A stretch of DNA of 64,000 nt from a virus. Its lineage: Duplodnaviria; Caudoviricetes. Under the pieces are notes generated by a model. That model made no database searches and was not told where the DNA came from. It saw nothing but the letters and a program-made list of their open reading frames with translations. The stretch is taken from the IMG/VR virus record IMGVR_UViG_3300013102_000008, positions 1,501-65,500 of that record, one strand, 5' to 3'. The stretch's first letter is position 1; each line of letters begins with the position of its first letter. Positions 1-64,000 of the stretch are shown here, piece after piece. The position numbers and the translations under genes are program-made.

Positions 1-84
1 GATGTCTGCGGATTTAATATACGTAATCTGTTTCATAACGGATTTAAACTGACTAACTCCGCTACCTTCAATTAGTTCCGCCAC
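1..84 (-). CDS. N-terminal part of XkdR-like (DUF2577) baseplate protein, truncated by window edge
   Basis: GTG at 84 directly after the upstream TAA, GGAGGT RBS; open frame MAELIEGSGVSQFKSVMKQ; synteny after XkdQ-like gene. Confidence 0.55.
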   Translation of the reverse strand, partial: MAELIEGSGVSQFKSVMKQITYIKSADI

Positions 85-1206
85 TTAACCACCTCCGCTA
101 ATTTGCGATAATAGTTTATCAACGGATGTCTCCGCCTTTTTCTTCGTAGCCGGTTTCTTCGTTGTCTTTTTCTTCGCTACCTTCTTCGCGGCTTTTGCCT
201 TCTCGAATTGTTCCGTATCCTCATACGCAAGCTTCGGTAAGTCATCCGTTTTCGATAGCGTTACATTCATACGGTGATTACCGTTTTCGAACGTGTGTGT
301 ATCGGCGTTAACGTAGAATCCTCCGACTAATCGCGTCATTGATTCGAACGCGTAGACGGCTGATCCTGCGACTACTTCCGTTATACCGAGCGCTTCGACC
401 GACACATCCTCCGTAATCTTACCGAGTTCCTTTAACCGTTCCTTCGCGAGTTGTTCAATCGCGGATTTCGTTAACCGCGAGTCCGCAGATTCTACGTGTT
501 GCATAAGTCCGTATTGCTTCGCGAGTGCCACGTTCTTTGCGACGGATATAACAGGCTTGTCTTCGTTGTCTCCGCCGATTGCCTTAACGGACGTGCGCAT
601 CTCTTCGATAGATTGCGAACGACTCGCGGTAATTATATTAACGCCATCTTCGAGCATCCAACGGACGATATCATCTTTCTTTTCGCGGAGATATAGCGAA
701 CCACCACGCGAGTATGCGTAGAACTTACGTCCAGTTTGCGCGCGCGTCTCGGTCAATGCGGTGACTATCATATCCCATAGCGTCATATTTTTCAGTATGA
801 GACGCGGTATAATGTAGCCCGTATTCGCGATAGTTCCCGTAGGTACCTCGTATGCCTTCGCGACTTCCTTTACGATAGCGCCCGCGGTCATCTTCACGAA
901 TTTCCGCGTATCTACATTCTTTGTCAGATACACGTTTTCGTCATGCGCGACCACCGTTGCGTCTCCGTTCTGCGCGATTGTATACGTAAATATGACTCCG
1001 CGAAATATCCCGACATTATCAACGTAGAACCGGATTTCCTTACCGAGTTCGAACGATACCGCGTCATCTTCGCCATTCAGCGTATTGGAGAGTGATAACG
1101 TTAATGTGCGATGCGGTTGCGCTACGTCACCGGACCACTCCGCAGATTTAACGAAGTCCTCCACCCAATACGCGCCATTGTAAAGTACCGTAAAATTAAC
1201 GGACAT
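85..1206 (-). CDS. XkdQ/YqbQ-like baseplate hub protein
   Basis: 373 aa; WSGD...RTL, AKQYGLMQ and 'DTHTFENGNHRMNVTL' motifs; follows LysM gene as in PBSX. Confidence 0.8.
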   Translation of the reverse strand: MSVNFTVLYNGAYWVEDFVKSAEWSGDVAQPHRTLTLSLSNTLNGEDDAVSFELGKEIRFYVDNVGIFRGVIFTYTIAQNGDATVVAHDENVYLTKNVDTRKFVKMTAGAIVKEVAKAYEVPTGTIANTGYIIPRLILKNMTLWDMIVTALTETRAQTGRKFYAYSRGGSLYLREKKDDIVRWMLEDGVNIITASRSQSIEEMRTSVKAIGGDNEDKPVISVAKNVALAKQYGLMQHVESADSRLTKSAIEQLAKERLKELGKITEDVSVEALGITEVVAGSAVYAFESMTRLVGGFYVNADTHTFENGNHRMNVTLSKTDDLPKLAYEDTEQFEKAKAAKKVAKKKTTKKPATKKKAETSVDKLLSQISGGG

Positions 1207-1886
1207 TACGGAATCACCAACTTAACGCCGAGTTTCAGCGTATTGGGATTAGCGCCAATTACCGTCTTATTCGCGTTGTATATCTTCCGCCAATCATCGC
1301 CGCGTCCGTATACTTCCGCTTTCGCCGCTATCTTAAATAGCGAGTCACCGGATTTAACCGTGTATGACGCGATCTTATTAACCGTTGACGGACGCTGAGC
1401 CGACGTCTGTAGCTTCGGCATAGTTACCGATGCGCTTCCGGATACTGGCGCTGACTTCTTAGTGGCCGCGATAAACACGTGTTCCTTCATTTGTAACGTA
1501 AAGTAAACATCGCCCGGCTCACCGCCGCGTTCTTCGTATTCAAAACTACGAATAGTCACCGCAAGATTAACGGATGATCCCGTCATAATAAAGCGGATCG
1601 GCTTGCCCGACCGTTGCCAACCTTCGACGAGTGCCGCAGTCTCCCACGGATCTCGTAGATTAGCGTAATTACAATATGACGGATGATAATCGCGTGGGAA
1701 AAAAGAGGATATCGAAATCTCCTTTAACCGGTTATTACCGAGTAACGTATACTCTCCGATATTGGACACCTCGATATCCTCGTAACCGTGCGTAGAGGAG
1801 ACGGATATGGAATCGGGATTAACCGGTAACCACAGCACCTCCGCGCCGTTATTAAACTTGAGCCAAAACTGCGTAGTGTTCGCCAC
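1206..1886 (-). CDS. XkdP-like LysM-domain tail tube initiator
   Basis: N-terminal LPVNP, SSFFP; C-terminal LysM (YTVKSGDSLFKIA...IYNANK..IGANPN.L). Confidence 0.85.
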   Translation of the reverse strand: MANTTQFWLKFNNGAEVLWLPVNPDSISVSSTHGYEDIEVSNIGEYTLLGNNRLKEISISSFFPRDYHPSYCNYANLRDPWETAALVEGWQRSGKPIRFIMTGSSVNLAVTIRSFEYEERGGEPGDVYFTLQMKEHVFIAATKKSAPVSGSASVTMPKLQTSAQRPSTVNKIASYTVKSGDSLFKIAAKAEVYGRGDDWRKIYNANKTVIGANPNTLKLGVKLVIP

Positions 1887-1899
1887 TATTCCGCCTCCT

Positions 1900-4800
1900 T
1901 TACGTTGCCATTAATCGCGCCAATTGTCCGGCTACCTTCTGAATATCCGCTTCCTCGCGTATGTGGAACGTGTTACCGGTGAAAACGACCTGACCGCTGT
2001 TACCTCCGCCATTATTACGGTAATCCTTCGCTTCCTCACGGGGAAGTACCGCTTCACCGGAGTGTAACCGAGCAGGATAGTTATTGTATGGTACGTTGTC
2101 GATACCACCGGATTTACCGAGCGCTCTATACGAGAACGCTGAACTCGGAAGCTTATTTCCGGAGATTATATCGGTGGGAGATTTATATGGTGATCCGCCT
2201 TTAGCGGAAGGACCTGTAGAGGGTGCATTTGCTTCTTTATATTCCTTCGCAAAGGAAAGAGAGGCACCATCTTTACCGAGTACTGTTTGAAGGGTCTTTA
2301 CAGAAAAGATACCTTCCAGTATTCCTTCGCCAATTGCCGCACCCATTTTAATCGCGGCAGCAATTAAAGGTTGTGACGCCTGCATACCGGTCGCGAGCAT
2401 ATCAATAGCGGACTTAGCTATCGCAGATATCTTCGCGCTTCCGCCACCCGAAAGCCACTCGTTAAACGTCTTCATAATATCCTCAAATACGAAGCTAATT
2501 TTACTCTTCATATCCGGAAGTTTCTGAAACGCCGGATTATTCGTAAAGTGCTTATCGAGGTAACCGGAAGCTTTCGTAACCATACGCTCCATCGCCGCGG
2601 TAATCTGCGGACTATAGTCTTGAATTAGTTTACCAATACTCTCAGCGAATCGCGTAATCAATGGCATCGTCGGAAGCAACGCAGATATTTGTAACGTCTC
2701 CAACGCACCTCTAAGTTGTTCCACCGCGCCGCCCGCGCCTTCCATTTTCTTCTTAGCGACAGCTAACGCAGTAGTATTCGCCATTTCCCGATTAAACTTC
2801 GTTATTCCCTCTTCGCCTTCTTCGTAAAGGATATTCGCGGCTCTAATTGCGTCCGTACCGAACATCATCTTCAAGGTTAACTGGCGTTGTGCATTCGTCA
2901 TCTTGCTGAGTTTCGTGCGGAGGACTCCGGCAATACTAGACATGTCCTTAATGTTACCTGCGGAATCGTAGAATGCGTTGTTCATTCCATTAGTAGTAAA
3001 TCCGAGTCCATCGAATAACGCTCTCTGCGTTTTAGTAATCGGCTGCAACGTTAGTAACATCTGCTTAAGTGACGTACCTGCGTCTGACGATTTGAGTCCG
3101 TTGTTAGCGAACACACCGAGCGCTAGGTTCGTATCTTTAAATGATAGCCCACTACCCGCCGCCACCGCAGATACTTGCGCCAAGCTTTCCGCTAATTCGC
3201 TAACTCCAGTTGCGGAGGCGTTCGCTGTTCCCGCGAGTATATCCGCTGCTTGTGATGCGCCCATGCCGTCCTTCTTAAACGCGTTAAGCGCCGTAGACAT
3301 AATAACCGCGGATTCCTCTAAGCCAAGTCCGCCCGCTGTCGCAAGGTCAAGCGCTGCTCCGAGTGCGCCGGCTTCTACTTGCGCCGGTTTAAGTCCCGCC
3401 TTGAGAAGTTCCTCTATCGCTTTTCCAGCTTCTAATGCATTATCAGATTGTTACCGTAAAGGCTCTTTATCCTCTACTTCCGGGGCTTTCGCCGCATAAT
3501 AGTATGTCAGTTCATACTCGGCTCAGACTATATCTTCACCCTCGACATTGCTCGGTCGGGTGCGATGCGCTCGTGGGAATTTTGACTGTTCTAGTCTACT
3601 TTTCCTAGTCGTTACACCTTCCATATATTCCTATATGGCTTGGCTCGGTATTAGCATGTTTTTGGCGTAAAAAAAAATAAGCGTTTGTCACGCGCTTATT
3701 TCTAAAAAGTATTCAGTTAGCTGTTCTTCATTATTTTTAGTATATCCGTATATATCATGAAATTCCTTATGGCATATAGCGCATAATGTAGTTCCATTAT
3801 CTACGCATGTACGTAATTCTTCGTATTCTGAGTAATTATATATGTGGTGAGCAATCAAGTTTCCCCCTTGATTATTTCCACAACATTTACATTCGAAGTT
3901 ATCGCGTGTAAATACTTGTACTCGCCAATCCCTATAAGCAGGATACGACCTCTCAGAAATTCGTTCCTCATCACTTTTATTTGGGTCCCACCTTGCATGA
4001 TTAGAACCAACATATATTTCTGATCTTAACTGAGCCGCACACATTGATGAACAACATGGATTTGTCTTTACCTTCTGTTGGCTAGGCGTAGAGTGAAATA
4101 ACTTTCCACAATATGTGCAGTCTATAAAATTACTCAACTTGACTTGTCCCATATCTGAACGACTCTGAATAAGATAACATGAGTGTGAACAAAAGACTCT
4201 GTCACTTTTTATTTCTGATTGTTTCCTCTTAAATTCGATTCCACAAGTAATGCACTTACATATAATGGGCGGCTTATACTTGCTATTATCTTCCCCAATA
4301 AAAAATTTACCAAAGTTAGCTCGAAAGCACTCTTTAGTACAAAAGTGGTATTTATGCTTACTGAGCCTGTATGGTTGAATTTTTATATCTATGCCGCACC
4401 CACTACATAGTGCATCCACTCGATTGTAGTTTGGGTTTCCATCACCTAACATTAGTATCTTTTTATGTTTTGTTCTACATTCTCGGTTGCAGTACAAATT
4501 GATAAATTTAAGCACTTTAGACGGTATTGTATATACGTCCTTTTCACAATAAGCACAATTTACCTTTACTTTTATGCGTCGAGATTCACTAAAACAGGTA
4601 GCACTACAAAACTTAGTATTTTTCTTCGCGTTGAAAAACTCTTTGTTACAAACTTTACACGTTAAAAGATTCTGCTTAGCCCTATTAGCTAATCTACATT
4701 TACGGCAAGTATTCTCGAATCCATCACGTACGCTCTTACTTGGGGAAAAGCAAGAGATATCCAATTCTAATTTACACGATCTACATTCTTTATTCAAATT

Positions 4801-5436
4801 AAACACCCTCTGCAGTGGTTTCTCTGAGTATAATTGTGGAAAGCGCGATCAGAGTGCCGCGTTTGTCGTTTAGGCTCATGACTTCCTAAACTATTCCACA
4901 ATGACAGTATAGCATATAACTCGCCAAAAATTTAGCCTTCACCGAATTCACATCGTTATTTTTTCCGCAGATTACGCCGCGGTGAAGCATCTTCCATACT
5001 TCGTACGCGCACCTTCGAACAACGCGAGATTCTGCATCCGTTTCATCTCGTTAGCCGTCGCGCCCGTTAGCGCCTCAATCGATAGCATCTGCGCTTCGAA
5101 ATCCATCGCTTTCGTAACGGAGTCGCCGAGAAAGTCCGTAGCCATACGCGCCATATTGCCGATTCCGTTTATTGCCGCGTTACCTATTCCGAAGCCAAGT
5201 CCGCCGGCGAACGCGCCTTTCATACTACCGAATAGTGACTTCGATTGTTTTAACTCGCGGTTCATCTTCTCCGTATCATTTATGAACTTCCCCTGCGCGT
5301 TGCGGAGCCTTCCGGTAGAGTCGCGATAGTTATCCGTTGCCTTGCGTACGGCGTCCGTCTGCCTCGCTATCTTTTCTAGCGTACGAGAGGCTCCGTCATC
5401 CTTTATTCGTATCTTCCCTTGCAAGTCGAAGGACAT
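1900..5436 (-). CDS. Tail tape measure protein (TP901 core), spliced from exon1 5436-4998 and exon2 3443-1900, 660 aa
   Basis: Joining exons restores the frame and a typical TMP motif ..GARTK-Y-NALEAGKAIEELLKAG..; exon2 has ADILAGTANASAT and LKSSDAGTSLKQML. Confidence 0.9.
3444..4997 (-). ncRNA. Group I (IA-like) self-splicing intron, 1554 nt, carrying an HNH ORF
   Basis: P1 GAAGU/GCUUC with U.G at the 5' splice site; P 4934-4949; Q 3638-3652 (AAUACCGAGCCAAGC); R 3606-3621 (GAAGGUGUAACGACUA); S 3523-3537 (GAAGAUAUAGUCUGA); P3 4949-4955/3563-3569; terminal G at 3444. Confidence 0.92.
3688..4806 (-). CDS. Intron-encoded HNH homing endonuclease with multiple Zn-finger repeats
   Basis: Repeated CxxC..FCSxxC motifs; C-terminal RDNFECKCCG...AHHI...NGTTLCAICHKEFH; AT-rich. 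Confidence 0.9.
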   Translation of the reverse strand: MFNLNKECRSCKLELDISCFSPSKSVRDGFENTCRKCRLANRAKQNLLTCKVCNKEFFNAKKNTKFCSATCFSESRRIKVKVNCAYCEKDVYTIPSKVLKFINLYCNRECRTKHKKILMLGDGNPNYNRVDALCSGCGIDIKIQPYRLSKHKYHFCTKECFRANFGKFFIGEDNSKYKPPIICKCITCGIEFKRKQSEIKSDRVFCSHSCYLIQSRSDMGQVKLSNFIDCTYCGKLFHSTPSQQKVKTNPCCSSMCAAQLRSEIYVGSNHARWDPNKSDEERISERSYPAYRDWRVQVFTRDNFECKCCGNNQGGNLIAHHIYNYSEYEELRTCVDNGTTLCAICHKEFHDIYGYTKNNEEQLTEYFLEISA

Positions 5437-5632
5437 TAGCTTTTCCCCTTTCCCGCGCTAACTCTTCGTCTTTGGCGCGTTTTAACTCCGGTTCTAACTC
5501 GAGTAACATCGACGCATACATAAAACATTGCTGCGATTTGTCTTTCGCGTATACTTCATCCGGTGCGATGTGATGACGTTGGAATATCTCGTGTAGTAGA
5601 TACGGAATCCCACCGGACAGTATTAGTTTTTT
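5396..5632 (-). CDS. -1 frameshift extension of tail assembly chaperone (G-T type)
   Basis: Slippery heptamer A AAA AAC (5632-5626) just before TAA; -1 frame open (KLILSGGIPYLLHEIFQRHHIAPDEVY...FMYASMLLELE) to TGA at 5396. Confidence 0.75.
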   Translation of the reverse strand, partial: KKLILSGGIPYLLHEIFQRHHIAPDEVYAKDKSQQCFMYASMLLELEPELKRAKDEELARERGKANVLRLAREDTNKG

Positions 5633-6024
5633 GCGTCTTCAATTAACTCCTCTTCGTTACCAAATCCGGACGCGTTAAGTACCGCTTGTACGACTTTTCC
5701 GACTTCACCGGGAAGTAGCGCCTTCGTCACGCAATCCGCCTCGTCCGATGCACCATAATGTTGAATCAACGCCTTATTTGCGAAGTCAGGTTCCACGCAA
5801 CCTTTCGCGATGAACAACGCATTCAATAACGCATCATCAATTTTCTTCTCGCCACGAGCGTTCGGTATCGTTGCCCGTTCGTTAATCCTGCGTAACTCTT
5901 CGCTTGTCAACGCCTTAACCGTAAAATGCGTCTTCAATCGCGGAATATATACCGTGTCCTGTACGTCGAGTGAAGCGCCGAGTAACGCTTCTAAACCCCT
6001 ACCGCCTGTTTTTACCGTTGCCAT
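5623..6024 (-). CDS. XkdN-like tail assembly chaperone
   Basis: GCVEPDF, LLPGEV, SGF...EDAKN motifs; lies between tube and tape measure genes. Confidence 0.85.
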   Translation of the reverse strand: MATVKTGGRGLEALLGASLDVQDTVYIPRLKTHFTVKALTSEELRRINERATIPNARGEKKIDDALLNALFIAKGCVEPDFANKALIQHYGASDEADCVTKALLPGEVGKVVQAVLNASGFGNEEELIEDAKN

Positions 6025-6056
6025 CTATAATCATCCTCCGTTATTTTCATAGTTAA

Positions 6057-6090
6057 ATAAGCGGACCACCCGAAGGAAGCCCGCTATTAT
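6057..6090 (-). terminator. Probable intrinsic terminator after tail tube gene
   Basis: AGCGGGCTTCC-TTCG-GGTGGTCCGCT hairpin followed by TATTT. Confidence 0.5.
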
Positions 6091-6109
6091 TTCGTTTCTA
6101 TTGCGTTGA

Positions 6110-6553
6110 TTATGCGCGGATTGCGTCGAGGATTTCGTAACCGGAGAATACAAACGTAAACTCCTGCTCGACAATCGATCCGACTTCGAAGTTAACAACC
6201 GGAATGTTATCGAACGTTACGTTTTTCAATCGTACGCGATACGTACCGAGTGCTTCCGGATCTTCTAGTTTAACGATGAGTTCCGTTACGAACGGCGAAC
6301 TAATATCGTCCGTTACCTGCGCCATCTTCTCGATCCATTCCGATGTGACCATGTAACCGCCGATTGTACCGGAGCCTTTCAGCGTAGTTGTTTTATTACC
6401 TAACCACCGTGTTCCGGCGAGTTTAATTTCTTCCATTCCGATTTCAATATTTGCTTCAACTTTCGTGGTATTCGTTAACCAGTTTCCGTCGAGGTCGTAC
6501 AGAAATCCGAAGTTACCGGAGATTACGTTTTTTGCGTCCATTGGACCTGCCAT
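6110..6553 (-). CDS. XkdM-like tail tube protein
   Basis: VISGNFG, KGSGTI, KLEDPEALG..RVRLKNVTFD, EFTFVFS motifs. Confidence 0.9.
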   Translation of the reverse strand: MAGPMDAKNVISGNFGFLYDLDGNWLTNTTKVEANIEIGMEEIKLAGTRWLGNKTTTLKGSGTIGGYMVTSEWIEKMAQVTDDISSPFVTELIVKLEDPEALGTYRVRLKNVTFDNIPVVNFEVGSIVEQEFTFVFSGYEILDAIRA

Positions 6554-6566
6554 TATCTCACCGCCC

Positions 6567-7613
6567 TTATATGTTAATTGTTAAGAAGATTCGTTCGATA
6601 CTATCGACTTCCACGTAACTGACCGTTAAGTAAACGGAATCACCAGTGGAGATATACGCGGGATCAAGCGCTACGTAAGGACTCGTTAATACTCCGGCAA
6701 CTTCCATCGTTTCGAGATACGCCTTAATCGCGACAATTAACGTTGCTTGTCCGTCAGCGTTGTTGTTTAATTTACCGATGTAGCTATCGTTAGCTGTGCG
6801 TGCGATATCCGTTGCAATCGCTTGACGTGCGCGAATAGAGCGGATTTTCTTACCGCTTGTTACGATACCTTGTTCGACTACGACCTTTTCACCGTCGTTA
6901 AATAACACGAGTGATCCCGCAAGCAACGCTACCTCGACCTGCGAATTAGTCATCCGCTTAGTCACGTCTTCGAGCGTTGTCGTATGTCGCGTAATCGACT
7001 GGTTAATAGCGGTACCTGCAATATCTCCGGCAATGTACGCCGCGTATTCGGACGAGTTGTACGACAATACTCCGATAACTCCGCCACTTACTACGTTTAC
7101 GATATAATCATCGTCGTTGAGTATCGAGCGTGTATCTCCGGTAGCTGGCGTTAAGTCCGTCGTATCGTCACCGCCGATAACTACTACGAAGTGTTTACCT
7201 TCTACGCGATTACGGATAACCCACGTCTTAGTCGCCGCCTGTTCCGTAGTACTGTACTCGCCATCGTAAACAAACACGTTAAACGCGCGCGCCTCGAATG
7301 CCTCACGCATAGCGATATAATCCTCCGCTAACGGCGTAGTCGGCATCGTGTATACGAGTACCTCTTTTGCTCCGCCTTGTAGCACGAGTAGTATCGAGGA
7401 GATATTCGCGAGACCGAATAAATCTACCGCCGCTTTCTCGGAATCGACCGTGTAGAACGTTTCTGCTGTCGCCGTCACCGCGTAATTCAATAACGGAATG
7501 GCTACGATACCGCGTGCGCCACCTTGAATAGCCGCTATTGCGCGTTCCACGAAGTTAGTATAAATGCCGGGACGCTTAGGTAATGCCGTTGGGTCCCATT
7601 GTGGTGCTGCCAT
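6567..7613 (-). CDS. XkdK-like tail sheath protein (compact)
   Basis: RPGIYTNF, GARGIVAIP, AYIAG, KKIRSIR, YIGKLNNNADG, VDSIERIFLTI motifs. Confidence 0.9.
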   Translation of the reverse strand: MAAPQWDPTALPKRPGIYTNFVERAIAAIQGGARGIVAIPLLNYAVTATAETFYTVDSEKAAVDLFGLANISSILLVLQGGAKEVLVYTMPTTPLAEDYIAMREAFEARAFNVFVYDGEYSTTEQAATKTWVIRNRVEGKHFVVVIGGDDTTDLTPATGDTRSILNDDDYIVNVVSGGVIGVLSYNSSEYAAYIAGDIAGTAINQSITRHTTTLEDVTKRMTNSQVEVALLAGSLVLFNDGEKVVVEQGIVTSGKKIRSIRARQAIATDIARTANDSYIGKLNNNADGQATLIVAIKAYLETMEVAGVLTSPYVALDPAYISTGDSVYLTVSYVEVDSIERIFLTINI

Positions 7614-7635
7614 ATGTCCGCCTCCTTTTGGATAT

Positions 7636-7665
7636 AAAAAGAGCGCCCCATTTCGGAGGCGCCCG
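7636..7665 (-). terminator. Intrinsic terminator upstream of sheath gene
   Basis: GGGCGCCTCC-GAAAT-GGGGCGCTC followed by TTTTT. Confidence 0.6.
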
Positions 7666-8088
7666 TTAAACTCTGCGTACGTTTACGTTGTCAATCTTCG
7701 GATAAACCGTTTGATCACGTGATTCCCTTACGCTCGTATCGAGTATGGCGATAATTGCGTACAGTCCGTTATCCGTTAGTGCCGGTTGTGATACGCTGTA
7801 CGCATTAACACGGATATGTCCGATTAACTCGTCCTGGTATATCGCGCGTCCTAACGCATCCATATCCGCGAGTATTGTATCTGGTCGAACCGTTACATGA
7901 ACGATTTGATATGCGCGATCTACGCGATAGTGATAACGTGTTTCCGTCGTCCTGTCTTCGTCAATCATGCGCACATAAAACGAGTTAACCGCCGGTTGTA
8001 ACGGTACTACTTGCTTACCGGTAATTGCCGTAGGAAACTGCGCTTTTATGAACGCTTCAATCATACCCATATCGCTTATAACGCTCAT
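7666..8088 (-). CDS. Tail terminator/completion protein
   Basis: 140 aa; position immediately before sheath. Confidence 0.6.
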   Translation of the reverse strand: MSVISDMGMIEAFIKAQFPTAITGKQVVPLQPAVNSFYVRMIDEDRTTETRYHYRVDRAYQIVHVTVRPDTILADMDALGRAIYQDELIGHIRVNAYSVSQPALTDNGLYAIIAILDTSVRESRDQTVYPKIDNVNVRRV

Positions 8089-8523
8089 TTACGTCAGCCC
8101 CTTTCGGCTTAACTCCGCTTGTATCGCGTTCTCAATTAGCGCGAACATCTTCGACTCTTTGTTATCCTTCGCTTGCGCTAGAAAGTCGAGTACCGTCCCG
8201 GATTCACGTGCTACCGCGCCTTTACTGCCGGCTACGTTATGCAGGTAATACGCGTAATTAAATCCGCGGTTAAATGCGTTAGCTACGACTGCCCCGTTGA
8301 TCTCTCCACCACTTAACTTAGGTGTAGTATGTTCGATACGTGCGCGTAGGTTACCGCCACGACGTCCCTTATAGCGTCCGATTGGCGCTAGGTTCGTAGC
8401 TTCGAGTTGCCACAGTTCGAGCGCGTCGTCCATTCCGTTAATAGCGCCTTGACTGACTGCATCCGACGCGTCTTCGAGTTTCCTCGCAAACTTACCGATG
8501 TCAAACGTAAACTCTACGGGCAT
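8089..8523 (-). CDS. HK97-gp10-like neck protein
   Basis: NLAP...GNLR and FNYAYYLH motifs; synteny. Confidence 0.7.
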   Translation of the reverse strand: MPVEFTFDIGKFARKLEDASDAVSQGAINGMDDALELWQLEATNLAPIGRYKGRRGGNLRARIEHTTPKLSGGEINGAVVANAFNRGFNYAYYLHNVAGSKGAVARESGTVLDFLAQAKDNKESKMFALIENAIQAELSRKGLT

Positions 8524-9164
8524 TATACGTACACCTCCGTTATTAGCGGAGTACCATCGACTCTACGTTTGATTACGATACGTACCGGAACACGTTCGAC
8601 TACTGCGCCGAGTTCATTCTCATAGCGGACTTTATCGCGGTAAGTAACGTCGACTAAACCTTCGAGTACAATCCGTAACTGTACCGATGTTTCTTCACCG
8701 TATTGATTCGCGACCTTCTGCGCATCCTCGGATACAAACGCAGGATATATAACCGGAGGTAATTCCGCAGGTACGCCCCAACCGTCGTCGACTCCGCTTT
8801 TGATAACGCTAATATGCAGACCGTCCGTAACTGCGAGCATCGCGCGGCATTCGTATCGATTTAATCCGCCGAGTCCTCGTTCATCAACGTCCGTTATGAT
8901 ATAGCGTAGTCCTTTGCGTATGACGCGGATAATTCCACCGGCTTCCGTAGAAGCGTCAAATGTAACCGAGTAATCACCGGAGTCCAGCGTATAGTCTCCG
9001 ACGTTGCGCGCTATTCCTCCGTTTGGTGTCGGGGGTTCTTTCCATATCGCATCGACCGTGAGTAGCGTTCCATCTACGTATTCAACCGTAACCGGCTCGG
9101 TGCGATGCTGTTTAATCCCCGTTCGGTTAGCGTGAATCCACGCTGCGTCTGCGTCTGTTAACAT
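8523..9164 (-). CDS. Head closure / head-tail joining protein (possibly two fused domains)
   Basis: ATG 9164 with GGAGGTG RBS; DDGWG and NQYGEE motifs in the C-terminal half; synteny. Confidence 0.55.
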   Translation of the reverse strand: MLTDADAAWIHANRTGIKQHRTEPVTVEYVDGTLLTVDAIWKEPPTPNGGIARNVGDYTLDSGDYSVTFDASTEAGGIIRVIRKGLRYIITDVDERGLGGLNRYECRAMLAVTDGLHISVIKSGVDDGWGVPAELPPVIYPAFVSEDAQKVANQYGEETSVQLRIVLEGLVDVTYRDKVRYENELGAVVERVPVRIVIKRRVDGTPLITEVYV

Positions 9165-10009
9165 TACCGCACCTCCTCGGATAGTATGAATTGCGTATAC
9201 GCGGTACAATTCGGATGTATCGAGTAGATATCGGTATCGGACGGTAAAAAGATTCCGACGCCTAATCCGTGACGATCCTCAGCCGCTTTCGCAACACACT
9301 TCGGACTATGACGCGCTCCTGGAATTAAGCGGAGAGCGGTAACGAATTTCGATTGTTCGGCTACGTATCCTATCGCGGTCCTGTATGCCGTGTTCGATTC
9401 CGTTAACGCGAGTCTCCGCGCTTTCCAATCCTCCGTAGCGTAAACGCCTTTAATATCGCGTACCATAGATGCCGTAGTGTCTCCGCGAATGACTCCGCGC
9501 CGAAGAACGTTACCCATTTCCGTGCGTTGATCGCCTGCAAACTGCCAGACACGATCGGACAACTTAAGTCCGTCGGGTCCCGTCTTCTCCGCTAGATAAG
9601 TCGCGAGGTTACGTGTAGTAGGTTGCTTACCGGTGAGTCCACGTAATACAACGCTCTCCGCTACTTGAGCGGTTAATATAAACGCAACGGATTCGCTTAG
9701 CGTAAATTGTATCGCTTCCGTGGTTCCGGTTAACGCTGCTTCCGCGCCTTCGTCCATAACCGTTAATAGCGAGGATTCCGCTCTTGTGCGTATCGATTTT
9801 TCTACGTGTTCCAAGTCTCGAAGTAGAGTGTTTAACCGCGCTTTACTAACGATATCGTTTTTATTCGCGTACTCCTCTAATAGATCGATAACTTGTAACC
9901 GTGTCTTACCGACTTCGCTAACAACGTATGCCTGCTGCTTAACCGCTAAGTCTAAATAGTCCGCGTGTAGTTTCGCTAATGCTTCGTTTAATTTACGCTC
10001 ATTTGTCAC
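9164..10009 (-). CDS. Minor capsid / head morphogenesis protein (SPP1 gp7 / Mu F-like)
   Basis: LSDRVW, ARRLALTESNTAY, HPNC motifs. Confidence 0.75.
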   Translation of the reverse strand: MTNERKLNEALAKLHADYLDLAVKQQAYVVSEVGKTRLQVIDLLEEYANKNDIVSKARLNTLLRDLEHVEKSIRTRAESSLLTVMDEGAEAALTGTTEAIQFTLSESVAFILTAQVAESVVLRGLTGKQPTTRNLATYLAEKTGPDGLKLSDRVWQFAGDQRTEMGNVLRRGVIRGDTTASMVRDIKGVYATEDWKARRLALTESNTAYRTAIGYVAEQSKFVTALRLIPGARHSPKCVAKAAEDRHGLGVGIFLPSDTDIYSIHPNCTAYTQFILSEEVR

Positions 10010-10404
10010 GTATAATCACGATCCAACCGCCGCATCACATGAAACGTTGAGTACTGGCGCTTGTTACGGTCAACTACGTCTCTATCGCGTACATAGTCCG
10101 CGGTTAATGACGTGACCATTGCGAGATATTGTTCGGATACTTTTGTCTTATCAACGGATTCTTCCGCGTCGGTGTATTTAAAGTAATGCGCAGTCGAGAA
10201 CGCAATGGCGCGCGCTCCCTGAATCTGCGCAAGTAATAAGACTAGCGGAGTCTCAACGTCAGGAACGGTATCTAGCGTAGTTGGCGAGTAACCGTAAATG
10301 TACGACGCCTCGGTTAACCACGCAGTCAAGTCCGTATCCGTTACGCCTGGGACTCCGCTAAATCGCGCGGCAAGACGTTGTTCCAATTCGTGTAAACTCG
10401 CCAC
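10006..10404 (-). CDS. Head-tail adaptor protein
   Basis: HYFKYTDAEESVDKTK motif; synteny after capsid. Confidence 0.6.
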   Translation of the reverse strand: MASLHELEQRLAARFSGVPGVTDTDLTAWLTEASYIYGYSPTTLDTVPDVETPLVLLLAQIQGARAIAFSTAHYFKYTDAEESVDKTKVSEQYLAMVTSLTADYVRDRDVVDRNKRQYSTFHVMRRLDRDYT

Positions 10405-10416
10405 ACTAACGCCTCC

Positions 10417-10635
10417 TTATTTGGTAGTCCGCTTAACCGGCGTTTTAGTCGGTTTAACTTCCGTTGGCTCCGTGGGTTTTACTTCCGGAACCTTCGTTAC
10501 CTGTTCGTCCAATATACGCACATATCCGATTCCTGCAAGGCGGTTCGCGGCATCCGTCCCTAAAACGATTACCGCGCCCTTTCCGTTGCCATCGACTACA
10601 GCGTCGAGGACTTCAACTTTTATCTTAGAGGACAT
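10417..10635 (-). CDS. Small capsid-associated protein with Pro/Thr/Lys-rich tail
   Basis: 72 aa, overlaps capsid stop; EVKPT repeat. Confidence 0.55.
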   Translation of the reverse strand: MSSKIKVEVLDAVVDGNGKGAVIVLGTDAANRLAGIGYVRILDEQVTKVPEVKPTEPTEVKPTKTPVKRTTK

Positions 10636-11650
10636 CTGCGTGTAAAATTAGGGATGGTACTTCGATGATCGGGAATCCTGCCGCGTAACCTTCGATGATA
10701 GAACGCAATGGGCGCTTCTCATCAACCGCGCGAACAACTAATCCAGGCTCGAAGTTTTCAGCTTCCGGATTTGGTCCGTAGTAGAAGTTACCAACGCCAT
10801 CCGCTAGGAATACAACGCGACCTGCAGGATAGAACACAACATCCTCGTCTTGGCCCGTATACACGTTACGAACGTTTGTCGTACGGTTCTTAACTACCTG
10901 AATCGTAGGTAATGCGAATCCTTCAAGAACGGAGTTAACCTCACCCGTTGCGATACGAGTCACGCCAGCAATTCCCGGACGTGCTTCGGAGATGATCGAC
11001 GCGTTTTTCGTAAGGTGCGCGAATACCTCTTGCGGCATTAGGATTACATCCGCAGATTTACCGTTGTTTGACTTCGAGTACAATTCGTTCCACTCGATAA
11101 GATCGCCGAGGATGTCCGCAGTAGCATCACTCCATGCATTTACTCCGGTACGAGCAATTTTGTGATTCGCAGGAATTTGGTAATCGAAGTTGATTTTTAC
11201 GTCACCCTTCGTATAATTCAGAACGCCGGTAGTCAACGCTTGAGCGCGTAGCACATCCGCGAAGTCTTGAATGCCCTCAACAATATCGACCGCTTTCTTC
11301 TCAAGTTGCGCAACCATTGCCGCTTTCTCACCGTTCGAGCGCGCCTGATTCAACGCCATCAATTCCTCAACTGTTGCGATGTACTGCAGACCGAACGCCG
11401 CAAGTGACCCGAATTTATGTGCTACCGCGTCGCGATCCATAACCGGAGGCTCCGCACCATATCCGATAAATGACGCTAGATGTTTCGTTTTCTTAATGAT
11501 GTCGTACGCGAATGTCGTGCTGTATACGTTAATGCTCGGCAGGAAGCGTTCACCAAATGTCGGAAACTCTTCGCGTAGTGCCGCGCTTTCGTCGATAAGC
11601 CCTCGTAGTGCTGGTTCTTGAAATTCGGATAGATGGACGATTCCACTCAT
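10625..11650 (-). CDS. Major capsid protein (lambda E / Phage_cap_E-like)
   Basis: 341 aa; AQALTTG, FDYQIPANHK, WSD..ADILGDL, YGPNPE, AAGFP motifs. Confidence 0.88.
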   Translation of the reverse strand: MSGIVHLSEFQEPALRGLIDESAALREEFPTFGERFLPSINVYSTTFAYDIIKKTKHLASFIGYGAEPPVMDRDAVAHKFGSLAAFGLQYIATVEELMALNQARSNGEKAAMVAQLEKKAVDIVEGIQDFADVLRAQALTTGVLNYTKGDVKINFDYQIPANHKIARTGVNAWSDATADILGDLIEWNELYSKSNNGKSADVILMPQEVFAHLTKNASIISEARPGIAGVTRIATGEVNSVLEGFALPTIQVVKNRTTNVRNVYTGQDEDVVFYPAGRVVFLADGVGNFYYGPNPEAENFEPGLVVRAVDEKRPLRSIIEGYAAGFPIIEVPSLILHADVL

Positions 11651-11695
11651 AATTATTTTCCTCCTAGGAAAGTTCGTATTTTTATTAGTTGGTTA

Positions 11696-12058
11696 TTATT
11701 CAGATACATAACGAATTAGCGGTGTAGCTGTTTTAAACTTCGCGGTCACACCTACGAGTTTTGCTTCGTATACCGATCCGCGTACAATCAGTTCGCCTAC
11801 GATAGTGTCGTTTACTCCGTTGTTTACAAAGTCAACGTTCAAGATTGCGAAGTCATCATATACACCTGCGTCAGTGAAAGGCTCGAACTTACCTGTTACT
11901 GCACTGTGTCCGAGTACTTGTCCTACATCAACGGTACCTACCACGAATTTTGTAGCGTCCATAGTACCGCCGACTTCCTTGAACTGTAGGTGCGTGCTTG
12001 CTAGAATGTTTTTACCGCCTTTAAATACGGTTTGTCCTGTTTGTAGTGAGTATGGCAT
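11696..12058 (-). CDS. Head decoration protein
   Basis: 120 aa, GKNILAS...GSVYEAKL; lies between scaffold and capsid genes. Confidence 0.7.
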   Translation of the reverse strand: MPYSLQTGQTVFKGGKNILASTHLQFKEVGGTMDATKFVVGTVDVGQVLGHSAVTGKFEPFTDAGVYDDFAILNVDFVNNGVNDTIVGELIVRGSVYEAKLVGVTAKFKTATPLIRYVSE

Positions 12059-12070
12059 TTTGTATTCCTC

Positions 12071-12649
12071 CTATTTTCTTTTTAATAGTTTTCTTGCTCT
12101 TTCCCGTGCTGCTTCGTACCCGCCGTCAGCTTTCGGTATTACTTCATTCTTCTTTCCGTTGCCCGGATTCGGATCGACTCCGCTAACCTTCGGCGGTATG
12201 TCCGCTTTGATCTCGTCAATCGACGCCTGCAACGCTTCTTCATCGTCACCACTTACAAATTTACCTACGCGGGTAATTTGATCCGCAGCATATCCGGCTT
12301 TAACGAGTAGTTGCGTTTTCAATGCGTCTACCTGCGCGACTTTTACATCTCCTTGAACGCGGACGAGTTCCGCTTGTGCCTTTTCATACAGCACCTTGTA
12401 TTCCTCTTTTTGTTCGAGTTGGATGCGCTGTGCTTCCGTATCTGTTGCGGCTTTCTCCGCATCAAACTTCGCTTGTTGTCGCGCTAACCTTTCCGCGATG
12501 ACTCGGTTCATTTCCGTTTGTTGTTCCGCAGTAAATTCCGTTTTAACCCCGGTATTTAACTTCGTCTCATTCGGATTTTCTTCGTCACCTTCCGCGAATA
12601 TTTGCAGATTAAGCGGATAGCGAAGCTTGCGTTTTATTACGTTCTTCAT
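12071..12649 (-). CDS. Capsid scaffolding protein
   Basis: PLNLQIFAE N-terminal motif, FTAEQQTEMNRVIAERLAR, coiled coil. Confidence 0.8.
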   Translation of the reverse strand: MKNVIKRKLRYPLNLQIFAEGDEENPNETKLNTGVKTEFTAEQQTEMNRVIAERLARQQAKFDAEKAATDTEAQRIQLEQKEEYKVLYEKAQAELVRVQGDVKVAQVDALKTQLLVKAGYAADQITRVGKFVSGDDEEALQASIDEIKADIPPKVSGVDPNPGNGKKNEVIPKADGGYEAARERARKLLKRK

Positions 12650-12734
12650 GCGTGTTACCTCCGTTTTAAAGTCGCGTCGACTATTTGTGTTAGTCCCGCG
12701 CCTTTTAGCGTCGTAAGCGTATTGGACGTGCGGA

Positions 12735-14255
12735 CTATTCCGCGGTTACATATGGATCAGTTTCGGTTCTTCGTTTCGCTACCTCTACGCTGATTTCCGC
12801 CTGTTTAGCGGCTACATTCTCGACGCCTAAACGTTGCATAGCGCCAACGATGGACTCGAAACCCGCGCCGGTTTCTAGCGTTAATAATTCGACTAGCGTT
12901 GCGCGATTATCCGGTAATGGTAAAACGAATTTAATTTCGTTGGTGTAATCGACAATCGCGCGAACAACCGATTTGTCATACGCGAACTTCGTACGGTCGG
13001 TACGCGCTTGTAGATATCGGATTGACTTCTCGTGTAACTCCGTTAACTTATCGTCCCATTCGAGCCAGTGTTCCTCGGTTTCTTGTATGATCGCCTGGAA
13101 TAATACGTGTAACGTATCTCCGTTAAGTCCTCCGAAGTTTAACTCCTGCGGTACTATATTCGGTAGCGACGTTACTTCGTGTAGCGCGCCCTTTAATCGG
13201 CTATATTGCGCATCGAATGCGGTCGACCAGCCGAATCCGCCTTCTATGCGCTTAACATCCGGTTTCGCTTCACCCTGTACATTCGAGTGAACGATTTCAA
13301 GTAGCGCTCCGGGCGCAATCTGTACTTTCTCCGCGGTTCCTGCCGGTACGTTAAGTAACGCGGTCATCGCGAACATTTCGAATTTCAACGCGTCAAGTGC
13401 GTCCTCGTTCGAAGAGTTGATAACGTCCGTAATCGTCCGCATAGCTTCGATCTCGCTTACGTCCATCTCTTCGCCGGATAGTCCGGGAACCGATATAACG
13501 ACTAGCGGAAGGAAGTCGAGTCCCATCGGTGCGCGCGCGGTAATTGTCCGATGTAAGTCGAGCGCCTCCGTGTACTCTGCATCTTCGTAATAACATTCGT
13601 AATCTCCGTTATCAAGCATTTCTAACGTAAATGATTCCTTGCGTATGAGCGTGCGTTGCGCTCCGTCAATACTGCGTTCGACCGTTGATACGAAGTGACC
13701 TCCGATTAACTGCGTCATATCGTCATCCGCGTATACCGGAACGAACTCCGCATCCGAACGCCATATCCAACGTAACTTACCGGTGGTAGCGTCAAAAACG
13801 AGTTTACATACGACGCGACGTGCTATTAAGTAGTCTCGCGCAGATTTAACTAACGCGGTACGCATCCGATTCTCACGCCATAGCTGATACAGTAGCGCTT
13901 CGTAACCGTCCGCTGTTTTGATAACGTCGGATGGCGCATCCTTACCGACCGGTACGTTGATACCGTGTTTACCGGACATTAACCATCGCGCTTTTTTGTC
14001 TACGAAGGACTTAAACATATTAACGTCGAGTCGCGTAGGATCGTAGTCGAGCCCGTTGGGCCTCGGCATATCGCGTCCGCTTACGAGTTGTCCCGTGTCC
14101 GGACTAACGTGCTGTTTACCGGCGTAGTATTCGTAATCGCGTAATTGACGGTTCATACGTTGCCAAGTCTGCGCGCCTAACGCTTGTTGTAACGGTGAGA
14201 ATATTAAGCGGTCGAGTTCGTCCGCGGATATAGTTGTATATGGTATAAGTTGCAT
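12735..14255 (-). CDS. Portal protein (SPP1-like)
   Basis: 506 aa; YEYYAGKQH motif; directly after terminase. Confidence 0.85.
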   Translation of the reverse strand: MQLIPYTTISADELDRLIFSPLQQALGAQTWQRMNRQLRDYEYYAGKQHVSPDTGQLVSGRDMPRPNGLDYDPTRLDVNMFKSFVDKKARWLMSGKHGINVPVGKDAPSDVIKTADGYEALLYQLWRENRMRTALVKSARDYLIARRVVCKLVFDATTGKLRWIWRSDAEFVPVYADDDMTQLIGGHFVSTVERSIDGAQRTLIRKESFTLEMLDNGDYECYYEDAEYTEALDLHRTITARAPMGLDFLPLVVISVPGLSGEEMDVSEIEAMRTITDVINSSNEDALDALKFEMFAMTALLNVPAGTAEKVQIAPGALLEIVHSNVQGEAKPDVKRIEGGFGWSTAFDAQYSRLKGALHEVTSLPNIVPQELNFGGLNGDTLHVLFQAIIQETEEHWLEWDDKLTELHEKSIRYLQARTDRTKFAYDKSVVRAIVDYTNEIKFVLPLPDNRATLVELLTLETGAGFESIVGAMQRLGVENVAAKQAEISVEVAKRRTETDPYVTAE

Positions 14256-14275
14256 AGCGTCCTCCCTTCGTGTGA

Positions 14276-16039
14276 TTAGCGCATCTTACGCGCGATTGTA
14301 CGTACGGATACTTTCGTTCCGGATAGCGCTGATACTGACATTTCGAGACTGTCCGGTAAATCGTCGTGTGTTCCAGTTCCGTATAACTCAAACTGTTCGA
14401 GTAATAACGCGTGTTTCCGGCTAAATTGTAATTCCTTGCGCTCAATCATCGGTAACAACATTTCGATACGCATTTCTTTACGTGACCGTTGATATATCTT
14501 CTTAAGACGCGAATGCGCCGGATATCCTACGCGAGTTAATTCCTTACCGAGTGTATCAACGAAGAACTCCTGAGCCGCCTGCGCTTCGGCTGCGATAACG
14601 TCCGGTTGCCAACGTAATACCTTCTCAACAATCACCGCGATAAACTTATCGGGATGCACGCGCTCACCATACGAATCGATTACGTATATTGTTCCGTTAA
14701 CACGATGCTTCGCCGTCGCTGTGATGGCGCTATAATCTCCGCGTGTCTTACCTAACGCGAAGTCAATTCCGAGTGATATTTCGTAATCATCAGTACTCCG
14801 CGGATAACTACCGAATGTTTCTAATTCGTGATGTCCGTCCCAATACGTAAATAACTCCGGATTGAATACCATATTTTCCTCATCTACCGGATTATTCATA
14901 TACTCCGTGTTAAACGCCTTACTTCCGTTATCCCATTTCCACGTAAACAACTTCCATATCGGCTGAACGTCCGGCCACAATACGACCGCGCCCGCATCCA
15001 TTTCCGTTTGGTTACCTTCGTAGAATGCCAGCGCGTCCTCTGCGCGTAATTCATTCTCGCGATCCACGTATATCAATCGGCATTGTTCCCACATGTCCAT
15101 ACGCGCAGGCCATTCGATAACCGCGCGGAATAGCTTCGTTTTAAAGTCCGACCGGCTTTCCATTACGTAGCGTAAAAGTGAATCGTGATGCACCATCGTT
15201 CCCATGTAGACTAGCGCGGTCTTCTTCCCCGCCGGATCGCCGAGTGGTACAACTACTTGCGTAAACCAGTCGCGCATTTCTGACCGTAGTAAATCCGTAT
15301 TCGTATTCTTTTTACCTTCAAGGTCATCGCAGATAATTAAATCCGGACGTACGCCGTTCCAGTTACGTCCACGTAGCGCTTGTCCCGTTGACGCTGCTTC
15401 TACTCGCGCTAATAACCGTTGTGTTCCGTCGTCGCGCGGTTCCCATGCGATAAACTCCGAACTATTGTCCTTCGGATTCTCCTGTTGCTTGACGGAGAGT
15501 AGCGGACCAAAGTCTGCGCGTAATTTAGCGTTAGATTTCAGTTGTAACGATAACCACTCCATATTGCCCGTTGATACTTGCGGAGTTTCCGATATAATAA
15601 TCGCGTATTTACGTTTACGGAATACAATCTCGCGTATCGGATTTCCCTTCGACAAGAACGATGATTTAGCGTGAGAACGCGGTGCCGCTACGGATACTTT
15701 AGCGTTAGTATGTACCGCAGACACATCGTCCATTATTGCGCATATTTCACGGTGAAACTCCGGTGCGTTTCCGATAGTCACCGGAATCCAGTTACCGTCG
15801 TTATCTGCGTTATAGTGATCTCCGAAGTATTCGTAGCAAAAGTATAGTAAATCGTTCTCCGCGCGATGTATCCGCTCTAAGCGTTCCAACTCCTCCGCCG
15901 TTTCGAATAACTCGCGTTGGATATCGTCGGGATAGGCGGCAACTTCCGCCAGGTCAACCGTGTCTATTACGCTTCTTAGTTGCGCAATTAATACGGCGCG
16001 TTCCGGACGTTTAATCCAGCGATTGTTTACCCATGCGAT
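14276..16039 (-). CDS. terL: Terminase large subunit (proposed ATC start at 16039)
   Basis: Walker A APRSHAKS, RPDLIICDDLE, GIDFALG, HDDLPDSLE; frame open 50 codons upstream of TTG 15889 to ATC 8 nt after GGGAGG. Confidence 0.92.
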   Translation of the reverse strand: MAWVNNRWIKRPERAVLIAQLRSVIDTVDLAEVAAYPDDIQRELFETAEELERLERIHRAENDLLYFCYEYFGDHYNADNDGNWIPVTIGNAPEFHREICAIMDDVSAVHTNAKVSVAAPRSHAKSSFLSKGNPIREIVFRKRKYAIIISETPQVSTGNMEWLSLQLKSNAKLRADFGPLLSVKQQENPKDNSSEFIAWEPRDDGTQRLLARVEAASTGQALRGRNWNGVRPDLIICDDLEGKKNTNTDLLRSEMRDWFTQVVVPLGDPAGKKTALVYMGTMVHHDSLLRYVMESRSDFKTKLFRAVIEWPARMDMWEQCRLIYVDRENELRAEDALAFYEGNQTEMDAGAVVLWPDVQPIWKLFTWKWDNGSKAFNTEYMNNPVDEENMVFNPELFTYWDGHHELETFGSYPRSTDDYEISLGIDFALGKTRGDYSAITATAKHRVNGTIYVIDSYGERVHPDKFIAVIVEKVLRWQPDVIAAEAQAAQEFFVDTLGKELTRVGYPAHSRLKKIYQRSRKEMRIEMLLPMIERKELQFSRKHALLLEQFELYGTGTHDDLPDSLEMSVSALSGTKVSVRTIARKMR

Positions 16040-16058
16040 AGTTATCGCCTCCCTTCCG

Positions 16059-16790
16059 TTATGATACCGCGCGGATTGCGTCGGTTATGCGTTGATTAGC
16101 GATAGCCACGTATTCAGGCTCGCGTTCAATTCCGATGAATTGGCGACCGGTGTTAATAGCGGCGACTGCGGTGGTTCCGGATCCGATACAGTTGTCTAGT
16201 ACAACTTCGCCGGCGTTCGTGTAGGTGTGAATTAAATATTCGAATAGCGCGACCGGTTTCTGCGTTGGATGTAACCCACGTTCAACACTAAAGTTAATAA
16301 CCGACTTCGGATACCCCGTCTTCAATTGTTCATATTCCTTGCGCACGCAATGCCCCAACTCGCTTGTATCTTTTTTTCGCTTACGGGAGAAATCTTGAAG
16401 TCCTTGTGGGTAGTAATTAAGTTTACCTTTACCAAACACACAGACGTCTTCATGGCTCTTTAATGGTTGTATTTTAGCTAACTGTGGATTGCTAATGGAT
16501 TTTTTATCCCAAACCCAGCAGTATTTAAAGTTTCCCATATTAGACGCAATTAATGCCGTGGTAAACGGCTGACTCGCAGTTAACACTATCGCGCCATTAC
16601 CTTTTATCACACGTTCGTACTCCGCCCACAGCGGTTCAAACGGTATAATCGTATCCCATTTACACGCGGTTGTACCGTAAGGTAAGTCGCAAAGTATCAT
16701 ATCAACGCTCTTGTCCGTTAGTTTCCGCATCTCTTCGAGCGTGTCACCCTGCGTTATTTTATTCAGGTATGTTTCGTTGATTATAGCCAA
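16059..16790 (-). CDS. DNA N6-A/N4-C methyltransferase (beta class), orphan
   Basis: DMILCDLPYG, HPTQKPV, VLDNCIGSGTT. Confidence 0.92.
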   Translation of the reverse strand: MAIINETYLNKITQGDTLEEMRKLTDKSVDMILCDLPYGTTACKWDTIIPFEPLWAEYERVIKGNGAIVLTASQPFTTALIASNMGNFKYCWVWDKKSISNPQLAKIQPLKSHEDVCVFGKGKLNYYPQGLQDFSRKRKKDTSELGHCVRKEYEQLKTGYPKSVINFSVERGLHPTQKPVALFEYLIHTYTNAGEVVLDNCIGSGTTAVAAINTGRQFIGIEREPEYVAIANQRITDAIRAVS

Positions 16791-16835
16791 TACCGCGTCG
16801 CCTCCTTCGCGTATTACATATGCTTCCGTAAATCT

Positions 16836-16928
16836 CCGTAAAATTAGCGTGCTATGACAATCCTACGTATTAATCCGAGTATTAGTTAGGTAACGTAGTA
16901 AAACGCCTATATCGCGGTAAATCTACGG
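16836..16928. repeat. 93-bp element with terminal inverted repeats; inverted copy at 54226-54319
   Basis: 16836-16854 is the exact reverse complement of 54301-54319; 16913-16928 matches the reverse complement of 54226-54241 at 14/16. Confidence 0.7.
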
Positions 16929-17589
16929 TGATTACGTAGAGTACCGAATATACGCGTAAATGTGATGCGGATTTACCGTGAAATCACCGCGAATTAGGCG
17001 ATTACATGCGATGGGTTACGTTTATGCTCCGTAAGTGCTAGACGCGGTGTAATGCGGTGAGATTACGGAGATTTACGCATGTACGACCGAGTGACTCCGA
17101 TTGTATAACGAGTGACTCCGCGAGTTGACGTAAGGGATACGTTGATTACGCATGGCTCCGTAAAAGTCAAAGTGATTTTTTAATACGCGGATGTTCCGGT
17201 CACCAGATTTAGAGGCGTTACCGGAGGGTACCGCCCCCCCTATCGCACGTTACCGCGTTAAAGCGTTGTACATGTGCACAAAATGCTGATTTTGTACGTA
17301 TGTCTGCGTCGTAACAATGGCGTAACCACGCGGATTCCTACGCTACCACTTCCGCACACTATCCGTTACTCACTATAAACCGTCGATATACACTGTTTAT
17401 GCATCGTATATACACGTAGATTGCGTTAATTTACCGCGTTGAAGCGTGAAAAGTTTCGGAGGGGCGCGCGTCAGAAACCGCGAGCAGGTAATTAGCGGAG
17501 ATACAACCGTAGAATATCGCTCAGTGTACGGTAGTGTGTGCCGCGTTGATATGCGTTCCTTCATTATATAGCGCCATAATCACGGCACC

Positions 17590-17976
17590 CTACACGTCTT
17601 CTCTTTTCGCATGTAATAGTTCTAACTTTGTACGTAGCGCGTCTATGTCGGTAATGCCGGTTCCTTTGTTATCTACCTCAATCTTATCCGTAAGCATGCC
17701 GTTGACTTGTAGAAGCAACTTCGCAGCCGCAGCGTTATGGTCGTTTACTACAGCATCTGTAAGGCTGGCTAACACTTCCGGCAATCTATTCATAGTCTCG
17801 CGTATAATTTCTTTCTTAAGTTCCTTATCAAACAGCGGATCCTTTATCCAATCATAGAGGGTACCACGTGTGACGCTGGCCTCTTCCGCAATCTCATTCA
17901 TAGTCTTGCCACCGCGTTTAGGTAATGCTAACCACTTCAATGCTATTAAATGATGCGCTTCAAGACGTTTGAGCAT
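17590..17976 (-). CDS. Terminase small subunit (phBC6A51-like HTH)
   Basis: HTH TMNEIAEEASVTRGTLYDWIKDPLF, AAAAKLLLQ; upstream of terL. Confidence 0.75.
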   Translation of the reverse strand: MLKRLEAHHLIALKWLALPKRGGKTMNEIAEEASVTRGTLYDWIKDPLFDKELKKEIIRETMNRLPEVLASLTDAVVNDHNAAAAKLLLQVNGMLTDKIEVDNKGTGITDIDALRTKLELLHAKREDV

Positions 17977-18185
17977 TTATATCATCTCCCTTCCGTTTAT
18001 ACTCCGGTACTACTACAACGCCTACATCGCGCGTATTCTACGTGTTTATCCTGCGCCTAGCTTCGTACGTGTTCCGCTGTTTACTAACGCTACCCTTCGG
18101 ACTATACAACGCAATAGTACACGTGATAATCAGTGTTGTTATCATACGTTTGATTACGCCCATTAACGTTAACCTCCGTTTCACA

Positions 18186-18416
18186 TTACGCAATTAATCC
18201 TACGTATACTGCGTCCTTATGCGCTACCTTCCGTAATACATCCGCTGTCCATACGTCACCACTCCGCTCACTATAATTACATATGATAACGTTAGGCCGC
18301 GTAGTTATATCGAGTGTGTCTCCGTATGCTACAACGCTTATGTTATCCGCGATTATATACTTGCGTAGATCCTCCGCTATTTCCTTCGATTGGGCTACGT
18401 ATAGGATTACGTACAT
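18186..18416 (-). CDS. Hypothetical protein
   Basis: GGAGG RBS, 76 aa. Confidence 0.6.
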   Translation of the reverse strand: MYVILYVAQSKEIAEDLRKYIIADNISVVAYGDTLDITTRPNVIICNYSERSGDVWTADVLRKVAHKDAVYVGLIA

Positions 18417-18434
18417 TATCGTGTACCTCCGTAT

Positions 18435-18611
18435 CTAATCGATGTTAATAAGTACCGTTGCCGGTCCGTAATGACCAACGTCCTCTCCGTCACTATTCGC
18501 AATAAAAACGTAATCCTCCGGTCCGTACACGTAATACTTGACGCCTTCTCTACGTGATAATTCGGCACTTAATTCATGCGTTGATACTTGCGTTAGATTA
18601 ACGTTACTCAT
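18435..18611 (-). CDS. BC1881-like small phage protein
   Basis: ATG 18611 with GGAGG; LTQVSTHELSAELSRREGV...GPATVLINID. Confidence 0.65.
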   Translation of the reverse strand: MSNVNLTQVSTHELSAELSRREGVKYYVYGPEDYVFIANSDGEDVGHYGPATVLINID

Positions 18612-19134
18612 TCGATAACCTCCGTTTATATACTTCAAGTACCTGCGCAAATGTTTCGCCAACAGTAGCGCTGAACATACGTTTAATATCCGTTAATTGA
18701 CCGATGCAGTTAATCATACGTATACCTCCGTTTGTATAACGTTAGTTCCCGTGGATTGTTGACAATCATCGCGAACCTAAGAGCCTGCCGCGTCACTGTC
18801 GTTCCTTGCCCTCTCCGCGTAAAGAAAGGGCGACGCGTCGAGATGTATTATTTAATACTATTTACTCGCGTAGATTTAAAACCACGCAATAGAATTGTAG
18901 TTTTACCATGCGTCGGATACGTCCCGGTCTTGGACGGATTCGAATCTTCGCGGAGTGTTCTTCTCCGTAATCACTAAGTGCTGTTAACAAGCGCAGTCCC
19001 AACGCTAGGCATACGTTAGGAAATACGCTTGTTACGGCACAAACGCGACTCCGCTATTCTATAAGATAAGAGAAGCTCGGAGCTAAAAACGGCTGTAACC
19101 CACGTCGCTCTAAGGCTGAGGTCACTTTTGAACT

Positions 19135-19183
19135 ATGCAGTATTTGCAACAAAACAGGGCTAAGAATGCAGTATTTGCAACAA
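19135..19183. repeat. Two 18-bp direct repeats ATGCAGTATTTGCAACAA (19135-19152, 19166-19183)
   Basis: Exact repeats with 31-bp period, each containing TGCA-N5-TGCA dyad; abut the RepL-like stop codon. Confidence 0.85.
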
Positions 19184-19184
19184 C

Positions 19185-20066
19185 CTAATATGGAAGTTCC
19201 TCGTCGCTCCCGTCAAACGCCGATTCCGCCAGTCGTTTATTCTGCGTAAATTCATAACGTACGCTTTCCGTATACTCATCTTCCGTATATGACTTGCGGA
19301 ACATTACGTCAGGGTTCATTTTTATTACAATAACTCCGTATGATTCCGATCTCATAATAAATCCGTTTAGGCTTAGCTCGCGCATACTCCGACTGATTGT
19401 AGATCGTTCCTCGCCGAGTATCCGCGCTAAGTCCGATTGAACCATGTGATTCAACGCGTCAAAATCGTCGCCGTCCGGATTGTGACAAAGATAAAGGCGC
19501 TCATAGTGTATATACGGAATCATGCAGTACAGCAAACCCGCAGCTTGTACCGATAAGTTTTTAACGTCCGATCTCGTTTTAGTTTGGTATACCTTCGTAT
19601 ATCGACCGCCACTAAGCGATTTACCTATCGAATGATATTCCGCGCCAATCTCATATACTTTGCGCCTACCTTCGCGACTCTCCGTAAGTACTCCGCATGA
19701 TGTTAACGTGCTAATTAACGTAGCCGTCCATCGCGTAGCCTTTCCGATTGCTTTCGATATCTCAGCGGAACCCATACGTTTACCTTCGTAATATAACTTT
19801 CCGGATTTATCTAGTCGCATATACGGCAATAGCTTCATAACTGCGCCGAGTTCATTAAGCGCTAATAGTGCGGATAATTTACGTACTGGTTCGTGGTACG
19901 ACGCTACATAATGCCGAGGGTCCTTGTTAATAGCATCCTGGCGCTGTGCATACTCGCGCTTACGTGCGATGTTCTCTTCGGATTCGGTACGGTATCCATC
20001 GACGGGAACCGCCTGCATCCAGCGATCAACGTCGGTATCGAAATACGTATATATATCAGTTGTCAT
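19185..20066 (-). CDS. RepL-like / tandem winged-HTH replication or regulatory protein
   Basis: ATG 20066 with GGAGGTG; two HTH-like units (SAEISKAIGK..., QSDLARILGEERSTISRSMREL) and KMNPDVMFR. Confidence 0.55.
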   Translation of the reverse strand: MTTDIYTYFDTDVDRWMQAVPVDGYRTESEENIARKREYAQRQDAINKDPRHYVASYHEPVRKLSALLALNELGAVMKLLPYMRLDKSGKLYYEGKRMGSAEISKAIGKATRWTATLISTLTSCGVLTESREGRRKVYEIGAEYHSIGKSLSGGRYTKVYQTKTRSDVKNLSVQAAGLLYCMIPYIHYERLYLCHNPDGDDFDALNHMVQSDLARILGEERSTISRSMRELSLNGFIMRSESYGVIVIKMNPDVMFRKSYTEDEYTESVRYEFTQNKRLAESAFDGSDEELPY

Positions 20067-20296
20067 TCGCTCACCTCCGGATTTAATGCGTGTATGAACG
20101 CTCTCGCAATAAGCGGAGCCTCTACGACTTCCCGGTAGTTTGCGAACCACTCTTTTACTTCAGGTATAATACAGATAGCGAAGTCGAAACGCTCGTCTTC
20201 GGTTAGTAAACGTAAATCATCGAAGTTGTACCCGAGTTGTTCCGTTATCATCTTTACGGAATAATTCGTATCGCGTCCGAAACTGTATGTCTTCAT
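20063..20296 (-). CDS. Hypothetical protein
   Basis: 77 aa, translationally coupled at both ends. Confidence 0.55.
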   Translation of the reverse strand: MKTYSFGRDTNYSVKMITEQLGYNFDDLRLLTEDERFDFAICIIPEVKEWFANYREVVEAPLIARAFIHALNPEVSE

Positions 20297-20469
20297 TCAC
20301 TCACCGCCAATTGCGTAGCTTCTAACTCACGGAGCGCCTGCGTAGCTTTCTTCGCTTCTCTTTGTAGCGCTTTGAGTCCGGTAATAGTCCCCGTAATGTC
20401 TACGTACAATTCTCCGAATGTTGCTGGCGTCGTCATACTTACGCTTAGTACACGTTTAGATTCCGTCAT
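20293..20469 (-). CDS. Hypothetical protein, 58 aa (not in ORF track)
   Basis: AGGGG RBS; MTESKRVLSV...GLKALQREAKKATQALRELE; stop overlaps next ATG. Confidence 0.55.
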   Translation of the reverse strand: MTESKRVLSVSMTTPATFGELYVDITGTITGLKALQREAKKATQALRELEATQLAVSE

Positions 20470-20501
20470 TTATAGCGTCCCCTTTCGAATGTAAAATAAC
20501 G

Positions 20502-20606
20502 CTGTGGAGCGCAGGACTTACACCTACGCACGCCGGCAAAATGTCCGGCTGTCTTCGTTCCCGGCTGCTCCCGTCAGGCATCGCGTCTATTTTCCGCCAC
20601 CCACAA
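20502..20606 (-). ncRNA. tRNA-like structured RNA (not a canonical tRNA)
   Basis: Acceptor-like TGTGGG/TCCACA, D-arm-like GTGGCGGAAAATAGACGC, T-arm-like GTAGG-TGTAAGT-CCTGC, enlarged central domain. Confidence 0.5.
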
Positions 20607-20675
20607 TGTAAAAATAACGTAGGATTGTCCGGAGTTTACCCGGAACATGCGTGATCCTTACGTTTAAAGACGACA

Positions 20676-20709
20676 CAAAAACGCCACCTCCCAATAAGAG
20701 GCAGCGCTT
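20676..20709 (-). terminator. Intrinsic terminator
   Basis: GCGCTGCCTCT-TATT-GGGAGGTGGCGT followed by TTTT. Confidence 0.65.
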
Positions 20710-20759
20710 GATTTCTCTTAACACCTATCCAGATACACTTAGTCCACTTATGCAAGTGT

Positions 20760-21413
20760 TTAGGTGATTAAGCTACTTAAATACTCGCTAATTCTATCAT
20801 TTAACTCCGATACCTCCTCGTCAACTTCCGATAGTCTATGTGTTAATCTACGAAATTCATGCTCTTCTTGCGCAAGTTTCTCGCTGTGAACATCCGGCAT
20901 GTAGAAGTCTACGTAATCATAGTAGGTTGTTGATATATCGTTCGTAATATTCGCGAACATCTTCGGTACTGGCGGATGTAATAATCCCTCAACTTGGCGT
21001 AGATCCTCCGCAATTCCCTCACGCTCCTTCTCTAGCGCCTCCAATTCGTATGTCAGCGTGTCAATTTCATCGGCAATTAACGGATTACTTACTCCGTTTC
21101 CGTAAATCTTCGCCTTATTGTAGATTCCGCCCAATGTATTAATCGCGTACGTCTCGTAAATCTCACGTTCTAGCGGATTATCTATCGCGTATATTGTTAC
21201 CGTGGCTATTTCCGAAGCAAACGGAGAGGACGCGAAGTGCGTCCGTAACCTAGTCGCCAGTATCTTCGATTTCCCTACGTAGATACACGCGCCTTCTTCG
21301 TTATGGAATACGTAAACTCCTCCGGGATGTAACTCGAAGTCATCCTCGTATTTATGGAAATCGCGCCTATTAAACGTTAGAAATACGTCCGGTAACGTTA
21401 TACTAATTGGCAT
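20760..21413 (-). CDS. GIY-YIG nuclease domain protein with C-terminal coiled coil
   Basis: PGGVYVFHN...IYVGKS..LATRLRTH...EREIYETYAIN...YNK. Confidence 0.85.
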   Translation of the reverse strand: MPISITLPDVFLTFNRRDFHKYEDDFELHPGGVYVFHNEEGACIYVGKSKILATRLRTHFASSPFASEIATVTIYAIDNPLEREIYETYAINTLGGIYNKAKIYGNGVSNPLIADEIDTLTYELEALEKEREGIAEDLRQVEGLLHPPVPKMFANITNDISTTYYDYVDFYMPDVHSEKLAQEEHEFRRLTHRLSEVDEEVSELNDRISEYLSSLIT

Positions 21414-22051
21414 CCGTACGCCTCTCTTTCTTCCGGCGTCATCATACGCGTGTGTACCGGTTGCTCCCCTGTAAACGCCTCGTACGTAGCTTTACGCTCC
21501 TTATTACGCGTCTTAATTCCGGTGTCCATAAATATATTCTCGTTCTTACTACGTTCACGGCGGAGTGGTACGTTGTATGAGCGTCCATCCGTTCCGTAGT
21601 TTTGTGCAGCGCTTAGCTTTGCCTCTCCGGAATCCCCTTCGTATTTACGTTGATGATTTCCGTCAGTTCTACGCGCCATTTGTAACTCGCTTAGAAACGG
21701 ATATTCCGTATGACGCGATTTCCAACCGGTAGGATCCGTTAACTCCTCGTCCAATACTGCGTTACTCAATCGATCCAGCAGCGCAGTATTCAGCGTCAGC
21801 GACACCGGACGCTCACCGTTACCACCGCGTTCCTCCCATGCGTCAATAGTGCGTTGATTAACGTCAGCATGTGCCTTTACGTACTCGTCCGCTATTAGCT
21901 GGATCAGCGTCATACGTTCGGTGCGGTCGCCTACGTCATATTCCGCGCCATCGTAAGCGAATCGGATACTAGCGTCATTCTTGCGTCGTCTAATCGTAAT
22001 CTCTAAGTCCGCGACCAATACCGCGAATAGTTCCGTATATGTCATCGTCAT
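21398..22051 (-). CDS. Hypothetical phage protein
   Basis: 217 aa, GGAGGTG RBS, coupled to neighbours. Confidence 0.7.
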   Translation of the reverse strand: MTMTYTELFAVLVADLEITIRRRKNDASIRFAYDGAEYDVGDRTERMTLIQLIADEYVKAHADVNQRTIDAWEERGGNGERPVSLTLNTALLDRLSNAVLDEELTDPTGWKSRHTEYPFLSELQMARRTDGNHQRKYEGDSGEAKLSAAQNYGTDGRSYNVPLRRERSKNENIFMDTGIKTRNKERKATYEAFTGEQPVHTRMMTPEEREAYGCQLV

Positions 22052-23286
22052 TAGGCGAGCACCTCCGTTTTAGTTTCGTAATAGTCCGATACAATCCGGT
22101 CCTGCCAATCGAAGTCTAACGAAGACTCATACGTTCCGCCAGCTACCGTTATATCCTCACCGCGTCCAAGCGTAAGCACGTTCCAATACGCATACATTCC
22201 GGCCTTAGCGCGCCATTCTTCGTACGGTGGTACTTTAACGTTGAGCGCGTTGTACGTTCCGTTAAATGGCGCTACTGGATCGGTATTCTCACGCATCAAC
22301 GTATCCGCGAATGCTTCGGCTAACTCGTCCAATTGCGTTAATCCGTCGCCCCATTTATCCGTAGACTTTCCGTCCTTATCGTAACCAATATCGGTAATCT
22401 GCGCCTGCAATACCGGCATTTGCCCTTCGTACCAAAACGTGTCAGCTTCGGATTCTTCCGATTGTCTAACGATATCTAGCGGAAATCGTCCGTCACCTTT
22501 CTTCGAGTATTTTACGAATACTTTCGCAGCGTTCGGCGTAATCTTGCGTAATATATGAATATCCGTTTTAATCGTCGTACCGGTCAACGCGAACGTTTCG
22601 CCAGGTAACTCGATACTTGCGATATGCCAGCATGTTTCGCGGATTAAGTCGCGTATCTTCTCGGAGTTACCGGAGTAACCAATCCCTTTCGGAAGTACAA
22701 ACGCAATGTATCCGCCGGGTTTCGCCGCCTTAATCGCGAGTTCAATAAACGCGTTCTCCGATTTACCTTTAGCGCGACCCTTCGCCGGTTTCAACGTTAC
22801 ATAATCGTCCGGTAAATCCGCGACCGCTACGTCCATACTCACGCCATACGGAGGATTACCAATAACATAATCGTAGTAATCGCGTCGATCATGCGTCATT
22901 GCATCGCCTTCAATTACGGTAGCTTTCGGATACAATAGCGTTGTCACCTTTGCGCTAGTCTCATCGAGTTCAAGCGCAGTTACTTCGGCATCTAGCGGAA
23001 TGTGTTCGAGGAATACTCCGGAGCCAACGGACGGCTCAAGCCACCGCGAGCCTGGCGCGAATGAACCTCCGGATAATCCGCGTAATGCTTCCGTAATAAA
23101 ACGTGCTACGTGTGTCGGCGTATAGAACGATCCGCCTGCATATGCGTTCGGAAGAAGTCCACCGGTTGACGTGTAGTTTTCGCGTAAGAATACGAGATCA
23201 TCTTCCGTTATATCTGCGTATGGCTTCGCGATAATGGACATACTGCGGACGTTTCCGTCCCAACGTTTGCGATCGGCTTTACCCAA
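22051..23286 (-). CDS. N6-adenine DNA methyltransferase (gamma-type motif order)
   Basis: FYTP, LEPSVGSGVFL (motif I), VIGNPPYG (motif IV), GGYIAFVLP. Confidence 0.88.
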   Translation of the reverse strand: MGKADRKRWDGNVRSMSIIAKPYADITEDDLVFLRENYTSTGGLLPNAYAGGSFYTPTHVARFITEALRGLSGGSFAPGSRWLEPSVGSGVFLEHIPLDAEVTALELDETSAKVTTLLYPKATVIEGDAMTHDRRDYYDYVIGNPPYGVSMDVAVADLPDDYVTLKPAKGRAKGKSENAFIELAIKAAKPGGYIAFVLPKGIGYSGNSEKIRDLIRETCWHIASIELPGETFALTGTTIKTDIHILRKITPNAAKVFVKYSKKGDGRFPLDIVRQSEESEADTFWYEGQMPVLQAQITDIGYDKDGKSTDKWGDGLTQLDELAEAFADTLMRENTDPVAPFNGTYNALNVKVPPYEEWRAKAGMYAYWNVLTLGRGEDITVAGGTYESSLDFDWQDRIVSDYYETKTEVLA

Positions 23287-23695
23287 CGGAAATCACCTCC
23301 GCATCGTCTTCTACGTCATCTTCCGCCAACTCCGCCGTTATCTCTCCGTAATCCCATGCGAGATAAACCTTCGCAATCTTCTCCGTAGCGCCTTCAATAA
23401 ACTGTTCGACCGCTTGACGCGATACTCCCATCAACTTAGCGGTATCTGCCGGAGCCAAGTCCGCGCCATATATCCATGCGATAGCCTCCGTTTGGCGATC
23501 CGTGAGACATGCGGTATTCATAGCGCTGTGTAAATCGATGATAATATCGGACGCGTTGTAATCTCCGGTAAACCTCCGTGACGCCAATTTGTGGCGGTCG
23601 CGTAATAGCGCCTTAACTCCGGTACTATCGTTGAGCGTGTATTTAACGCTGTATTGGCGTTCCTTCTTCGCGATATCAATTTTAACTGCGCCCAT
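23279..23695 (-). CDS. Sigma-70 region-4-like HTH transcription regulator
   Basis: LTDRQTEAI.....L...DTAKLMGVSRQAVEQ. Confidence 0.7.
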   Translation of the reverse strand: MGAVKIDIAKKERQYSVKYTLNDSTGVKALLRDRHKLASRRFTGDYNASDIIIDLHSAMNTACLTDRQTEAIAWIYGADLAPADTAKLMGVSRQAVEQFIEGATEKIAKVYLAWDYGEITAELAEDDVEDDAEVISVG

Positions 23696-24627
23696 TAGCG
23701 TTGCACCTCCGTTTTAGTTTCGTCAGTTACGAAACAGCCGCAACCGCCGATATCACCGTAATCTATATCACTCTCGCCAGGACCTTCGATTGACTCGCGG
23801 AGTTGTTTAAGTGACAGTCTATACGTAGTTTTATCGCGTACCTTTTTCAGAATAGTGACGTCTTTACCAAGATAATCGCGCATCTCTCGCTCTTTGCCTT
23901 CGTGATACGCGAATTGTTCCGGAAATTGCGTGAGTAAGTTAGCAAAATGACCTTGGCCAGCACGGACACAGAACCCTCCGCAGTTGTTATGTGCGAATCC
24001 CATCGCGTATAAGCGAGGTCTTGCGATGTTCAACTCGTCGAGCATCCGGAGCATGTCATGTTTATCAACGTAGGGCTCGTCACACATTGGGAACTCTACG
24101 ATATAAGGCGCCCAATTTACTACTGGCGCTACTCTCCGGTGATCCTCCGACCAATCAATACCGAGATATAACTTACAGTCTTCGTTTCTATAATTTTCGC
24201 GTATCCATTTGGATGCCGTCTCTTGTTTAAGTACATGTGAGCATTTAGCTAATCGTGAGTTTCCGAGATATCGCGTATCATGGAACACTTCCCACGGCGT
24301 ACGCCCTTCGATTATCCATACGAGTCCTGGTATTAACCTCATAGCCTCCATAGCTATCTCCGCAATCAGTAACTTACGTGTTACAACGTCATCCTCCGAC
24401 TCAATATCGGGTATGGCTTCGCATCTTTCCATTAGTGCAGTAAGTGGTTCTACTCCGTAAGCTTCCGCAGTAGTTTCAATAAGAAAGCGATATAAGTCAC
24501 CATCCTCAATCAGCGTATCTGTGAATAGGTTGATGACGGTATCTGTCGGACTGGCCACCGCTAATATACGTTTCAATGTTGCCCATGAACCTATTCCACC
24601 GGAGTTAAAGTTGATATGCGTTGTCAA
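23695..24627 (-). CDS. PAPS-reductase-like / adenine-nucleotide alpha-hydrolase fold Fe-S protein
   Basis: PP-loop-like NSGGIGS, FTDTLIED, CSHVLK, FAHNNCGGFCVRAG, C-terminal GGCGC. Confidence 0.7.
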   Translation of the reverse strand: MTTHINFNSGGIGSWATLKRILAVASPTDTVINLFTDTLIEDGDLYRFLIETTAEAYGVEPLTALMERCEAIPDIESEDDVVTRKLLIAEIAMEAMRLIPGLVWIIEGRTPWEVFHDTRYLGNSRLAKCSHVLKQETASKWIRENYRNEDCKLYLGIDWSEDHRRVAPVVNWAPYIVEFPMCDEPYVDKHDMLRMLDELNIARPRLYAMGFAHNNCGGFCVRAGQGHFANLLTQFPEQFAYHEGKEREMRDYLGKDVTILKKVRDKTTYRLSLKQLRESIEGPGESDIDYGDIGGCGCFVTDETKTEVQR

Positions 24628-24649
24628 TTAATCGCCTCCACCTTCGTAT

Positions 24650-24678
24650 TTGTTATTTCGTTACATTTGCGTTATACT
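24650..24678 (+). promoter_or_regulatory. SigA-type promoter for the + strand gene
   Basis: TTGTTA-17 bp-TATACT. Confidence 0.5.
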
Positions 24679-24713
24679 TGCGTCATCAATTAATCGAACG
24701 GAGGACTCCGCAT

Positions 24714-25118
24714 ATGACCCGTAAATCTGATGAATCAACGATTGAACTAGCACCATCAACAACGTCAGCATCCGTATCTAAACGCTTTAACATCGTAGGT
24801 GTACCGATGCTCAACCTATTTCTCGCTACGGACGTACACAGCCGTATTCGTTTCTCATCCGACTTAATCGCGTTATACAAGCTACGCAAGGAAGAGAACG
24901 GAGTATCTCCGCGCGTATCATTCGGATATGACCGAGGTAAACGATTGATTGCGGTTAGACTAGCGGCATCCTTCGGTGATCCTACGGCAGCTAACGTAGA
25001 CAAGCGCGGTTACGCCTCCGCTGCGAAGTTCTTCAATAAAACGAAGTTACCGCGTGAACCGCGTCGCTACGAGTTTGCTGCGGAACAGGACGGATGGCTT
25101 ATATTTGTTGCGGAATAA
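24714..25118 (+). CDS. Hypothetical protein, counter-oriented (moron-like)
   Basis: GGAGG at 24700 then ATG 24714; own promoter; downstream hairpin 25147-25170. Confidence 0.7.
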   Translation: MTRKSDESTIELAPSTTSASVSKRFNIVGVPMLNLFLATDVHSRIRFSSDLIALYKLRKEENGVSPRVSFGYDRGKRLIAVRLAASFGDPTAANVDKRGYASAAKFFNKTKLPREPRRYEFAAEQDGWLIFVAE

Positions 25119-25171
25119 CTCCGTGGAATACGCGATGGTTACACGTTCCGTAATTGCCTATGTTACGGAAC

Positions 25172-25366
25172 CTATTTCGTATATTCCTCTTCGCGCATTT
25201 CCGCATGTGCTGCGTCCATACTCCGCTGTAATGGCGTACGCGCATCGCATTCCTTGCCGAGCGTCGCCTCCGTATATCCGTTGTGATAGCCGATTTCGTA
25301 GCCTTTGCGGTACGATTCTAGCGGAGTTGTTTCGCACATGCTCCGCGTCCATTGGTCAGCGTTCAA
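25172..25366 (-). CDS. Hypothetical protein
   Basis: 64 aa; GAAGGAG RBS, overlaps MTase stop. Confidence 0.5.
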   Translation of the reverse strand: MNADQWTRSMCETTPLESYRKGYEIGYHNGYTEATLGKECDARTPLQRSMDAAHAEMREEEYTK

Positions 25367-26079
25367 TTGGCGGTCACTCCTTCCGTTGTATTAATCGCGT
25401 CTAAGCGGATATTGGCGGCGGTTACGTATTCTGTTTCGAGTTCAAACGCGATGAAGTTACGTCCCGATTCCGTGGCAGCTACGCACGTTGACCCAGTGCC
25501 GGCGAATCCGTCCAATACAATACCGCCGATATCGCTTGAGTTCCGTATGAATGTACTTAATAATTCCGTAGGTTTCTCCGTTGGGTGCGTCAACCTTACG
25601 CTAGGTATCTTTGCGCAATCAATTACGTCAGGTACGCGCTTTTCCCGGAATAGCGAACGCCCTTTATGTCCGTATAGTATAAATTCATGTTTAGGTGCGT
25701 ACGATCCCTTTAGGTCGCCACTGCCGTGATTGTTCTTGTTCCATATGATGATATTCTTTAGCTTGAAATACCGCTCAAACTCTGCCTTAAAGAAGTCGAT
25801 ATGGTGCCAGCTACAAAACATATACATCGCGGTATCATCCTTAAGGACGCGGTGACATTCGGCTATATACTGCGATATTAACTCGGTCGAATCTACGTCA
25901 TTCGCGATATGTTTGAACTTGTCCGCAACTACGCGACGATTACTTCGATAATTCATAAGATAAGGCGGATCAGTCACGACCAGATCAACGCTCTTATCCG
26001 GAATCATCCGTATACCTTCGATACAGTCACGTTGGTAAATCCGGTTTAATTCGATACTTCCGAGTAGTTTCTTTGTCAT
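25363..26079 (-). CDS. DNA N6-A/N4-C methyltransferase (beta class), orphan
   Basis: DLVVTDPPY, HPTEKP, VLDGFAGTGST. Confidence 0.92.
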   Translation of the reverse strand: MTKKLLGSIELNRIYQRDCIEGIRMIPDKSVDLVVTDPPYLMNYRSNRRVVADKFKHIANDVDSTELISQYIAECHRVLKDDTAMYMFCSWHHIDFFKAEFERYFKLKNIIIWNKNNHGSGDLKGSYAPKHEFILYGHKGRSLFREKRVPDVIDCAKIPSVRLTHPTEKPTELLSTFIRNSSDIGGIVLDGFAGTGSTCVAATESGRNFIAFELETEYVTAANIRLDAINTTEGVTAN

Positions 26080-26804
26080 TCAGCGGTCACTCCTTCCGTT
26101 GTTAGTTGCGTCATAATCACGTCAATCTGCGCATATAACTCCGCGAGTGTTCCGTCGTTAACTACTTCGTAATCGACCTCGAATCCCTCAACGTGTGACT
26201 CCGTGTCATGCGTTAAGTCGCGTAGATTGAACGTATCAGACGATTTGACTGCGCGGTCGATACGGACGGATTCCGGTGCGGTTACGCGGATGATTACGTA
26301 GGATTCCGAGCGGCAACGGTCATACTCGTTCGGATGCCTTAAATCGCTGATTACGGCGCGGAATGGCGGGTGAAATACTCCCCCGGCGTATACTTTTCGC
26401 GCTACCATTTCGTAGGATTCCATGATATCTTCGAAACACTTCCGCGTCCAAATATCGGGATCACGTTCGCGCATCGTTTGCCCAAACCACTGATATAACT
26501 CGCGCGGCTTTCCGTCAGGCTCACCGAATAATTCGTGTGTATAACGTTTGAGTTCGTCGCCGAACGCGAACCGTGTGTATCCGTAGTTTTGCGTGAGATA
26601 GTCAGCGAGCGCATCTTTTCCACTCCGCATAAGTCCAGTTAAGGCGATGTTTGGCGTGGACTTGGCGGTAACCTGCGTGAGTTTCCGAATCATTGGAGCG
26701 CCCATACAACGTTTATGACCGCTGTACCATACGTCCTCGTGACGGAAACTGTACGGAGAGCTTGCGAACTTTCCGCAGTAATCGCAAGTTTCGGATGTCT
26801 TCAT
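26076..26804 (-). CDS. Deoxynucleoside monophosphate kinase-like protein
   Basis: IALTGLMRSGKD P-loop, AFGDELK, SDLRHPNE, HDTES, VNDGTL. Confidence 0.8.
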   Translation of the reverse strand: MKTSETCDYCGKFASSPYSFRHEDVWYSGHKRCMGAPMIRKLTQVTAKSTPNIALTGLMRSGKDALADYLTQNYGYTRFAFGDELKRYTHELFGEPDGKPRELYQWFGQTMRERDPDIWTRKCFEDIMESYEMVARKVYAGGVFHPPFRAVISDLRHPNEYDRCRSESYVIIRVTAPESVRIDRAVKSSDTFNLRDLTHDTESHVEGFEVDYEVVNDGTLAELYAQIDVIMTQLTTEGVTAE

Positions 26805-28222
26805 TACGCGTTCACCCCTTCCGATTCCTCATCGCTCATACGGCTGTCATCAAGTATCGCGTGTTTAAATTGACGCGTTGTACTAAGATACGTGGTATCG
26901 CCATTAGAATAATAGTCGGCACCACCGCTTATTACCGTAACGACGCGATTATCCCCCTCGTATTTAATAACGTCCCCTACGCGAACTTCTGTCGGTGCCG
27001 GCACGTTCATATACTCCGCAGGCACGTCGAGTCCTAACGCACGGTATAACGCTATAATTTTACCGAGATGTACGTTGAACACTTCGCCAGGTGCGGCTTT
27101 TGCGATTCCTTTCGATTGAACTACTCCGTTATATCTCCACCGTAATATAGCGACGACTGTACGCTTCTCTCTATTAACGATGAACTCTGCGTCCACTACG
27201 CGGCTACCGTACGAATAAACTAGCGGTTGCGGATTATCGCTAATATTCCATGGTGTCTTTACGTTTTCTAAGTCAGCCTTCGCACGCGCTACGATTTCGT
27301 CGCGGATTTGTTGATCCGTCTTTACCTGCGCCAATTTACGTTCACTCACCGCTTGCTGAATCTGCGAGGTAATATCTGCGTATACTTCCGTTTTCCTAGC
27401 GGATTCCAACGCAGTCACACGTTGCTCAAGCGCAGTCACCTTCGTAGTTAATACCGCGATATTCTCAGCGTATTGGTCAACGGGATCGAGCGTAGATAGC
27501 TTCGGTTGTGGCTTCGGTTGTGACGTAGTCTGCGTTGGGATTGCGTTGGATAGCGGAATGAGTACGCGGTATCCGATATCATCTCCGACGAACCAAACGC
27601 CATCTCCGTATACATAACCGTTACCGGAAAAATCCGCCGATACCGACTTTCCACCATTTACCACAGTCACAACGCCAATATTTCCGCGTTTATAGTACAC
27701 ATCGCAATCTTTCAGCGAGATAATGCGTTCGCCCACCGCTGCTTTCCGTTCGACCATGCGGAATCGTGTGGAGTCGATGCGGATGATATCGGAGGGTTCG
27801 AGGACAACGTATTCGCCTGCGTCTAAATGTACGGTACCTCCGCTGTACGAGTCGATGCGTATTTCTCCGAAACCGAGCGTTTCTTCCTGCGCTTCATATA
27901 CGTTACCCGCCGTATATTGATCGCAAGTATCGTCCGTAACTTTAACCTGTTCCCCTACGAGCGCCTTACGTTTAACCTCGTTGTATTCGCGTAAGAGACC
28001 ACTAGCCACACCACCGAGTGATTCGTCCGGTAATAGCGTGATGGCTTCGTTGGATTCCGTTTCTAGCGTGAACCACTCGTGATAATTCTCCTTCGTAAAA
28101 GAGTGTATGTGTCCGTCATTGTCTCTAACTTCGTAGGCTCTGTAATCCTCCGAAAGAACCTCGTATCGAGTGCCCTTTGTAACGTACTTACCGCTCGTGT
28201 GACAACGTAAATACTTCGTCAT
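26804..28222 (-). CDS. Hypothetical protein with repeated 'KRKAxVGExI' beta modules
   Basis: YNEVKRKALVGEQVKV, MVERKAAVGERII; C-terminal GIAKAAPGEVFN..LGKIIALYRA. Confidence 0.7.
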   Translation of the reverse strand: MTKYLRCHTSGKYVTKGTRYEVLSEDYRAYEVRDNDGHIHSFTKENYHEWFTLETESNEAITLLPDESLGGVASGLLREYNEVKRKALVGEQVKVTDDTCDQYTAGNVYEAQEETLGFGEIRIDSYSGGTVHLDAGEYVVLEPSDIIRIDSTRFRMVERKAAVGERIISLKDCDVYYKRGNIGVVTVVNGGKSVSADFSGNGYVYGDGVWFVGDDIGYRVLIPLSNAIPTQTTSQPKPQPKLSTLDPVDQYAENIAVLTTKVTALEQRVTALESARKTEVYADITSQIQQAVSERKLAQVKTDQQIRDEIVARAKADLENVKTPWNISDNPQPLVYSYGSRVVDAEFIVNREKRTVVAILRWRYNGVVQSKGIAKAAPGEVFNVHLGKIIALYRALGLDVPAEYMNVPAPTEVRVGDVIKYEGDNRVVTVISGGADYYSNGDTTYLSTTRQFKHAILDDSRMSDEESEGVNA

Positions 28223-28241
28223 ATAATCCGCTCCCTAACGT

Positions 28242-28727
28242 TTATTTTAAAATCCGTACGCTTACGTCCTGCCTTCCGAAATCCCGCGCATCTTTTAATC
28301 GCGGCATCAATACGTCAATCTTGCGTCCCTTTATTGCGCTTCCCGTATCAATCGCAATCGCGAGGAATGTATATCCGCTACTCAATCGGATTTCCAACGG
28401 AGTCCACATCGGGATAACGTTGGCATCCGTTGCCACGACTCGGTATCCTTCGTAGTGATTATCACGCCTAACGTCGATTCCCGTACGAGTGATTCCTGTG
28501 CATCCCGTGTCGCATAGCGCTACGTACGCCGATGCGTTGTATGTGCGCCATTTCTGCGTTGATTTAGCGTGATTAACTGCGGTGGTGGCGGTAGTAACCT
28601 CGGTGGGTTCGGACGGCGCTACTACGCTTATATTCGGTGATTCTACGTGTGTATTCGGTGGGACTCCGTTGATTCCGGAGAGTATCGTAGATACTGCGAT
28701 GATGACTCCGATTAGGCTTCGCGAGAT
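28242..28727 (-). CDS. Secreted 3D-domain (MltA-like) cell-wall protein, 161 aa (proposed ATC start)
   Basis: ASAY...TGITRTG...VATDANVIP...AIDTGSAIKGRKIDV; frame open 97 codons upstream of GTG 28436 with no canonical start; AAGGAGG 7 nt before ATC; signal-peptide-like N-terminus. Confidence 0.85.
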   Translation of the reverse strand: MSRSLIGVIIAVSTILSGINGVPPNTHVESPNISVVAPSEPTEVTTATTAVNHAKSTQKWRTYNASAYVALCDTGCTGITRTGIDVRRDNHYEGYRVVATDANVIPMWTPLEIRLSSGYTFLAIAIDTGSAIKGRKIDVLMPRLKDARDFGRQDVSVRILK

Positions 28728-28951
28728 GCGTCCGCCTCCTTCGTCTGTGTCGCCTGCGCTTCGTATAATTCCGCAAGGCGTACCGCCAATTTGATTATCA
28801 AATCATCCGCCTGTGCTATCGTCAATCCGATATGCTCATCGTACTCATCGTCGCCTTCTACGTAAATTACGTGAGCATCGGGATTGATTTCGAGTGCAGA
28901 CAACGTTGCGTCGAGAGTCGTATGGTTCCACGAAACATCCACCATTTTCAT
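28712..28951 (-). CDS. Hypothetical protein
   Basis: 79 aa, GGAGG RBS, coupled. Confidence 0.55.
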   Translation of the reverse strand: MKMVDVSWNHTTLDATLSALEINPDAHVIYVEGDDEYDEHIGLTIAQADDLIIKLAVRLAELYEAQATQTKEADASREA

Positions 28952-29466
28952 TCGTTTGCCTCCCTTACGTTAAACAGCGCTTCGACTTGCGCAAGTAGCG
29001 CAGACTTCGCTTCGGCTGGCGTGAGGCGTTCGAGTTGCGTAGTGCCAAATTCGCTCCCTACACGACGACTAATAACGGATACGACATCTATCGGGAATGA
29101 GAGTCCCTTGCGCGAGTCCACCATCTGGATAATTACGATATCTCCCACTGCAAAGTAATCGTAATTATCCGTAAGTACCCGAGCATAGTCCCCAATTTTC
29201 AATGCCATTTCCTCCGTCAACTCCGCCTCTAACTCCGCGAGTTCTTTACGTTTCTGTGCGATGAGTTCGGCGGTTGTGACTCCGACAATTTCACAATCTA
29301 CGCGTTGAATATATCCAATGCCTCCCTCATCATCTTCAGGATCGTGACAGTCCAATACTTCGTAGCTTTCGTCGTCATCGAGTTCTCCGTCGGTCTCGAA
29401 TACCTCGCCGATTCTTTTCGCATACCAATACGTTGGAACTCCGCAACTTATTACGCGTATCTTCAT
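28948..29466 (-). CDS. Hypothetical protein (LKIGDYARV module)
   Basis: 172 aa; shares module with 39499-41160. Confidence 0.65.
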   Translation of the reverse strand: MKIRVISCGVPTYWYAKRIGEVFETDGELDDDESYEVLDCHDPEDDEGGIGYIQRVDCEIVGVTTAELIAQKRKELAELEAELTEEMALKIGDYARVLTDNYDYFAVGDIVIIQMVDSRKGLSFPIDVVSVISRRVGSEFGTTQLERLTPAEAKSALLAQVEALFNVREANE

Positions 29467-30234
29467 CTATTCGTCCTCCTTCGATTTGAAATACGCTGAT
29501 AACCACGGATCAACCTTCGTAATCTCATCGCGGATACTTACGGCTAATTGCGTTATCTCATGCTGTGCGCCGTTACCGGGACGTCTCTTCGCGTAGAAAT
29601 CGAGGAATGTACGTAGGTTGCCGGTCATAACGAGATTACACGTAGTTGCGTTCGGAAGGACCATACGGGCGTCTTCCTGCGGTACTCCGGCTTCGCGCAA
29701 GAGATCATACGCGTGTTGCGCCTGTTTCATCGCATCTTCGTAAAGGTCGATCGCGTATTCGACGCCCCACGGTTGTAATGCGCGTGTTTTTCCGTGTATG
29801 GAATCCGGAGTTACATGGTCGAATCCGCCGCTCTTATTACCGGTTCCAAACGGGACATACCGCTGACTCTGTACGCTAAACGATAGGTGACGGTGACGCG
29901 TTAACTGCGCAAGTAATGCGCGACTTACGCCTTCAACCGCGAATGTATACGTCAGATGTTCGAGCGTACTCGTATGTCCGGATCGCGTAATATGCCGGAA
30001 CAATCGGTCAGCCTCCGTACCGCCTTCGTTATCTGACGCGGTATTACCGAAGTATTTCGCGCCTTCCTTTGCGACGATTTCCGTAGGCTTAAGCGGTGAA
30101 TAGCAACATCTGATAGCGGTTAATGCGATTGCTTTCTCACGCGCATCCCATCCGTATTCTCCTACGAGATCAAACGGTAAGGATGCGAGAAACTCCGGTG
30201 TTAACGTTGAATGTGCAATTAGTTTAACGGTCAC
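29467..30234 (-). CDS. thyX: Flavin-dependent thymidylate synthase
   Basis: GHTSTLEH, RHRHLSFSVQSQRY signature, EDARMVLPN, AQHEI. Confidence 0.95.
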   Translation of the reverse strand: MTVKLIAHSTLTPEFLASLPFDLVGEYGWDAREKAIALTAIRCCYSPLKPTEIVAKEGAKYFGNTASDNEGGTEADRLFRHITRSGHTSTLEHLTYTFAVEGVSRALLAQLTRHRHLSFSVQSQRYVPFGTGNKSGGFDHVTPDSIHGKTRALQPWGVEYAIDLYEDAMKQAQHAYDLLREAGVPQEDARMVLPNATTCNLVMTGNLRTFLDFYAKRRPGNGAQHEITQLAVSIRDEITKVDPWLSAYFKSKEDE

Positions 30235-30380
30235 TCTTCGCCCTCCTTCGATATATGTGTGTACGTAAGGTTAGCTCCGACTATCTGCACAATAAATACT
30301 TCCGCAGGCGTTGCGCCAAATATGAAAGACGCGCATATTCCCAGAAGGAATCCGCCTAAAATCGATATAAATAAGCGCAT
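30231..30380 (-). CDS. Small membrane protein, 49 aa (not in ORF track)
   Basis: AAGGAGG RBS; MRLFISILGGFLLGICASFIFG. Confidence 0.5.
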   Translation of the reverse strand: MRLFISILGGFLLGICASFIFGATPAEVFIVQIVGANLTYTHISKEGEE

Positions 30381-30381
30381 A

Positions 30382-30615
30382 CTATTCGACCTCCTTCGTT
30401 ACTGCGAGAATATCCGCTAAGTGTTCGCGGAGTATCGTTTTCATTAGCGCGATTTGTTCGTCGATACTAGTAGCGTCGTCCGCCTCTGCAACTATCGGAA
30501 GGAACGCGTCTACTTCGTCATCCGTAAACAACTCCTTCAGCGGAACATCCGATTCCTCCAACGCGACTATTAACGAGCTGAACATGACAACCTTCCGTAA
30601 CATTTCGTCCGTCAT
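30382..30615 (-). CDS. Hypothetical acidic protein
   Basis: 77 aa, coupled. Confidence 0.55.
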   Translation of the reverse strand: MTDEMLRKVVMFSSLIVALEESDVPLKELFTDDEVDAFLPIVAEADDATSIDEQIALMKTILREHLADILAVTKEVE

Positions 30616-30825
30616 TTATTCGCCACCCTTCTTCCTAGTTATTTTCAAACGTAATCCAAGAAGTAGCACCGGCCATACTAGCACTATTACCGCGAGAAAC
30701 GCGCGTTGTACTTGCGGACTCTCTAGCGCTGAAAACTTCGGATCTGATACGTCAGGCTTCAAATATTTAGCGATGAGAAACGCGGTTACAACTCCGATTA
30801 GTAGATAAATGCTAACTACGGTCAT
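30616..30825 (-). CDS. Small membrane protein
   Basis: ATG 30825; two hydrophobic segments. Confidence 0.55.
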   Translation of the reverse strand: MTVVSIYLLIGVVTAFLIAKYLKPDVSDPKFSALESPQVQRAFLAVIVLVWPVLLLGLRLKITRKKGGE

Positions 30826-30832
30826 TCTGCGT

Positions 30833-31378
30833 TCACCCCCCCCCCGACTTAACTCCGCTATGTCCGAATCCACCGTCGCCTCTTTCCGTCTCGCTTAGTG
30901 CGTCAACTTGCGTGAACTCTACGTGTGGGATGCGTTGGATAAGCGCTTGAGCGATTCTGTCTCCTTTGCGGATCAGGTACGTACCAATCGGATAACTCGT
31001 TCCGATATCCCACGCGGTAAATACGCCATCAATTGTGAAGTATCCGCGGGCATATTCGTATTCTTTCTGCGCGATGTTGTCGATAATAACGCTGACTTCT
31101 CCGCGATAATCCGAGTCAATCGTAGCAGGCGCATTCCCTACGCGTAGCTTCGTATTCTTCGTAATTCCGGAGCGCGGACGTATCTGCATTTCGTAGCCAA
31201 TTGGTATCTCGAACGCGAGTCCAATCGGTACTAGCGCGGTATCTCCCGGCGCGATGATGACGTCGGCTACCGATACGAGATCGAATGCTGCGGCGCCCTC
31301 CGTTGCGTAACGTGGAATAACGGCGTCTGCGTGGAGTTTACGGATGTTAACGTTAATTGTTGTGTTGTTCGTGTTTAT
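30833..31378 (-). CDS. dut: Trimeric dUTPase (proposed ATA start)
   Basis: AAAFDL, IRPRSG, TIDSDYRGE, GDRIAQ, RGDGGFGHSG; AAGGGTG RBS before ATA 31378. Confidence 0.93.
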   Translation of the reverse strand: MNTNNTTINVNIRKLHADAVIPRYATEGAAAFDLVSVADVIIAPGDTALVPIGLAFEIPIGYEMQIRPRSGITKNTKLRVGNAPATIDSDYRGEVSVIIDNIAQKEYEYARGYFTIDGVFTAWDIGTSYPIGTYLIRKGDRIAQALIQRIPHVEFTQVDALSETERGDGGFGHSGVKSGGG

Positions 31379-31406
31379 AGCGCTCACCCTTTCGTAGTAA
31401 TTTTGT

Positions 31407-31451
31407 CTTACACATACATGTTGCCGGCCGAAGCTACTTTCGCACACTTTT
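31407..31451 (-). promoter_or_regulatory. 45-bp conserved phage promoter-like motif, copy 1
   Basis: AAAAGTGTGCGA-N13-CGGCAACATGTATRTGTAAG; also at 44746-44790 and 55494-55538. Confidence 0.75.
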
Positions 31452-31480
31452 ACGAAAATAAACGTAAAGAATCCGCCGAC

Positions 31481-31789
31481 CTATACGCAGGTGGCGGATT
31501 CTATTAAACGTTGAGCCGTACGTAGCGCCCACGCATTATACGGTAAGTCGTAACCGGTGGTACCGTCCCATTCCGCAAACTCCGCAGCTAACGGAGCAGA
31601 CGCGGACTCGTCCGGGTAATCACGTTGTAAATCGCGTAACTCGTACGCCCATCGGTCGAATGTTGAATCCTCGATAATGGACGTACATAACCGGTAATAC
31701 ATTACGGAGTGTACGAGTAGCTGGCGACGGCGATGCGTTATAGTTGCGATGATGTCTGCGTTCATCTTACGAACACTTCGAATGTCCAC
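31481..31789 (-). CDS. Stand-alone NAD-dependent DNA ligase N-terminal (domain Ia)-like protein
   Basis: VHSVMYYRL..SIIEDSTFDRWAYELRDLQRDYP resembles LigA H..YY....P.I.D..YD....EL..LE...P. Confidence 0.65.
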   Translation of the reverse strand: MDIRSVRKMNADIIATITHRRRQLLVHSVMYYRLCTSIIEDSTFDRWAYELRDLQRDYPDESASAPLAAEFAEWDGTTGYDLPYNAWALRTAQRLIESATCV

Positions 31790-34436
31790 ATCCGCCTAAA
31801 TCCGGTAGGCACGTATAACATCCGTCTTGACGTACAAACGTAGACTTACCGCATTTCGGACATAAATCCGTTGATGTCGCGTTACTATGTGGAGTTGTAT
31901 CGTATTCCTCCGATTGTACCGTAGTATCCTCCGTCAATGACGCGAACACCTTCGCCAACGCATCCGGTAATGAGTCTACGCGATTAGGCCCGAAGCCTAC
32001 CGCTGTTGCTCCACTAATACCGCGAAACTTCTTCGTGAGCCATTCGATTTTACGCTCCTGCGGAAGATTAGCGATACGCGGCGATAACATACCGGTTAAC
32101 GCAATCGCGAGGCCATCCGATATGGCGGCGATGTCTGCGCCCGTCTTACCGAGTTTAACGAATACCTCTTCGACTTCCTCCAACTCATTCCGGTTAATCG
32201 TAACGTACGCTTTACCGAACGGAGTCGGCGTCTTAACCGTTACACCACGTAGAGTCTGCGGACGCTTGTAGAATGTCGGAGGCGCTTCGGTAACCGCAGC
32301 TTCCGGTGTTTCCACCTTGTCCACCGTTAACACTTGTACGTCGCGTGATCCATCGCGGTATATCGTAACTCCTACGAGTCCCTTATCGAATCCGTACATA
32401 TACAACTCAGAAGTCTGTTCGATTGTGTAGTTATTCGGACAGTTCGCCGTCTTCGATATAGCGGAGTCATTCCACTTTTGAATCGTGGCTTGTACGTCAA
32501 CGTGTTCACGCGGTGTTATCTTCGGTGATCCGTCCTCGAATGTACACATCGCAGAAACGAAGTATTCCGGTAATGATTCGCCTGGATTAGCGTCGATCCA
32601 TTCGCGTGCCTTTCCGAGATAATCCTTCGTAGATGCCATACGTGACTCGCGCATCCACTCGATAGCGAAGAACGGTTCCACTCCGGTTCCTACGCTATAT
32701 CCGCGTCGTCCTGTTTTAGTTCCGGTTGTTCCGGTAGGCGCCTGCGTTAATAGATGCGAGTTACGGAGTCCGTTCTTGCGGATTAGGTCGCGGACATTTT
32801 CCCCTAACAAGCGTGGTAATCTAGCGGTTAATAGCGCTTCGTCGTACATCGGAAATGCTCCGCGCTTACTTGCAAGTAATGCCGAAGCTTCGTACGCGTT
32901 TTCTGCGATAAAGGCGTATAGGTTATCGATAAAATCGATAGATTCCGGTGATCCATAACGCAGCCCCATATCGATGAGTAAATCCGCAATACCTAACGTT
33001 CCCATTCCGATACGGCGCTGTCCGAGTTGAGTTTCGCGATTCTCTTCGAAATGATACGGAGTGTAGTCGATGACATTATCCGCGAATCGTACAGTATCGT
33101 GTACCGTCTGTTTCAGTAGCGCCCAATTGACATCTCCCGTTGTGGTATTATAGAACTCCGATAGATTAATATGAACAAGATTACATACACCCCAACCAGG
33201 TAACGGTTGTTCACCGCAGGGATTAGTACATACGTTTTTCTGATAATAGAACGTATTGTTCCACGGAATGATATCGGAATGAGTATCTAACGCACGCGGA
33301 TCGAGCGTATATTGTGGAGTTCCGTCGCTACTCTCCGCCGGAATCAATATTTGTGTCGGCGTCATCAGTCCGTCATTCATACGGTCATATATAACGATAC
33401 CTGGCTCGGCGGACTTCCACGCGGAACTGATAATAGTATCGTATAACTCGCGCGCCTTTATCGTGCTATATATTTCAACCGGAAGTCCGGCCGCTAACCA
33501 CTCGTGAATATCGAGGTATGTTTCGCCCCAATTCTTATATTCCGGATGTTTCATAACTGGATAGATCAGTTTCCACTTTGCGTCATCCTTCACCGCCTGC
33601 ATGAACTCCGCGGTAATCTGAATAGATAAGTTAGCATTCGTAATCTGTCCGGCAGTTTGCTTAACGGTGATAAATTCGAGTAAATCCGGATGTGTATTAT
33701 GCAACTGCAGCATCAACGCACCGCGACGGCTTCCGCCTTGTTCGATAAGTCCCGTAGTATACGAATATGCTCCGCCCCACGATACCGCACCACTCGATGT
33801 TCCATTAACTCCGTAAACTTTCGCATACTTCGGACGTAGTGTAGATAAGTTAATTCCGACTCCGCCGCCGCGCGCCATTATCTCGATCTTATTACCGAGT
33901 GTTTCTACGATACCTTTGCGACTATCCTGCGGCGATGGGATTACGTAGCAATTATACGAAGTTAAATCCGTATCCTTATCGTATGCTTCCTTCGCGCCGA
34001 GCATCGCCTGTATCCGTCCGCCGGGCACCGTGCGCTCGTTGAATAGTGAGTCGCGGATACGTTCGGCATATTCTTCGTCTGCAACTCCGTCCGTATACGT
34101 CATATCCGTAGCCATACTTCCGGCAACCATCCGATCCACGGAGTCCGACCATTCCGCATCTAGCGGATAGTAAACCTTGCGCTTATTAACCGTGTATTCA
34201 ACGCGGTTACATTCGCCGATAAACGTTACGTCTTCGACTGTAACCGCGATAGCTTCGCCCCAGTCTTTCTGCGGATACTGCGGATTCGATTCGTCAACGA
34301 CCGCAATAACGACGTCACCTACGTTAATCTTCGTTGTATCGAGTTCCTTCACGCTGTAACGGTCGAGTTGTAGTAACACTTGGAACGGAGTCTTCTTAAA
34401 GTCTGCACCGTAGAGTTTCGCTATTAAATCGCTAAT
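31767..34436 (-). CDS. nrdJ: Class II (adenosylcobalamin) ribonucleotide reductase with C-terminal TSCPD/Zn-ribbon (proposed ATT start)
   Basis: PGGRI, NCYV, GGGVGINLSTLRP, EQGGSRRGALM, AEPG, TNPCGEQ, CNL, APTGT, SAISKT, TIYRDGSR; no nrdB/F seen. Confidence 0.92.
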   Translation of the reverse strand: MSDLIAKLYGADFKKTPFQVLLQLDRYSVKELDTTKINVGDVVIAVVDESNPQYPQKDWGEAIAVTVEDVTFIGECNRVEYTVNKRKVYYPLDAEWSDSVDRMVAGSMATDMTYTDGVADEEYAERIRDSLFNERTVPGGRIQAMLGAKEAYDKDTDLTSYNCYVIPSPQDSRKGIVETLGNKIEIMARGGGVGINLSTLRPKYAKVYGVNGTSSGAVSWGGAYSYTTGLIEQGGSRRGALMLQLHNTHPDLLEFITVKQTAGQITNANLSIQITAEFMQAVKDDAKWKLIYPVMKHPEYKNWGETYLDIHEWLAAGLPVEIYSTIKARELYDTIISSAWKSAEPGIVIYDRMNDGLMTPTQILIPAESSDGTPQYTLDPRALDTHSDIIPWNNTFYYQKNVCTNPCGEQPLPGWGVCNLVHINLSEFYNTTTGDVNWALLKQTVHDTVRFADNVIDYTPYHFEENRETQLGQRRIGMGTLGIADLLIDMGLRYGSPESIDFIDNLYAFIAENAYEASALLASKRGAFPMYDEALLTARLPRLLGENVRDLIRKNGLRNSHLLTQAPTGTTGTKTGRRGYSVGTGVEPFFAIEWMRESRMASTKDYLGKAREWIDANPGESLPEYFVSAMCTFEDGSPKITPREHVDVQATIQKWNDSAISKTANCPNNYTIEQTSELYMYGFDKGLVGVTIYRDGSRDVQVLTVDKVETPEAAVTEAPPTFYKRPQTLRGVTVKTPTPFGKAYVTINRNELEEVEEVFVKLGKTGADIAAISDGLAIALTGMLSPRIANLPQERKIEWLTKKFRGISGATAVGFGPNRVDSLPDALAKVFASLTEDTTVQSEEYDTTPHSNATSTDLCPKCGKSTFVRQDGCYTCLPDLGGCGHSKCS

Positions 34437-34591
34437 AAGTCATCGCTCCGTTTCGTCATCTATTTTTAGTTGCGCGTTAACACTCACTAGTCTTTCGGTC
34501 ATCATCGCGATATCTTCCGTCTTAATGCGTATATTCCACGTCAGTCTTTCGCGTTCGTATCGGAGTGCGCGGAGTAGGCGTTCGTCCGTTG

Positions 34592-35128
34592 TTAACACGA
34601 TGCGCCTCCGTTAATCATATTTTCACGCAGTAAATACGTTATGATGACCGCAATCGCGTCCGCCTCGTCGCCTTCCTTGTTCAGCGTTAACTCCGGTTCA
34701 TCGAAGAATATCCGTACGGCTTCCGCAATCATCGCTTTATCCGAACGTCTACCTGGAGATCCCGTAATCCGACGCGCCCACGCCTTTACCGTTTGAATAT
34801 TGATATCGTAGATTTCGTAGTCTGCGAGGGCGAACTCGGTAACTCCGTGGCTCTTAAATATCTGCTTAGTCGGAAGGTTAAACCGGACAATTCCGGCTTC
34901 CCTCGGAATCACGCGTTCAATATTCGGATATTTGTCTATGATACCCGTGATGCCTGCGTGAATCTGACGTAAGCGCTCGCCGTCCGATAGTTTAGCGGTG
35001 GACTTGATAAGTCCGTAGTCAACTAACGTCGGCACGCGGTTAGTAACGGACATGACCGCGTAGCCGGATTTCGTGAGTGATGTATCGAGTCCGAGGTGGA
35101 GCGTTGTGATTGCGTTAGTCTTCGGGAT
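34592..35128 (-). CDS. ruvC: RuvC-like Holliday junction resolvase (proposed ATC start)
   Basis: LGLDTSLTKSGYAV, ERL..I, DEADAIAV; GGAGGTG 7 nt before ATC 35128. Confidence 0.85.
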   Translation of the reverse strand: MPKTNAITTLHLGLDTSLTKSGYAVMSVTNRVPTLVDYGLIKSTAKLSDGERLRQIHAGITGIIDKYPNIERVIPREAGIVRFNLPTKQIFKSHGVTEFALADYEIYDINIQTVKAWARRITGSPGRRSDKAMIAEAVRIFFDEPELTLNKEGDEADAIAVIITYLLRENMINGGASC

Positions 35129-35324
35129 TGTCCGCCACCTCCGAGCCATCGTCGAAGTATCCCGCGAGGAATCCGAGGAACGTGATTACACCGAACACTA
35201 TGCGGAAGGTTAGCGAAGATTCTCCGCCGAATAGCGCGGCACATATAAATGAGAATCCGAGGATTAACGCTCCCATAAGTCCTACGACTGCTATTCCGCG
35301 TATAACGTTATTAACTATTTTCAT
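35115..35324 (-). CDS. Small two-TM membrane protein
   Basis: 69 aa hydrophobic, AAGGAGG RBS. Confidence 0.6.
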   Translation of the reverse strand: MKIVNNVIRGIAVVGLMGALILGFSFICAALFGGESSLTFRIVFGVITFLGFLAGYFDDGSEVADNPED

Positions 35325-36376
35325 ACCGTCGCCTCCTTCGTATTATCCGCTCTAATCCGTTCAATCTCCGCCAATGCCTCCGCAGGTCCACGCTTCTTAT
35401 AGTCAGGTAGCTTCGAACGCTGTAACGCGCTTACTTGGCGTTGAATATCCGCGAGTTCTTCGTCTGATAACGATAGCGAACATGCGCGCTTGAAGTTGTT
35501 AAACGTAAAGTTATCGATATCCAATTTCGGAGGGATTCCGCTATCTACCGCATCCAATACGTCAGCGAAGCCGTCGAACACTTCCGTTTTCATTGCGTCC
35601 GTAACCTCGAAGCCGAATGCGCGGATGTCCGGACTCTTCGCGTATTCTTCCGGTGTCATTACGTAGGATTTCTTCGAACAGTTAACGTAGAGGATAACGT
35701 AATAATCCACGTTGTACATTTCCGAATAACATACGGTTTGCTTAACGTGTTTATCTTCCGCAGCTTTCATCGAATAGTCTCCGGTGCGCGAACACGTAGT
35801 TTGTTTACTTTTAACTTCGAGTCCGACGCGTAACACTTCGCCAGTGTCCGTTGTGTACAACATAATACCGTCAGAATATCCGTAGAGTGCGAATGTCTTA
35901 CCGCGATGCGTCAGCGTTACGAGTCCTGGCGCAAACTGTTCGAACATTGGCTCGTTGTAGGCGTTACGTTCGAAGGCGAACCGCGGAGGCGCTCCGACTT
36001 TAGCTGCGTAATGTTTCTCCGCGAATAACATATTACGTTGGATGAGATCGCCCACCGTTGTTCCGAGTTGATTCCAGCGTCCCTGATACGGAGGTTTATT
36101 CGCGATATCCTTCGGTTGTTTCGTAGCCTTGGCGTATAGTTCCCGTTTACACGATCCGGAACTACTCGGAGAGAAATACGGAATCCCCTTCGGCGGCCAT
36201 ACTTTACGTTGCCTATTCGTAAGTATATCCGCGTACATTCGATGAATCTGCGCATCTAACGCATCGTCGTATACCTCCGGAACGCTGAACCACGCGTCAA
36301 GATGCGCTATCAAATCGGATGCGATACGGTCTGCTAACGGAATTGTTGGCGCGCCTACTCTCGTAAATATACTCAA
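35321..36376 (-). CDS. PD-(D/E)XK (Cas4/RecB-like) exonuclease
   Basis: FSPSSSGSCKRELY, GYSDGI, LEVKSK, QTVCY. Confidence 0.8.
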   Translation of the reverse strand: MSIFTRVGAPTIPLADRIASDLIAHLDAWFSVPEVYDDALDAQIHRMYADILTNRQRKVWPPKGIPYFSPSSSGSCKRELYAKATKQPKDIANKPPYQGRWNQLGTTVGDLIQRNMLFAEKHYAAKVGAPPRFAFERNAYNEPMFEQFAPGLVTLTHRGKTFALYGYSDGIMLYTTDTGEVLRVGLEVKSKQTTCSRTGDYSMKAAEDKHVKQTVCYSEMYNVDYYVILYVNCSKKSYVMTPEEYAKSPDIRAFGFEVTDAMKTEVFDGFADVLDAVDSGIPPKLDIDNFTFNNFKRACSLSLSDEELADIQRQVSALQRSKLPDYKKRGPAEALAEIERIRADNTKEATV

Positions 36377-36858
36377 TTAACCGCCTCCTTTAATATGTTG
36401 AGTCTAGCGTATTCCCCAAAAAACTCTAGCGCTTTACTGTTATATACAGCCGCCGCGTCTTCGGATGTTGAGTAAATACCTAAGTAATATCCTTTACCAT
36501 TGAAGGTAATTGTGGCTCTCCATTTCTTCTGTGCGGGCATCCATTGTACTCCCCTATATCCTGACTTGGATTTTCGTGGTTTTTGGCTCCACAGATTTTG
36601 TTGTTGGGTTACAACTCGTAAGTTTTCTCTTGTGTTATTTAGCTTGTTTCCGTCTATATAGTCAACGATACTTCCTATTTTTGCATTTAAAATAGCACGA
36701 CTCATTGTTAGATGTCTCTGTTTTTTAGTGATTGGATTCCATATGGAAGTTTTAATATATCCTCGTTTGTCTACGTACCAATTGTGAAGGGATAATTTGG
36801 TGTAATCCTCGTCGTCTACTATTGCAACTTTACCTTGCGTTAGCAGTATTTCCCTCAA
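36373..36858 (-). CDS. HNH-AP2 free-standing endonuclease
   Basis: VDYIDGNKLNNTRENLR (usual His appears as Tyr), SGYRGV..KKWRA.I....YLG.Y...EDAA..YN; AT-rich. Confidence 0.85.
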   Translation of the reverse strand: MREILLTQGKVAIVDDEDYTKLSLHNWYVDKRGYIKTSIWNPITKKQRHLTMSRAILNAKIGSIVDYIDGNKLNNTRENLRVVTQQQNLWSQKPRKSKSGYRGVQWMPAQKKWRATITFNGKGYYLGIYSTSEDAAAVYNSKALEFFGEYARLNILKEAVN

Positions 36859-37113
36859 TTAATCACGCTCCTTATCGGATTCATCTACGTACTCATACAT
36901 ATACTTCTCACCGCGTTGACCGGCTTCATACGCTAATTCCAGTAGTCTACGGATGCCTAATGCACTCTTTAAGTCGCGATGGAACGTGTTATCTTCGGGA
37001 CAAGCGCAAGCTACGGAAAACTCCACGCCACCTTTATCGTCGTTAGTCGCGATAGATAATTCCATCATTCCGTAACCGTCTCCGTCAATATTACGCGTCT
37101 CAACTATTCGCAT
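36859..37113 (-). CDS. Hypothetical protein
   Basis: 84 aa, CPEDNTFHRDL motif, RBS. Confidence 0.6.
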   Translation of the reverse strand: MRIVETRNIDGDGYGMMELSIATNDDKGGVEFSVACACPEDNTFHRDLKSALGIRRLLELAYEAGQRGEKYMYEYVDESDKERD

Positions 37114-37244
37114 ACTTCCGCCTCCTCTTCGTCATCTTCCGGATTCCATCCGCAGGAACAATCGTGATCTCCGTATTCGTCCGCCAGTACGCGGATTGTC
37201 TTGCGGCAGCTTGGACATGTATAACTCGATGTCTCGCGATCCAT
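37104..37244 (-). CDS. Small Zn-finger-like protein, 46 aa (not in ORF track)
   Basis: ATG overlaps pol stop; CPSC...CSCGW. Confidence 0.45.
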   Translation of the reverse strand: MDRETSSYTCPSCRKTIRVLADEYGDHDCSCGWNPEDDEEEAEVCE

Positions 37245-39502
37245 TATTCCGCCTCCTTATTATTGAACCAATCGACAACCGAAACGCCTTCGCCCCACAC
37301 TCGCATGACCTCGATGTCCGTTCCGTTCTTAACGTCGCCCCATCCGTATGATTCTGTCATGAGTCTGCGGATTTGTTCGATATCATCGCGTGTAAAGTCC
37401 TCCGGAATCTCGAATAACAACTCGTCATGTACCGATCCCCACATCCGCCAATCCTCACGCGTCTTGCAGTAACGGTCCGCCTCAATCATCGTTACCTTCG
37501 TTTGTATCGACGAGGATCCTTGTACGCGGGCATTTGTACCTTGACGCATAGCCCGGTTAATCTTCGCGTTATGCCTGCGATACTCTTCGTATTTAGGGTC
37601 GTTCCACTTACCGTACGGGATTTCTTTACGCTTAAGTTTACCGTCAGGCAGGCGCCGTTTACGTTGTTGCTTATCCGCCCATACGAAACCATCTCGTGCA
37701 ACGTCTGCCTCATTCGCTTTCAGCCACGCGGATAGCTTCGGCATCCCACCGAACAACTCTTCTTTAAATGTGGCCGCCTCCGGTTTCTTAAGCTTAAGCA
37801 TATCCGCAAGTGAGAAATCGCTCATTCCGTATAATGTCGCCAGCCATACGACTTTCATCGCTTTTCGTTCAGGCGTATCATCGCCGTTTGGCAGCTTATT
37901 AACTTCGTGGTACGGGCGTTTATAGTACATACTCGCCATATTTGCGTAGGGATCGATTCCCTTTTCGAAAGCTTCGATTAGGACTGGCTCTCCGGATAAG
38001 TACGCGGTGCATCGTATCTCCTGCGCCTTGAAATCGGCACCTATCAGTACTTTACTAGGCGGAGCTATGAACATCTTACGCGCTTCTTTCGGCTGATTCT
38101 GAACATTAAATTGATTCGTATTTTCCTCTTCTTTACCGGAGCTAAACCGACCCGTAACGGTACCCATCGGATTGAATCGCGAATGCCATCGTCCCGTCGT
38201 CGGATTCCGCTTTAACGGAAGCGCGTCAATATAGGTTCCGCTTAGTTTCGTAATCTTCCGATATTCCAGTAGATTACGGATAACCTCGAACTGCGTAGCT
38301 AACGGTTTTAACGTCTTCTTCGCGTCCATATTCGGAAGTTCCTTACCGATCGCTTTCGATAATACGAGTTTCATCTGCGGAGTAGAGTTTAGGTTTAATT
38401 CTTCCGCGCCTTCGTGATATTCCGTTAATGTTTCGATAAGATACGCGTATAACACTTTTGCTCGGGCGCCTAACGTTTCTCCGTATTGCTTGGCGAAATC
38501 CAAGTCGAGTATATATCCGTTTGCTTCCAAATCGACGATTACATAAAGCAACGGAACTTCGACCGTCCGGTAATATTCGATTAATGTCGGAAGCTTATCG
38601 AAGTGCCTCCGCTGGAACTCGTATAGTTTCCACGTCAATTCCGTATCCTTTGCTGCGTATACTAGCGCGATATCAATCGGAACCTCACGGAACTGCGCGT
38701 TCTTACCGAACAAGCCTTCGAATGTATCCGACGGTACTCGCAGATATTTCGGCGCGAGATCCTTTAACCGGAATGAATCCTCGTTCTCGTTTAGCATGTG
38801 CATCGCGGTCATCGTATCCCATATTACTCCGCGTAAATCCGAGTTGTGGCGACGAAACATTGCGATATCAAATATAGCGTTATGCAGTACCTTTCCGATA
38901 TCTTCGCTATACAACACGTCCTGCAGCTCGCTAAGAACGTACTCCCTCGAAAGCTGCTCGATATCAACGTGATCGACCGGAATGTATACGTGCTTACCCT
39001 TGTCTACGCAAGGAATTACGAGTACTGACGGAAGTGTGAACGATATACCAACGATTACGTCCGTGTAAACGTCAACGCCGGTTGTCTCCGTATCGACCGC
39101 GATCTCTACTTCGTTTTTCAACTCGGAGATTAGCGCGGATAGTTGTGCCTCCTTCGTAATTAAGAAGTAGCTGGCCGGTCTTTCATCGACCATTCTCCGC
39201 AAAGTATCGGCGCGTGTCATCTCCTGTAAATCCGACCACATCCGCATCGCTTCCGCCTTACTAAACCGCTTGCCAACGCTGGACGGATGCCTGCCTAGAG
39301 TACCCGTCACCATAGCGTTCTTAACCGCAAGCAATCGTCCACGGTCGATATCACTGTTCTTCATCGCGATTATACGTAACCATGCGTCCTCAATCGTTTC
39401 TGTAGCGTCTTTCTTTCGCTGTATAGCGTCCTTCACGCGTTCCTTAACATCTTCGTCCTCTACGGGAGGCGTTCGTATATTAAGCGTTAGTTTAACGTCT
39501 AT
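37244..39502 (-). CDS. polA: Family A DNA polymerase with 3'-5' exonuclease (proposed ATA start)
   Basis: VDTETTG, HNAIFD, YAAKD; TVTGRFSS, NVQNQP, ADFKAQEIR, K...LATLYG, NARVQGSS, VHDEL. Confidence 0.95.
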   Translation of the reverse strand: MDVKLTLNIRTPPVEDEDVKERVKDAIQRKKDATETIEDAWLRIIAMKNSDIDRGRLLAVKNAMVTGTLGRHPSSVGKRFSKAEAMRMWSDLQEMTRADTLRRMVDERPASYFLITKEAQLSALISELKNEVEIAVDTETTGVDVYTDVIVGISFTLPSVLVIPCVDKGKHVYIPVDHVDIEQLSREYVLSELQDVLYSEDIGKVLHNAIFDIAMFRRHNSDLRGVIWDTMTAMHMLNENEDSFRLKDLAPKYLRVPSDTFEGLFGKNAQFREVPIDIALVYAAKDTELTWKLYEFQRRHFDKLPTLIEYYRTVEVPLLYVIVDLEANGYILDLDFAKQYGETLGARAKVLYAYLIETLTEYHEGAEELNLNSTPQMKLVLSKAIGKELPNMDAKKTLKPLATQFEVIRNLLEYRKITKLSGTYIDALPLKRNPTTGRWHSRFNPMGTVTGRFSSGKEEENTNQFNVQNQPKEARKMFIAPPSKVLIGADFKAQEIRCTAYLSGEPVLIEAFEKGIDPYANMASMYYKRPYHEVNKLPNGDDTPERKAMKVVWLATLYGMSDFSLADMLKLKKPEAATFKEELFGGMPKLSAWLKANEADVARDGFVWADKQQRKRRLPDGKLKRKEIPYGKWNDPKYEEYRRHNAKINRAMRQGTNARVQGSSSIQTKVTMIEADRYCKTREDWRMWGSVHDELLFEIPEDFTRDDIEQIRRLMTESYGWGDVKNGTDIEVMRVWGEGVSVVDWFNNKEAE

Positions 39503-41160
39503 TTGCGTTCACCTCCTGCGGTTGTTGCGTTGAATAGCGATTCTACTGGCGCGATTAATTTAACGTGTGTCCATAGCGTTAACATCTCTCCGTCACATAG
39601 TGCATTCATCCCGGGCATGTCCGAACCGTCAGCGTCCTCGATTATTCCGATGACTCCCTTTCTATGTCCGCTATCGACTCCGAGAGACTCTACGACATCG
39701 CCCGCCTTATACTCGCCTACCTTCCGTCCGATTGCGCTCCATTTTGCTTCCTCCGCTAACTTGGCGAGTTCCTCTGCGGCTTCGCGTTCTCCGAGTTTTT
39801 CGATGTTCTTCGTGGCAATAAATCCGGTACCTCCGATACTGATGCGGTTTACACCGAAGTCGAACGAGCCACCGCCTACTTCCACTTTCGTAATCTTGAC
39901 GATGTGTCCTACGCGATGTTCGTAGTTGTCCGAGATAACCTTCGCAAAGTCGCCAACTTCGAATTTAAGCGCAGGTTTCGTAAGCTTCGCGATTTCAGCT
40001 TCGTATTCTTCCTGCGTAATCTTACGGAGTGCGTCCGCGTTGCAGAATCCGCGATTTCCCCGTTGGGTTTCGACTTTCAGCGCGCTACGTCCACCGCCAT
40101 CTTTAGTAGTTACGGTAACGTAATCCCCGGTTTTAAATCCGCATAAACTCCCCTTCGTTTCGTCCACAACGACCGCATATCCGCCTTCCGCAAACTCTCC
40201 GATAGCTTTCGTACGTTCAGCGGTCTTTTTAGCGGCGGTGACTTCTGCGTCGGTTGCGCGGATGAAACGTTCGTTATACATTCCGTATTTGCGTCCGTCA
40301 AATGTTGAAACGTCGATTCCCCATCCGCTTCTCCAATACCCGTTAATAACGCCGATGTCTCCGAGTTTCGCGTTTCCGCTTCCGGCTTCACTGATAACCT
40401 TCGCATACTCTCCGACTTTCAACCGTTCAGGCTGCGTCGGTTCCGCTTGCTCAATCGGTTCGAGTACGACGTATTCTTCTTCCGCGATATATCCGTCTTC
40501 ATTTCCGCCCACTTCCGAATGCGTCCTAACAGCGTCAACCTCGGCGCCATACGTGGATTTGCGGTCAACTACGAACTCATCTCCGTTGCCATACTTTCCG
40601 AATGTACCGCTCGCGGCTACGATCTTAATACGTTCGCCTACGTTGGCCTTACGTTTAACCTCGCGATACTTAATAGGTGCTTCCGTGATAATAACGTACT
40701 CAGTCGTAGCAATCGGACGGTTATGCTCCGCTACGAATACTACACCATCGAAGCGTACAGTTTTTACGACAAACTCGTCACCGTCGCGATACTTACCTTC
40801 CGTTCCCCACGCGGCTACGATTTTAATACGCTGTCCTACTTTAGCGTCTATTTTATTGACTCCGAACGGATTCTCTACTAACTCCGCATCGGATGGCTCC
40901 GTTACCTTTTCGTAGACTTCATAAGTGTCTCCGCAGGTATCGTACTCGTCGCCGTCATTATTCGTAATCTGCGGATCATTCACGTAGTCAACGGAGTCAA
41001 CTGCGTAGAATGCGCCACTCGTTATATGACCCGCGGTTTCTCCGAGTGTTTCCTTAATCTTGATAATATCGCCCACCTTCGCGCTACGTTCCACCTTACG
41101 GTATTTAACTCCGCCAACCTCTACGTCAACACTCGGAATTACTACGTTTAATTTCGCCAT
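39499..41160 (-). CDS. Large protein built of about 8 tandem SH3/KOW-like beta modules
   Basis: Repeats: KVERSAKVGDIIKI, AKVGQRIKIVAA, KRKANVGERIKIVAA, LKVGEYAKVI, FEVGDFAKVI, YKAGDVVE. Confidence 0.75.
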   Translation of the reverse strand: MAKLNVVIPSVDVEVGGVKYRKVERSAKVGDIIKIKETLGETAGHITSGAFYAVDSVDYVNDPQITNNDGDEYDTCGDTYEVYEKVTEPSDAELVENPFGVNKIDAKVGQRIKIVAAWGTEGKYRDGDEFVVKTVRFDGVVFVAEHNRPIATTEYVIITEAPIKYREVKRKANVGERIKIVAASGTFGKYGNGDEFVVDRKSTYGAEVDAVRTHSEVGGNEDGYIAEEEYVVLEPIEQAEPTQPERLKVGEYAKVISEAGSGNAKLGDIGVINGYWRSGWGIDVSTFDGRKYGMYNERFIRATDAEVTAAKKTAERTKAIGEFAEGGYAVVVDETKGSLCGFKTGDYVTVTTKDGGGRSALKVETQRGNRGFCNADALRKITQEEYEAEIAKLTKPALKFEVGDFAKVISDNYEHRVGHIVKITKVEVGGGSFDFGVNRISIGGTGFIATKNIEKLGEREAAEELAKLAEEAKWSAIGRKVGEYKAGDVVESLGVDSGHRKGVIGIIEDADGSDMPGMNALCDGEMLTLWTHVKLIAPVESLFNATTAGGERK

Positions 41161-41379
41161 CTATACGATTCCTCCTCGATTATCTATCGTTCCTTTACCG
41201 TCATATATCCGTCCGTATGCGTATTCCTCTACGCAATCTAAGTTGTCATGTACGAAGACACCCTCGTGTGTACTCCGTACTTCGTCACCTGCGTAGATTT
41301 CTCCGCGACACCATTCGCAGGTTGCTACGGCGCGGTCGTCCTCATCCGGTAGTTTAAAGCGGTCAAATTGCGTATCCAT
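41161..41379 (-). CDS. Small Zn-binding hypothetical protein
   Basis: ATG 41379; CEWCRGEIYAGDE...VH..DC. Confidence 0.6.
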   Translation of the reverse strand: MDTQFDRFKLPDEDDRAVATCEWCRGEIYAGDEVRSTHEGVFVHDNLDCVEEYAYGRIYDGKGTIDNRGGIV

Positions 41380-41813
41380 TACGATACTGCCTCGCCTATT
41401 ACCGCGTCGAGTAAGTGTAGCTGACGGTTGAGTCCGATGCTTAATTCGACCCAACGCTCCGACGCCTTCGCTTCGCTGCACCAGTACTCCGTTATCATCC
41501 GATTCTCAAACATGAATACGCGCGGTGTCTCGCCGTTCTCCGCCCAAACGCCGATTAATAAATCCGCCTCGGATCGGTCATAAACGGTTCCGTTACCTTT
41601 TGTCGCGTATACTACGAGGTCGCCTCCGCGGTCATTACGTTGCCTAATCGTTTTGACCTGAATCTTCGTGTATTCTCCGCTTATCGGATCAGTCGCGAGT
41701 ATATCGTACGTTTCCGCCGTCCGCGCTTCGTGGACCGTCCATCCGTTAGCCAGTAGCGCTAGTTGCGCCACCAACTCCGAATACTTACCGGTAATTTCTG
41801 TGATATGTGCGAT
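41379..41813 (-). CDS. PD-(D/E)XK nuclease-family protein (proposed ATC start)
   Basis: GKYSEL.A...L...GW.V, YDIL, KIQVKT. Confidence 0.7.
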   Translation of the reverse strand: MAHITEITGKYSELVAQLALLANGWTVHEARTAETYDILATDPISGEYTKIQVKTIRQRNDRGGDLVVYATKGNGTVYDRSEADLLIGVWAENGETPRVFMFENRMITEYWCSEAKASERWVELSIGLNRQLHLLDAVIGEAVS

Positions 41814-41876
41814 GCTATCACGTCTCCTCTTCGTTATATTTGCGTGCATATTCCGATACTTAACGCGTCTCCGCGG

Positions 41877-42689
41877 TTAGAAGTTAATTTCCGGAGGCGC
41901 GTTCTCATCGGTGATTGGCGTTGAGTCGTCCGGTTGTTGCGATGATGCTGGCGGAGTTGCTCCGCTATTGGCTCCGATGGATAATCCGAGTCTTCCGATA
42001 TCGAATCCGGCTATTACGAGATTCTTCGTTTGTTCTGCGTCATCTGCTACGTATAAGCACGTTTCGAATGATGCAAGGTCAAACGGAGTCTCTCCGAGTT
42101 TAGCGAAGTTAGCGCGTTCCTCTTCCGTTAAATCGCGTATCATCTTAACAATAACGGATAGCGATACGACCGCATTTTTACCTTCGCCTTTTTTAGCGAG
42201 TTTAAACGCGACTACTTCGAGGTCTTCTATATTCTCTTCAATTACCGCTTTCAACGTAGCTTCCTGTGTTGGCGAAATGTCTACCGCGATATCCTTACCG
42301 GTTGTTAAATCGTAGAATGCTCGTAGATAACGTTTCTTACCGCGGAATAATCCGGCCTCATCCTTAATCGCTTTAATGTCCGCCTCACTAGCACCGCCTT
42401 CTTCCGATTTCTTGGCGTCCGCATACAATAAATCTGATGCGCGATCCCATATAGACGGTGCTGACTCGATATATCCGCGTACATTACGTACGGCGGGATT
42501 CTTTGGTACAAACGTATTTACTTTCTTGTAAATACCGTAACCATAGTATTCCGCGACATCGTTAATGGACTTTACTCCGACCTTAATCGTTGTGCCCGAC
42601 TTGAACGATGTGATAGGACTATCCTTGTCGCCCCCGTTATTCCCCGTTGCTTGCGCGGCTGCTTCACCCATCTTCGTGAATATTGACAA
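41877..42689 (-). CDS. Putative single-stranded DNA-binding protein
   Basis: 270 aa, acidic flexible C-terminus ending in F; in replication cluster; strong RBS. Confidence 0.5.
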   Translation of the reverse strand: MSIFTKMGEAAAQATGNNGGDKDSPITSFKSGTTIKVGVKSINDVAEYYGYGIYKKVNTFVPKNPAVRNVRGYIESAPSIWDRASDLLYADAKKSEEGGASEADIKAIKDEAGLFRGKKRYLRAFYDLTTGKDIAVDISPTQEATLKAVIEENIEDLEVVAFKLAKKGEGKNAVVSLSVIVKMIRDLTEEERANFAKLGETPFDLASFETCLYVADDAEQTKNLVIAGFDIGRLGLSIGANSGATPPASSQQPDDSTPITDENAPPEINF

Positions 42690-43158
42690 TTCGCAACACT
42701 CCTCGTTTATAATTTGTGACGGCTACTTACTCTGTTCACGGTCTTATTTAACGTCCTCCCGGCGAGGAATCCACCGCCGTCTTAGCGGATAGCTTGCGCT
42801 CTAACTGGCGTAATAGATGCGGACTACATGGCGTCCAACTCCTCGTTTATAATTTCGGTACATAGGATTGCGCTCGTCTACGTGTCGACTCCGTAGATTC
42901 GCGTCTTACTCTTCGACCCGGACTCGGATGGATGCGTCTTTTCGCTTATCTTAAATCTACGCAATCACGTCCGTTGTACGTATACTCGGGACAACCTCGT
43001 GTTAACTCCGGTTTTACGCGTTGACGTGGTTAGGCGTCAATAATGCGCGGCTCCTACGTCCGCGGCGCGGCACTAACGTATAATCTCGCGTGAGTCCGAG
43101 ATGGCATGACCGCCCTTCAACGTTAGCACCGCGCAGCCGACGTAGGATGTACGAAGGC

Positions 43159-43725
43159 TTAAATATACGCGACTATTCCTTTCGCCAGCATCGATTTCTC
43201 ACGCTTAACTTCGAATATCTGCGCTTGATAGCGTGCGATCTCCGTGTCTACTTCGTTAATTTTAGCGGTCAATTCCGTCATCAACTTCTTTGACGTGGTT
43301 TTAGCGCGGCGTAACTCGTATTGTGCGCGTTCAACGGATATTTCCGCGATGCATATGCTGATACGTTTAATATCACGCGTTTCCTTCCGTTTTGCGGCCT
43401 TTAATATGCGGTTTAGCACCTTTTCGATGGGATCACGTAAACTCGCGGATGCCTGATTACGCGGATATACCGTTATTACCGTCGGCGAATCCGGTGCGAC
43501 TACGATTGCCATACGTTGATATGCGTACAATTTACTAGGATTACCGTCGTCTCCGATAATGTCGTCTATATATGAAGCTTTCCGTAGCTGCGACATTACG
43601 TAGCTTGGCGCCTTCGCACGCTCAACTCCGAAATCCTTCGTAGCTTCATCGCAAGCATGCGGAGTTACGAATATTTTTAGCGCGTTAAAATGCGTACCGG
43701 AGTGTGGATCGATTACGAGACTCAT
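43159..43725 (-). CDS. Hypothetical protein (N-terminal RelE-like fold possible, C-terminal coiled coil)
   Basis: VTPHACD...VITVYP then heptad-rich helix. Confidence 0.6.
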   Translation of the reverse strand: MSLVIDPHSGTHFNALKIFVTPHACDEATKDFGVERAKAPSYVMSQLRKASYIDDIIGDDGNPSKLYAYQRMAIVVAPDSPTVITVYPRNQASASLRDPIEKVLNRILKAAKRKETRDIKRISICIAEISVERAQYELRRAKTTSKKLMTELTAKINEVDTEIARYQAQIFEVKREKSMLAKGIVAYI

Positions 43726-43895
43726 GCGATGCGCACCGCCCGTATCGGCTCTCTATCTGCGCGGTAACAGTCCGCAGAATCCTCGTATTCTTCGTGAGTT
43801 CCGTTGTATAATGTGTCCATTTCGTTAACAAGCGTTGAATTGCGTTGAGAATGCGGAACCATTGCGTTGGACTTACGTATAGTGATATATGGCAT
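43722..43895 (-). CDS. Hypothetical small protein
   Basis: GGAGG RBS before ATG 43895; overlaps next start. Confidence 0.45.
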   Translation of the reverse strand: MPYITIRKSNAMVPHSQRNSTLVNEMDTLYNGTHEEYEDSADCYRADREPIRAVRIA

Positions 43896-43935
43896 AGCGA
43901 TTATCCTCCGATTATTGGTTATTGTAAAAAATAAT

Positions 43936-43965
43936 TGACAACGGTGGGACGCGTGACATATAATG
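43936..43965 (+). promoter_or_regulatory. Consensus SigA promoter facing the 3' end of the sigma-like gene
   Basis: TTGACA-18 bp-TATAAT. Confidence 0.6.
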
Positions 43966-44073
43966 TAAAAAGTGAAGAATACATTGATCATGCGTCACCA
44001 TTATCGTGTTTCGACGCAATGCCTATTCGCCGAAGCCGGTTTAAAAACGAAACTACGTGTTATACTATAAGCG

Positions 44074-44706
44074 TTAGACTGCGATTATATCGCGGATGTC
44101 TCCGAAGCGATTCATATCAAATTGGCGGCCTAACTTGCGTAACTTACGACTAACGGTTTCATGATGTATGCCTAATGACTTTGCAATTGCATTAGGTGAA
44201 GCGTTTAGCGGCGCAGTTTCATATGCTTCGATGATTGACGTCATCGTGGTGCTGGTCTTGACGGACCTAGTAATGGAGTCGATCAGTTGGCGCTGGTCGG
44301 CTTCTTTTAATCTTTCAAACACAATTTCTTCTGCGGATGGATACCCTTCAGCAAGGTACAGTAACTTTTTTACCTCATTATCTTCTGACTCATCGGAGTC
44401 AATTGCTAAAGCGAATCTCTTTCGCCGTCTTCCGTTTCCTCTACCTATTTCAAGTTGGCACAGGCTTAAGGCTTTAGAAAAGGTAGCGCCGAAGCTTATT
44501 AAGTCATCTCGTTTGCTTAGCTCCATAAACGTATCATTAAAGTGACTATCAGCATCATGCTCGTCCCCACTGCCAGAGGCTCTTGTTACTTCTCGGTTCA
44601 TTCGCTGGAATAAACGTACCGCTTCGTGATACAATTCATTAAATGTAACCTCGCACCGATTAAGGCGGTGTATTTCAGACAAGCTATTAAGTTTTACTAT
44701 GTCCAT
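44074..44706 (-). CDS. Phage sigma-factor-like / HTH transcription factor
   Basis: ECF-like layout (FNELY..., DADSHFNDTF, SAEEIV) and C-terminal HTH SPNAIAKSLGIHHETVSRKLRKL. Confidence 0.65.
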   Translation of the reverse strand: MDIVKLNSLSEIHRLNRCEVTFNELYHEAVRLFQRMNREVTRASGSGDEHDADSHFNDTFMELSKRDDLISFGATFSKALSLCQLEIGRGNGRRRKRFALAIDSDESEDNEVKKLLYLAEGYPSAEEIVFERLKEADQRQLIDSITRSVKTSTTMTSIIEAYETAPLNASPNAIAKSLGIHHETVSRKLRKLGRQFDMNRFGDIRDIIAV

Positions 44707-44745
44707 CCGTTTCTCTCCTTGTATGTTTCATAGTTTTGTTTGTCC

Positions 44746-44790
44746 CTTACATATACATGTTGCCGACCGAAGGTAGTTTCGCACACTTTT
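44746..44790 (-). promoter_or_regulatory. 45-bp conserved phage promoter-like motif, copy 2
   Basis: CTTACATATACATGTTGCCG-N13-TCGCACACTTTT on + strand; 40 bp upstream of the sigma-like gene. Confidence 0.75.
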
Positions 44791-44875
44791 TATAAAATAT
44801 ATTTTAAAACTTCATACGGATTGATAGAATTGGACAAGTCTTCCATGCGTTACTAATCGAGTATACTCCGCCTTG

Positions 44876-45859
44876 TTAGCGTATACAACGTATATTTACC
44901 GCTATATTTCGACATTTCGTACCGTCCGCATAGGCCCTCCGTATAGCCTCATAATCACGCCAATCATTCACATCTTTAAACAACGGATTAACACTCGCTA
45001 TACGCAAATCAAGCTTGCGACATAATTCGCGATTGAGAACGCCTTCCCACGTTTCGCCTGCCGTATCATTATCACGGAACAGCGTTAACTCTTCGATAGG
45101 CGACCGCAGTATCAAACCACGCTTGGCTTCGTTGAACGCCGTACCTCCGGTTGCTATCGCCGGTATCCCCGCAGACATCAACGTCATCGCGTCCACTTCC
45201 GCCTCTACGATCGCAGCGCGCGTAATCCTCCGCTGATATATAACGTTTATTCCGTAAATCATTTCTCGGATCGGACGCGCTCCCTTTTCGTACCAGAACG
45301 CTTTACCTTCGATTTTGCGATATTTAACGTTGCCGAGCGTACCGTCCGGATTAAACCACGGAATTGTAACTGCGCGTCGCTGGCGGTCGTATCCTACGCC
45401 GAGTAATCGCTGTACGCCTTCGCTGATACCACGCCCTCCGAGATACGGTGAGCGGAACTTATAGCGGTCGAGTATCGCGCTATTTATCGAAGTAATCCGC
45501 GGCTTGTCCACCGTTAACTTCGGAAGTTTCAACGTAAACTCGGCGTTAGGGTCCGCAGCGCTTCCGTACATCTGTGCCAGGTAATCGCATGTTTCCTCGT
45601 ATGTCTCATCGCGCAAGAAGCTAAGTAACTTTACGAAGCCGCCACGCTGATACTCCGGATCATCCGCACCACTATCGCCCCAACATCCGTATGCGTCGTT
45701 ACCTTCATCGAGGATGACGTAGAAGGCGGGATTGCGGTCGTAATAGAACGGTGATGATGCGATTAGGCGCGTTGTTGACCATACCGCGTTAACCCACGGG
45801 AAGTCTTCGAGTTCGGCGCGTACATCGATATCTAGCGGTTCTCCGCGTATATTAATCAA
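44876..45859 (-). CDS. DNA primase (TOPRIM)
   Basis: YLGGRGIS, IPW, IVEAEVDAMTL, FRDNDTAG, KDVND. Confidence 0.88.
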   Translation of the reverse strand: MINIRGEPLDIDVRAELEDFPWVNAVWSTTRLIASSPFYYDRNPAFYVILDEGNDAYGCWGDSGADDPEYQRGGFVKLLSFLRDETYEETCDYLAQMYGSAADPNAEFTLKLPKLTVDKPRITSINSAILDRYKFRSPYLGGRGISEGVQRLLGVGYDRQRRAVTIPWFNPDGTLGNVKYRKIEGKAFWYEKGARPIREMIYGINVIYQRRITRAAIVEAEVDAMTLMSAGIPAIATGGTAFNEAKRGLILRSPIEELTLFRDNDTAGETWEGVLNRELCRKLDLRIASVNPLFKDVNDWRDYEAIRRAYADGTKCRNIAVNIRCIR

Positions 45860-45909
45860 TCGTGTCCCCTCCTTCGGGATTATTGTGTGGTATCTTCGAA
45901 CTGTGAAGT

Positions 45910-46116
45910 TTAACTTTCACTAATCCAATTTATTCGTTTTCCTTTAAGACCTAATTCTCTCCTAATAATTGTCGAACAATCTTTTAGGCTATAGGCAAAT
46001 GTAAGATTGCGGTAAACTTCTTCATTACCCTTATATATCGATAAATCGAATTTTCCTTCCCATTCCAAACTCTTTGCGGTAAATCCATTTATTTCTGTCC
46101 AATATTTTTTAGTCAT
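45910..46116 (-). CDS. AT-rich hypothetical protein (cassette-like insert)
   Basis: 68 aa, AAGGAG RBS, low GC, between helicase and primase. Confidence 0.65.
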   Translation of the reverse strand: MTKKYWTEINGFTAKSLEWEGKFDLSIYKGNEEVYRNLTFAYSLKDCSTIIRRELGLKGKRINWISES

Positions 46117-46169
46117 ATCCCAAACTCCTTCCTTCGCAGTTTTTGTCTCTATACCCGTTCTGTTATGGG

Positions 46170-47540
46170 TTAAAAGTTGCCAGCGAATTGTGCCGATACG
46201 TCTACACTGTTTGGCTCGCGGACAATTCCGTAGTTAGGAAGATATACGATTTCGATACGCGTATCTTCGCCTCCGGAGCGTCCTTTTCCGATTTCGATAA
46301 TGCCGCGTCCTTCGTGTGCTAACGTATCTATTCCGATGAGTGCCGCCGCATCTTCGAGTAGCGCTTTCGTCTTCTTAACTTCGGAACGTTGCGGTGGTTT
46401 CATTTCGCGGACACCTTCGCTATCCTTTTCCGAAGAGTCCTCGTCGGCTTGCGTAATCGCGATAGTTAGTACGCCGAGCGCTCCGGTCATTAACCGTAGT
46501 TTCTTCGACGTTGCCGCCGCGTCTCCGCCCGCCGTCTTAGACGTGTTAGTTTCGTAGTCTAAGTAGTAAAATGGATCAACGATAACTACGTCGGCTTTCG
46601 TTTCTATAATATCCGCGCGTAATCCGGTAAGACTGCGGTCAGTAAATCCGTCGTCATCTGTAGCGCGTAGAATTATGTGTCCCGGTAATGTATCGTTCAA
46701 TTCCGCGATAAACTTGCGGAACTCAACTTCGTACTCTTCCGATAGTGTAGCCGATTGAATCGCGCGGTTATCGAAGCCTGCCGTGTAATCAATACCATCT
46801 ATTGTAGCGTTGGTAACTCCGGCTCGTCCGCTGATTGACGTAAATGCACGCGCCATCCATTCGAACCATCCCATCTCTAGCGACCATACGAGAACGGTTG
46901 CGCCTTGACTCGCGAACTCTATCGCTTCCTCCATTGTAAGAACGGATTTACCGCGACCCGATCTCGCGAATACAACGTACATATTCGATGAAAAGTATCC
47001 TCCGCCGATTGCTACGTTTATTGACGGAAACTTAGATGGCCATATGCGATGAGAGTTACCGGCGGCTCGCGCCTCATATTCGAGTAGAAACTTGTCTCCA
47101 CTCTCTGCGATGTCAATTCCTGTAGATTGTCGAACGCTTGTTCTCATTGTAATATCTTCCATGCGTTTTGTATATAGTAAAATAAACTCATCTATGCTCG
47201 TTCCCTTGCCGATATCCTCGTACATGGCGCTAATTTTACCGGAACTATCGCTTAGAAATTCGCCTAACATCCGTTTACCATAACTTTCCTTTAGCTTCCG
47301 CGTTAGAAATTCGTAGCTATCGGAAATTTCCGGCATATACGTAAAATTAGGACAATTCGTGACCATCGTTACATAACTCGGCGCATTCCCCTTATTTTCC
47401 TCCGCATACTTACGAACGTAATCGTTGAACCCTCGTTCCGCATCCGTCAAAAAGAGTTCACGCGTAACGCCGTGTATGTCTAACGCGCCTACGTTGTTGT
47501 CATCGATCACCTTCGATATTAGCTGTTCGACTACGGACAT
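46170..47540 (-). CDS. DnaB-like replicative helicase
   Basis: ARSGRGKS Walker A, SLEM, VVIVDPFY, AITQA, KGRSG. Confidence 0.9.
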   Translation of the reverse strand: MSVVEQLISKVIDDNNVGALDIHGVTRELFLTDAERGFNDYVRKYAEENKGNAPSYVTMVTNCPNFTYMPEISDSYEFLTRKLKESYGKRMLGEFLSDSSGKISAMYEDIGKGTSIDEFILLYTKRMEDITMRTSVRQSTGIDIAESGDKFLLEYEARAAGNSHRIWPSKFPSINVAIGGGYFSSNMYVVFARSGRGKSVLTMEEAIEFASQGATVLVWSLEMGWFEWMARAFTSISGRAGVTNATIDGIDYTAGFDNRAIQSATLSEEYEVEFRKFIAELNDTLPGHIILRATDDDGFTDRSLTGLRADIIETKADVVIVDPFYYLDYETNTSKTAGGDAAATSKKLRLMTGALGVLTIAITQADEDSSEKDSEGVREMKPPQRSEVKKTKALLEDAAALIGIDTLAHEGRGIIEIGKGRSGGEDTRIEIVYLPNYGIVREPNSVDVSAQFAGNF

Positions 47541-48304
47541 TATCGCATCCCCCTTTTCGATTCTCCGCGGAAATTAAGTTCCGCACACTGTTCGCGTATC
47601 CTATCCGCTAATCTGCGGTCGAATAGCGTTTCTACGGCCTTCAATGCGATATTACTCGTATACACCGTTGGCAACTCCGCACTCACGCGCTTGTTAATTA
47701 TCGTGTGCAGATCATCGCGGAATGGCTGCGTAGCGTCACGCGTTCCAATGTCGTCCATTACGAGGAATGGTACGGTCATCGCGATACGTTGTGCCGTGTA
47801 ATATCGGACACTTGCGGGCGCTGCGATCTCCTCCGGCACTCGGCTACGGTTGAACGCGTTGTAATCGCCTTGCCACGCGTTGACGTCGAGGAAATAACCG
47901 GGACGTTCCTGCGGTTGGATTCCGCGTTTCATTGATCCGATGTAATTCGTAGATATCCATTCCGCCAGTACCGCCGCGGCCGTCGTAGTCTTACCGGTTC
48001 CAGGCTCCGCAGAATACAGGTAGAACGACTTAACCTGCGTAGTGTCTTCGAATTGACGCGTAAAAGTCTTAACGTAAGTCTCCATAGCGCGATATACGTC
48101 GGCTTGTCCTGCGCGTGCTGGCGATGTGGATAACGTGAGTAGCCGATATGCTTCTGGTACATTTGCCGCTGCCATGCGTCCGCCGGTTCCGGTCATTCCG
48201 TGGATTGCGAGATATGCCGGACAAATCTTCGTACATGCGGCGGTTCCTGCGAGCGAACACGGTCCGCGGAGTATACATTTATCTGCGTGAGACATTCGCG
48301 TCAC
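47540..48304 (-). CDS. DnaC/IstB-like helicase loader ATPase
   Basis: N-terminal Cys cluster, PGTGKTT, LVMDDIG, PTVYTSN, RLADRI. Confidence 0.85.
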   Translation of the reverse strand: MTRMSHADKCILRGPCSLAGTAACTKICPAYLAIHGMTGTGGRMAAANVPEAYRLLTLSTSPARAGQADVYRAMETYVKTFTRQFEDTTQVKSFYLYSAEPGTGKTTTAAAVLAEWISTNYIGSMKRGIQPQERPGYFLDVNAWQGDYNAFNRSRVPEEIAAPASVRYYTAQRIAMTVPFLVMDDIGTRDATQPFRDDLHTIINKRVSAELPTVYTSNIALKAVETLFDRRLADRIREQCAELNFRGESKRGMR

Positions 48305-48344
48305 CTCCGTTCTTTTTATTGCGTATGTTCTTCGTACTGTGACA

Positions 48345-48539
48345 TTATTGTTTACCTACGGTCTTTACCAAAGTAACTTGTTCATCAATATACTTTTTAA
48401 CTTCTTCGAAAGTTGTTTGCTCAGTTAAAACAGGGTGCATCCATTGCTTCCATGCTTCTTCTAATGAACAATTAAACATAGCGGATTGGCTCATTAGTGT
48501 ATCTGCAATCTTTGATATTTCAAGCTTTAAACTACTCAA
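48345..48539 (-). CDS. AT-rich hypothetical protein (cassette-like insert)
   Basis: 64 aa, AAGGAGG RBS, low GC. Confidence 0.6.
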   Translation of the reverse strand: MSSLKLEISKIADTLMSQSAMFNCSLEEAWKQWMHPVLTEQTTFEEVKKYIDEQVTLVKTVGKQ

Positions 48540-48571
48540 TTGAATTCCTCCTTATTTCGCTTTTTGTGTCT

Positions 48572-49014
48572 ACTATACACGTTCCGTAATAACTCGGATA
48601 TAATTACTCCGCCATATTCGTGCAAGCTTCGGATTGCCTGCGGACATTTCCGCCAGCTGCAGGAACATACGCGGAGGACACTCGGTATAATCGATAACGT
48701 TCATTCTGCGTCACTCCTTCGTTGATATCGTCACTAATCGTATTACTGCGTGTACATACGCATCTAACCGTTCCTGGCGCTGTGTATTCGGTGACTTCTG
48801 CGTTAGTTGTTGCGCGCGTTTTCGTTCCGCGTAATTAATGCGGTCGATAAGTCCCTTTGTCATACGCCAACCTCGCTATTCTATTATTCTCCGCGTACAT
48901 ACGTAGTAGCGCGGTTACGTACTTGTATATGCGTTCCTTGCGTCCATTCCTACGTGACATCGGCGATTGCTTACGTTCGATGTAGCGCATTCGATCCGTA
49001 AATGACTTCTTCAT
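48572..49014 (-). CDS. Three short coupled ORFs (about 59, 50 and 43 aa) below the track cut-off
   Basis: MKKSFTDRMR..., MTKGLIDRIN..., MNVIDYTECP..., each preceded by an AAGGAG/GAGG RBS. Confidence 0.45.
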
Positions 49015-49246
49015 ATTGCGCTCCTTAAACGCGAATAGCCTCGCGCTTAGTTACGGATCATGGCGATCCTTATCGTATGCTCGGCGTATGAGGTACGCGA
49101 TACATTCGAAGACTTAGCGGAGGTTTTTGTTACGGTGCGGACGATGAGGTGTCCGTATATGGTGCGAAGTGTTGGCGCTGATGGCCGGTGAATGCGAGGT
49201 ATATATTGTGTAAATTTTGTGTTATACTAAGCGGTATGAATTAGTT

Positions 49247-49305
49247 ATACGCGTGTTGCGTATTTGCTATATCCCTATCTTAATACGCGTGGTGCGTATT
49301 GTCAA
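49247..49305 (-). promoter_or_regulatory. Leftward SigA promoter overlapped by two palindromic operators
   Basis: TTGACA(49305-49300)-17 bp-TAAGAT; ATACGC-N5-GCGTAT at 49247-49263 and 49283-49299. Confidence 0.8.
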
Positions 49306-49318
49306 GGAGTGTTTTAAT

Positions 49319-49540
49319 ATGTCGAATAATCAATTTAATATCCGCGTAGCATTGCTGTTATCCGACGCAGGGATAACGCAGAAGGAACTCGCAGCTACAC
49401 TCGGAATAAATCCGCAGACTTTCAACGGTTACATGACCGCATACCGTACGATCCCGTTAGCCACCGTTATTAAAGTAGCGGACCACTTCGGAGTCACTAC
49501 GGATTACCTACTCGGCAGATCCGATACTCCGCGTCCGTAA
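49319..49540 (+). CDS. XRE/Cro-CI family HTH repressor, 73 aa
   Basis: AAGGAG RBS; ITQKELAATLGINPQTFNGY...VADHFGVTTDYLLGRSD. Confidence 0.9.
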   Translation: MSNNQFNIRVALLLSDAGITQKELAATLGINPQTFNGYMTAYRTIPLATVIKVADHFGVTTDYLLGRSDTPRP

Positions 49541-49575
49541 CGCCATCAAGCGGTTGCCTATTCCGTTTGAGACGA

Positions 49576-49773
49576 TTACCCTACGCGTCCTCCTACGTAG
49601 TAGAACTCTCCGTCATCACCGCGACATATTAACGGACGTTTACACTCATTACACGTATAAAATCCGAGGCTACTTTTATTCCACGATGTCGCGTATAAAT
49701 CGACGTAGTGTGTACCACAATCACAGTTGATACGTACAAACTTCGCTAGACTCCGCTTAACCGTCACAGCCAC
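49576..49773 (-). CDS. Small Zn-ribbon protein
   Basis: CDCG...CNEC. Confidence 0.55.
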   Translation of the reverse strand: MAVTVKRSLAKFVRINCDCGTHYVDLYATSWNKSSLGFYTCNECKRPLICRGDDGEFYYVGGRVG

Positions 49774-50207
49774 GCCTCCAACGCGCCATGGTCGATAGTC
49801 ACCGATTCCACACGTTCCTTCTCCGCAGCTAACCGTTCCCTTTCCGCTTGTTCCGCTTTTAACTTCGGAATAATCCGCGACTGTATATAAGATATTACGA
49901 AGCCAGCGGTCAGTATCGGATAATCTCGCGATGGAGTATACGTATCGAATGCTTCGCGGAACACCTCGCTCATTAATGGAGCGCCGTAACGGTCGAGTTC
50001 ACGCTTAATCATTCCGCGTTCAACGTTCCAATTACGGAAGGGTAAGTATTCGTCCACTCCGTAACGCTCGCGATTTAAGTCCGCGAACATAACGAGTACG
50101 GTCGCAGTCGTCCACTTGTCGAGCGGAAGATTACGCCAATCCTTCGTATTAATGCGTGGTTTAGGTTCCGCTTTCTTACGTGGTGCGCGCGGTTTCTTTT
50201 CCACCAT
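49764..50207 (-). CDS. Hypothetical protein (possible replication initiator partner)
   Basis: 147 aa, AAGGAGG RBS. Confidence 0.65.
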   Translation of the reverse strand: MVEKKPRAPRKKAEPKPRINTKDWRNLPLDKWTTATVLVMFADLNRERYGVDEYLPFRNWNVERGMIKRELDRYGAPLMSEVFREAFDTYTPSRDYPILTAGFVISYIQSRIIPKLKAEQAERERLAAEKERVESVTIDHGALEAWL

Positions 50208-50580
50208 AATCTAACGCCTCCTTCGCGATTAAATTACATCGGACTAATTCGGGATATCTTACGTCCCACCTGCTGACGTCTACTACTTCCTCTAACGCAC
50301 TTCTTAACCGCTCGACTTCTGTCTCCGCCGCGATCGCTCTCCGTATAGCGTGCGCCCATCCTTCGCGTGACTCTGCGATAAGTACCGCGTCAGATTCGTC
50401 AGGCCAATACTCCGCGTAATTAGTTCCGTGTTTAGGCGCCTTGATTAGCTGTTGCATGCCGAGATATCCACCGAATAACTGCCAAGTATCCGCGCCTTCC
50501 TCCGTGTACCAAGGCCCTTCCGTAGCTGCGTCGCATATCGCCAGGTCAGCGATTAAGTCACGTTTGATTTCCGTTGTCAT
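50176..50580 (-). CDS. Ead/Ea22-like protein
   Basis: RDLIADLAICDAATEGPW...DAVLIAESREGW..AIRRAIAAETEVERLR. Confidence 0.6.
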   Translation of the reverse strand: MTTEIKRDLIADLAICDAATEGPWYTEEGADTWQLFGGYLGMQQLIKAPKHGTNYAEYWPDESDAVLIAESREGWAHAIRRAIAAETEVERLRSALEEVVDVSRWDVRYPELVRCNLIAKEALDYGGKETARTT

Positions 50581-50771
50581 TCTGAATACCACCCCATTCC
50601 GTTGATTATCGCGATACAAAGTATAAATACGATGATTGCCACAATAGCGATAATCATCAACTTCTTTGGTGCGTGATTATCCGGTATTCCCGCTGATGAA
50701 ACAATACCGGTAAAACCAGCCGCAAACGTCAGCAACCACGTTATCGCCGCGAAGAACATCTCCCAATTCAT
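50577..50771 (-). CDS. Two-TM membrane protein
   Basis: 64 aa hydrophobic, GGAGG RBS. Confidence 0.6.
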   Translation of the reverse strand: MNWEMFFAAITWLLTFAAGFTGIVSSAGIPDNHAPKKLMIIAIVAIIVFILCIAIINGMGWYSE

Positions 50772-50875
50772 TCCGCATCCTCCTCCGTTTCTTTAACTTC
50801 GTTCTGCTTACGATAATATTCGATGATTTCGTCTATACTTTTGAAACTCATTGTGCAATACCTCCGTTAAGTTAA

Positions 50876-51766
50876 TTATTTTTCACGAATTATTTCTGCA
50901 AGTGCCTCATTAATTTTACGTTCGATATTATGGTAATCGTCATATCTAATTCGTAATAATGGGATATTACTAATAGATGAATACTCGTCCTTACGCATGT
51001 CGTGTATTTGTTGACGTTTGAGTGCTCGAATCGCGTGTGCTTTACCTTTACCGGTGAAGTCTACCGGCTTGCTGTGATGTACACCGTCAAACTCAATAAA
51101 TAACGCGTGACTTCCGTCAGGATACGTTACTGCAAAGTCGTAAGATAATAATCCTCCGGAAATTCCTACTAGTTCTTCAATTTTCTCTTCGTGACTAAAC
51201 ATATATCCTAGAAATGTTAAGTAACTACGTATACGCCTTTCGCCTTTAGACATACTGCAGTAAGGACAGCGCGTTCCGCTAGCTACGCGGTATACTGTAG
51301 CACTCCATGAATGCTTACATTCTTCTTCATCACACATCCACCATACCTGATTCCCCGAGCTTGGCATTGTATTTTTCGGAGTGTTTTCTCCGTTTAGGGT
51401 AGGATGCCAAAGTTTAGATACTTCCGGATTTAGATTTGAGAGGTTATGTCCTTGTTCTGCCTTTGTTCTATTTGAGCGTTGTTTGGCGCACGACTTGCAC
51501 AAATCAAGTCCGCTTCTGCGGTTTCTTAATATATTGCTATGGGTTTGCTCCGGTACTTGTTTATGGCATATGTCACATACTTTCGTAAGCGTTATACAAC
51601 TGCACGGAGGAAGGTCTGCAACTTTGACGCGCATGGTGGTACCTCGCTGAACCGTTATTTTACCCCACTTCCCCATTTCCCGCGGGATTGGGTATCCTTT
51701 TGCTTCGAAGTGGACAACATTGTTAGGAGTTAACACGGTGTTGGTATATTCCTCTAGTATTGCCAT
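50876..51766 (-). CDS. Free-standing Zn-ribbon + Vsr/PD-(D/E)XK-like endonuclease (paralog of 58269-59174)
   Basis: WHPTLNG, WWMC....C.HSW, CPYC.MSKGE, YDFA, IEFDG..H, D..K......IPLLRI. Confidence 0.8.
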   Translation of the reverse strand: MAILEEYTNTVLTPNNVVHFEAKGYPIPREMGKWGKITVQRGTTMRVKVADLPPCSCITLTKVCDICHKQVPEQTHSNILRNRRSGLDLCKSCAKQRSNRTKAEQGHNLSNLNPEVSKLWHPTLNGENTPKNTMPSSGNQVWWMCDEEECKHSWSATVYRVASGTRCPYCSMSKGERRIRSYLTFLGYMFSHEEKIEELVGISGGLLSYDFAVTYPDGSHALFIEFDGVHHSKPVDFTGKGKAHAIRALKRQQIHDMRKDEYSSISNIPLLRIRYDDYHNIERKINEALAEIIREK

Positions 51767-51855
51767 ACAAATCACCACCCTTCGTAATCAATTCGTAAAT
51801 ATCCGCCTACAATAATAATGTGCGCGAGTCCTCCGTAATCACACAAACGCGGAAA

Positions 51856-52191
51856 TTACTCCATTAACTTTGCGATGATGGCCGCGAGACATATCGCTTC
51901 GGGCGCTGTTCCCCACCCGCTAAATCCTCCGCATTCACATACGTAATCACCCGTTGAATTTATACAATCCGCTAAGCGCTCTACACTTACATAATGATCC
52001 GCGTTCATATGTTCCAGCACCGCCCACGCTGCGGAAATGTCCGAAGTGTAATGCGATACATGAACGCGGACTCCGTTTACCTCGCGGAACTGTCCGAACG
52101 TTTCCATTCCGAATACAACCTCCGCCACCCACGTGTCCCTCTCACGCGATCCCATTCCGTCCCACTTTGCGATGATTTCTTTACGTTTCAC
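51856..52191 (-). CDS. Phage ABA-sandwich (BC1872-like) domain protein
   Basis: WVAEVVFG, YTSDISAAWAVLE, TAPEAICLAAI. Confidence 0.75.
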   Translation of the reverse strand: MKRKEIIAKWDGMGSRERDTWVAEVVFGMETFGQFREVNGVRVHVSHYTSDISAAWAVLEHMNADHYVSVERLADCINSTGDYVCECGGFSGWGTAPEAICLAAIIAKLME

Positions 52192-52238
52192 TGCGTCGCC
52201 TCCGTTTACTTATATTATTACCGCATGTGGATAACTCG

Positions 52239-52607
52239 TTAATCCTCCGTTATTTTACCGTCCCATTCCGCGAAACGATCGAGCGCCGATTGCTTACGTA
52301 GGATGGATTCCGCGTGTTTACGGTCGAGTTCCGCCAACCATTCGATATGTGCGTAATATCCACGAAACACTTCCTCCGCCATCTTGATGAAATCCGGATT
52401 ACTCGCGTCGTAGATGCCTTCTCCGTTGCTATAATCCTCCGAAAATACTCGCCTGAATCCGAATCGTTTACGCGGAAGATATAACGCTACCTCCGTATAC
52501 TTTCCGAGATATATGTTGTACATTTCGTCGATCTTAACGCGATACTCCGTGCCGTCCGGTGCTGTTACGGGAAACTTACGGACTGTTACGTTATTTGTGC
52601 TACCCAT
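52239..52607 (-). CDS. Hypothetical protein
   Basis: 122 aa, GGAGGTG RBS. Confidence 0.6.
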   Translation of the reverse strand: MGSTNNVTVRKFPVTAPDGTEYRVKIDEMYNIYLGKYTEVALYLPRKRFGFRRVFSEDYSNGEGIYDASNPDFIKMAEEVFRGYYAHIEWLAELDRKHAESILRKQSALDRFAEWDGKITED

Positions 52608-52822
52608 TCGGACACCTCCGTTATTTTCGTATTGCGCGCTTTCTTAGCCTCTAATTCGGCAATGGCTTCGTTTAATTCTTCGCGCATCTCGTAAGCATCT
52701 CCTATCCACTCTACGAATTGATTTCCGGGAGTTCCTAGCGGTATTTGATTTCGTAAAACTAGGGATACAACGGCTTTCCCCGCTTGAATACGATGTGATT
52801 TAAAATAATATATAACCGCCAT
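52586..52822 (-). CDS. Hypothetical protein
   Basis: 78 aa, GGAGGG RBS. Confidence 0.55.
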   Translation of the reverse strand: MAVIYYFKSHRIQAGKAVVSLVLRNQIPLGTPGNQFVEWIGDAYEMREELNEAIAELEAKKARNTKITEVSEWVAQIT

Positions 52823-52917
52823 CTTTCTTCGTCCCCTCCCTCGTTTAACTTGCGCCTAACTTTCGCCATGTTTCAGCGCCATGTTTCCGCCACCTACCGA
52901 TAACCCTCCGCCAGCCC

Positions 52918-53271
52918 TTACGCGTCTATTTCAACGGTAATCCTCGGCAATTTCGCACCATTACGCAGCGCATCCGTTAATTCCTCCGTTGTATCACGGA
53001 TCATCGCGACCAACTCCGCTAAGTCGGTGACTCCGCTATTGGCAACGGTGCGGATACGGACATAATCGATGGCCGACGCGAGTCCTCCGGAGTTAAGCGT
53101 AAAATACTTCGGGTCCTTCCATTCTTCGCGGAGTTCCGTAGATGCGCCTAATGTAGCGTCATACTTCGGCGCCTTCGTTGGATCAACGAGTTTACGCGTT
53201 AGGACGATGAAGTTATCGGCGTCTGCGGTGAGTGCGTGATTCGGCGTGAGTTTAACGTCTATTTGCGTCAT
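52918..53271 (-). CDS. Hypothetical protein
   Basis: ATG 53271 (MTQIDVKL) with GGAGGTG RBS. Confidence 0.6.
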   Translation of the reverse strand: MTQIDVKLTPNHALTADADNFIVLTRKLVDPTKAPKYDATLGASTELREEWKDPKYFTLNSGGLASAIDYVRIRTVANSGVTDLAELVAMIRDTTEELTDALRNGAKLPRITVEIDA

Positions 53272-53855
53272 TATGCGTTCACCTCCGTAATAGTGAGTCC
53301 AAGCGTTGTTAACGTATATGCGATTCCCTCCGCGAGTCCTGCGGAATAATCCGAACCGCTTATACACTTCGTAAACTCCGCGCGGATCGCATCGTGTGTC
53401 CGTTGCGTTTCCAGTTCCTCCGCGGACTTCTCGACGAGGTAACCGTTGACTAATGCGGAGAGTAGCGTTTCGAACGGGATTGATCGCAGGATATGTCCAT
53501 ACACCGCAATGCCTCCGCCTTCTTTACTACACTGAATTATCTCCGCGTCTGTATACTGTGCAATACGCATATTATCCAGTAATTGCGCGGTGTCCTGCGG
53601 AATGGTTACTAGCGTGATTGTGCGTTGATTAGGCGTTGCAGATTCGTTTGACATTTCGTAGCCTCCTTCGATTATTATCGTTCCTTTGTTTAATGAAGCG
53701 AACGCTACCGCTGTGGTGCGATCGTACGTGCGTCCTACGTACATTCCGTAGACATTACGCGATTTGATTAGCGTGTACATACCGGCACCTGCGCTCTCAA
53801 ATACGTTACTCGCGGATTCAATATCGGACTTACTTGCGGATTTAACAACGTTCAT
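53271..53855 (-). CDS. Hypothetical protein (internal RBS suggests a second start near 53654)
   Basis: 194 aa; GGAGG before both MNVV and MSNE. Confidence 0.55.
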   Translation of the reverse strand: MNVVKSASKSDIESASNVFESAGAGMYTLIKSRNVYGMYVGRTYDRTTAVAFASLNKGTIIIEGGYEMSNESATPNQRTITLVTIPQDTAQLLDNMRIAQYTDAEIIQCSKEGGGIAVYGHILRSIPFETLLSALVNGYLVEKSAEELETQRTHDAIRAEFTKCISGSDYSAGLAEGIAYTLTTLGLTITEVNA

Positions 53856-53943
53856 ATTACGTTCCTCCTTCGGAAATATGTAATATAGTGCAAACGATTT
53901 GGCGCGATGATGGTGATTAATACATACGTGATAAAATTAACAC

Positions 53944-54031
53944 TTGACATCTTCGGATTACTGTGTTATTTTATTGATCTTTTAAGTACTATAAAGAACT
54001 TAAGTACTATAAGACCTTAAGAACTAAGACC
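53944..54031 (+). promoter_or_regulatory. SigA-like promoter followed by AT-rich short direct repeats
   Basis: TTGACA-17 bp-(TG)TATTTT; TTAAGTACTATAA at 53982-53994 and 54000-54012, plus TAAGAC/TAAGAAC units. Confidence 0.5.
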
Positions 54032-54225
54032 TTGATGTATTAATCACTAACGTTCTTAATACATCTACGCACCGGATAAAGTGCAATCCGATACGTAACG
54101 TGTATAACATATAAGGATTCGCGTAGATTTAAAGATAAAAGAGAAGATACACAACTACTACCCGCGCCGATTTCGCCTCGTCCGCCGTCCGCATCCTACG
54201 TAATCATCCGCCTATACGTTTTCTT

Positions 54226-54319
54226 CCGTAAAATTACCGCGTTTTAGCGATCCTACGCGTCAGGTGGAGTATTTGTTAACCCTACGTATTAGAATCGTTC
54301 TAGCACGCTAATTTTACGG
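54226..54319. repeat. 94-bp element with terminal inverted repeats (inverted copy of 16836-16928)
   Basis: CCGTAAAATTA...TAATTTTACGG ends. Confidence 0.7.
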
Positions 54320-54430
54320 TGATTCGTAAGGGAGCCGGAATTGATACGTTGAGGATGCGGATTAGAAAGCGTGATGACTTCGGTGGTACTCCGCTTACTT
54401 TTCGTTAGGTATAATAGTGCAAACGATTCA

Positions 54431-55462
54431 TTACGCAGCTACGGCGAGATCGAGCGACAACTCTCCGAAATCAACGCGTATAGGGAACGGTACTCCGATC
54501 GCTTCGCGCCATATTTCGAGTGATGGGCGCTTGTACCCGTAGCGTTCGTTATCCGCGTGTACTTCGTCTATACTGCGTTGATTAGCGAAGCACCAATACG
54601 TGAAGCTGCGAAACTCTTCCGAGGTGAGTCCGTTCTGTTGCGCCAGTTTGACGACTAGCGCGTCGAATGCGGACTGTTCGAGGTCAAAGCGTTGCCTATT
54701 CGCTTCGAACCATTCGAAAGGGTTAGCGTCGGATTTCGACGAGTTGAGCATCCGGGATAATGGCGACATGTTACCTACGTAAGTACCCCCGTGTCCGATT
54801 GATAACGGAATGAAGTGGTCGTCGCATGGCTTTGGTTTTTTACTAAAAACGCAAACCCCTTCCCAACTTTCTAATAAACTGTTCCTTTCCCCTTTATTCC
54901 ATTTAGACGGTAGTAACATTTGAGATGCTCTCCTGTGACTAATGAGCGCTCTTATATTTTCTTGATCCCGCCCTTTTACATAACACCTTTTACAACCTGC
55001 CTCTACCCCCGATCTACTTAGTTTATGTTTACAGAACTCTCTTATTTGCTTTATTTTTCCACATACTGTACAAGTTTTGTATACATACTTAAGGAGTGGG
55101 ATTAATTCGTAGTAGCGTGCATACCCGTAAATACCCTCATAGTAGCTATTCAAAACTGCACTTAGATGGAGGTAATCCTCACCTACTGGTAAAAGCGCGT
55201 AGCCCTCTGTAAAAGCTTCTCGAAATACAGAATCGCAGATGTCTTCACCATACTGTCCTATATAATTTTCGAAAGGCTCCGGCAATACGATCCTCTCGTA
55301 ATCATCATATGCGGTGTATATCTCTATTCCATTTCTTTCTATCGCCCTCTGCATTTCCGAGTGGTGTATACCTAGGGTTATTGCTACGCGGTTCCTTCGT
55401 ATACCTCCATCTAGCAATTCTTGAATCTCATCTAATAAATCATCAGTTCTGCGATAGCCTAT
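54431..55462 (-). CDS. HNH endonuclease (proposed ATA start)
   Basis: CTVCG...CKRC, DDHFIPLSIGHGG..VGNM.PL...LNSSK.D.NPFEW; GGAGGT 6 nt before ATA 55462. Confidence 0.8.
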   Translation of the reverse strand: MGYRRTDDLLDEIQELLDGGIRRNRVAITLGIHHSEMQRAIERNGIEIYTAYDDYERIVLPEPFENYIGQYGEDICDSVFREAFTEGYALLPVGEDYLHLSAVLNSYYEGIYGYARYYELIPLLKYVYKTCTVCGKIKQIREFCKHKLSRSGVEAGCKRCYVKGRDQENIRALISHRRASQMLLPSKWNKGERNSLLESWEGVCVFSKKPKPCDDHFIPLSIGHGGTYVGNMSPLSRMLNSSKSDANPFEWFEANRQRFDLEQSAFDALVVKLAQQNGLTSEEFRSFTYWCFANQRSIDEVHADNERYGYKRPSLEIWREAIGVPFPIRVDFGELSLDLAVAA

Positions 55463-55493
55463 TTAAATACCTCCCTCCGTTAATTTAATTCTC

Positions 55494-55538
55494 CTTACAT
55501 ATACATGTTGCCGGTCAGCACTCATCTCGCACACTTTT
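55494..55538 (-). promoter_or_regulatory. 45-bp conserved phage promoter-like motif, copy 3
   Basis: Same two blocks and spacing as copies 1 and 2; heads the long leftward gene run. Confidence 0.75.
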
Positions 55539-55563
55539 GCGTAAATATATTTCCGCTGAACGC

Positions 55564-55597
55564 AAAAAAGCGCCCATCTCCGAAGAGTGAGCGCATT
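55564..55597 (-). terminator. Intrinsic terminator insulating the promoter motif
   Basis: GCGCTCACTC-TTCG-GAGATGGGCGC followed by TTTTTT. Confidence 0.7.
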
Positions 55598-55659
55598 TAA
55601 TAGGAAGCTACGTGGATCGGCGGACGAATACGCTACACCTCCGAATACATACGATTGAT

Positions 55660-55915
55660 ACCGCGATTAATATTAATAGTAACGGTAATATGCGTTTGAT
55701 TATGTGATTAATATCGTTGTTAATACTCCGATTAATCACGCAGTTAATCATAATGATAATACTATTATAATCATACGTTTGTTATTAATAACAATCATTT
55801 ACATAATTACAACGTTGATAATGTTATTAATATTATGACCAATACTACCATTAAATAACTATTAATTTTGTTGTAGTAATTAACATTATTTGTTATAATA
55901 TAATTAATACTAATA
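55660..55915. repeat. AT-rich degenerate repeat tract, candidate parS centromere / par promoter
   Basis: Many ATTAAT(A/C)/TAATA units directly upstream of parA. Confidence 0.55.
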
Positions 55916-55923
55916 TAGAGGAG

Positions 55924-56718
55924 ATGATTGATATGGCGGTAGTTTTGGCGGTATCCACGAATAAAGGCGGAGTATTAAAAACCTCGTTAACTACGAATCT
56001 CGCGGGCCTACTCGCGAAGGAATCGCGTGTACTCATCGTTGACGCGGATAATCAGGGGAATGTATCGTCGAGTTTCGGAAAGAATGCGGATCGGTATACG
56101 ACTAACTTATACGATGTACTCGTAAATGGAGTGCCGGCAGCGGACGCTATCGTTAACGTATATAAGAACATCGATATGCTACCGTCCAATGACGAAATGG
56201 CTTCGTTTGAGACGGATGTTATAACGGACATCGCGAAGTATAAGGATCTGTTCTTCCTCATGCGGAACACGCTCGCCAGTATACGCGATAGCTACGATTA
56301 CATCCTCGTAGATACTCCGCCTAATCTCGGGTTAGTTACGGGTAACGTGTTAACTTTCGCAGATCGCGTTTTAATACCGTTTCAGCCGGAGACATATTCG
56401 CAGCGGTCGCTAGTTAAGGTATTAAAGGCGATTGCTGGCGTACGGTTATCGCGCAACCCGGAACTGGCGATACTTGGCGTAGTGGGAACGCTAGTGGATT
56501 CCAGGACATCGCTACATGCCGAGTTGTTATCGGGATTACGTAAGAAATGCTTAGCGGAGGATATAAAGTGTTTTGATACGGTGATACCGCGATCCATACG
56601 ATATGCATCTGCGGTCGCATACGATGAGTTACCGGCTACACTTGCGGAAGCTAGGCCCGCGTTAATTAAAGCATATTCCGATTTACTAGCGGAAATAAAG
56701 GAGGAGTTAATGTGGTAA
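55924..56718 (+). CDS. parA: ParA/Soj-family partition ATPase (type Ib, no N-terminal HTH)
   Basis: NKGGVLKTS deviant Walker A, VDADNQGN, YDYILVDTPPNLG, IPRSIR. Confidence 0.95.
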   Translation: MIDMAVVLAVSTNKGGVLKTSLTTNLAGLLAKESRVLIVDADNQGNVSSSFGKNADRYTTNLYDVLVNGVPAADAIVNVYKNIDMLPSNDEMASFETDVITDIAKYKDLFFLMRNTLASIRDSYDYILVDTPPNLGLVTGNVLTFADRVLIPFQPETYSQRSLVKVLKAIAGVRLSRNPELAILGVVGTLVDSRTSLHAELLSGLRKKCLAEDIKCFDTVIPRSIRYASAVAYDELPATLAEARPALIKAYSDLLAEIKEELMW

Positions 56719-57131
56719 GAAAACGTAAGACTGCGATGGATTTCGATGCGGTTGCGGATAGTAATGTAATTAATATTGTACGCGAGGATATCGTTGATAC
56801 TGAGGATAATACGGATACTGACGTTGCTAATAAGATTAATACTACAGATGATACCGTTGTTGATACGGAGATTGTTATCAAAGATGAGAGTAAGGTTGAT
56901 ACTAAGCCTATAATTAATATTGATCACAACGTTAATCATAATAACGCTATCGACCACATACTTAATAATGAGCGCGTGAAATCTACGCGTGTTCAGCGTG
57001 GTTTATACTTGGATCGCGATATCGATGCGGTGCTGAGCCGGTTGTTGAAGAAAGGCGGGAAGGGCGCTAAGTCCGATATTATTAACGATTTGCTACGCGC
57101 TGCTTTTGTGGATAGAGGATTATTAAAGTAA
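56712..57131 (+). CDS. Partition adaptor with disordered acidic N-terminus and C-terminal RHH-like domain
   Basis: Overlaps parA stop; QRGLYLDRDIDAVL......KGAKSDIINDLLRAAF. Confidence 0.7.
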   Translation: MVRKRKTAMDFDAVADSNVINIVREDIVDTEDNTDTDVANKINTTDDTVVDTEIVIKDESKVDTKPIINIDHNVNHNNAIDHILNNERVKSTRVQRGLYLDRDIDAVLSRLLKKGGKGAKSDIINDLLRAAFVDRGLLK

Positions 57132-57876
57132 TACCGCTGTGGATAAGTAGCTTAAGGAGTTTCGCGCTTAAGTTACTTTTTGAGTTCTAACATATCCGCC
57201 TTCGGCGGTTCCACTCCGTTTGCTTCACGGAATTAATAACGAATAACACGTTATCAATGCCGATCGCTTCACGTAGCGGCTATTCTTTCTACCGCTTACT
57301 ACATCCTCTTTTATTTATCTCTATAGTAAAACTTTTGCTTGACGGTGTAGGTCTAAACCTTTACGCTTTATGGCTCTGATTAGGAAATGGACATAGGTTT
57401 GCCCTTACATGCGACCATAAAGCATTATTGCTTCAAGATCACACATAAGAGCAAACCATACATTCAATACGCCCCGTAGGTCGTCATGAGGTTTCTGTAT
57501 CTATACCCGGTCGCAGTTTTTACACCGCCAATACCTTGATCCCATCAGATCTTCCCAATGGTTGCGTCTCCGCTTGGTATTGTGCCGCGACCTCCTCTCG
57601 GAAGTAGCAAGATCGTCCTCTCCTGACCGCACACCGTCACCGTTAGTCACACTCGGGCGTGGGTATAGTTACGCCTTTAATGAGTGTACGTTAGGATTGT
57701 ATTGTTTGCGGCGGTCCCTAACTTGACCCTTAGCGGTTTTTACCGTGTTCTCGCTGCACTCCACGTTCGGCGCTATCCTATTTTTGCAATAGGAAAGTAG
57801 GCCCTCGGCATCTCGCTTTTTCGCGAAATCCGGAGCATCGCCGGTTATTTAGTTTTAGTATGTAAGTAAACGAAAA

Positions 57877-57921
57877 GGAGCCTCGATCCTATTCGCGTGA
57901 TAACGAAGGAATCGAGGCTCC
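57877..57921. terminator. Strong hairpin with T-runs on both sides (terminator/attenuator)
   Basis: GGAGCCTCGAT...ATCGAGGCTCC 11-bp stem. Confidence 0.7.
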
Positions 57922-57987
57922 ACTTTTATAATAACATTTATCACATATAACGTTGTCCGTAGACAATAATAATGTTATACTAGATTT

Positions 57988-58093
57988 AGAAAGTCATTGT
58001 TTTAGTGCGCCCGTTTCTTGTCCGTTTGGCGGATACGATACGGCACAGGGTTGGTAGCCCGAGCCGCACTTGAAACAGTGGCTTAATCTTTTT
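57988..58093 (+). ncRNA. Candidate ~105-nt antisense copy-control RNA
   Basis: Promoter TTGTCC-17 bp-TGnTATACT (57953-57981); closing stem 57991-58002/58073-58084 with G.U pairs; UUUGG and UUGGUAG loops; 3' U-run. Confidence 0.65.
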
Positions 58094-58204
58094 GTCTAAC
58101 TTATGAATCTAGCATAACACAGTCTAGTAATTAGTGGAAGATAAAGTTATACACAATGTGCGTAAAAACTCGGAATAAGAAAAATCAACCTGTGGATAAA
58201 CGAA

Positions 58205-58252
58205 AAAAGGTGCAGACTCAACGAAAGTTACCTCCGCGAATCTGCACCTTTT
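58205..58252 (-). terminator. Terminator after endonuclease gene
   Basis: AAAAGGTGCAGA...TCTGCACCTTTT inverted repeat. Confidence 0.6.
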
Positions 58253-58268
58253 ATATTTACTTTACCCT

Positions 58269-59174
58269 CTAACATGGTATCTGATCCCCGCGGAGTACCT
58301 TTGCCAGTGCTTCATTAATTAATCGTTCTGTGTCGTCAATGTCCGTATATGCGATGCGGAGTAATGGGATGTTGTGGAGACGAGCATATTCGTTTTTCCT
58401 GCGGTCGTGTGTTTGTTGGATGCGGAATTGTTCGAGCGCGCTACCCACACCTTCTCCGGCAAAGTCCGTAGGTTCGAAATGGCCGATCCCGTCAAACTCT
58501 ATAAGGAGTGCCACGTATCCGTTATCATATTTGATAGCAGCGTCAAATCTGAGGTCACCTCCACCTTTTCCTGTAAGACCATGCATAGTCTCCTCAAGCG
58601 AGTAATTATAACCGAGGAATTGAAGGTACTCACGAATTTTACGCTCACCTTTCGAAAGTGAACACGATGGACAACGGGTGCCACGTGTTACATGCTGAAC
58701 AAGCGCTCTCCACTCGTAATTGCATCCATCTTCATTACACATCCACCATCGCTTACGGTTTGATCCTGGAACTATTTCGTCCGGCTTGAGCGATCCGTTT
58801 AATGTGGGGTGCCAGAGCGCAACTACTTCGGGGTGCTTAGTTACAAGGTTGTTTCCGGATTTCGCTTTACGAAGTGACATCGCGTGCTGTGCGCAGGGTA
58901 GGCATCTGTCAACTCCATCGACATCGCGGCTGCGGAGAATGATCTTATAGTACTGCTCCCGCGTGTGTCCGCCACAATCGTCGCAAATCTTCGTCAATCG
59001 TACGTCGCCCCCAACGGTCAAATCGATAATATTAACGGTAATAACGGCACCTCGCACTATACTCATTCTCCCCCGCGAGTCTTTTTTCCTAGGGATATGA
59101 TACCCAAGCGACTCATAATGTGAAATATTACGTGCACCCAACGTAATCTCCACTTCCGTCTCCAATATCGCCAC
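58269..59174 (-). CDS. Free-standing Zn-ribbon + Vsr/PD-(D/E)XK-like endonuclease (paralog of 50876-51766)
   Basis: MAILE, LTKICDDC, WHPTLNG, WWMC, CPSCSLSKGE, IEFDG.GH, NIPLLRI. Confidence 0.8.
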   Translation of the reverse strand: MAILETEVEITLGARNISHYESLGYHIPRKKDSRGRMSIVRGAVITVNIIDLTVGGDVRLTKICDDCGGHTREQYYKIILRSRDVDGVDRCLPCAQHAMSLRKAKSGNNLVTKHPEVVALWHPTLNGSLKPDEIVPGSNRKRWWMCNEDGCNYEWRALVQHVTRGTRCPSCSLSKGERKIREYLQFLGYNYSLEETMHGLTGKGGGDLRFDAAIKYDNGYVALLIEFDGIGHFEPTDFAGEGVGSALEQFRIQQTHDRRKNEYARLHNIPLLRIAYTDIDDTERLINEALAKVLRGDQIPC

Positions 59175-59243
59175 ATGATCTCCTCCGTTTCTCCATCGTT
59201 TAATATATACTAGACCCGTGAATCTGCGCCTTATCTTCGTTAC

Positions 59244-59555
59244 TTACTCCTTAACATCTGCGGTAGTTACGACCGTACCGCCGGCCTCCATGTCGATATC
59301 CGCATCATCCTTCGCACCTTTTAGTGCCACTTCTAACGCAATCCACGCGATTCCGATTATCATAATCTTAGCGCACTCTGCCGCGAGGAATATTAGACGA
59401 TCGAGTTGTAGCGCCATCACACCGAGCGCCTCCGCAGATTCTACCGCCGTACGATAACTCTCGTACCAAGTTGTCGCATCGTAGAAAAACGCGCCAAGCG
59501 CAAGTATCGCAATCACTCTTATCGCAATCCTAAATATAAATACCGCCTTATCCAT
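59244..59555 (-). CDS. Membrane protein
   Basis: Two hydrophobic segments; GGAGGTG RBS. Confidence 0.6.
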   Translation of the reverse strand: MDKAVFIFRIAIRVIAILALGAFFYDATTWYESYRTAVESAEALGVMALQLDRLIFLAAECAKIMIIGIAWIALEVALKGAKDDADIDMEAGGTVVTTADVKE

Positions 59556-59657
59556 ATATACACCTCCGCTAATATAAAAAAGAAAATGCGACCCACTAGC
59601 GCCGTCTATACGTTATTATACGATAGATTACGCCAATAGGTCGCATTTATTTCGTTG

Positions 59658-59840
59658 CTACTTCGTACCATCCGCCGGGAACGTTTTGTAAATACCTACG
59701 CCGATAATCGCATATGTCACGATATCAACCGTCGCCTGGTATACGCCAGCTTCCGGTGCCACTCCGTACTTAACCAATAGTTGATACGCGAGTCCCGCAA
59801 CCGCTGCGATAAAAATCGGATTCAATAAGCGCTTCTTCAT
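59658..59840 (-). CDS. Holin-like small membrane protein
   Basis: MKKRLLNPIFIAAVAGLAYQ; two TM segments; follows endolysin. Confidence 0.75.
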   Translation of the reverse strand: MKKRLLNPIFIAAVAGLAYQLLVKYGVAPEAGVYQATVDIVTYAIIGVGIYKTFPADGTK

Positions 59841-59841
59841 G

Positions 59842-60546
59842 TTACTTCGCCTCCTTCGTAATTATAGATGCCGTCTTACTTACGTTATCCCATGCGATAG
59901 TCGCGCCGAACCGTTCGGATACCTCGCGTAATGGTACGTATACCGAGCCGTCGATAACTACGCCATCCTTCGTCTTACTTCCGTTGATTACTAAGTTTGC
60001 TTTTGGTAGCGCCACAGTATCGTCTCCCTTCGTTAATTTCGTGATTGCCGCCATTGCTAGATCGAGTAACAACTTCGCCGGACTCCGCCCGTTACGGTAA
60101 TCCGCGGTTAACAATCCGAATGTCATTTCGAAATGTGGCATGTCCGTAAACGAGCGCCAATCTCCGCCCCACGCGAAGCCGATCCGTTTAGCTTCCGTTA
60201 CTACTTCGTCCCAATCCGGTAATAAATCGAGATCACCGTTGCGCTTCGTATCCCAGGAAACCGCGCGACCATTCGGAAGCAACAACGCGAAATCAATCGC
60301 GACTCCGAAGTTATGGAACGAGTGTCCACCGCGTGCCTTCGTTACTTTATCACCGTAGGTTGTCCGTCCCTGTGCGTAGAGTGCGTCTTGCTCCGCGATG
60401 GTGCGGAATCCTTGCGTAATAACAATCGGGACACCGCGCGCGTAACATCGGTCGATTAGCGTTTCCGCTGCGTGTCTAACCACGGGTAATAGTCCGCTTA
60501 GTCGCGCCGCGGACTTGCTACGTACATATTCGAGTGTTAACGTCAC
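59842..60546 (-). CDS. Endolysin, M15C L-Ala-D-Glu peptidase with C-terminal copper-amine-oxidase-N-like domain
   Basis: TQGFRTIAEQDALYAQGRT, SFHNFGVAIDF, WGGDW.SF.DMPHFE; YVPLREVSERFGATIAWD. Confidence 0.92.
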   Translation of the reverse strand: MTLTLEYVRSKSAARLSGLLPVVRHAAETLIDRCYARGVPIVITQGFRTIAEQDALYAQGRTTYGDKVTKARGGHSFHNFGVAIDFALLLPNGRAVSWDTKRNGDLDLLPDWDEVVTEAKRIGFAWGGDWRSFTDMPHFEMTFGLLTADYRNGRSPAKLLLDLAMAAITKLTKGDDTVALPKANLVINGSKTKDGVVIDGSVYVPLREVSERFGATIAWDNVSKTASIITKEAK

Positions 60547-60878
60547 ACGTCCACCTCCGTTTTCGTATTCACCGTTATATTGACCGCTTGCTCGATGTAT
60601 TGCATCCGGAACTCGATGCGCTCGAGCGTGTTCGCTATCTTCGCGTGTGCTTCGTCCGTCTTCGCCAAGTGCGACATTAACCGCTCCTCGCGTCCGATTG
60701 ATTCGAGTTTATTAGCGTCAACCATATCAAGTAATAACTGTTCCCTGCGGAGTGCGTCCGCGCGATAATTCTTAATAACGAGCCATACGAGGACTCCTAT
60801 GATTATAATAAATACCGGCATGTATAAACCGTCTTTCATGAGCGTGACTATCGTGTTAAATACTCCGACAATATCCAA
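60543..60878 (-). CDS. BhlA/UviB-like holin
   Basis: N-terminal TM, REERLM..L coiled coil; upstream of endolysin. Confidence 0.7.
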   Translation of the reverse strand: MDIVGVFNTIVTLMKDGLYMPVFIIIIGVLVWLVIKNYRADALRREQLLLDMVDANKLESIGREERLMSHLAKTDEAHAKIANTLERIEFRMQYIEQAVNITVNTKTEVDV

Positions 60879-60896
60879 AATACCGCCACCCTTCCG

Positions 60897-60983
60897 TTAA
60901 CTTGCGTATCTTAAGCTGAGTACAAACGCCGCAACGATCACCGCGAATAATACCGATTTGTAGAAATCCGCTCTTTTAATAAT
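60897..60983 (-). CDS. 28-aa single-TM peptide, candidate type I toxin (ATT start)
   Basis: GAGGGG RBS; MIKRADFYKSVLFAVIVAAFVLSLRYAS. Confidence 0.45.
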   Translation of the reverse strand: MIKRADFYKSVLFAVIVAAFVLSLRYAS

Positions 60984-61020
60984 GGTTGCCCCCTCGCGCG
61001 GCTTACGTGTATAATGGAAA

Positions 61021-61075
61021 TAACCCCGTTCCTCGCGGACGTGGCTAGGGGAGGTTCGCGCCTTCCCGTTTTATT
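61021..61075 (+). ncRNA. Candidate small antisense RNA
   Basis: TTGCCC-18 bp-TATAAT (60986-61015) then terminator GGGAGG-TTCGCG-CCTTCCC-GTTTT. Confidence 0.5.
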
Positions 61076-61273
61076 GCGTGTTATATAGCGCCGCGCCCTC
61101 GTCTAATTGACGGAGGTTTATTGCGCATTAACCTGCGTAGTTTGTTCCTAGTGTTCATTAGGATTCAATTCAACCTCTAACAGTTCGACTTCTCCTGTTT
61201 TTGGATTGATAGTAGGAATGTTAACTTTCATAGTTACGCACAGCTCCTTATTAACAGTATTAGCTAAACTGTA

Positions 61274-62995
61274 CTATATAGTTATTGGCCCCACTACATG
61301 ATATTGTACAGCTCCGGAACTTGGTATTAGTGTTGAGACTGTATTGGCGTTACTTACCAACTTCAGACTACTTATCGTATTGGACACAGACAGTATATTA
61401 CCCAAAATATTAAAATTACCGACTCCTGCTGTAGTTTGCTCAACTACCCCAATTGCACCATTGTTATCGGAACGTATTGAGTTTATCAGGAAGTTTGTAC
61501 AGTTATTCATAGCAAACCCATTGCCAGTGTTAGTGGACGTTGTAATTGCGCCTAAATTGCCACCAGTACATGACTCCATGTAAAACCCATCTTGTGCCAA
61601 TACAGAACCAGCATGACCTTTTGTACCTGTAATAAACAATCTACCAACTTCAAGCGTTTGAACACTTTTTGCATATATCCCACCGCGTTGACAAAGAGAA
61701 GACACAACGTCATTAAGGTACATGTACATGCAGTTTGTCATTTTTATTCCTGTGCCGCCCACTGTATCTGCCATGACTCGATTAAACCACACAGCGGCAC
61801 AATTATTAAATACAAAACCATCCCCACCAACACTGTCAGTACCGCCTAACACATCACAATCATTCAGAACCAATCCTGCAATTTTATTTACGATCATTCC
61901 GGGATATGTTACGTCGGTTCCATGTACTGCTTTTGTATTTGTATAACTGACCATAACCTTTTTAAAATTAATAAACCCCATGAAATTATTGAGAATTATA
62001 GCCGTTCCCTTACCTGTGACACACTCGATATCTTCGAAGTAAGCATGTAAAATGTTTTTAAGAGGATCGTTAGCATCTGTTATAACTCTATAAGCGTTTT
62101 CAATGGTTATTCTTGACATGCGGATATCCCCGAAATAATTAGCGTTCGTGTCAAAGTAAAATGTAATTGATCCAACTAACGCTGCATTCATGTTTATTTT
62201 TATATTTTCAACATGGACTCCACTGTACTTAAAATTAAATAACTTAGTGGTAGTCGGAAGAGCGATTAATAGTGGCTTATATTTACCGACTCCAACAAGG
62301 GAAATGTTTCCTAGAATAGTTAAATTTGATATTGCATATCCAAAGCCGACATTGGCAACAATTACTCTTCTTCCTATATCAATCGCTTTTTGGAATGCAC
62401 TAGCGTTATCAGTCACCCCATCAGACACAGCCCCCCACCATTGAGGATAAACAGCTTCAACTTTTAAATCACCTGCAATATTTCCTAATCCCGTAAATAT
62501 CTGATATAAATCTGCGTTGATACCGCCATTAATTGTAATTGTTATTCCGCTGTCAGGTGAAAGTGTTGCCCCGTTCATTATCCACAACGTTATATTAGCA
62601 GGGATGGTGACATTGGATGATAACTTATAAGTTCCGGGTGGGAATATAATAGTAGCCTTACTGCTCCCGATTGTGGCTAATAGTGAGGACAGTGCTGCAT
62701 AATCATTTGTTGCGCCATTTCCAATCAAACCAAACTTTTTAGCGTTATATGCACCCGACACAGTTTCCGCCAACTGCGCAACAACGCTATCATTAACCGT
62801 CTTCAACGCGTTCGCCGTCGGAGCCGCCGTTATCGACGTACTATTCGCGGAATCAATAAGCGTTACCCGAGCGTCATCTATCGCCACAACTACCGCACTA
62901 TCCAGCGCCAGCGCCAGCGCGTTCATATCGCGAGGTACATCCGCTATCATCGTATTATCAATCAGCGGTAAGTTTAAATTCGTTGTATTCGCCAT
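61274..62995 (-). CDS. Tail spike/fibre with right-handed beta-helix (pectate-lyase-like depolymerase)
   Basis: Anchor MANTTNLNLPLID..VAQLAE; two 'AKKFGLIGNG.TND / PQWWGAVSDGVTDN.SAFQKAID' motifs; beta-helix repeats; AT-rich distal part. Confidence 0.85.
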   Translation of the reverse strand: MANTTNLNLPLIDNTMIADVPRDMNALALALDSAVVVAIDDARVTLIDSANSTSITAAPTANALKTVNDSVVAQLAETVSGAYNAKKFGLIGNGATNDYAALSSLLATIGSSKATIIFPPGTYKLSSNVTIPANITLWIMNGATLSPDSGITITINGGINADLYQIFTGLGNIAGDLKVEAVYPQWWGAVSDGVTDNASAFQKAIDIGRRVIVANVGFGYAISNLTILGNISLVGVGKYKPLLIALPTTTKLFNFKYSGVHVENIKINMNAALVGSITFYFDTNANYFGDIRMSRITIENAYRVITDANDPLKNILHAYFEDIECVTGKGTAIILNNFMGFINFKKVMVSYTNTKAVHGTDVTYPGMIVNKIAGLVLNDCDVLGGTDSVGGDGFVFNNCAAVWFNRVMADTVGGTGIKMTNCMYMYLNDVVSSLCQRGGIYAKSVQTLEVGRLFITGTKGHAGSVLAQDGFYMESCTGGNLGAITTSTNTGNGFAMNNCTNFLINSIRSDNNGAIGVVEQTTAGVGNFNILGNILSVSNTISSLKLVSNANTVSTLIPSSGAVQYHVVGPITI

Positions 62996-63568
62996 TTATG
63001 CTATCCCCCGATTTATTAATTCATCGTATGTTAACCCTAACGCCGTCAGCTCGCCATATGTTAATCCACTCGCGGATAATTCCGAATACATGTAATAGCG
63101 GAACACATAGTTAATCGCTAGATGAGCCGGAGTTATATCGCGTACAGCCGATTGTAACTCCGTCATCTGCGAAGGCACCCCGTAGTTACTCACGAAAGTA
63201 ACCGTAATCGTATACGCGGGTACATTCGCAGTTACCGCGGTCTCCCCGTTCGCATACGCAGACGCCACGCTTTCTATTAACTCCGCGGATACAGCGCCAA
63301 CTCCGCGTAATCGCGACATTAAGACCTCACGCCTTTGTGCGTAAGTCTTCGTATTATCCGTCACGAGTCCGAATATGCGCTCCCATTGCGCGAGTCCCCA
63401 CGTTGCCGTTTCGATATACATCTGCGCGAGTACTTCGTATATATCCGCGTTTAACTTCGCGAACTCTTCCGCCTCGCGGTCTATAATATTCGTAGCAATC
63501 GGCATATCTCCGTAATAGCGCGGTAAATAATCGTGCATATCGCGTTGTATTTCCGTTAGATTTCTCAT
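62996..63568 (-). CDS. XkdU/YmfQ-like (DUF2313) baseplate wedge protein
   Basis: YLPRYY, ETATWGLAQWERIFG, PAHL. Confidence 0.88.
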   Translation of the reverse strand: MRNLTEIQRDMHDYLPRYYGDMPIATNIIDREAEEFAKLNADIYEVLAQMYIETATWGLAQWERIFGLVTDNTKTYAQRREVLMSRLRGVGAVSAELIESVASAYANGETAVTANVPAYTITVTFVSNYGVPSQMTELQSAVRDITPAHLAINYVFRYYMYSELSASGLTYGELTALGLTYDELINRGIA

Positions 63569-64000
63569 ACGCTAACGACCACCGTCCCTAATACTGCGAC
63601 CTCGCCGTCAGCAATTGCGATGTTGCCGGTACCCCCATTAGTCGTTAGTGTTGCGTAATCAATGACCGGAGGTATGTCGAGTATCACGTTAGCAATACGC
63701 GTAATCCGTACTATCGGATCGGTGAATGCTAGCGTCTTAAGGTATATGCCTACTCCGGTTTGGATGAGCGCCTTCACCTGCGCTGTAGTTGCGCCAGGTG
63801 CCAATGTCACCGTAACCGCTATATTAATCGGAATCTCCACCGCGCCTGCTACCGTTGTTATTGCGCCAATTGGAGCCGCGCCCATTCCTCGCCCGTCTTG
63901 CGTAGGATCAATATACGTTTGTACTGCGGTGATAATAGCGCTATCTGGCGCAGTCTTATTGTCATCCAGTAGTACGACTTTAACGGTGCCGGGCCCGTCC
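63565..64000 (-). CDS. Baseplate J/XkdT-like protein, C-terminal part (5' truncated)
   Basis: Frame open to window edge: DGPGTVKVVLLD...VQTYIDP...APIGA...VIDY. Confidence 0.9.
   Translation of the reverse strand, partial: DGPGTVKVVLLDDNKTAPDSAIITAVQTYIDPTQDGRGMGAAPIGAITTVAGAVEIPINIAVTVTLAPGATTAQVKALIQTGVGIYLKTLAFTDPIVRITRIANVILDIPPVIDYATLTTNGGTGNIAIADGEVAVLGTVVVSV

Follow-up and report, generated by a model that had tools for sequence, protein, structure and literature searches.

To our knowledge, plasmid replication that is driven by RNA and independent of a Rep protein is textbook knowledge only for the ColE1-type plasmids of enterobacteria, and we know of no explanation, since 1995, for the Rep-less Bacillus origin of pLS20. 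In ColE1/pMB1, no plasmid Rep is needed, the first ~100 nt of a long pre-RNA (the preprimer RNA II) are complementary to a structured antisense RNA of ~105 nt (RNA I), DnaA boxes are present near the origin, the RNA has a G-rich stretch near its end, and a persistent RNA–DNA hybrid at the origin is processed into a primer for Pol I. In plasmids such as pIP501, pAMbeta1, and pT181, a countertranscript is complementary to a leader, and an intrinsic terminator separates this leader from the rep gene under control; when the antisense RNA is lacking, an alternative pairing within the leader keeps the terminator from forming. The origin of pLS20 from B. subtilis is described in the excerpted text of PMC8557374 as a gene-free stretch of ~1.1 kb which adjoins partition genes and contains a DnaA box and many dyads, and origins of this type are reported there only from Bacillus. 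Large structured RNA motifs have also been found in gene-free plasmid regions: according to excerpts of PMC5737381, ARRPOF and PAGEV are either needed or predicted to be needed for replication, and in pKH9 a 1-kb gene-free region suffices. Another motif, EGFOA, which is absent from the main text of PMC5737381, has been described in unusually large gene-free regions, and one of the two constructs used for cryo-EM is labelled Pae (excerpts of bioRxiv 10.64898/2026.07.01.735769).

Here, we analyzed a 64,000-nt stretch of DNA (the window) from a Paenibacillus phage whose 65.5-kb genome was assembled as a circle. A previous sequence-only reading had described a gene-free region of ~1.1 kb downstream of parA and its adaptor, bracketed by DnaA boxes, and interpreted it as an RNA-based, Rep-less replicon of a phage-plasmid. 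The anatomy that it observed is confirmed here, and its interpretation as a whole is partly supported. The best explanation is that this region represents a complete copy of a maintenance and replication module widespread on Paenibacillus plasmids; comparison with relatives indicated that the antisense RNA, leftward promoter, terminator, and long noncoding RNA belong to one conserved module.

Between the stop codon of the adaptor gene (57131) and the end of an HNH endonuclease gene (58269), the ORF list contains only three ORFs of 40–54 amino acids each, and 57132–58268 thus lacks a credible ORF, in agreement with the earlier description. ORF-like matches among relatives were detected in several frames, implying conservation of the DNA and not of a coding sequence. 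On the other side, parA (55924–56718, + strand) encodes a partition ATPase (Pfam AAA_31, 8e-43, with additional CbiA and ParA matches). It is followed by the ORF of a 139-amino acid adaptor protein (56712–57131, + strand), which matches no Pfam or PHROG family and may bind DNA; a small ORF also follows parA in five relatives. Upstream of parA is an array of TTAAT-type repeats (55640–55910; direct-repeat families D1, D2, and D4), a candidate centromere of the partition system. A hairpin followed by a T run (57150–57181), which is the first hairpin in the + strand fold, is the probable terminator of the parA operon. At the opposite end, alignments and sequence revealed a two-way terminator hairpin after the HNH gene (58207–58252), which would shield the module from read-through. 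No iteron arrays were found in this region by repeat search. Like the pLS20 origin as excerpted in PMC8557374, the module is a gene-free region of ~1.1 kb with adjacent partition genes, a DnaA box, and dyads. The pLS20 origin itself (taken from NC_015148) had no match to the module by BLAST or by either of our two covariance models (R1 and R2, see below), and had no Rfam match.

The only consensus promoter detected in 57000–58350 is TTGTCC-17-TATACT with an upstream TG (57953–57981, + strand), which belongs to a small RNA of ~105 nt (57990–58097, + strand). A convergent small RNA on this strand had been predicted in the sequence-only reading, and the covariance model R1 recognized it with 68.4 bits. 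It adopts a rod structure in the minimum free energy (MFE) fold and is complementary, over its entire length, to the 5′ end of the proposed leftward RNA. R1 gave 33 matches across 44 sources. In the resulting alignment, 84.7% of cells pair, compared with 74.9% in shuffled alignments, and in 21 of 29 pairs both partners have changed; none of 500 shuffles reached the observed values, and slid controls yielded 30–48% pairing. The dominant U.G pairs are consistent with the + strand. When RNAalifold was applied to the unedited MAFFT alignment of this RNA, it returned almost nothing or nothing, and the analysis relied on a hand-drawn structure and a covariance model. Taken together, the R1 matches and the covariation point to a real small RNA.

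The leftward promoter (58111–58139, − strand) has the extended −10 element TGTGTTATGCT (58111–58119) and a weak −35 element, TTCCAC, because of which it was missed by the consensus scan. At least 11 relatives retain the extended −10 in the form TGTGnTAtnnT, as assessed visually in the alignment, which supports the promoter postulated earlier. The leftward RNA would start near 58104. In one relative (L012), the small-RNA/leader region (4266–4423) is represented by a 158-nt contig in each of two oligo-dT RNA-seq runs of one study, and the EGFOA part of its long RNA by contigs of 261 and 198 nt in two runs of uncertain kind; such contigs indicate presence in RNA libraries, and not transcription, strand, or ends.

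An arrangement in which an antisense RNA of ~100 nt faces the 5′ end of a pre-RNA directed toward the presumed origin is that of ColE1/pMB1, and the module shares with this system the size and structure of the antisense RNA, the apparent absence of a need for a plasmid Rep, and DnaA boxes near the presumed origin. It differs from ColE1 in its Gram-positive host, in a terminator placed between the antisense target and the body of the RNA, and in a longer RNA with conserved long-range helices. No homology to RNA I or RNA II was found in the window by Rfam search.

The intrinsic-terminator-like hairpin proposed earlier is present at 57877–57921 (− strand), between the antisense target and the body of the long RNA. 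It appears in the − strand fold, and its position is conserved across relatives. A run of U follows the hairpin on the − strand in 23 of 36 relatives and on the + strand in three, although the automated hairpin finder chose a wrong hairpin in some members, the window included. A terminator of this kind, placed after the antisense target and ahead of whatever is controlled, is characteristic of attenuation in pIP501, pAMbeta1, and pT181, and the hairpin is a candidate antisense-dependent attenuator. Unlike in pIP501 and pT181, no rep ORF follows in the window and most relatives, where a conserved noncoding RNA is present instead; specifically, the window has no ORF with a ribosome-binding site after the conserved block described below. 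No consistent anti-terminator pairing of the leader with a terminator arm was found in the 21 members analyzed (mean z −0.48, only two members below z −2). In the MFE fold of the full leader of the window, the terminator forms. Separately, a palindrome was noticed by eye upstream of the leftward promoter, which could be an operator and may be likened to those of the pIP501, pAMbeta1, and pT181 group.

The proposed leftward RNA (57190–58104, − strand; ~0.9 kb, with both ends placed by prediction) would comprise, in order, a 5′ leader, the terminator, a conserved block, a structured body, and a 3′ domain. The dense − strand helices reported by the sequence-only reading are evident from the fold of 57150–57925, whose energy is −276.1 kcal/mol on the − strand (z −8.6) and −233.7 kcal/mol on the + strand (z −3.3). 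A six-sequence alignment (A8) is 90.4% paired versus 80.4% in shuffles, with double changes in 39 of 101 pairs compared with 17.2 ± 2.9 (0/500 shuffles). Within the RNA, a conserved 5′ domain (57692–57788, − strand) was recognized by model R2 (47.3 bits, E 5.6e-11), and our covariance models spanned at most 400 alignment columns. R2 gave 26 matches, and the 26-sequence alignment contains double changes in 14 of 16 pairs, with 79.3% paired versus 64.9% in shuffles, a value reached by none of 500. Thus, covariation, which the earlier reading had named as a check, supports both the small and the long RNA. Considering the folds, the covariation, and the strand of EGFOA in relatives, the long RNA appears to be real and to be read from the − strand.

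Several elements of this RNA could be delineated. The 5′ domain contains a candidate pseudoknot around GAGAACACGGTAAAAAC, in which CGUGG would pair with CCACG; visual inspection of alignment A10 showed a single clear compensatory change, from C-G to U-A, in L018 and L052. Adjacent is an invariant block, CAATAGGAAAGTAGGCCCTCG (57787–57807, + strand; CGAGGGCCUACUUUCCUAUUG on the RNA strand), which was defined by pattern matches and pairs with a conserved GUCAAGC motif (A8 helix 2), the pairing being weak in the window. A long hairpin at 57396–57457 (− strand) includes the 16-bp helix noted previously, in which all 16 positions pair on the − strand and three G.U wobbles would be A.C on the + strand. 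A hairpin at this site is conserved, with compensatory changes in A8 helices 14 and 15, whereas only the window has the outer 16-bp stem. Two further pairings proposed for the same RNA are not conserved: in the window, every position of the 10-bp pseudoknot and of the 8-bp long-range pairing matches, but only 2–5 of 10 and 3–5 of 8 positions, respectively, pair in the five aligned relatives. In the 3′ domain, a hairpin of the CAACGTG..TTTCGTTG type (57236–57252, − strand; A8 helix 19, the copy in the window identified by eye) has its motif in 12 of 35 relatives according to a regular-expression search.

The Rfam search suggested in the earlier reading returned no family at gathering threshold in the window. 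At E values up to 10, none of the nine matches listed for 56900–58400 is a plasmid RNA family; these sub-threshold matches are miRNA- or terminator-like and were rejected as chance. ARRPOF and PAGEV had no Rfam match in the window or its relatives. These motifs resemble the module in being large structured RNAs of gene-free plasmid regions, but occur in other phyla, and the excerpts of PMC5737381 mention neither an antisense nor a terminator cassette. The long RNA of four relatives (L004, L005, L012, and L025) contains EGFOA (RF02955; 61–77 bits), read from the same strand as the RNA, and EGFOA had no match in the window even at E values up to 10. EGFOA is a ~110-nt domain of one subtype of the module and not the whole module.

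To investigate the distribution of the module, we searched several sequence collections. BLAST of PLSDB with the region matched only Paenibacillus records, representing 14 distinct plasmids, 13 of which have nothing annotated under the match. Viral and genome collections contained no match to a long exact pattern of the core, and the pattern of the invariant block was used instead. An exact search of 185,579 species genomes with it gave 22 stretches, including 19 from Paenibacillus (18 contigs of 2,984–111,182 bp; three named plasmids) and one from a metagenome-assembled Bacillus sp. genome. Two Bacteroidota matches (L020 and L027) were treated as chance and dropped, and L038 was discarded as unrelated. 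The block was also found in nine metagenome contigs and in no other IMG/VR contig. When the genus was scanned with two mismatches allowed, noise equaled that of the control, and the matches taken as real are those with at most one mismatch, in 9 of 93 genomes. In a sample of 151 Bacilli genomes, R1 recognized the centre genome and none of the other 150, a BLAST search of 401 Paenibacillaceae genomes with the region recovered only the RUD330 plasmid, and BLAST against phages gave no match. Within these searches, the module is confined to Paenibacillus plasmids and plasmid-sized contigs, as would befit the plasmid-type element proposed earlier, and no Paenibacillus replicon of this kind was found described in the literature.

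The distal end of the long RNA has features of an origin. The DnaA box TTATNCACA occurs seven times in the window, compared with 2.0 ± 1.5 expected (0/100 shuffles reach seven), and a box scan placed three of these in the module, at 57138, 58147, and 58191, exactly where the sequence-only reading had put them. At the distal end, TTATCCACA (57138–57146, − strand) is accompanied by CTATCCACA (57103–57111, − strand), which has one mismatch. The other two boxes (58147–58155, + strand; 58191–58199, − strand) are upstream of the leftward promoter, and a box on this side was found, besides the window, only in L005 among the 26 loci scanned. In contrast, relatives have a DnaA-box pair at the place equivalent to 57103–57146. 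Exact boxes in the loci number 15 per 52.0 kb near the module versus 8 per 209.4 kb elsewhere, and in 11 of 26 loci such a box is positioned −649 to −1025 relative to the block. Among the 35 members with enough flank, 22 have a DnaA box with at most one mismatch, and 25 have a G-rich tract, GTAGGGGYGGGYGNGGGGAG. In members with this tract, the box-like pair mostly starts 70–79 nt downstream, the boxes being ~27–31 nt apart. In most relatives, a G-rich tract, a hairpin, and a DnaA-box pair at fixed spacing mark where the long RNA ends. The tract near the end of the RNA is a further similarity between ColE1/pMB1 and most of the family; the window and its subgroup lack it.

Such geometry might suggest that the origin acts at the DNA level only, through DnaA boxes, hairpins, and host factors, with the RNAs merely regulating it, by transcriptional activation or interference, and the long RNA having no priming or structural role of its own. 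The fixed spacing of the box pair from the RNA end would fit this reading, as would a conserved CAACGTG..CGTTG hairpin which in some members is located beyond the boxes and possibly outside the transcript, and a host-dependent Rep-less origin with DnaA sites has been proposed for pLS20 (excerpts of PMC8557374). However, mere transcription would require neither an RNA-strand structure of ~600–900 nt that is maintained by compensatory changes nor the EGFOA fold found in one subgroup. We therefore consider an origin of DNA elements alone unlikely.

We then examined the genes that accompany the module. Pfam search detected no Rep family on the RUD330 plasmid (8.3 kb), on pPpR531 (the smallest carrier, whose true unit is 4,868 bp), or on pUY79; these small carriers have no recognizable Rep, in line with the predicted Rep-less nature of the module. 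Among 50 ORFs of at least 150 amino acids from 13 loci, no Rep was present in the 25 listed of 29 matched Pfam families, and no protein family common to all carriers was found, many loci covering only 8 kb of 10–16-kb contigs. Hypothetical proteins on the small plasmids could be unrecognized initiators. On larger carriers, a gene for replication initiator protein A adjoins the module in the 34.8-kb plasmid of P. brasilensis, and the 103-kb plasmid of P. larvae is typed as rep_cluster_2241, so the module need not be the sole replicon of these two plasmids. Downstream of the same block, two loci (L015 and L021) encode a primase-like protein (489 amino acids in L021, where a ribosome-binding site precedes it) which has weak matches to Replicase, RepB_primase, and AEP domains (E 0.0012–0.085). 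In these loci the cassette precedes, and would control, a putative initiator, similar to pIP501 and pT181.

A different possibility is that the long RNA is a regulatory or effector RNA unrelated to replication, such as a leader that controls parA or an RNA for incompatibility, exclusion, or defence, and that an unrecognized protein or the phage genes carry out replication. Among eight loci with a parA homolog, parA can be read as lying directly downstream on the RNA strand in four (L008, L011, L022, and L024), and the same order is found in pPlas2 and the P. brasilensis plasmid; accordingly, the long RNA could also be a par leader. The hypothetical proteins of small carriers, a MerR-like protein present in seven loci, the Rep of some large carriers, and the full replication gene set of the phage are also compatible with such a role. 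However, the placement of parA varies (convergent in the window, upstream in L016), no single protein family accompanies all carriers, the combination of DnaA-box geometry and G-rich tract is origin-like, and the same cassette is found upstream of the primase-like protein in L015 and L021. On balance, a role unrelated to replication seems rather unlikely.

The phage genome has tail fibre, Mu Gp48-like, and endolysin domains in addition to ParA. No tyrosine or serine integrase (PF00589, PF00239, or PF07508) was detected in the complete genome; the sequence-only reading had considered that one might be present in the part it had not seen and explain maintenance. Structural, lysis, and partition genes are thus combined on one complete replicon without an integrase, as expected for a phage-plasmid. 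A Cro/CI-type regulator is encoded on the opposite strand. In the related phage phi18-2, whose PolA is 67% identical, a tyrosine recombinase and regulators are located between the lysis and replication genes; our phage has the module in the region that holds the integrase module of phi18-2. The phage encodes its own DnaB-like helicase, loader, primase, and PolA, and these might replicate the prophage without the module.

It could also be argued that the phage copy is inert plasmid DNA which was captured by recombination in a variable region between homing endonuclease genes. An HNH gene and an endonuclease VII-like gene indeed flank the module, and only one close DNA relative was found, with 76% identity over ~150 nt. 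On the other hand, all parts of the module are intact and in order (68 bits for the small RNA and 47 bits for the 5′ domain), the parA operon and its repeat array are intact as well, and the genome has no integrase that would provide another route to lysogeny. An inert copy is thus very improbable.

Considering all these features, a reasonable hypothesis is that the module is probably a Rep-independent, transcription-dependent, and antisense-controlled replicon that serves the plasmid prophage, with its replication function, attenuation, and priming or activation deduced from comparative evidence. The extended −10 promoter would start the leftward RNA, and the small RNA would pair with its first ~100 nt and set the copy number, probably because more transcripts then stop at the terminator. 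Read-through transcripts would fold into the conserved RNA of ~0.7 kb and reach the DnaA boxes at 57103–57146, where transcription or the RNA itself, as an R-loop or a primer, may open the origin so that host DnaA, helicase, and a Pol I-type polymerase can act there with no plasmid Rep. Together with parA, the adaptor, and the repeat array, the module would keep the prophage as a plasmid. More tentatively, the folded RNA of ~0.7–0.9 kb might itself replace Rep, such that its domains (including EGFOA in one subtype), the G-rich end, and the DnaA boxes jointly open and prime the origin.

The module would offer a second system beside ColE1, unrelated to it and far more structured, with ~40 natural variants to compare. 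Relatives of the L015/L021 type, which combine the cassette with a primase-like protein, provide a natural contrast, and the smallest carrier is a plasmid of only 4.9 kb, which makes the module directly testable. The orphan motif EGFOA, for which trimers and dimers were recently demonstrated, is now located within a defined transcript that adjoins an origin-like site, and the module could supply a compact replicon for Paenibacillus genetics. If the folded RNA does replace Rep, the module would rank as the first theta replicon of Gram-positive bacteria that is initiated by RNA, and EGFOA would gain a function. The phage has apparently exchanged integration for a plasmid lifestyle by means of a noncoding replicon, and, if so, phages could swap an integrase for an RNA replicon and become plasmid prophages.

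The stretch between 57131 and 58269, which a sequence-only reading had described as lacking ORFs and proposed as an RNA-based replicon, contains just three ORFs of 40–54 amino acids. The window contains seven copies of the DnaA box TTATNCACA, where 2.0 would be expected, and three of these copies lie at 57138, 58147, and 58191, where that reading had placed them. The four other consensus boxes in the phage are at 26536, 48125, 52226, and 62578, the second and third of which fall in the early and replication region. A consensus promoter scan of 57000–58350 revealed a single promoter on the plus strand (TTGTCC-17-TATACT with an upstream TG, 57953–57981). No iteron arrays were found in this region, and an Rfam search of the window, proposed earlier with ROOL, GOLLD, ARRPOF, and plasmid antisense RNAs in mind, matched no family.

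BLAST searches against plasmids gave one match, located in a gene-free gap of approximately 1.7 kb in the 8.3-kb plasmid of Paenibacillus sp. RUD330, and pairwise alignment revealed an identical order of parts along the whole length. Onward searches from this plasmid and another member detected 14 distinct PLSDB plasmids, all from Paenibacillus, 13 of which have no annotation beneath the match. We also scanned genomes (one per species) for exact copies of an invariant block, CAATARGAAANNARGCCYTCG (57787–57807 in the window), plus a T run. Among the 22 stretches detected, 19 were from Paenibacillus (on 18 contigs of 2,984–111,182 bp, including three named plasmids) and one was from a Bacillus sp. 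MAG; two Bacteroidota matches were considered chance and dropped. A metagenome search added nine block-bearing members, and no block was found in other IMG/VR contigs. Removal of duplicates left 43 block-bearing segments. Within one GTDB genus, the block was present with at most one mismatch in 9 of 93 genomes. When the left parts of the segments were clustered by BLAST, 34 fell into one cluster, and the window and RUD330 formed a second. The 9,735-bp record of plasmid pPpR531 (NZ_CP097768.1; locus L003) is a head-to-tail dimer that repeats exactly every 4,868 bp, and the true plasmid unit is therefore approximately 4.9 kb. Tandem duplicates of the small RNA or the block occur in some carriers (locus L022, 2470–2573 and 2768–2873; L021 and L025, two blocks each).

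The small RNA that had been proposed on the plus strand at 57988–58093 was recovered by a covariance model (R1), built from a hand-drawn structure on 21 sequences, at 57990–58097 with 68.4 bits. Across 44 sources, R1 yielded 33 matches, and in every case the strand agreed with that predicted from the block; in a scan of 151 sampled Bacilli genomes, the centre genome was the sole match. The small RNA also showed covariation, with both-side changes in 21 of 29 pairs and 84.7% of cells pairing versus 74.9% in shuffles, although these pairing statistics favour the structure because the alignment was fitted to R1. None of five measures was reached in any of 500 shuffles, and slid controls gave 30–48% pairing. 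Two pairs are dominated by U.G (19 and 21 sequences), which would be A.C on the opposite strand, indicating that the RNA is encoded on the plus strand. Its loop, GGGUUGGUAGCCC, includes UUGG, which we take to be YUNR-like.

The leftward promoter suggested previously also received support. By eye, an extended -10 element (TGTGnTAtnnT, minus strand) is aligned just past the small-RNA terminator in at least 11 members, and corresponds to TGTGTTATGCT at 58111–58119 in the window. A transcript from this promoter would be complementary to the entire small RNA. Approximately 70–100 nt further along lies a G+C-rich hairpin, the terminator-like element noted earlier (57877–57921), which is followed by a U run on the minus strand in 23 of 36 members and by a T run on the plus strand in three, as judged by a crude finder that mis-picks the hairpin in some members, including the window. 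We infer attenuation by the small RNA at this terminator. A test for anti-terminator pairing was negative overall, and in the folded window leader the terminator forms without the small RNA.

The leftward RNA appears highly structured. The minus strand of 57150–57925 folds at -276.1 kcal/mol (z -8.6) and the plus strand at -233.7 kcal/mol (z -3.3), a difference due to G.U pairs. The 16-bp helix reported on the minus strand pairs at 16 of 16 positions with three wobbles, and a hairpin at this site (helices 14 and 15 of our six-sequence alignment) is conserved; neither the 10-bp pseudoknot nor the 8-bp long-range pairing of the same reading is. A covariance model of the 5′ domain past the block (R2) gave 26 matches, including the window at 57692–57788 on the minus strand (47.3 bits). 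Double changes were observed in 14 of 16 R2 pairs, 79.3% of cells were paired versus 64.9%, and the covariation score was reached in none of 500 shuffles. For the window's subgroup (the window, RUD330, one metagenome contig, and three P. polymyxa-type plasmids so similar that the six sequences represent about four lineages), RNAalifold predicted 101 pairs. Compensatory changes occurred in 39 of them versus 17.2 ± 2.9 in shuffles, with 90.4% pairing versus 80.4% (slid controls, 31–42%), figures inflated by deriving the structure from the same six sequences.

In four relatives, the long RNA contains on the same strand the Rfam motif EGFOA (RF02955; 61–77 bits; L004, 3610–3741; L005, 3608–3738; L012, 5351–5458; L025, 648–780), an internal domain of one long-RNA subtype upstream of the G-rich tract. 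The available text of a preprint presents EGFOA as a putative small RNA, of unknown function, that lies in gene-free regions of unusual size and forms trimers or dimers (bioRxiv 10.64898/2026.07.01.735769). In L012, contigs from RNA libraries cover the region of the small RNA and the EGFOA portion, indicating presence only.

The distal end of the module resembles an origin. A G tract, GTAGGGGYGGGYGNGGGGAG, is present on the RNA strand in 25 of the 35 members with enough flank, mostly about 630–730 nt after the block (overall 526–962), and is followed by a hairpin with a short U run. In most of these members, an inverted DnaA-box-like pair starts 70–79 nt past the tract, its boxes about 27–31 nt apart. 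Near the module, the density of exact DnaA boxes (15 per 52.0 kb) is roughly eightfold that elsewhere in the loci (8 per 209.4 kb), and 11 of 26 loci possess an exact box at position -649 to -1025 relative to the block. The G tract was not found in the window's subgroup, which has a pair of DnaA boxes at the corresponding distance, 31 nt apart (57103–57111 and 57138–57146), and a conserved CAACGTG..CGTTG-type hairpin; other members carry such a hairpin beyond their boxes.

No protein family common to all carriers was found among the compared loci. ParA adjoins the module in eight of them, with its orientation differing between loci. Seven loci (L001, L003, L009, L012, L013, L017, and L021) carry, at varying positions, a MerR-like HTH protein of 171–252 amino acids that contains a long coiled coil and is absent from the phage; it could be the repressor acting on palindromes of the CTAGA type located upstream of the leftward promoter. 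No Pfam Rep domain was detected in the RUD330 plasmid, the 4,868-bp pPpR531 unit, or pUY79, and no Rep is annotated on a 16.9-kb P. peoriae plasmid. Fifty ORFs of at least 150 amino acids, drawn from 13 carriers, gave matches to 29 Pfam families, and the 25 families that were listed include no Rep family. On the other hand, a replication initiator protein A gene adjoins the module on a P. brasilensis plasmid, and a rep cluster was typed on one P. larvae plasmid.

In two Paenibacillus contigs (L015 and L021), the cassette of small RNA, terminator, and block stands ahead of a primase-like protein with weak Replicase, RepB_primase, and AEP matches (E 0.0012–0.085). The L021 protein (4699–6168, minus strand, 489 amino acids) is preceded by a ribosome-binding site and is 61% identical to the partial L015 protein. 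Elsewhere, the block and the RNA body are separated by inserted small ORFs of 70–113 amino acids, each with a good ribosome-binding site (L012, 4708–5049, plus strand, 113 amino acids; L025, 1048–1299, minus strand, 83; L011, 3498–3710, minus strand, 70). The L012 and L025 products are basic, with only weak, sub-threshold zinc-ribbon matches. The small RNA, terminator, and block thus constitute a portable control cassette, whose cargo, where its family is weakly recognisable, resembles a replication primase.

The 65.5-kb virus record, of which the window covers bases 1501–65500, shares a 123-base repeat at both ends, and the assembly is therefore circular. The minus strand encodes nearly all phage genes, including those for tail fibre, Mu Gp48-like baseplate proteins, and M15 endolysin. 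The replication set is complete (family A polymerase, DnaB-like helicase, IstB/DnaC-like loader, Toprim primase, and RuvC-like resolvase, with ribonucleotide reductase and thymidylate synthase counted within it). The only sizeable plus-strand genes close to the module are parA (55924–56718; AAA_31, 8e-43) and a 139-amino acid ORF, the adaptor, which has no known family (56712–57131). Upstream of parA, an array of TTAAT-type repeats spaced roughly 12 nt (55640–55910) is a candidate centromere, probably bound by this adaptor. Three endonuclease genes surround the module (50876–51778, 54431–55417, and 58269–59174), two paralogous DUF4379 zinc-finger/HNH homing-type and one endonuclease VII-like, and the surroundings resemble a gene-exchange hot spot. 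By PolA comparison, the nearest annotated phage is Bacillus phage phi18-2 (67% identity), in which regulators and a tyrosine recombinase sit between the lysis and replication genes; between the corresponding modules, this phage carries the repeat array, parA, adaptor, and then the module. The sequence-only reading had allowed for an integrase in the missing part of the genome, and no tyrosine or serine integrase was found anywhere in the whole genome. A Cro/CI-type HTH regulator (49217–49540), on the plus strand opposite to its neighbours, is a candidate lysogeny repressor.

Our literature searches found no published description of this Paenibacillus module family; the nearest published idea, in the portion of the source available, is that of the plasmid-associated RNA motifs ARRPOF and PAGEV (PMC5737381). 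No homology of the module to ColE1, pIP501/pT181, or pLS20 was found. In the pLS20 origin (L056, about 3210–3560), whose record is typed as 38% G+C, a stretch of approximately 350 nt is G+C-rich, has numerous short helices, and includes a DnaA box; this stretch had no Rfam match and looks like a structured RNA. Like the module, ColE1 has a long pre-RNA whose 5′ end is covered by an antisense RNA, together with DnaA boxes and no Rep; pIP501/pT181 share the terminator placement, and pLS20 the gene-free layout next to partition genes. Based on these likenesses, we consider it rather probable that the module is a Rep-independent, transcription-dependent, antisense-controlled replicon, whose RNA may act as a primer, through an R-loop, or purely as an activator of the origin, and which would give this phage a plasmid prophage state.
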